Shown one piece after another: positions 1-24,162 of a stretch of 24,162 nt of DNA; positions within the stretch are counted from its first letter, which is position 1, and the number at the start of each line of letters is the position of its first letter. A model generated the notes under the pieces. That model worked only from the letters and a program-made list of their open reading frames with translations, searched no databases and was not told the DNA's origin. The position numbers and the translations under genes were made by a program. The DNA is from a virus (lineage: Duplodnaviria; Heunggongvirae; Uroviricota; Caudoviricetes), in the IMG/VR virus record IMGVR_UViG_2690316224_000007; one strand, 5' to 3'.

Positions 1-197
1 TTTGTCTCTTCCGGCCAGTTGCGATCCCAGCGGTCAACGGAAAACGCCCAGGCGAGATAAGGCAGCAGATGCACCGGGCAGGTGTCCGGCGACCACAGCG
101 TGTTGAGGTCTACCGGAATGTCTGTAATGCGTGTTCCGACGGCTTCGGCACAACGCATGAAATTGCTGGCTGATGGTGGTAACAACGAATTACTCAT
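1..197 (-). CDS. I: Baseplate protein gpI, N-terminal fragment running off the window start
   Basis: Reverse-strand ATG at 197..195; my translation MSNSLLPPSASNFMRCAEAVGTRITDIPVDLNTLWSPDTCPVHLLPYLAWAFSVDRWDRNWPEETK resembles the gpI N-terminus as I recall it (LAWAFSVDRWD block). Lies immediately downstream of J as in P2; start overlaps the J stop. Confidence 0.65.
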   Translation of the reverse strand, partial: MSNSLLPPSASNFMRCAEAVGTRITDIPVDLNTLWSPDTCPVHLLPYLAWAFSVDRWDRNWPEET

Positions 198-1086
198 TGC
201 GCCCACCTTCGCTGATGGTGAATGACTCACAGCGCGCCGCCTGTATGTCGCTGATGGCCATATTCTGTGTGGGTTCGATTATCTCCACGCGTTGCACACC
301 GTGCACATGCAGTGCGGCAGCAATGGCGGACAACGCCACGTCCTGACCGATAAGCCCCTGCTCAGCCAGCCACTTCCTGAACGACGATTCAGCCGCGGCC
401 AGAATAGGTTCGGATTCCGGGCCGGGGTAAAAGTACAGTTTTGCATTCAGCCGCCATGTCACGATTCTGGCGCTCTGTACGGTCAGGCGGTCGGCCACCG
501 GACGGGTATCCTCTGCATTCAGAACGGCGCGAACGGTATTAAGCAACGCCTCCGTTGCTGTGCCGTCGCCTTCAGTGGACAGAATGGAAACCGTCACACA
601 GGCCGGAGACGGGCTGATGGCCCGCGCATCACGCACCAGACCGCTGGCGCTGCGTGCAAAATACTCGTATGCACCTGACGGGCCAGCAACACTCAGGCCA
701 TCGTACGCCCGCTGTGCCCGCAGTCTCAGCGAGGTGTCACTTTCCATCACTGCGTCGGTGGTATCCGTTGCCGGAGTGATGGTCAGGCGCTTTGTGTTCA
801 TATTGCCCGCGAGGTTGTCCAGGTCTGTCCCGGCGCTGTGGCTTAACATGCAGGCGCGTGCCCCCTCATTGACCCGCTGGCGTAACAGCATTTCACGAAA
901 CGCTGTTGTCTGGGCGATAACGTTCAGGGGTTCCGATTCCAGCTCCAGCGCGGCGGAGACGGCTTCACGCTGTTCGGCGGGATAAGCCGCAATCATCATG
1001 GCCTTTGTGTCAGCCAGAATTGCCTCAAAGTCAGGCTCCGCGATGATGGCGGGTTCCGGTAACTGGGAAAGGTCAACGGCGGGCAT
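190..1086 (-). CDS. J: Baseplate assembly protein gpJ
   Basis: 298-aa ORF; size and position (after W, before I) match P2 J. AAGGAG SD 7 nt upstream of ATG at 1086. Confidence 0.88.
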   Translation of the reverse strand: MPAVDLSQLPEPAIIAEPDFEAILADTKAMMIAAYPAEQREAVSAALELESEPLNVIAQTTAFREMLLRQRVNEGARACMLSHSAGTDLDNLAGNMNTKRLTITPATDTTDAVMESDTSLRLRAQRAYDGLSVAGPSGAYEYFARSASGLVRDARAISPSPACVTVSILSTEGDGTATEALLNTVRAVLNAEDTRPVADRLTVQSARIVTWRLNAKLYFYPGPESEPILAAAESSFRKWLAEQGLIGQDVALSAIAAALHVHGVQRVEIIEPTQNMAISDIQAARCESFTISEGGRNE

Positions 1087-1089
1087 GAT

Positions 1090-1440
1090 TTACTCCTTCA
1101 GCGTGATGGTTAACTCAACATTCTGCATGGTCTGCATGACAGTGCCCGACAGCGTCACCCCGGCGCGGCCTCCCGCTTTCCAGACAACGTCGATGGCGTC
1201 CAGGGCAATGCGGGGTTCCCATCGTGTCAGCGCAATCACGGCAGCACTCATGCATTGCAGACGAGTTGTGTTATTCATGGGTTCGTCAATCAAATCAGGC
1301 ACAAGGCTGCCATATTCCCGTCGCATAACCCGGCTTGCCAGCGGGGTGATCAGGATGTCCCTGACTGACTGTTTCAGGTGCTCCATATCGTTCAGGTTTC
1401 CCGTCCCGTCCGGATTCATTCCTGTGTAGCGGGTTGTCAC
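1090..1440 (-). CDS. W: Baseplate wedge protein gpW (GPW/gp25 family)
   Basis: 116-aa ORF beginning (GTG) TTRYTGMNPDG, close to the P2 W N-terminus MTARYLGMN as recalled. GTGA start overlaps the V stop. Confidence 0.88.
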   Translation of the reverse strand: MTTRYTGMNPDGTGNLNDMEHLKQSVRDILITPLASRVMRREYGSLVPDLIDEPMNNTTRLQCMSAAVIALTRWEPRIALDAIDVVWKAGGRAGVTLSGTVMQTMQNVELTITLKE

Positions 1441-2018
1441 TGCGGGCCTCCTGTCGAATCGCTGCCACCTTTAACGCCACCGTGCTTATGCGTATGCACT
1501 GTGATGCCGTTTGAGGTGAAATCGCCGCCGCTGTGCGTGATATTGCCGCTCATCTTTCCCCCTTTTGTGACGTCAAGCGTCGCTGTTCTCAGAAGGTCTG
1601 TGCATTCCACGACGGGCGTATCCAGTGTCACGCTGACGGATGCCTGCAGGGTGGCTGTTTTCATGCCGCTGGCGCTCAGTGCGCCTGCGTCCGTGTCGTA
1701 GCGGAACACCGCGCCATCCGGCGCGCTGATCACGATTTCTTTCAGGCTTTTGCCGGGGGCCGGACTGGCATCACTCCACAGGCTGCCAATTATCATGGCG
1801 GTTTCCGGGTTGCCGCCAATGCAGGCAATTACCACCTGTTCGCCTGGTGATGGCGGCAGCCACACATTGAAGGCTCCCGCGCGCGTGGTGTTCCAGCGCA
1901 GCCAGCCTGTTTCCAGTTCGCCGCTGCGAACGCGCACGCACCAGGATTCCTCATCAACTTCAGAGATGATCCCGGTACGGATGATGTTGCTCAGCAGTCG
2001 CATGAGTTCTGCGCTCAC
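1437..2018 (-). CDS. V: Baseplate hub/spike protein gpV
   Basis: 193-aa ORF with IRTGII...GNPETA...HTHKHGG blocks matching P2 V as recalled. Probable GTG start at 2018 in a GTGA overlap with the S stop. Confidence 0.88.
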   Translation of the reverse strand: MSAELMRLLSNIIRTGIISEVDEESWCVRVRSGELETGWLRWNTTRAGAFNVWLPPSPGEQVVIACIGGNPETAMIIGSLWSDASPAPGKSLKEIVISAPDGAVFRYDTDAGALSASGMKTATLQASVSVTLDTPVVECTDLLRTATLDVTKGGKMSGNITHSGGDFTSNGITVHTHKHGGVKGGSDSTGGPQ

Positions 2019-2659
2019 CGTACAGCCTCCGCAATCCGGCCCAGCACCGTGTTATAAATCAGGCGCTCATCTGCCTGGCTGATACCCAGCAGCTCACGTA
2101 CCGGGTAATCGGTGAAAATGCCCGGCGCAACCTGATCGCGCTCACCGAACTGATGAACGCGTGCAATACGTGCGGCCACGCCGCTGTAACCCACCGTCAC
2201 ACCGGAAGCATCTGCACGGGCTTTCAGGTAGCGGGCGGTGCGCAGTTTTACGAACATGGGGACGCGCTTTGTGCTGTCCTGGTTGATGCGCCGGGTGCGT
2301 ATTTCCAGAAAACGGTCGATGTCATCCCGGTAAAACGTGCGGATATTGTTTTTATCCTCATCCCACCCGGTAATGGTTCGCCCGTATTTCCCCGTGTCGT
2401 GATGCCAGTTTTTCAGCGTGCGTGCTTCGTTATTCCAGATAAAGCGAATGCGCTCCTGTATCCGGGTTACGCGGCGTCTGCGTGGTGTCCATGCGGTCCC
2501 GTCCGGCGCTTTCTGTGACCGGATGCGCGCCTGCTGGGCGCGGCGTAAATCCTGTGCCAGCTTTCTGGCGATGTTATTGATGGCCTGCTGATTCAGGCTG
2601 TCGCGGATGGCCTCAAAGGTTTCATCCACGCGGGTGAATGCCTTATCCATCGCTTTCAC
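2015..2659 (-). CDS. S: Tail completion / virion morphogenesis protein (gpS position)
   Basis: 214-aa ORF between R and V in P2 order. Longer than P2 S, so the start is uncertain (alternative ATG at 2650); overlaps the R stop. Confidence 0.7.
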   Translation of the reverse strand: MKAMDKAFTRVDETFEAIRDSLNQQAINNIARKLAQDLRRAQQARIRSQKAPDGTAWTPRRRRVTRIQERIRFIWNNEARTLKNWHHDTGKYGRTITGWDEDKNNIRTFYRDDIDRFLEIRTRRINQDSTKRVPMFVKLRTARYLKARADASGVTVGYSGVAARIARVHQFGERDQVAPGIFTDYPVRELLGISQADERLIYNTVLGRIAEAVR

Positions 2660-3110
2660 CCCACGTCACATCCTGGAATACATGCGACCAGTCGCCTTCG
2701 GAAGATGGCAGGCGGGGTTTTGGCTCCGGCAGGTGTTCTGCCTGCGGTGTGCCCTGACTGCTGCGCGTGATGCGAACGCGTTCCCGCAGGGGGAGCGTAA
2801 ACAGGAGATCGGCGCTGTCATCGTCATTGATAACGGCGGAAAATTTGATGTCCTGATTACGCTCAGGGTTGAGCAACAACTGTGGCTGATTTTCGGATAA
2901 CCACGCCAGCAGCGGCAGCGTGAGGTCGTCCAGCTCCCCGGCGTAATCCATGACAAACATCACCATCTGATAGCGGTAAACAAACGAGGGCGTTTCTCCG
3001 GTCGTTTCAATGTTGCCGCTCTCCACGAAAATGGTGAATTTTTCCGGGTTGGCCTGACACCATCGGCATGAACGGGTCATGGCTTCACGCAGGGAATCAG
3101 TTTTCAGCAT
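2643..3110 (-). CDS. R: Tail completion protein gpR
   Basis: 155-aa ORF, same length as P2 R, N-terminus MLKTDSLREAM, located after the lysis genes and before S. Confidence 0.8.
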   Translation of the reverse strand: MLKTDSLREAMTRSCRWCQANPEKFTIFVESGNIETTGETPSFVYRYQMVMFVMDYAGELDDLTLPLLAWLSENQPQLLLNPERNQDIKFSAVINDDDSADLLFTLPLRERVRITRSSQGTPQAEHLPEPKPRLPSSEGDWSHVFQDVTWGESDG

Positions 3111-3417
3111 GGTTGTTGTCCTCGTTGTTCAGTCGTTGCAGTCTGCGCTGTTCCAGTAATTCAATGGCCCGTTTATCCGCGTTACAGGTTTCCAGTGCAT
3201 CCAGAAGGCGGTCGCCCCATATACCGAGATTTCCCCATGTGGGAGTGTCAGGGAAGGGGGGAGGCGTTACCGGTATGGTCAGCGTCTGCGGTATAAGCCG
3301 GACTGACGGCGCTGGCCGTGGCGCGTTCTGCGTGCCTGCGCAACCTGTCAGTAAAACGAGCATCAGGCAAAGCGTGGGCGCATTCATCTTTTGCAATATC
3401 GTTGCGTAGCTGTTCAC
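3097..3417 (-). CDS. lysC: Rz1/LysC-like o-spanin (outer-membrane lipoprotein)
   Basis: Signal peptide plus lipobox LLTGC followed by a proline-rich mature region. Starts inside the i-spanin gene in another frame and runs past its stop into the start of R (overlapped spanin architecture). True start may be the internal ATG near 3387. Confidence 0.7.
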   Translation of the reverse strand: MNSYATILQKMNAPTLCLMLVLLTGCAGTQNAPRPAPSVRLIPQTLTIPVTPPPFPDTPTWGNLGIWGDRLLDALETCNADKRAIELLEQRRLQRLNNEDNNHAEN

Positions 3418-3655
3418 GTCTGGCTTCTCCGTCCTGATTGCGTTGCTGATTTTCCACGCGGAGTTGCGCCAGCACCTGCTGCATATCCTGTACCCCGGTG
3501 CTGATGATATTCAGGGTGTCGACGGTACTTTTCAGGGTGCTGGCCTGCGCTTCGTTTCTGGCGTTCTCCCGGCCCAGCGACCACGACAGACGTATGGATG
3601 TTCCCCATGCGGCAATCAGAAGGAAAGCGACACCCAGCGTGGGCCAGAGCTTCAT
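3248..3655 (-). CDS. lysB: Rz/LysB-like i-spanin
   Basis: Uses the internal ATG at 3655 (MKLWPTLGVAFLLIAAWG: N-terminal transmembrane helix, then a coiled-coil-like Q/R/E-rich region); that ATG forms an ATGA overlap with the endolysin stop. The track ORF extends to 3799 with no supporting signal. Confidence 0.7.
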   Translation of the reverse strand: MKLWPTLGVAFLLIAAWGTSIRLSWSLGRENARNEAQASTLKSTVDTLNIISTGVQDMQQVLAQLRVENQQRNQDGEARREQLRNDIAKDECAHALPDARFTDRLRRHAERATASAVSPAYTADADHTGNASPLP

Positions 3656-4044
3656 GCCGGATAGGCTCCGTGTGGTAACTGAAAATGCGGTCCGTCTTTC
3701 AGGGTCTTCCAGTCGCCGCCCCATTCCACCGGAATATTCAGTTCCCGGCTGGCCTGTCTGAATGCTGCTGCGATTTTTTCGTACAGCGACCATTCCCATG
3801 ACACCTGGCTGCCGATATAAGCCACAACATCCACGGCATGCCCCGTAAGGTGGCGGCTGTTCATGGTCTGGCTCTTACCCGTGGCCACCAGTTGCTTCTG
3901 GCGGTAACGGCTGCGCAACCCTTCGGTGATACCAAAATCCACTTCCGAGATTTCCAGTGCCCGTCGGGTCACTTTCACCAGATCAGGATTTACGCCCTGC
4001 AAATTCTTTTCGCTCCGGCTGCTGAATTTAAATGTGTTGCTCAT
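3652..4044 (-). CDS. Endolysin, peptidase M15 family (L-alanyl-D-glutamate or D-Ala-D-Ala peptidase type)
   Basis: 130-aa ORF with the zinc-ligand pattern SRHLTGHAVDV (H-x6-D) and a C-terminal GPHFQLPHG His, typical of small phage M15 endolysins. Sits in the lysis cassette between holin and spanins; ATGA overlap with the holin stop at 4041-4044. Confidence 0.78.
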   Translation of the reverse strand: MSNTFKFSSRSEKNLQGVNPDLVKVTRRALEISEVDFGITEGLRSRYRQKQLVATGKSQTMNSRHLTGHAVDVVAYIGSQVSWEWSLYEKIAAAFRQASRELNIPVEWGGDWKTLKDGPHFQLPHGAYPA

Positions 4045-4364
4045 TCGTCCTTCTCCTTCACCCTGCGATTAAAGGCCGCAATAACCTTGTCGCGTGCTTT
4101 CTCTGCCCCCATAAAACCGATTGATGCGCCGATAAACGTCACGGCATCTTCAGGAAAACCGAAGAAGCGCAACGACCCGGCCACGGCCATGGCAAGAACG
4201 CCGCACGCCAGCGATCCCGTTACGGTCTGAACCAGTGTTCGTCCGTCATAAAGACTCATCAGCGCGGAAATGCTGACCGCCGCGCCTACTGCATACACCG
4301 TTGGCAGGTGGTCAAAGAGCCATGCAATAACCTGCTCTGTGATCCCTGTTTGAATGGTGCTCAC
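4041..4364 (-). CDS. Holin (class II-like, about 107 aa)
   Basis: Probable GTG start at 4364 preceded by a GGGGGGAG SD that lies in the 3' end of X. Product has two or three hydrophobic helices and a charged C-terminal tail (RRVKEKDE). The track's longer 180-aa ORF overlaps X out of frame and is discounted. Confidence 0.62.
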   Translation of the reverse strand: MSTIQTGITEQVIAWLFDHLPTVYAVGAAVSISALMSLYDGRTLVQTVTGSLACGVLAMAVAGSLRFFGFPEDAVTFIGASIGFMGAEKARDKVIAAFNRRVKEKDE

Positions 4365-4366
4365 TG

Positions 4367-4567
4367 CTACTCCCCCCACAACTGAATCATTTCTCGTTTC
4401 TTCTTCTCCGGCTCCGGCATCTCCACTTCCTGCCCGGCGTCCAGAAATACCTGCTGACAGAGTCCGGGGTTGGCATCCAGCACCTTTTCGGTGACGCCCT
4501 GCGTCGTGCCGTAGTACCGGAAACAGAGCGAATCCACGGTGTCGCCTTCCAGTGCCTTTACTTTCAT
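4367..4567 (-). CDS. X: Tail protein X
   Basis: 66-aa product from ATG at 4567 (MKVKALEGDTVDSLCFRYYG...), in a TGATG overlap with the L stop. Size and position match P2 X. Confidence 0.8.
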   Translation of the reverse strand: MKVKALEGDTVDSLCFRYYGTTQGVTEKVLDANPGLCQQVFLDAGQEVEMPEPEKKKREMIQLWGE

Positions 4568-5070
4568 CAGCACAACTCCGCAAAGATTCGCGGACGGCAC
4601 AGAATGTCAGAGATGGCCCAGCTCACATCACGCCACAAATCCGATGTCTGTATATCCAGTGCGTCCGCCCGGCGGTCGCCCTTGTCCGTTGTGTCCGCAT
4701 CGCGGTAACGCTCCAGAATCAGGGCGCGTGTGGCGGTGTAAACCGCATTGCGCCAGTGCCAGAGATTGACGCTTTCTCCGTTAATTACGGGTGCCGGAAC
4801 ATCGGCCAGCGTCTGATGGCCAGCCGCCTGCTGTTCCTGCTGCCATGCTTCCAGCTCGCGGGTAACATGTGCCACAGCCCCGGTGGCGGTATGCAGCAGA
4901 CGGGAGGTGGTCACACGGCCCGGCAGTCGTACCGCCAGACGCAGCTCACGCAGCACAATATCCGGCCAGAATGCACCCGCTGAAATACGGGTATCACCAT
5001 CATCGGTATCGGTGATGTCGTCCTCTGCGGGGCCGGGGTTGGTTCTGGCAACCATACTCATGGGGTTCAC
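4567..5070 (-). CDS. L: Head completion/stabilisation protein gpL
   Basis: 167-aa ORF between M and X; length and position as P2 L. Confidence 0.82.
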   Translation of the reverse strand: MNPMSMVARTNPGPAEDDITDTDDGDTRISAGAFWPDIVLRELRLAVRLPGRVTTSRLLHTATGAVAHVTRELEAWQQEQQAAGHQTLADVPAPVINGESVNLWHWRNAVYTATRALILERYRDADTTDKGDRRADALDIQTSDLWRDVSWAISDILCRPRIFAELC

Positions 5071-5163
5071 TCCTGAAAAAAATCGGGCGGTGGGTGCGCG
5101 GTGTAAACGGTCACGGAGTCAAACCGGAACACCGCGCACGCCGCCCGCTGACGGGGTCAGTCG

Positions 5164-5964
5164 TTAACCGCGCTTCGCCTTCTGCGTCGCGGTGGTTTTT
5201 CGTGTTGCAGGCTTCCGCGTTGTCTTTTTACTTTTGCTGCTTTCGTCCTGCGCCTGCTGTGCGCTGGCGTCTTCTGGTTCGGCTGCGGAATCGGCTTTTT
5301 TCAGGGCGCGGGAAAGGGTTGCAATCTCGCGTTTCACACCTGCATTCGGGTTCAGGTGCATTGCTTCGCGCAGCAGCTTCAGTGACAGGGCCATGCTGTC
5401 CGCATCACTCAGGCCACGACGGGCAAAGGCGCACGCCTTGCATAATTTGGCGCGCACTTCGTCCGGCATGTCCTGGTCGGTGACAATCTCCCGGAGGGTA
5501 TCCAGTGGTTCGATAAAGGCGGACAAATCCGCGTCGGCATCCGTCCCGGCCTGCGTCAGTACCGGGTTGCAGATTTCTTCGGTCAGCACTGTGGCAGCAG
5601 TACGGCCAAAGTTATCCGGCATAATGAGGTTATGACGGACCACATACGCACCAATACGCAACGCCAGCGGAAGATCGCCGCAGTCAATCGCCCACACCAT
5701 CAGCGTGGCAATCACTTCATCCTGCTGCCCGCCGTCAGCCTCCAGCGTTCCCTCAATCCAGCCGGAAAAGTCCGGCAACAACTCTTTTTTGATGGCGGCT
5801 TTCGCGCTTCTGGCCTGTACGCCCTTAAGCCGGGCCTGTGCCAGACGCAGACGATACAGCACCTCTTCATGCGCGGTACGCGCGGCGTGGTCCACGCCTT
5901 CATTCGCCCGGCCTGCGCGCTGTGCCATCACGTTCTGCCAGTGTTGCTGTGCAGGAGTAATCAT
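5164..5964 (-). CDS. M: Terminase endonuclease (small) subunit gpM
   Basis: 266-aa ORF after N in P2 order, with a basic Lys/Arg/Thr-rich C-terminal tail. Confidence 0.82.
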   Translation of the reverse strand: MITPAQQHWQNVMAQRAGRANEGVDHAARTAHEEVLYRLRLAQARLKGVQARSAKAAIKKELLPDFSGWIEGTLEADGGQQDEVIATLMVWAIDCGDLPLALRIGAYVVRHNLIMPDNFGRTAATVLTEEICNPVLTQAGTDADADLSAFIEPLDTLREIVTDQDMPDEVRAKLCKACAFARRGLSDADSMALSLKLLREAMHLNPNAGVKREIATLSRALKKADSAAEPEDASAQQAQDESSKSKKTTRKPATRKTTATQKAKRG

Positions 5965-6009
5965 TTTTTCTCTCCGTTACAGGCGGGCATGATGCCCGCT
6001 GTGAGTTGA

Positions 6010-7062
6010 TTAGCTGTCGGCGAACTTCAGGCCAGTGACCATCGCGCACTTGCCATAGTCTTCAACGACATAAGCGTCATTGATGGACTGGTAGGTGGCG
6101 ATGCGGTTGTATTCCGGTTCGTCTTTCATCAGACGACGCATTGAACCTTTCTGCCAGTAAATCGACAGGTTGTTGAACGAGGTGATCAGCATCGTTGCAT
6201 CCGGGAAGAACGGCGCAAGGAACACACCCAGCCCGCCAATGGTGCGCGATGACAGGATGAGCTGTCCGGCGAGTAATTCCGCATTGGGATTCTGGCCGCT
6301 GATGCTGTTCAGCACGGGCAGACGCAGCGAGTTAAACAGGTTGCGCCCCATAATCACCACGAGGTCGTCAGCTTCCTTGTGCCATTCATCCAGCAGGGAT
6401 GAGCGTGCGTCCTGAACCAGTGCATCAGCGTTCGCATACTTACCCGCGTGCGCCACGGTGTTGTCCATGTTGCGGGAGGTCAGCGTCACGTCATTCATTA
6501 CGCGCGCGCTGGCATTGGTTCTGATGTGCTCCAGCCACCCCACGTTAACGTCCTGAAGCAGCTTGTTGGTGCTGAAGTTGGATTTTTCCGCGTGTGACGT
6601 GCCGTTAAAGCCGATCATGATGCGGTCAAGCGCCACCTGTCGGGCAATCTGTGCGCTGATGCGGGTCTGGAAGTCATTGTGCGCCGCCCAGGCATCAAGC
6701 TGCGGATACGAAATAAACGTGTCGTAGTTCACCTGCTCACACTGGTACTGACGGGACTTCAGGTCGACAGCGTTAATCGGGTTGCGGCGATCTGTGCCGT
6801 CATAACTGGTATTTGTGCGCGCAATCGGCCCGGTGGTGTCCATGAGGACTTTTTCGCCTTTCTGGTCGGTCACACCGATCACGTTAATTTTTTTTGTAAG
6901 TTCGGTGCTATCCTTTGAGGCGTTTTCAAAACGCTGCTGCACCGAGGGTTCCACGGTAAATCGCGATACCAGCCCAGAAACCGGGATATTGTTAATCGAC
7001 GCCTGTCGCGTCATGTAGCAGCCCAGCTTGTTACGGGCATTATCTGACATCACCAGATTCAT
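6010..7062 (-). CDS. N: Major capsid protein gpN
   Basis: 350-aa ORF sharing blocks with P2 N as recalled (FTVEPSV, GFNG, VGWL, PFFPDATMLIT, NLSIYWQ, YVVEDY). AAGGAG SD upstream of ATG at 7062. Confidence 0.9.
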   Translation of the reverse strand: MNLVMSDNARNKLGCYMTRQASINNIPVSGLVSRFTVEPSVQQRFENASKDSTELTKKINVIGVTDQKGEKVLMDTTGPIARTNTSYDGTDRRNPINAVDLKSRQYQCEQVNYDTFISYPQLDAWAAHNDFQTRISAQIARQVALDRIMIGFNGTSHAEKSNFSTNKLLQDVNVGWLEHIRTNASARVMNDVTLTSRNMDNTVAHAGKYANADALVQDARSSLLDEWHKEADDLVVIMGRNLFNSLRLPVLNSISGQNPNAELLAGQLILSSRTIGGLGVFLAPFFPDATMLITSFNNLSIYWQKGSMRRLMKDEPEYNRIATYQSINDAYVVEDYGKCAMVTGLKFADS

Positions 7063-7085
7063 AAAAAATTTGCTCCTTTGTCTTA

Positions 7086-7922
7086 TCAGAAGTCAGCCAG
7101 CTGGTCGGAGGCTGCGCCCGTTGCGGTGAACCGGTTCTGCGGATCGCCGTCCTGCGTGCGCAGTTTTTCCTTCAGTGCTGTCAGCTCTGTGGTCAGCGAA
7201 GTGATTTTCTGGCTGTCCTGCTGATGGCGGGTTTCCAGTGCATTAAAACGGTCGATAATATCGGCCTGTGACGTTGCGACACCTTCCACCGCTTCCTGAA
7301 TACGGGAGAAACTGGCGTCATCCGCTTTGCGGCCACGGCCAATAATCCCCATAACGCGGTTAAACCACTGGGTGCCTTCTTCCTGACGTTGTTCGGTGAG
7401 TTCGATAAGTTCTGACTCCATAGCGGCGGTGAACATCGCCACGTCTCCCTGCTGACAGTTGAATGTCATCAGTTGCATACGTTGTTGTGCCGCAAAGGCC
7501 AGACGTTCCGTGCCCAGGCTGGCGGGGGTGTCGGTCATTGCCAGCCCGCGCAGGTAAGGGCCTCCCGTGATGGTTGACTGTGGTTCCAGCTCAATACTGG
7601 AGTAAATTTTTTTACCATCGTTAAGCAGGGACATCATGCGAGCGGTCGGCTCAATTTCGGCATACAGTGCCGTGCGGCCTGCCAGCGGGCCATCGGTTAT
7701 GTCTTCGGTGCTCAACCCCACAACATCGCCCATAGCGGAAAACTCGCTACCGGGGAGTGGTGACAGGATGTGCTCAATATTCACACGTGCACCATAAACG
7801 GACGGGTTATAACTGGTGGCGGCAGCTTTCAGCATGTCGCCGTTGATTTCGCGCCCGTCTGCCGTCACACCGGAGACAGCCACGCGAAACTTTTTGCGGG
7901 ATGTCTTTTTTTCATTAGTCAT
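7086..7922 (-). CDS. O: Capsid scaffolding protein gpO
   Basis: Start chosen at ATG 7922 (MTNEKKTSRKKFRVAVSG), which has an AGAGGGG SD 8 nt upstream; the longer track start at 7955 has no SD. Product has the P2 O-like DPASLGTE block and a coiled-coil C-terminus. Confidence 0.82.
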   Translation of the reverse strand: MTNEKKTSRKKFRVAVSGVTADGREINGDMLKAAATSYNPSVYGARVNIEHILSPLPGSEFSAMGDVVGLSTEDITDGPLAGRTALYAEIEPTARMMSLLNDGKKIYSSIELEPQSTITGGPYLRGLAMTDTPASLGTERLAFAAQQRMQLMTFNCQQGDVAMFTAAMESELIELTEQRQEEGTQWFNRVMGIIGRGRKADDASFSRIQEAVEGVATSQADIIDRFNALETRHQQDSQKITSLTTELTALKEKLRTQDGDPQNRFTATGAASDQLADF

Positions 7923-7955
7923 AGTTTTTGCCCCTCTGACTGGTTCTTCAGTCAT

Positions 7956-8076
7956 GATGGCAAAGCGTAACAGGCTGATACAAAGGGCTTTTGTTGTAAG
8001 AAAACAGTCAGAACAGGGGGTTAAGGAGAACGGTTTCGCGCGCGGGTAATCTTCCTGTAATTACTCAGGGGGAGCA
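7956..8076. promoter_or_regulatory. Divergent late promoter region between O (minus) and P (plus)
   Basis: 121-bp intergenic between divergently transcribed O and P, as at the P2 late promoters; GGGGGAG SD before the P ATG. I could not find a clean TGT-N12-ACA activator dyad by eye. Confidence 0.35.
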
Positions 8077-9828
8077 ATGATTCAGGACGCTTTTGTGCGC
8101 CAGCGTGCGCGGCAACTTTACTGGCAGGGTTATCCGCCCGCAGAAATATCACGTCTGATGGGAATAAACCCGAACACGATTTATGCGTGGAAAAAACGCG
8201 ACCAGTGGGATGAAACGCCACCCGTGCAGCGTGTCACGCAGTCCATCGATGCGCGCCTCATCCAGCTTACTGAAAAACAGAATAAAACAGGTGGTGACTT
8301 CAAGGAAATAGACCTGCTGACCCGGCAGCTTAAAAAGCTGCATGATGGCCAGCCGGATGTGATGGCCGCAGGAAAGAAAGGCCGGGCGAAAAAACTCAAA
8401 AATCATTTCACGCCGGAACAGATTGCCGCACTGCGGGAAAAAATCATCAGCAGGCTGGAGTGGCATCAGCGGGGCTGGTTTGACTCCCTGACCCTTTGCA
8501 GGGAAGCCGGGATACGTAACAGGATGATCCTGAAATCCCGACAGATTGGGGCGACCTGGTATTTTGCACAGGAAGCACTGCTGATGGCGCTGCGTGACGA
8601 TGTGGCACAACCTTACCAGCGTAACCAGATTTTTTTGTCTGCGTCGCGTCGTCAGGCGTTCCAGTTTAAAAGCATTATTCAGAAGGCTGCGGCTGAAGTT
8701 GATGTGGAGCTGAAAGGGGGCGATAAAATCATCCTCTCCAACGGCGCAGAGCTGCATTTTCTTGGTACTTCTGCTGCGACGGCACAGTCCTACACGGGCA
8801 ATTTTTATTTTGATGAATTTTTCTGGGTCAGTCGCTTTGCTGAACTGCGCAAGGTGGCTGGCGCTATGGCAACCCTCAGCGGACTGCGGCGCACCTACTT
8901 CTCCACGCCATCCACCGAAACGCACGAGGCATACGCCTACTGGAATGGCGACCGCTGGAACGAGAAAAAGGCCACGCATAAACGCCAGCGTTTTTCTGTG
9001 GACTGGAAAACGCTGCATAACGGGCTTATCTGCCCTGACCGGACGTGGCGGCAAATTGTCACGCTGGAAGATGTGGTTAATCACGGCTGGAAACACACCG
9101 ATATTGACGAAATTCGTGATGAAAACACCGAAGACGAGTTCCGCAATCTCTATATGTGTGAGTTTGTCCGCGAAGGGGAATCGGCATTTAACCTGAATAT
9201 CCTGATTGGCTGCGGTGTTGACGGATACGACGACTGGAAAGACTGGAAACCTTTTGCTCCCCGCCCGATGGGGAATCGTCCGGTATGGATTGGGTATGAC
9301 GCAAACGGCAGCAGTGGAAACGGCGACAGCGGCGCTGTGTCCGTGGTGGTTCCTCCGGCTGTTCCTGGAGGCCGTTTTCGAACGGTGGAGACGCGACGCG
9401 TTCAGGGGCTGGAGTTTGAAGAACAGGCCAGAGTCATTGAAGAGTTCACGTGTCGCTACAACGTGGAACACATCGGCATTGATGTGACGGGCGGGAACGG
9501 GGAGGCTGTTTATCAGATAGTGAAACGGTTTTTCCCTGCTGCTATTCCGTACACCTTCACGCTGTCATCAAAACGGTCGCTGGTACTGAAAATGCTGCAA
9601 ATAATGCGTGCCGGGCGGTGGGAATATGATCGCGCCGAACGCGAGCTGGTCGCAGCCTTTAACGCCGTGCGTAAGGTGAAAACACCGGGCGGCTTTATCA
9701 CTTACGAAACGGACCGTGCGAGGGGGATCAGCCACGGCGACCTTGCGTGGGCAACCATGCTTGCTGTCATTAACGAACCGATTGGCGGCGAAGGGGAAAA
9801 CGAGCGTTTTACGGTTATGGAGTTCTGA
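8077..9828 (+). CDS. P: Terminase ATPase (large) subunit gpP
   Basis: 583-aa ORF, P2 P-sized, with a strong SD; stop overlaps the Q start (TGATG at 9826-9830). Confidence 0.9.
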   Translation: MIQDAFVRQRARQLYWQGYPPAEISRLMGINPNTIYAWKKRDQWDETPPVQRVTQSIDARLIQLTEKQNKTGGDFKEIDLLTRQLKKLHDGQPDVMAAGKKGRAKKLKNHFTPEQIAALREKIISRLEWHQRGWFDSLTLCREAGIRNRMILKSRQIGATWYFAQEALLMALRDDVAQPYQRNQIFLSASRRQAFQFKSIIQKAAAEVDVELKGGDKIILSNGAELHFLGTSAATAQSYTGNFYFDEFFWVSRFAELRKVAGAMATLSGLRRTYFSTPSTETHEAYAYWNGDRWNEKKATHKRQRFSVDWKTLHNGLICPDRTWRQIVTLEDVVNHGWKHTDIDEIRDENTEDEFRNLYMCEFVREGESAFNLNILIGCGVDGYDDWKDWKPFAPRPMGNRPVWIGYDANGSSGNGDSGAVSVVVPPAVPGGRFRTVETRRVQGLEFEEQARVIEEFTCRYNVEHIGIDVTGGNGEAVYQIVKRFFPAAIPYTFTLSSKRSLVLKMLQIMRAGRWEYDRAERELVAAFNAVRKVKTPGGFITYETDRARGISHGDLAWATMLAVINEPIGGEGENERFTVMEF

Positions 9829-10874
9829 TGAGCAGAAAAAATAAAAAAGTGCGCATGAGTTCACGCATTGATCTCGCTGATGCGCTCAGGAAAGAATCAT
9901 CGCTCAGTGCATTCACATTTGATGGTCCTTATCGCCTGACCGGGCATGACCTGCTGGACAATATGTACTGTGCTGATAACGGGCGGTGGTATGAAACCCC
10001 GGTGGACTGGTACAGTCTGGCAAGAGCCGCCCGGCAAACGTCCTGGCATCAGTCTGCGCTTTACTTTAAGCGTAATGTATTGCTCGGGTGCTACATCCCG
10101 CACCCGCTGCTTTCCCGGCAGGATTTCTCGGCGCTGGCGCTGGACTGGTTTGTGTTCGGTAACGCATTCCTTGAGCTTCGGAGCAATATGCTCGGCGAAC
10201 CGCTTAAATTACGGCACGCCCTGGCGAAATACATGCGACGCGGAAGCGATCTTGAATCATGGTGGTATGTGCAGGATGGCAAGGACGCGTTCCAGTTTCG
10301 CCCTGGCAAAGTGTGCCACCTGATGAATCCGGATATTAACCAGGAAATCTACGGCATGCCGGAATATCTTGGCGCATTACTCTCGGCCAGCCTTTCTCAT
10401 TCGGCGGACATGTTCAGAAAACTGTACTACGACAACGGATCCCACGCCGGGTGCATCATCTACATCGGTGCAGCGCAGGTAAACCGCGAAAGCATGGACT
10501 CCCTGAAAGAAACGTTACAGGGTGCGCGTGGTGGTGGTGCATTTAAAAACGTGCTCATTCATGCGCCCAACGGGGGCAAAGAAGGGGTGCAAATTTTGCC
10601 GTTCCAGCAGATCACCGCAAAGGATGAGTTCATGAATGTTAAGGCGGCATCCCGTGATGATGTGCTGGCTGCGCACCGCGTTCCGCCGCAACTGATGGGG
10701 GCGATGCCGGGCGAAAAAAGTGCGTTTGGTGATGTGGAGAAGGCCGCGCGGGTTTACGCAATTAACGAGCTGATGCCCGTCATGGAGGCCATGAAGCACA
10801 TCAATGACTGGCTTGGCGAAGAGGTGATCCGCTTTAACCCTTACGCACTGTTAGACACCCAGCCCACATCCTGA
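9828..10874 (+). CDS. Q: Portal protein gpQ
   Basis: 348-aa ORF translationally coupled to P; size and position as P2 Q; ends facing the expected cos region. Confidence 0.9.
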   Translation: MSRKNKKVRMSSRIDLADALRKESSLSAFTFDGPYRLTGHDLLDNMYCADNGRWYETPVDWYSLARAARQTSWHQSALYFKRNVLLGCYIPHPLLSRQDFSALALDWFVFGNAFLELRSNMLGEPLKLRHALAKYMRRGSDLESWWYVQDGKDAFQFRPGKVCHLMNPDINQEIYGMPEYLGALLSASLSHSADMFRKLYYDNGSHAGCIIYIGAAQVNRESMDSLKETLQGARGGGAFKNVLIHAPNGGKEGVQILPFQQITAKDEFMNVKAASRDDVLAAHRVPPQLMGAMPGEKSAFGDVEKAARVYAINELMPVMEAMKHINDWLGEEVIRFNPYALLDTQPTS

Positions 10875-10897
10875 CGCGCTTCGCTTGTCTGCTGCTT

Positions 10898-10920
10898 CGC
10901 CGGGGCATAAAAAATTTATG
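10898..10920 (+). other. Perfect 10-bp-stem hairpin (GGGGCATAAA-AAA-TTTATGCCCC), 24 bp after the Q stop
   Basis: Read directly from the sequence. No T-tract follows on either strand, so it is not a canonical intrinsic terminator; may be an RNA processing or protein-binding element. Confidence 0.4.
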
Positions 10921-11328
10921 CCCCGACTCTCCAGCTCCTGTATCAGTCAGATAATTTCACGACGCTTTCCTGCTGATTGCCATCATCGACAGTCAGACTC
11001 TTACGCAATCCCACCGCGTTGACTGCATGTTCTCGCCGTCTCAGTGCGATTTTGACGGCCTTACCTTTCACCCCATCAAATCAAAAGCCCTCACGTCTTT
11101 TTCACGCTCAGCGTGAGAAATACAGCCATTCTGTTCTATCTCTGCGACATCGTTCAGGGAATGCTATTTACCCCCTGAAACGCGGGCTGTTCCCCCGTCA
11201 CCTGCGCGCAGAAAAAACGCGTTTTTTTGTGCACGTACGGATCCTTGACGGATCCAGCCACCACGCGGGCCGGTAGTACAAAAAGTCGTTCAAAAAAATT
11301 GTGCAAACTTGTGCACTATCGTGCAAAC

Positions 11329-11351
11329 AAAAAAAGCGCCTTATCGGCGCT
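11329..11351 (-). terminator. Rho-independent terminator (minus strand)
   Basis: Minus-strand reading AGCGCC-GATAA-GGCGCT followed by TTTTTTT, a few nt after the stop of the 11361..11630 ORF. Confidence 0.55.
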
Positions 11352-11360
11352 TCAAAAGTA

Positions 11361-11630
11361 TCAATTGTTGCTGTGTATTAATCGCCAACCACGAACATAT
11401 GCTTCATAGGCATCTCTGTGCCTTACAGTTCCAGCCTGGCTAAACGGAATGTTAGCTAAAACTAAATCATTCTGAGCCATAGCGCGTCCTTCAAGCGCAT
11501 CTTTTATGCCTAGCTCAAAAGCACAGGCAGCGCATTTGTGCCGACCTTCTTGTCCTTGATATTCAGGGAGAGACAGAAATGTTGGATTATAACGATGAGG
11601 GTTCTTGCAAATACCTGTTTTAGCCCGCAC
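11361..11630 (-). CDS. Hypothetical protein (89 aa, GTG start; contains C-x-x-C)
   Basis: ORF in the AT-richer islet with a GAGG SD 8 nt before a GTG start and a terminator immediately downstream. No recognisable homology; could instead begin at an internal ATG (39 aa). Confidence 0.35.
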   Translation of the reverse strand: MRAKTGICKNPHRYNPTFLSLPEYQGQEGRHKCAACAFELGIKDALEGRAMAQNDLVLANIPFSQAGTVRHRDAYEAYVRGWRLIHSNN

Positions 11631-11765
11631 TTTATTTACCTCATAGGAAAAATATGCGTGCCTTTACAGAGGTGCGTGTAAGCAATAAAATATACGACGC
11701 ACATTTTGATTTACTTCGGAAGGCACGCATATCAGGTTAAGTGAGTCCGACCGAGTTTTACGCCC

Positions 11766-11799
11766 CAATAGTTGCTGCTATTGGGGCGTTTTGCATGGA
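11766..11799 (+). terminator. Intrinsic terminator-like hairpin (plus strand)
   Basis: 12-bp perfect stem ACGCCCCAATAG / CTATTGGGGCGT with a 6-nt loop, followed by TTTTG. No annotated plus-strand gene ends here, so it may end a small transcript (see findings). Confidence 0.45.
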
Positions 11800-11994
11800 C
11801 AATGCCGCGCAATTATCTTGTCGCTCACAATGCGAACGATCTTACAAAAAGGCACATTACTGTCAAGATAATTGATCGTTTTAATCGATAGATAATAGAC
11901 AATCTATTTGTTTAACAGATCGATTATTGAAGTAAGTGTGCCAGATGGAATGATACTGTCTCTATAAACGTGAGCATTTTTCGCGCAGATGCTT

Positions 11995-12306
11995 TTACTC
12001 AGGAAATAACGCCCGGATATTCCCAGCCATCTGGCTGGTTATCTTAGCCACTGGTGCAGACTGTGCTTCAAACTTTTTTGAGCTGATTTGTGTCACAGGT
12101 AATATCTCATCATCAGCCCATGCGGCCAGTCGGTAAGCCTCTGCCGGATTCGTCTTCAGAAGTGCCAGCCCGGCCAGAAAAGCCACGCGTTGGCCGCTTT
12201 TGCGGGCTTCTGGTGTAAGGCTGTCCAGCCAGGCGCATGCTTCTCCTTCGTTCTTGACGGCAGCTGGCTTCAGATAGAAACTTATTCTTCTGGTTGGTGT
12301 CGTCAT
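11995..12306 (-). CDS. parR: ParR/StbB-like centromere-binding protein (ribbon-helix-helix type)
   Basis: 103-aa ORF 4 nt downstream of parM, with an AAGGAG SD in the parM 3' end. Blocks RRISFYLKP, ACAWLDSL..E, RVAFLAGLAL and NIRALFPE align with plasmid R1 ParR as recalled. Confidence 0.65.
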   Translation of the reverse strand: MTTPTRRISFYLKPAAVKNEGEACAWLDSLTPEARKSGQRVAFLAGLALLKTNPAEAYRLAAWADDEILPVTQISSKKFEAQSAPVAKITSQMAGNIRALFPE

Positions 12307-12310
12307 TGGT

Positions 12311-13270
12311 TTACTCCTTGTTCATTGCGTACAGCCCATTAACCAGAGCAAATTGTGGCACCCCGTCCGCGATGAAAGTCGCATTAACTCCGCAGGCTTC
12401 GCGGATAGCGGGTGCCACAATCTCCGCCCCGCCACCGACAACCATCACCCGCCCGTAACCCGAAAAAACCGCCAGAGCGCGGATCACGCGTTGTTTCAGT
12501 GTTTCTTCCTTTTCACGAATAATCGCCATCAGGCTGGCGTAATGCGCGTCATTGTGGATGTGCTGGCGCAACCAGGCTTCATCATGGCGATGTTCGATAA
12601 TGGTATTGGCGATGTGGTGACTGGTGCGCATACCGTTAGTGGCCATCACCGACAGTACGGCATCGGCCATCAGAGAAACGCCTACGTGTGGATCGCAAAA
12701 CACCTGGCTGATACCTGCCAGTTGCCCCTGAACCTTTGCCACATCCAGCGTGGTTCCGCCCAAATCCACAATCAGCAGGGATTCAAACGGACTCATGTCA
12801 GCCAGTGCCTTAAAGCCAGCCGGAATGGATTCAGGCATAACCCGCACGTTACGGATAGTGAATGCTTCGCCGTTCTGGTACTCCACCGGGCGCATAACGT
12901 TCGCTTTTTTGCGGTTGATGTTGGCCATGTCCGGCTGTGCGTTTGTGTCGAAATACTCGCTCAGTGGCAGGGTGACAACCACATCCACCTCCCGTGGCGT
13001 GATGCCTGATTTGACCAGCGCGTGATGAATGGCAATGACATTCACATCGCTGTACTGGTATTGCGTGTCGGTCGTCTGGACAAAGCGATCGCTGACCGGA
13101 TCAAAACCATAGCGCACGCCATCAAGCATGTAGTTCGCGGGCTGCGTGCCACCGAACGGCGCAGACCATTCCGACTTGAAGCTGTTCGGGCTGATGGCGT
13201 TGCGGCGTTCGCCGTTCTCAGTCCATGCCAGCTTGATGTTGGTGGAGCCGTCGTCGATACAAATTCTCAT
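12311..13270 (-). CDS. parM: ParM/StbA actin-like segregation ATPase
   Basis: 319-aa ORF with a near-complete set of ParM blocks matching R1 ParM as recalled: IDDGSTNIKL, SPNSFK, YSDVNV, HHAL, TLPL, RKKAN, FTIRNVRVMPESIPAG, SLLIVDLGGTTLD, GVSL, LKQRV, FSGYGRVMVVGGGAE, LVNGLY. AGGAAAA SD before the ATG. Confidence 0.9.
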   Translation of the reverse strand: MRICIDDGSTNIKLAWTENGERRNAISPNSFKSEWSAPFGGTQPANYMLDGVRYGFDPVSDRFVQTTDTQYQYSDVNVIAIHHALVKSGITPREVDVVVTLPLSEYFDTNAQPDMANINRKKANVMRPVEYQNGEAFTIRNVRVMPESIPAGFKALADMSPFESLLIVDLGGTTLDVAKVQGQLAGISQVFCDPHVGVSLMADAVLSVMATNGMRTSHHIANTIIEHRHDEAWLRQHIHNDAHYASLMAIIREKEETLKQRVIRALAVFSGYGRVMVVGGGAEIVAPAIREACGVNATFIADGVPQFALVNGLYAMNKE

Positions 13271-13301
13271 CTCGATTTTCCTTATGTTGATTAATTAATC
13301 G

Positions 13302-13415
13302 TTTACGGGATTTTTAAATCCCGTTTTCGCCTGTTTTGTGCGCGCTTCATATATCGCGGCGCGTTTTTTGCTCATTTACGGGATTTGTGAATCCCGTTTC
13401 TGTCTGTTTTTTGTT
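13302..13415. repeat. Two ~39-bp direct repeats, each with a palindrome (ACGGGATTTTTAAATCCCGT / ACGGGATTTGTGAATCCCGT), spanning the A stop codon and the parM upstream region
   Basis: Repeat 1 at 13302..13340, repeat 2 at 13377..13415, 75 bp apart; each has CCCGTTTy and CTGTTTT sub-motifs. A TTAATTAAT -10-like element lies between repeat 1 and the parM SD. Confidence 0.5.
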
Positions 13416-16169
13416 TCCACTGGTCAGGCTACCCCGCAGCAGGTCTGCTTTGCGGCGGGCGCGTTCAGTGGTTTCACTGATTCTCTGTGCGTGCTCTGCG
13501 TCACGAATGGCGCGCAGCATGTCAGAAAGCACGGTAACGGGGGTTTTCATGGTGTTCTGGTCCTGCTGAAGTGTGGATGCCAGGCGTGCGGCGGCTTCGG
13601 GGTCTGATGTCCCCAGCTGTTCCAGATAGCTGGCGACCGGGTTATGGCGGATCTCCGTACTGCTTACGCCGTGGTTACGGCTCAGGCGCTGCCAGAGCTG
13701 CGTGATCCGGCTGTCCGGTCGGGTATCCGGTTTGCGTACAATTTCAAATCCCTGCGGTGCAATGTTGCTGCCGTCAACGTACAGACTGCCGCCCCGTAAC
13801 AGGTGCTGCATCTGCTGTTCACCGATATGCAGGCCGAGAGATTCAGCAGACTCCCGCCATTCTTTAGCGAGTAGTTCGTGGTTATCAGGCAAAGGCCGCT
13901 GCTGTTTGCGGCTCTGTGTCCAGCTCTGCATTTCATCACGGCTGTTTTTTGCCTGTTTGTCACGAAGCGAACGCATCAGCGCCCGGCGTTCGTGCCGTTT
14001 CAGTGAGCGCATCCATTCGTTCACTTCAACGCCGTCAGGGAGCTGCGGCCACGGTGCTGGCCGTTCTTCCGGCTGTTCTGTCCCGTTGTTGTCCGTTTCC
14101 TGTACACGGGGACAGTTATTGCCACGAGTCCAAGGGGCGGCAGGGCCGCCCTGAAGGTCAAAACCATTTTCGCGGGCGCTGTCTTCCGCTTCCGGTTTGC
14201 GTCTTACCAGCTTCCAGTTATCCGGATGCGTGCATACGCGGGAAGACTCCCCAATGAGCGGCGACCAGATCCCGTAAATCTGTACACTCTGCTCGCCGTA
14301 ATCGTTCAGCTCATCTGCGAGGTCGTAGGCTGTGCGAATCAGGTAGTCCTTGCGCGGAACAAGTACGCCCCCCTGTTTTTCAATGTAGGTGGCAAAACAT
14401 CCGGCATCAGCGGCAGCGAGTACCGCATCCATTGCGTCATCCTTCAGCCGTTGCGGGCCTTCCGGGTTGCGTGCCATCTGGCTGGCAAGGCGGCGGAGTT
14501 CACGCCACACCTGACGGGAGGGGATGCCAAAGAACTGGAACTGGCGGACCCGGTGAAGGCGCGCCCAGCCGATGGCACGCTCCACGCTCTCGGCCATTGA
14601 TTTACCTGTTTCGTGGTCAACGCGTGGCTTGCCCGTTTTCGGGTCGATGCCATCCACGGCACGGCTGTCCAGGTTTTTCCCGATGTAGGTGGCGATGTAG
14701 CTGGTCGGTGTGCCTTTTGAGCCGTCGACGTACTCCGCTTTAAAACGCGGAGTTATGTCATCGCCCAGCTCGTGACGATCTTCCTGAATGGCAATATCGC
14801 GGGTGTGGGACACAATGGTGTCGATTTCTTCCGGATGAGCAAAGACCATCATATGCCAGTGCACGGTGCCGTCATGGTGAGGCTCCACCGTGCGGATGCC
14901 ATACCAGCGCAGGCCGTCGCGGTTCAGTTTCTTGCGGACCGCCGCAAAAAACGAGTTAACCAGGTAATCGCTGGAGTCGCGCATAGTGGCCCCGTTCCAT
15001 TTGGGATTCGGATGACCGTTCTCCGTTGTTGCGTGGTATTTTGACGGGCAGGTGACAGTCAGAAACACCGCTCTGTCGCCACGGGCTTCGGCCAGAAGTT
15101 CCAGCCCCTTCATGGTGGCCATCATTTCTGCCTTACGGTGAACCGGGTTACTTACTCCCGCGTAATACACCGTCTCGAGATCAATCGTGAACCCGTCTTC
15201 ATTTTCCAGCATGAAACTTTTCAGGAAATCGCGTGTTTTCTCGCGCTGTGCGCGAAACTCGCTTAACGCATCCTGGCTCAGATAGGGCGATGTTTTTCTG
15301 GAAACCAGACAGGCGGCGCGGAGTTGTTCTTCTCTCCACTCGCAACGTAACAGCCACAGTTTGCGTTTCCACCATTCCGCACAGGTCAGGCGAAGGACTG
15401 CGCCCGGCAGCAGCTCCGTGTCCGGTTCGTTCCTCCGGTCTTTATCTGTTGTCAGTGCGTCATAATGTGGAGGCATGATGTGCAGGTGTAACGCCATGCG
15501 GGCCAGCATCTGATACGTCTTCAGCGTTACATCCATGGTCAGTTCGCCATCGGTCGCGCCAAAGCCATCGCAGAGTTTTTCGAAGGTGCTGCTGAACATC
15601 GCCGCCGTCATGGTGGCCAGCGTCTGTATCTGGTGTTTGTTGAGCTGCGGCAGGTAAAGCAAATCGTCCAGGCGTTCGCGTCCGGCAAGGGAGCGATAAC
15701 CCGGTGTCAGCCAGCGTCCGTCAGTGCGATCCAGACGTTCGAATATTTTGCGCAGGGTTCCGCGTGCATAGCGTTCCGCCTGCCAGCTCTTTTTGCCTTT
15801 CCGGCGATCGACTTCCTGTTTTTTGCGCAGGAAGGAGAGGTGGCGAATAAGCGGATCGCGCAGATAGGACGGCAGCAGGCGCAGCGAGGCCATGGCTTCA
15901 TCCACCGTGCCGCGTGCCTGTCTTCTGGCGTCTCCTGCCAGCGTGATGGTTTTGTCCTGTTTTTCCTGTGCGTCCAGGCTTTTATTAATCAGGTTGCCCA
16001 GTGGCGTGGCAGAGAACGCCGCATCAGCCTTTTCCTGTCGGTGCTCGTTCTCTGCCTGGTAGGCATCCAGCCAGGAGGAAAGCGCAGATTCAGGTGCGGG
16101 GATCCCCGTTCCTTCACGCCCCACTGCGTGGCGCGGTTGTTGCCAGTCCCTGATGTACTCTGTCGTCAT
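13347..16169 (-). CDS. A: Replication initiation endonuclease gpA (rolling-circle HUH initiator), 940 aa
   Basis: HUH motif seen as VEPHHDGTVHWHMMVF and the two-tyrosine catalytic motif as TSYIATYIGKN (Y-x3-Y). Position downstream of the small early genes matches P2 A; about 180 aa longer than P2 A at the C-terminus. Confidence 0.88.
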   Translation of the reverse strand: MTTEYIRDWQQPRHAVGREGTGIPAPESALSSWLDAYQAENEHRQEKADAAFSATPLGNLINKSLDAQEKQDKTITLAGDARRQARGTVDEAMASLRLLPSYLRDPLIRHLSFLRKKQEVDRRKGKKSWQAERYARGTLRKIFERLDRTDGRWLTPGYRSLAGRERLDDLLYLPQLNKHQIQTLATMTAAMFSSTFEKLCDGFGATDGELTMDVTLKTYQMLARMALHLHIMPPHYDALTTDKDRRNEPDTELLPGAVLRLTCAEWWKRKLWLLRCEWREEQLRAACLVSRKTSPYLSQDALSEFRAQREKTRDFLKSFMLENEDGFTIDLETVYYAGVSNPVHRKAEMMATMKGLELLAEARGDRAVFLTVTCPSKYHATTENGHPNPKWNGATMRDSSDYLVNSFFAAVRKKLNRDGLRWYGIRTVEPHHDGTVHWHMMVFAHPEEIDTIVSHTRDIAIQEDRHELGDDITPRFKAEYVDGSKGTPTSYIATYIGKNLDSRAVDGIDPKTGKPRVDHETGKSMAESVERAIGWARLHRVRQFQFFGIPSRQVWRELRRLASQMARNPEGPQRLKDDAMDAVLAAADAGCFATYIEKQGGVLVPRKDYLIRTAYDLADELNDYGEQSVQIYGIWSPLIGESSRVCTHPDNWKLVRRKPEAEDSARENGFDLQGGPAAPWTRGNNCPRVQETDNNGTEQPEERPAPWPQLPDGVEVNEWMRSLKRHERRALMRSLRDKQAKNSRDEMQSWTQSRKQQRPLPDNHELLAKEWRESAESLGLHIGEQQMQHLLRGGSLYVDGSNIAPQGFEIVRKPDTRPDSRITQLWQRLSRNHGVSSTEIRHNPVASYLEQLGTSDPEAAARLASTLQQDQNTMKTPVTVLSDMLRAIRDAEHAQRISETTERARRKADLLRGSLTSGNKKQTETGFTNPVNEQKTRRDI

Positions 16170-16175
16170 ACTGAT

Positions 16176-16541
16176 TTACTGCGTCATACCGTTCAGGGTG
16201 TCACGGCAAACGGCAGCCAGCCGCTGAATTTCCAGCACGGTGTCTTCTGTGTCGGCATAGCGATGTGTGATGCGGATGCTGTCGGCAATCACATCGACGA
16301 TTGCAGAGGATGGGCGCTGGTAAATGCCAATAACGGACGGAGTGCCACCTTCAATGCGGTAAAGCCTGTAATTTCCCTCGTGGCTGTCAATCATGTAGCG
16401 ACCATCAATAACAATCTTTCCGTCAGCGAGCTGCGGTACAGGCAGGGATTTCAGGTACATGTCATAACGTTCACGCACGCGAACGGCAAGATCACGCTCT
16501 GTGTTGAGCAGGTATTCAAGAAAGTCGTTGGCGAGAATCAT
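16176..16541 (-). CDS. Hypothetical early protein (121 aa) immediately upstream of A
   Basis: AAGAGGA SD 8 nt upstream of the ATG; stop lies 6 nt before the A start. Present in all three repeat copies with a few amino-acid differences. No recognisable family. Confidence 0.6.
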   Translation of the reverse strand: MILANDFLEYLLNTERDLAVRVRERYDMYLKSLPVPQLADGKIVIDGRYMIDSHEGNYRLYRIEGGTPSVIGIYQRPSSAIVDVIADSIRITHRYADTEDTVLEIQRLAAVCRDTLNGMTQ

Positions 16542-16613
16542 TGCGGCAATCCTCTTGTTACAGATGTGCGAAGGCCTCCCGCCGCAAGGTGCAGGAAAGG
16601 CCCGGAACAGGAA

Positions 16614-16844
16614 TTAATGGAGTTTGTTTTGCTGCTGGATGAGCTGCTGAAGCTCGCGCAGATCATCCGCCAGATAACTGAAAACAGCGGATGAGTAGAG
16701 GTTTGAAAGTTCGCAGCTACGCTCATGCAGCATATTGATGTGCATGATTTTAGCGACGCGGAATGCGCGGGAAAGTCTGCGGTTGATTTCAGTCTGGATG
16801 TGACGACGCTCCGCGATAGCGCGGTGCTGTTTGCGGTTTGCCAT
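16614..16844 (-). CDS. Hypothetical small basic protein (76 aa)
   Basis: AGAGG SD 7 nt upstream of the ATG; basic helical N-terminus (NRKQHRAIAERRHIQTEINRRL); identical in all three copies. Confidence 0.5.
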   Translation of the reverse strand: MANRKQHRAIAERRHIQTEINRRLSRAFRVAKIMHINMLHERSCELSNLYSSAVFSYLADDLRELQQLIQQQNKLH

Positions 16845-17211
16845 GGTGTGGCCTCTTTGGTTGTAAGTTTTGAAAACTCACCATCCAGAGCTGCGAAACT
16901 GTGGGTGGCGAGACGTACGGGGTTCGCAGTACCGGCAACCAAAGAACCCGGCCCGACCGAAGTCGGCCCCGTACGCCCCGCCATAATTCTGACGCGAAAA
17001 AAACGTGGCAATACAGTACGCACAAAAAAACCGCTGGCGCGGTTGTGCGCTTTGGTTGTCAGCAGGCTGCGAAACCCGGCACCCGTTTTATGAGGTGCAG
17101 CGAAAATGTAACCTGACTGATTGCGGCATGGCAAGCGGTTTTTTTGTGAGAACGGCATACTAAAAAATCCTGATACTGCTCCGGCCAGCGGTTTGCACTG
17201 GCCGGGTGTCA
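16845..17211 (-). ncRNA. Structured non-coding spacer between the SPFH gene and the 76-aa gene (candidate terminator cluster or small RNA)
   Basis: Minus-strand reading shows, in order, an 8-bp-stem hairpin CCGGCCAG..CTGGCCGG just after the SPFH stop, a hairpin AACCGC-GCCA-GCGGTT followed by TTTTTTT, a second T7 run, and a CCGAC-UUCG-GUCGG tetraloop hairpin. The only long ORF across it is low-complexity and out of frame with the 76-aa gene. Identical copies at 20135..20501 and 21523..21889. Confidence 0.4.
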
Positions 17212-17636
17212 TTACTTCACGGGAACGAACGGAACAGCGGTGTTACTGGTCATGTATTGCGGCAGCGTGCCGTTCCATTTGTTGATCGCTTCCAGCTCCA
17301 TAACGCCGGGATTCTGGCGCAGAGCTTCGCCGCGTAAACGAATGGCGTCGGCTTCAGCCTGGGCTTTTGTGCGAATGGCATCGGCCTGTCCGGCAGCTTC
17401 TGCGCGCAACATGTTGGCTTCTGCTTCGCGCTGCTTGACTTCCTGTTCGCGTTGCAGGGTTTTCTGGTTTGCCGTGACTTTGGCATTAATGCTGTCGATA
17501 ACGGTTGGCGGGTATTCCGGCTTACCCACATAAGAGAGGCTCATTACCTGAATGCCGATAGGTGTCGTTTCTGCCTGAATGTCTTTAAGTGCTGAATCCA
17601 GCAGTTCAGACTTGCCACCGTCGATAAATTTATCGN
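17212..17636 (-). pseudogene. 3' fragment of the SPFH lipoprotein gene (copy 1), truncated at an N
   Basis: Colinear with 21890..22314 of the full-length gene; coding continuity ends exactly at the ambiguous base at 17637. Confidence 0.65.
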
Positions 17637-17637
17637 G
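17637..17637. other. Single N: probable contig join
   Basis: SPFH-gene sequence lies directly before the N and mid-gene A sequence directly after it, which cannot be one contiguous locus. Confidence 0.8.
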
Positions 17638-19459
17638 TGCGAATCAGGTAGTCTTTGCGTGGAACAAGTACGCCGCCCTGTTTCTCTATGTAGGTGGCAA
17701 AACATCCGGCATCAGCGGCAGCGAGTACCGCATCCATTGCGTCATCCTTCAGCCGTTGCGGGCCTTCCGGGTTGCGTGCCATCTGGCTGGCAAGGCGGCG
17801 GAGTTCACGCCACACCTGACGGGAGGGGATACCAAAGAACTGGAACTGGCGGACACGGTGAAGGCGCGCCCAGCCGATGGCGCGTTCCACGCTCTCGGCC
17901 ATTGATTTTCCGGTTTCGTGGTCAACGCGTGGCTTGCCCGTTTTCGGGTCGATGCCATCTACGGCGCGGCTGTCCAGGTTCTTTCCGATGTAGGTGGCGA
18001 TGTAGCTGGTTGGCGTGCCTTTTGAGCCGTCGACGTACTCCGCCTTAAAGCGTGGGGTAATATCATCACCCAGCTCGTGACGATCTTCCTGAATGGCAAT
18101 ATCGCGGGTGTGGGACACAATGGTGTCGATTTCTTCCGGATGAGCAAAGACCATCATATGCCAGTGCACGGTGCCGTCATGGTGAGGCTCCACCGTGCGG
18201 ATGCCATACCAGCGCAGGCCGTCGCGGTTCAGTTTCTTGCGGACCGCCGCAAAAAACGTGTTAACCAGGTAATCGCTGGAGTCGCGCATGGTGGCCCCGT
18301 TCCATTTGGGATTCGGATGACCGTTCTCTGTTGTGGCGTGGTATTTTGACGGGCAGGTGATGGTCAGAAACACCGCTTTGTCGCCACGGGCTTCGGCCAG
18401 AAGTTCCAGCCCCTTCATGGTGGCCATCATTTCTGCCTTACGGTGAACCGGGTTACTTACTCCCGCGTAATACACTGTCTCGAGATCAATCGTGAACCCG
18501 TCTTCGTTTTCCAGAATGAAACTTTTCAGGAAATCGCGTGTTTTCTCGCGCTGTGCGCGAAACTCGCTTAACGCGTCCTGGCTCAGATAGGGCGATGTTT
18601 TTCTGGAAACCAGACAGGCGGCGCGGAGTTGTTCTTCCCGCCACTCGCAACGTAACAGCCACAGTTTGCGTTTCCACCATTCCGCACAGGTCAGGCGAAG
18701 GATTGCGCCCGGTAACAGTTCCGTATCCGGATCGCTCTTGTTCAGAGCTTCGTAATGTGGCGGCATGGCGTGCAGGTGTAACGCCATGCGGGCCAGCATC
18801 TGATACGCCTTCAGCGTTACATCCATGGTCAGTTCGCCATCGGTCGCGCCAAAGCCATCGCAGAGTTTTTCGAAGGTGCTGCTGAACATCGCCGCCGTCA
18901 TGGTGGCCAGCGTCTGTATCTGGTACTGGTTGAGCTGCGGCAGGTAAAGCAAATCATCCAGGCGTTCGCGTCCGGCAAGGGAGCGATAACCCGGTGTCAG
19001 CCAGCGGTGGTCGGTGCGGTCCAGACGTTCGAATATTTTGCGCAGTGTTCCGCGCGCGTAGCGTTCAGCCTGCCAGCTCTTTTTGCCTTTCCGGCGATCG
19101 GCTTCCTGTTTTTTGCGCAGGAAGGAGAGGTGGCGAATAAGCGGATCGCGCAGATAGGACGGCAGCAGGCGCAGCGAGGCCATGGCTTCATCCACCGCGC
19201 CGCGTGCCTGTTTTCTGGCGTCTCCTGCCAGTGTGATGGTTTTGTCCTGTTTTTCCTGTGCGTCCAGGCTTTTATTAATCAGGTTGCCCAGCGGCGTGGC
19301 GGAGAACGCCGCATCAGCCATTTCCTGGCGGCGCTCGTTCTCTGCCCGGTAGGCATCCAGCCAGGAGGAAAGCGCGGATTCAGGAACGGGGATCCCCGTT
19401 CCTTCACGCCCCACTGCGTGGCGCGGTTGTTGCCAGTCCCTGATGTACTCTGCCGTCAT
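17638..19459 (-). pseudogene. A: gpA copy 2: N-terminal ~607 codons, truncated at the N
   Basis: Colinear with 14340..16169 but with many substitutions and an indel (HYDALTTDKDRRNEPDTELL versus HYEALNKSDPDTELL), i.e. a divergent allele rather than an exact duplicate. Confidence 0.7.
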
Positions 19460-19465
19460 AGTGAT

Positions 19466-19831
19466 TTACTTCGTCATGCCATTCAGGGTGTCGCGGCAGA
19501 CGGCAGCCAGCCGCTGAATTTCCAGCACGGTGTCTTCTGTGTCGGCATGGCGATGTGTGATGCGGATGCTGTCGGCAATCACATCGACGATTGCAGAGGA
19601 TGGGCGCTGGTAAATGCCAATAACGGACGGGGTGCCATCTTCAATGCGGTAAAGCCTGTAATTTCCCTCGTGGCTGTCAATCATGTAGCGACCATCAATA
19701 ACAATCTTTCCGTCAGCGAGCTGCGGTACAGGCAGGGATTTCAGGTACATGTCATAACGTTCACGCACGCGAACGGCAAGATCACGCTCTGTGTTGAGCA
19801 GGTATTCAAGAAAGTCGTTGGCGAGAATCAT
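19466..19831 (-). CDS. 121-aa early protein, copy 2
   Basis: Differs from copy 1 at three residues (G to D, Y to H, terminal Q to K). Confidence 0.55.
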   Translation of the reverse strand: MILANDFLEYLLNTERDLAVRVRERYDMYLKSLPVPQLADGKIVIDGRYMIDSHEGNYRLYRIEDGTPSVIGIYQRPSSAIVDVIADSIRITHRHADTEDTVLEIQRLAAVCRDTLNGMTK

Positions 19832-19903
19832 TGCGGCAATCCTCTTGTTACAGATGTGCGAAGGCCTCCCGCCGCAAGGTGCAGGAAAGGCCCGGAACAG
19901 GAA

Positions 19904-20134
19904 TTAATGGAGTTTGTTTTGCTGCTGGATGAGCTGCTGAAGCTCGCGCAGATCATCCGCCAGATAACTGAAAACAGCGGATGAGTAGAGGTTTGAAAGT
20001 TCGCAGCTACGCTCATGCAGCATATTGATGTGCATGATTTTAGCGACGCGGAATGCGCGGGAAAGTCTGCGGTTGATTTCAGTCTGGATGTGACGACGCT
20101 CCGCGATAGCGCGGTGCTGTTTGCGGTTTGCCAT
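19904..20134 (-). CDS. 76-aa basic protein, copy 2
   Basis: Identical to copy 1. Confidence 0.45.
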   Translation of the reverse strand: MANRKQHRAIAERRHIQTEINRRLSRAFRVAKIMHINMLHERSCELSNLYSSAVFSYLADDLRELQQLIQQQNKLH

Positions 20135-20501
20135 GGTGTGGCCTCTTTGGTTGTAAGTTTTGAAAACTCACCATCCAGAGCTGCGAAACTGTGGGTGGCG
20201 AGACGTACGGGGTTCGCAGTACCGGCAACCAAAGAACCCGGCCCGACCGAAGTCGGCCCCGTACGCCCCGCCATAATTCTGACGCGAAAAAAACGTGGCA
20301 ATACAGTACGCACAAAAAAACCGCTGGCGCGGTTGTGCGCTTTGGTTGTCAGCAGGCTGCGAAACCCGGCACCCGTTTTATGAGGTGCAGCGAAAATGTA
20401 ACCTGACTGATTGCGGCATGGCAAGCGGTTTTTTTGTGAGAACGGCATACTAAAAAATCCTGATACTGCTCCGGCCAGCGGTTTGCACTGGCCGGGTGTC
20501 A

Positions 20502-20768
20502 TTACTTCACGGGAACGAACGGAACAGCGGTGTTACTGGTCATGTATTGCGGCAGCGTGCCGTTCCATTTGTTGATCGCTTCCAGCTCCATAACGCCGGG
20601 ATTCTGGCGCAGAGCTTCGCCGCGTAAACGAATGGCGTCGGCTTCAGCCTGGGCTTTTGTGCGAATGGCATCGGCCTGTCCGGCAGCTTCTGCGCGCAAC
20701 ATGTTGGCTTCTGCTTCGCGCTGCTTGACTTCCTGTTCGCGTTGCAGGGTTTTCTGGTTTGCCGTGAC
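20502..20768 (-). pseudogene. 3' fragment of the SPFH lipoprotein gene (copy 2), truncated at the N run
   Basis: Colinear with 21890..22156; ends at NNNNNN. Confidence 0.65.
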
Positions 20769-20774
20769 NNNNNN
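20769..20774. other. NNNNNN: probable scaffold gap or contig join
   Basis: Flanked by SPFH-internal sequence on the left and the A 5' end on the right. Confidence 0.8.
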
Positions 20775-20847
20775 CGGGGATCCCCGTTCCTTCACGCCCC
20801 ACTGCGTGGCGCGGTTGTTGCCAGTCCCTGATGTACTCTGCCGTCAT
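20775..20847 (-). pseudogene. A: gpA copy 3: first 24 codons only
   Basis: MTAEYIRDWQQPRHAVGREGTGIP then the N run. Confidence 0.65.
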
Positions 20848-20853
20848 AGTGAT

Positions 20854-21219
20854 TTACTTCGTCATGCCATTCAGGGTGTCGCGGCAGACGGCAGCCAGCC
20901 GCTGAATTTCCAGCACGGTGTCTTCTGTGTCGGCATGGCGATGTGTGATGCGGATGCTGTCGGCAATCACATCGACGATTGCAGAGGATGGGCGCTGGTA
21001 AATGCCAATAACGGACGGAGTGCCACCTTCAATGCGGTAAAGCCTGTAATTTCCCTCGTGGCTGTCAATCATGTAGCGACCATCAATAACAATCTTTCCG
21101 TCAGCGAGCTGCGGTACAGGCAGGGATTTCTGGTACATGTCATAACGATCACGCACGCGAGCGGCAAGATCACGTTCTGTGTTGAGCAGGTATTCAAGAA
21201 AGTCGTTGGCGAGAATCAT
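20854..21219 (-). CDS. 121-aa early protein, copy 3
   Basis: A third allele (substitutions in the RVRDRYDMYQKSL segment relative to copies 1 and 2). Confidence 0.55.
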   Translation of the reverse strand: MILANDFLEYLLNTERDLAARVRDRYDMYQKSLPVPQLADGKIVIDGRYMIDSHEGNYRLYRIEGGTPSVIGIYQRPSSAIVDVIADSIRITHRHADTEDTVLEIQRLAAVCRDTLNGMTK

Positions 21220-21291
21220 TGCGGCAATCCTCTTGTTACAGATGTGCGAAGGCCTCCCGCCGCAAGGTGCAGGAAAGGCCCGGAACAGGAA

Positions 21292-21522
21292 TTAATGGAG
21301 TTTGTTTTGCTGCTGGATGAGCTGCTGAAGCTCGCGCAGATCATCCGCCAGATAACTGAAAACAGCGGATGAGTAGAGGTTTGAAAGTTCGCAGCTACGC
21401 TCATGCAGCATATTGATGTGCATGATTTTAGCGACGCGGAATGCGCGGGAAAGTCTGCGGTTGATTTCAGTCTGGATGTGACGACGCTCCGCGATAGCGC
21501 GGTGCTGTTTGCGGTTTGCCAT
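21292..21522 (-). CDS. 76-aa basic protein, copy 3
   Basis: Identical to copies 1 and 2. Confidence 0.45.
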   Translation of the reverse strand: MANRKQHRAIAERRHIQTEINRRLSRAFRVAKIMHINMLHERSCELSNLYSSAVFSYLADDLRELQQLIQQQNKLH

Positions 21523-21889
21523 GGTGTGGCCTCTTTGGTTGTAAGTTTTGAAAACTCACCATCCAGAGCTGCGAAACTGTGGGTGGCGAGACGTACGGGG
21601 TTCGCAGTACCGGCAACCAAAGAACCCGGCCCGACCGAAGTCGGCCCCGTACGCCCCGCCATAATTCTGACGCGAAAAAAACGTGGCAATACAGTACGCA
21701 CAAAAAAACCGCTGGCGCGGTTGTGCGCTTTGGTTGTCAGCAGGCTGCGAAACCCGGCACCCGTTTTATGAGGTGCAGCGAAAATGTAACCTGACTGATT
21801 GCGGCATGGCAAGCGGTTTTTTTGTGAGAACGGCATACTAAAAAATCCTGATACTGCTCCGGCCAGCGGTTTGCACTGGCCGGGTGTCA

Positions 21890-22720
21890 TTACTTCACGG
21901 GAACGAACGGAACAGCGGTGTTACTGGTCATGTATTGCGGCAGCGTGCCGTTCCATTTGTTGATCGCTTCCAGCTCCATAACGCCGGGATTCTGGCGCAG
22001 AGCTTCGCCGCGTAAACGAATGGCGTCGGCTTCAGCCTGGGCTTTTGTGCGAATGGCATCGGCCTGTCCGGCAGCTTCTGCGCGCAACATGTTGGCTTCT
22101 GCTTCGCGCTGCTTGACTTCCTGTTCGCGTTGCAGGGTTTTCTGGTTTGCCGTGACTTTGGCATTAATGCTGTCGATAACGGTTGGCGGGTATTCCGGCT
22201 TACCCACATAAGAGAGGCTCATTACCTGAATGCCGATAGGTGTCGTTTCTGCCTGAATGTCTTTAAGTGCTGAATCCAGCAGTTCAGACTTGCCACCGTC
22301 GATAAATTTATCGGTGGTCATTTTGCTGGCCAGTCGGTTGAGTGCGTCGGCGATCTTCTGGCGCAGGTCAGTGTCGGTAATGTCATCCACGCCTTTGCGG
22401 TAGGTCTGAAACACTGTAGTAACTTTGGATGGATCAACCTTGTAGGCCACACCGATGTGATAGCCGATGGTTGTGCCGTCACTCATCTGAAAGCTGAACG
22501 GCTCATCGTAGGTCTTCATTTGTTTGAAGGTCGGGAAGATGTAAACCTCGGTATTCCAGCCAGTCCAGTAGCGACCAACGCCAACCACTTCGCCAACGCC
22601 TTTGTCGTCGCCCAGCTTGTTGACTTTGATGCCCACATTACCTGGCTCAACGCGATCGCAGCCAACCAGCAGGATGGCGGCAAAAAGCGGGAGAATCTGA
22701 AAGAGTCTGAATTTCTTCAT
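21890..22720 (-). CDS. SPFH/Band-7 (stomatin/prohibitin/HflK-C-like) lipoprotein, predicted periplasmic-face inner-membrane anchored
   Basis: 276-aa ORF with signal peptide and lipobox LLVGC followed by Asp at +2 (C-D-R-V). SPFH-like core and a C-terminal Ala/Glu/Gln/Arg-rich coiled-coil (REQEVKQREAEANMLRAEAAGQADAIRTKAQAEADAIRLRGEAL). ATGA overlap with the upstream membrane-protein gene. Confidence 0.8.
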   Translation of the reverse strand: MKKFRLFQILPLFAAILLVGCDRVEPGNVGIKVNKLGDDKGVGEVVGVGRYWTGWNTEVYIFPTFKQMKTYDEPFSFQMSDGTTIGYHIGVAYKVDPSKVTTVFQTYRKGVDDITDTDLRQKIADALNRLASKMTTDKFIDGGKSELLDSALKDIQAETTPIGIQVMSLSYVGKPEYPPTVIDSINAKVTANQKTLQREQEVKQREAEANMLRAEAAGQADAIRTKAQAEADAIRLRGEALRQNPGVMELEAINKWNGTLPQYMTSNTAVPFVPVK

Positions 22721-22920
22721 TGTTTAATTTCCTTGATGTACTTACTGAAAAGGCGAACAACGCCTGCCGGGTACAACATGGCAATGAAAATGCCCAGCAA
22801 TACCAGGAAGGAGCTGTCTGATGAAATCATTCGGGGGAGTACCCCTACATACAGAATGAGAGAGACGAGGACGCATACCAGCGCCCATGCATATGCACGA
22901 AACCATGTCTTGTTGTTCAT
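22717..22920 (-). CDS. Small two-helix membrane protein (67 aa), translationally coupled to the SPFH gene
   Basis: ATG at 22920 with an AAGGG SD; product MNNKTWFRAYAWALVCVLVSLILYVGVLPRMISSDSSFLVLLGIFIAMLYPAGVVRLFSKYIKEIKQ has two hydrophobic helices. The longer track ORF from 23052 overlaps the upstream gene out of frame. Confidence 0.5.
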   Translation of the reverse strand: MNNKTWFRAYAWALVCVLVSLILYVGVLPRMISSDSSFLVLLGIFIAMLYPAGVVRLFSKYIKEIKQ

Positions 22921-22930
22921 GTTGCGGCCC

Positions 22931-23230
22931 TTACTGGTTAAGGAAAAAATCGAAAACCTTGTCAATGCGTTGCAGCAGCTCTTGTTGTATTGCTTCCGGC
23001 GTTTCCGGTTCGCCTGGCGCCTCCAACGTCGCGCAGAAATCAGCGATTTCATGATGGAGCGTCAGGCGAATGGCAGGAGCCGTGGTTCTGGCGTGCTCCA
23101 GCTCATCCAGCAATGCCAGCGCAGCAGACGGCGAGAGCATTGCGCGAAATGCCAGTAATTTTTGAGGTGTTGCCATTCGTTGCAGGGCAAATGCCAGTTC
23201 GCGTAGCTTCTGGTGGTTGATGGTGCTCAT
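22931..23230 (-). CDS. Hypothetical early protein (99 aa, acidic, helical)
   Basis: ATGA overlap with the upstream gene stop; no family recognised. Confidence 0.5.
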   Translation of the reverse strand: MSTINHQKLRELAFALQRMATPQKLLAFRAMLSPSAALALLDELEHARTTAPAIRLTLHHEIADFCATLEAPGEPETPEAIQQELLQRIDKVFDFFLNQ

Positions 23231-23493
23231 GTTCTGGCTTCCTTCAGTAGCTGGTTAAACATGTGAGTAAGTGGATTGCTACACCCGAACGGCATCGGGT
23301 TTACGTGGTAAGAAGCCTGGCCTCCAGTTTTGCGAGCGCGACCACCTGTGCTGCGGTTTGTTCTGATGACTAAGCCGCCGCGCCAAAGTTGGCGTAACTC
23401 AGCATTAATGGCTGTGGTTGGAGTATTCAGTGCTGCGGCGATCTCTCCGCCGCTACACCCCGGATGAGTAGCGATGTAGTCCAGAATGGTCAT
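23227..23493 (-). CDS. Putative winged-helix DNA-binding protein (88 aa)
   Basis: N-terminal ILDYIATHPGCSGGEIAAALNTPTTAINAELRQLWRGGLV resembles an HTH followed by a wing; ATGA overlap with the upstream gene. Confidence 0.45.
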   Translation of the reverse strand: MTILDYIATHPGCSGGEIAAALNTPTTAINAELRQLWRGGLVIRTNRSTGGRARKTGGQASYHVNPMPFGCSNPLTHMFNQLLKEART

Positions 23494-23693
23494 CTGCGTG
23501 GCTCCTGTACCTGTCGGATAAGGTTTACCCGCGCCACATTAGTGGCGCAGAAGTAAGTGCCGTCAGTGAGGTAGATGTGATGTGCATCCTTTTCCGAACG
23601 ATGTTTGTCGATAGTGGTAATCAGTCGTTCGTCGACCTCGTATTCGCGGTCTCTGGAGGTGAGGCGAACGACAGGAAAATGCTTAATTGCCAT
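23490..23693 (-). CDS. Hypothetical early protein (67 aa)
   Basis: TAATG overlap with the upstream gene; no family recognised. Confidence 0.4.
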   Translation of the reverse strand: MAIKHFPVVRLTSRDREYEVDERLITTIDKHRSEKDAHHIYLTDGTYFCATNVARVNLIRQVQEPRR

Positions 23694-23956
23694 TACACCC
23701 TCTTGGCTTTATGTCTGTATTTGAGCTTTTCTATTTCTTCTTTTTGTTCTTTTAATGTTCTTATGGCTGTGAAAACATTAAAGCCCATAAAATGTGCTCT
23801 GTTCGCTAATGTAATACTGGCACCTTTGTTAGCTATATCATCTTCAATATCAGTGAAATACTGACTGATTTCTTTTAGTGCGGCGCAAAGCTTTGCGAGA
23901 TCTCGCCCCCTGTCAAAATATGCATCCTTCAGTATTTTTTGATTTGTCCTGAGCAT
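23693..23956 (-). CDS. Hypothetical first gene of the early operon (87 aa from ATG 23956; track ORF extends to 24010)
   Basis: GAGG SD 5 nt upstream of ATG 23956, and a TATATATA -10-like element just upstream; AT-rich codon usage unlike the structural genes. Identity (Cox/Apl/CII-like) unknown. Confidence 0.4.
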   Translation of the reverse strand: MLRTNQKILKDAYFDRGRDLAKLCAALKEISQYFTDIEDDIANKGASITLANRAHFMGFNVFTAIRTLKEQKEEIEKLKYRHKAKRV

Positions 23957-24048
23957 GCTAACCTCGTGTTTATATATATGGATACCTCCGCGAGTGCGGA
24001 TTGTTTTCATGTTTTCTTATTTAATCGTGTGTTTTATTTGTGCTGTTA

Positions 24049-24159
24049 TTCTTCAGTGAAAAAACGCTCAATCTTTTTTACTGAATGAATAATTCGCATA
24101 ATCCCAATAGCGCAGGCCACCGAAATAATCAGAACAAGCCATGAGATAAATATACTCAT
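24049..24159 (-). CDS. Possible small hydrophobic peptide (36 aa) at the window edge
   Basis: MSIFISWLVLIISVACAIGIMRIIHSVKKIERFFTEE, one predicted transmembrane helix. The ATG is 3 nt from the window end, so no upstream signal is visible and the ORF may extend further. Confidence 0.2.
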
Positions 24160-24162
24160 GCG

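Follow-up and report, generated by a model that had tools for sequence, protein, structure and literature searches.

The annotated gene order of Escherichia phage P88 (NC_026014) runs from int, C, cox, a DUF4761 gene, a hypothetical gene and a DUF4754 gene to gp07 (a 37-aa membrane protein), gp08 (67 aa), gp09 (winged helix), gp10 (Ead/Ea22-like) and gp11 (membrane protein), and continues with gp12 (an SPFH lipoprotein), a derepression protein, gp15, a 940-aa replication endonuclease, ParM and a partition protein. For phage 186, the sequence record states that fil and dhr act on the host, that the unnamed genes between dhr and A are 'not essential', and that translation of orf84 is needed for translation of A. 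A paper on C. rodentium prophages lists a 'MarR family regulator' and a 'serine protease' of phiSM/CRPr20 as putative fitness genes (PMC6456863). The literature on Xuanwuvirus and on SPFH proteins and anti-phage activity yielded annotation-level mentions, and we found no functional study there.

The window that we analysed comprises the 24,162 nucleotides of the virus record IMGVR_UViG_2690316224_000007, the right end of which (22931-24162) had been flagged in an initial annotation as a chain of small early genes that probably opens the early/immunity region. Nucleotide similarity and gene-for-gene synteny with P88 indicate that this interval is an ordinary segment from within the early operon of a P2-like E. 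coli prophage of P88 type, which we would assign to Peduoviridae, genus Xuanwuvirus, with E. coli as its host. First, P88 shares 91.2% nucleotide identity over 88% of 21800-24162, and its genes gp07-gp12 have the same order, the same overlaps and the same protein families as their counterparts in the window, at 91% nucleotide identity. Second, E. coli prophage relatives with the same gene calls match 22700-24162 over 100% of its length at 95.4% identity, and in nucleotide comparison many E. coli prophages are 95-98% identical to the region; overall, DNA identity across P88 and those E. coli prophages that share the gene calls ranges from 91 to 96%. Third, tblastn gave a match to each protein at the expected position in 84 related loci. 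Finally, exact look-ups of the window's 99-aa and 105-aa proteins returned prophages integrated beside pheA, pdxB or dmsA, and every return had a single context, int-C-cox-DUF4761-95aa-DUF4754-37aa-[slot]-67-88-99-(mem-SPFH)-derepression-121-A. P88 and many E. coli genomes already contain this region, with its products annotated as hypothetical proteins. That these are early-operon genes, as had been proposed, agrees with their position and with the synteny with the P88 early operon.

Table 1. Features at the right end of the window and the evidence behind each call.
Feature	Coordinates	Strand	Evidence
37-aa single-pass membrane peptide gene	24046-24159	minus	ORF; one hydrophobic helix; homologue of P88 gp07
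Backbone spacer between 37-aa gene and cassette	23957-24045	minus	Alignment of slot variants
105-aa ORF; internal ATG 23956 would give 87 aa	23693-24010 (87 aa: 23693-23956)	minus	phrog_21900 only
67-aa backbone gene, P88 gp08 family	23490-23693	minus	phrog_3459
88-aa stand-alone winged helix, P88 gp09 family	23227-23493	minus	MarR_2, HTH_24, phrog_1687
99-aa acidic helical protein, P88 gp10 family	22931-23230	minus	phrog_4144
67-aa two-helix membrane protein, P88 gp11	22717-22920	minus	phrog_1130; hydrophobic segments
276-aa SPFH/Band-7 lipoprotein, P88 gp12	21890-22720	minus	Band_7, phrog_200

The initial annotation described four small minus-strand ORFs (87-105, 67, 88 and 99 aa) linked by ATGA or TAATG overlaps, a description that both the ORF coordinates and the dN/dS values uphold. 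The 105-aa ORF joins the 67-aa gene at TAATG, and the junctions of the 67-aa with the 88-aa gene and of the 88-aa with the 99-aa gene are both ATGA. The chain also runs into the membrane/SPFH pair as claimed, across a 10-nt gap behind the 99-aa gene and then an ATGA overlap between the membrane and SPFH genes. The same overlaps are found in the P88 annotation, and an SD-like motif lies 5-10 nt upstream of each start. Across the related loci every ORF has a dN/dS of 0.04-0.26, which signifies purifying selection and marks all of them as real coding genes, not chance ORFs. The 37-aa gene (dN/dS 0.20; with annotated counterparts in P88 and E. coli prophages) has an ATG that overlaps (cgcATGAgt) the stop of an upstream gene leaving the window, which in relatives is DUF4754. 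The DNA had been called AT-rich, and this holds for the rightmost ~470 bases (23693-24162), where the 105-aa and 37-aa genes have 38% and 34% GC, respectively, but not for the 67-, 88- and 99-aa genes, which have 51-54% GC in a window of ~55%. As a block, the array is conserved across more than 1,200 genomes; two cassettes in it are optional, one in the slot that holds an 87-aa or a 136-aa gene and the other consisting of the membrane and SPFH genes.

Beyond position 24162 the context is taken from relatives (95% identity, identical 105-aa protein). In prophages with an identical 105-aa protein, five to six further co-oriented genes lie upstream, namely the 37-aa gene, DUF4754, the 95-aa gene, DUF4761, sometimes a 68-aa gene, and cox, and in these loci the 105-aa gene starts ~1.8 kb downstream of the start of the Cox gene. 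The Cox gene of one relative (L003) matches PF10743 at E 1.3e-22 and provides a positive control for the Cox search. Measured from the right edge of the window, cox ends at ~1.35 kb, C starts at ~1.75 kb and the integrase lies at ~2.2-3.2 kb in relatives, and the C/cox switch and integrase span 1.35-3.2 kb past the edge in those with an identical 105-aa or 99-aa protein. Because five to six genes including Cox lie to the right in relatives, the chain appears to sit in the middle of the early operon and to be neither its start nor the start of the immunity region, and the 37-aa gene inside the window points the same way. The expectation of a repressor and an integrase just beyond the window was therefore right in direction but not in distance, and the rightward extension that had been suggested as a check meets, in relatives, DUF4754, the 95-aa gene, DUF4761 and cox, and only then C and int.

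Based on this arrangement, we consider it highly probable that the interval is an internal segment of a single long early (lytic) operon, the accessory genes of which are read from the C/cox promoter of a P88-type prophage. Judging from close relatives, transcription would start at a C-repressed early promoter between C and cox, ~1.8 kb to the right of the window. The transcript would run leftward through cox, DUF4761, the 95-aa gene, DUF4754 and the 37-aa peptide gene into the genes of the flagged interval, and would then take in the membrane/SPFH pair, followed by the isrK/C4 RNA module and the A replicase. The small genes' own SD sites and their stop/start overlaps may let ribosomes re-initiate on each next gene, which would amount to translational coupling, and the genes would be expressed in a co-ordinated, early and transient manner upon prophage induction or infection. 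More tentatively, the proteins may be dispensable host-takeover or regulatory factors, a role that their position and the analogy with P2 and 186 make the likeliest, since they occupy the same place as the non-essential accessory genes of those phages.

The first gene of the chain lies in a polymorphic slot. The distance from the 37-aa gene to the 67-aa gene takes three values in the 84 related loci, ~89 nt where the slot is empty, 355 nt where it holds the 105-aa ORF, and 530-546 nt where it holds an unrelated 136-aa ORF (phrog_9338). P88 differs from the window in this respect, as its gp07-gp08 slot is empty (86-89 nt) whereas the window carries the 105/87-aa gene. When the slot variants are aligned, the opening 18 codons (54 nt) of the 105-aa ORF prove to be backbone spacer common to all of them; in empty-slot phages the corresponding ATG is directly followed by TAA (ATGTAA), and an 89%-identical variant (L013) has GTG at the position of the 105-aa ATG. 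Cassette-specific sequence starts at the TATATATAAAC string and supplies GAGG and ATG 23956, with the TATATATA string at the 5' junction of the cassette. Given that the first 18 codons belong to the backbone spacer and that the cassette brings its own GAGG and ATG, the 87-aa start is the likelier one, and the true product is most likely the 87-aa protein, with GAGG as the putative SD before ATG 23956. Databases carry both the 105-aa and the 87-aa call. At its other end, the cassette gene takes its last four codons and its stop from the backbone sequence that forms the SD region of the 67-aa gene.

A count over 5,426 complete E. coli genomes gave 1,232 with the 67-aa backbone gene, 439 with the 136-aa cassette and 18 with the 105-aa/87-aa cassette, all copies of the latter being at least 99% identical; 18 of the 1,232 backbone-bearing genomes thus carry it. 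These 18 genomes are mostly human ETEC-type strains. A word-indexed search of 5.8e9 proteins with the 105-aa protein found only E. coli relatives of at least 85% identity, and an exhaustive phmmer search of 1.8e9 cluster representatives found its own cluster and one spurious repetitive ORF. The gene thus appears to be without relatives outside E. coli prophages, and neither the 105-aa nor the 67-aa protein has a match in Pfam, NCBIfam or PADLOC. The 87-aa product is predicted to be all-helical and basic (pI 9.6), and the AF2 model of the 105-aa protein is likewise all-helical, with a pLDDT of 56 that makes it too low-confidence for use. The N-terminal half of the 136-aa protein has diverged to less than 50% identity. 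A kinship between the 87-aa and 136-aa proteins, to which a pairwise BLASTP E of 0.025 had pointed, was dropped when profile-profile comparison gave it a probability of 1.3%.

A -10-like element and a GAGG SD had been noted for the first gene, with a promoter suspected around 23960-24000. Both strings are present, TATATATA at 23970-23978 and GAGG at 23962-23965, and the former offers TATATA (23978-23973) and TATAAA (23974-23969) as candidate -10 hexamers, but neither has a usable -35, the hexamers 17 nt upstream (ATCCGC and GCACTC) matching TTGACA in at most one of six positions. A sigma-70 scan of both strands of 21800-24162, a crude consensus search that is blind to activator-dependent or non-sigma-70 promoters, gave no promoter-like site where 2.5 were expected by chance. 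On the operon strand of relative L093, the top site is TTGACA-18-TATCCT (10/12), situated between C and cox, and positions 4666-7200 of L093, from the DUF4754 gene to the end of the SPFH gene with the 105-aa gene at 5001, gave none. Furthermore, the sequence just upstream of the proposed promoter is spacer that is also found in prophages without the gene. The same scan gave no sense-strand terminator around the 105/87-aa gene; a conserved palindrome that forms a 5-bp hairpin (TCCGC-N4-GCGGA) lies in the spacer at 23987-24000. Considering the consensus scan together with synteny, the proposed promoter appears to be without support.

These observations bear on the possibility that the 87/105-aa gene is a classical moron, a horizontally acquired gene whose own weak or activator-dependent promoter would express it from the repressed prophage as a lysogenic-conversion, exclusion or anti-defence factor and possibly also drive the downstream genes. 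The gene has the atypical composition (38% GC vs ~53% in its neighbours) and the sporadic presence at a fixed site that such an element would show, and both are also expected of a self-expressed moron. Its near-identity in the few backbone genomes that carry it suggests recent spread, its apparent restriction to E. coli prophages fits, and an A/T-rich TATA string, which the 89%-identical L013 retains, coincides exactly with the cassette's 5' junction. The second half of the definition, an own promoter and terminator, was not found, however: the candidate -10 strings have no -35 and no match in the consensus scan, no terminator follows the gene, the end of the ORF is built from the backbone SD region and fused to the 67-aa gene by TAATG, the 136-aa cassette in the same place has an SD only and no TATA string, and PADLOC gave no match. 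We therefore regard a classical moron as unlikely. The first gene is rather a low-GC optional cassette in a defined slot, which would be read as part of the operon without a promoter or terminator of its own. We also entertain, as a rather doubtful extension, that the slot is a dedicated exchange point in P88-like early operons and that its occupants are early counter-defence or inter-phage competition factors, belonging to new families diversified in an arms race.

Profile and structure searches of the small proteins, which had been proposed as a check, recovered a winged helix for the 88-aa protein and no confident fold kin for the 67-aa protein. The latter (phrog_3459) is confined to enterobacterial prophages and has a dN/dS of 0.09. 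It is predicted to form a small five-stranded beta-barrel, with a pLDDT of 81 in just one of five AlphaFold models, and a Foldseek comparison of the model with PDB and BFVD gave nothing at E<=0.001, the nearest resemblances being to generic SH3/Tudor/Sac7d-type barrels at E>=0.01. Proteins in which the 67-aa and winged-helix parts are fused, as hinted at by PHROG 19053, were looked for, and homologue searches returned no fusion.

The 88-aa protein matches MarR_2 with 29.1 bits against a curated cut-off of 27 (E 1.1e-6; residues 2-53 on profile positions 9-61 of 61), as well as HTH_24 and phrog_1687 (E 6.9e-32), in keeping with the earlier suggestion of a winged-helix protein among the products. 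The relatives, from E. coli and E. albertii, measure 79-88 aa, and the gene is missing from some related loci. A PDB sequence search found no close relative, the top MarR-type matches being proteins of 147-160 aa that align at E 0.37-0.9 and over the core only. Thus, the winged-helix core scores above the cut-off, but at 88 aa the protein does not have the full-length N- and C-terminal dimerisation helices of MarR proteins (~140-160 aa), and we interpret it as a bare winged-helix DNA-binding protein that is too short for a canonical MarR.

The 99-aa protein belongs to phrog_4144 (E 1.1e-61), has a dN/dS of 0.14 over 43 alleles and gave no PDB match by sequence. Its N-terminal ~50 aa have a weak likeness to Ead/Ea22, and the match to PF13935 scores 20.6 bits, below the cut-off of 27, over residues 25-51; a short match below the threshold is thus all that underlies the label 'ead/Ea22-like' of P88 gp10. 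Against known anti-phage defence proteins, PADLOC gave only matches with E>=0.007, to unrelated HTH or membrane segments.

Downstream of the chain, the true start of the membrane gene is ATG 22920 and not that of the mechanical 111-aa ORF, as the phrog_1130 match covers residues 50-111 of the long ORF and the P88 annotation agrees with 67 aa. The SPFH assignment of the following gene is clear, with 106.1 bits to PF01145 (Band_7) against a cut-off of 23.6 and a match to phrog_200, and an N-terminal lipobox (LVGC) is visible in its sequence. Most related IMG/VR loci lack the pair, and one of them (L095) has a 183-aa gene in its place; the SPFH gene has 92.6% identical copies in Stx phages. The pair makes up a second optional cassette.

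A further explanation, which we judge very unlikely, is orthology of the four proteins with P2 orf78-83 or B, or with the unnamed 186 accessory genes, hidden by sequence divergence, in which case the module would keep the same functions in altered guise and would be no replacement. They do occupy an equivalent position between cox and A, and the neighbouring 121-aa protein has a marginal tblastn match to P2 orf81 (E 0.09). However, in tblastn against the early regions of P2 and 186 all small proteins of the flagged interval gave E>1, so that none is placed in a known P2 early family, whereas in the same comparison the A replicase was matched at E 1e-77 and 1e-91. In addition, Pfam and PHROG gave none of them a match to the P2/186 accessory families (DUF2732, DksA-like zinc finger, DUF5405), and the predicted folds, a beta-barrel and a winged helix, are unlike those families. 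The four products show no Pfam match to P2 Cox (PF10743), and tblastn against the two early regions likewise gave E>1, which bears out the earlier remark that none resembles Cox or B. The idea that the early module has been swapped relative to P2 is accurate for the accessory set, which differs, but not for cox, which merely lies outside the window and is found in relatives as a PF10743 gene.

The reading in which the first gene has its own promoter at 23960-24000, with TATATATA as the -10 element, and the chain opens the early/immunity region with divergent C and int directly beyond is scarcely credible and, on the synteny, appears already largely refuted, for although the TATATATA and GAGG strings exist, the window edge is AT-rich and the repressor and integrase do lie rightward in relatives, the co-oriented 37-aa gene stands upstream within the window and is joined by ATGA to an off-edge gene, relatives with an identical protein have ~1.75 kb and five to six genes including Cox before C, and the scan gave no promoter-like site here and its best site in a relative between C and cox.

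The preferred reading, a segment in the middle of a known prophage early operon, fixes the place of the region and moves the likely start of one gene from that of the 105-aa form to that of the 87-aa form. It also makes clear that the database labels 'MarR family' and 'Ead/Ea22-like' rest on thin matches. The importance of these results beyond correct annotation is small, and among the leads only the polymorphic slot, with its two uncharacterised genes, holds some promise. Since roughly one in four complete E. coli genomes carries the backbone prophage, the slot genes would be cheap to test for anti-defence or exclusion activity.

The 87/105-aa gene has in common with phage morons a low GC content and a sporadic distribution, and like them it sits at a defined insertion point that can have other occupants; it differs from them in that it is without its own promoter or terminator and is embedded in an operon through a TAATG junction. 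The 88-aa winged-helix protein shares with the MarR family a match to MarR_2 just above the cut-off, and it differs in having the ~55-residue core alone, without flanking helices. P2 orf78-orf83 and, in 186, fil, dhr and the unnamed genes of the stretch from cII to A take the same place in a P2-like early operon, between cox/apl and A, and are likewise small and tightly packed or overlapping, without detectable sequence likeness to the genes of the window. The accessory genes of the window are the standard P88/Xuanwuvirus set, and they are non-homologous occupants of the position that these genes hold in P2 and 186.

The early operon of this P88-type, P2-like prophage contains a second, RNA-based immunity element inside the window. 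Two RNAs, isrK and C4, are placed between the gene for the SPFH/Band-7 lipoprotein and that for the 76-aa derepression protein (coordinates of all features are collected in the table). The C4 loop TCTTTGGTTG (21623-21614) is a perfect complement of CAACCAAAGA (21541-21532), a stretch that overlies the derepression gene's Shine-Dalgarno site, and isrK itself contains a 9-nt copy of the C4 target (21736-21728). Taken together, the isrK/C4/derepression set is an antirepressor control module of the P1/P7 immI (c4-icd-ant) kind, here within a P2-like early operon. The 224-aa reading frame that spans both RNAs is almost certainly not a gene. At the same place in relatives, at most an "ash family" pseudogene is annotated, and one gene caller returned a fused call over the region with a 206-aa product and a weak Phage_ASH match.

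Features of the early region and its downstream flank (window positions unless a locus is named)
Feature	Coordinates	Strand	Remarks
103-aa ORF	11995-12306	-	size and relative position as Plasmid_stab_B gene of P88 and relatives
319-aa ORF	12311-13270	-	size and relative position as ParM-type (StbA_N/ParM_N) gene of P88 and relatives
Replicase gene	13347-16169	-	940 aa
609-aa ORF	17630-19459		truncated copy
97-aa ORF	20502-20795		truncated copy
224-aa ORF (mechanical)	21216-21890	-	spans isrK and C4; copies at 16538-17212 and 19828-20502
76-aa derepression protein gene	21292-21522	-	PF25738
C4 antisense RNA	21579-21666	-	87.1 bits
isrK Hfq-binding RNA	21702-21776	-	65.9 bits
TCCGC-N4-GCGGA hairpin/palindrome	23987-24000		5-bp stem; spacer between 37-aa gene and slot
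136-aa alternative slot protein gene (phrog_9338)	5018-5428 of related locus L004		homologues in L006-L084

The window consists of three mutually overlapping pieces in one scaffold, joined by Ns at 17636 and 20769-20774, in which 14332-17478 overlaps with 17637-20768 and 16097-17639 with 20775-22316. Three copies, 96.8-99.6% identical, are present of a segment that starts with the 5' two-thirds of the replicase gene, continues across a 121-aa gene, the derepression gene, C4 and isrK, and reaches into part of the SPFH gene. The pattern looks like the product of faulty assembly or scaffolding, or of reads from at least two P88-like prophages in one genome, and not like a genuine triplication.

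The pair of membrane protein and SPFH lipoprotein genes (21890-22920) is an optional cassette as well. It is missing in most related IMG/VR loci, and one prophage (L095, 6095-6646) encodes a 183-aa protein instead. The SPFH gene is also found in Stx2-converting lambdoid phages (hits H10-H20; 92.6% identity), where it is labelled "serine protease". Upstream, the slot between the 37-aa and 67-aa genes can hold a 136-aa protein whose C-terminal half is conserved across homologues and whose N-terminal helical half is of at least three types, with an overall identity of only 49-56%, a pattern of localised diversification. The hairpin in the adjoining spacer is kept in every slot variant, and on the antisense strand it is terminator-like in appearance because a T-rich run comes next.

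The replicase has 940 aa, versus 761 aa in P2, and since its Phage_GPA domain is limited to residues 179-503, it carries additional sequence at both the N and the C terminus compared with P2 A. Immediately downstream, at the position of orf91, tin and old in P2, lie the 319-aa and 103-aa ORFs, which by their size and relative position suggest a plasmid-like partition module in the P88-like phage group.
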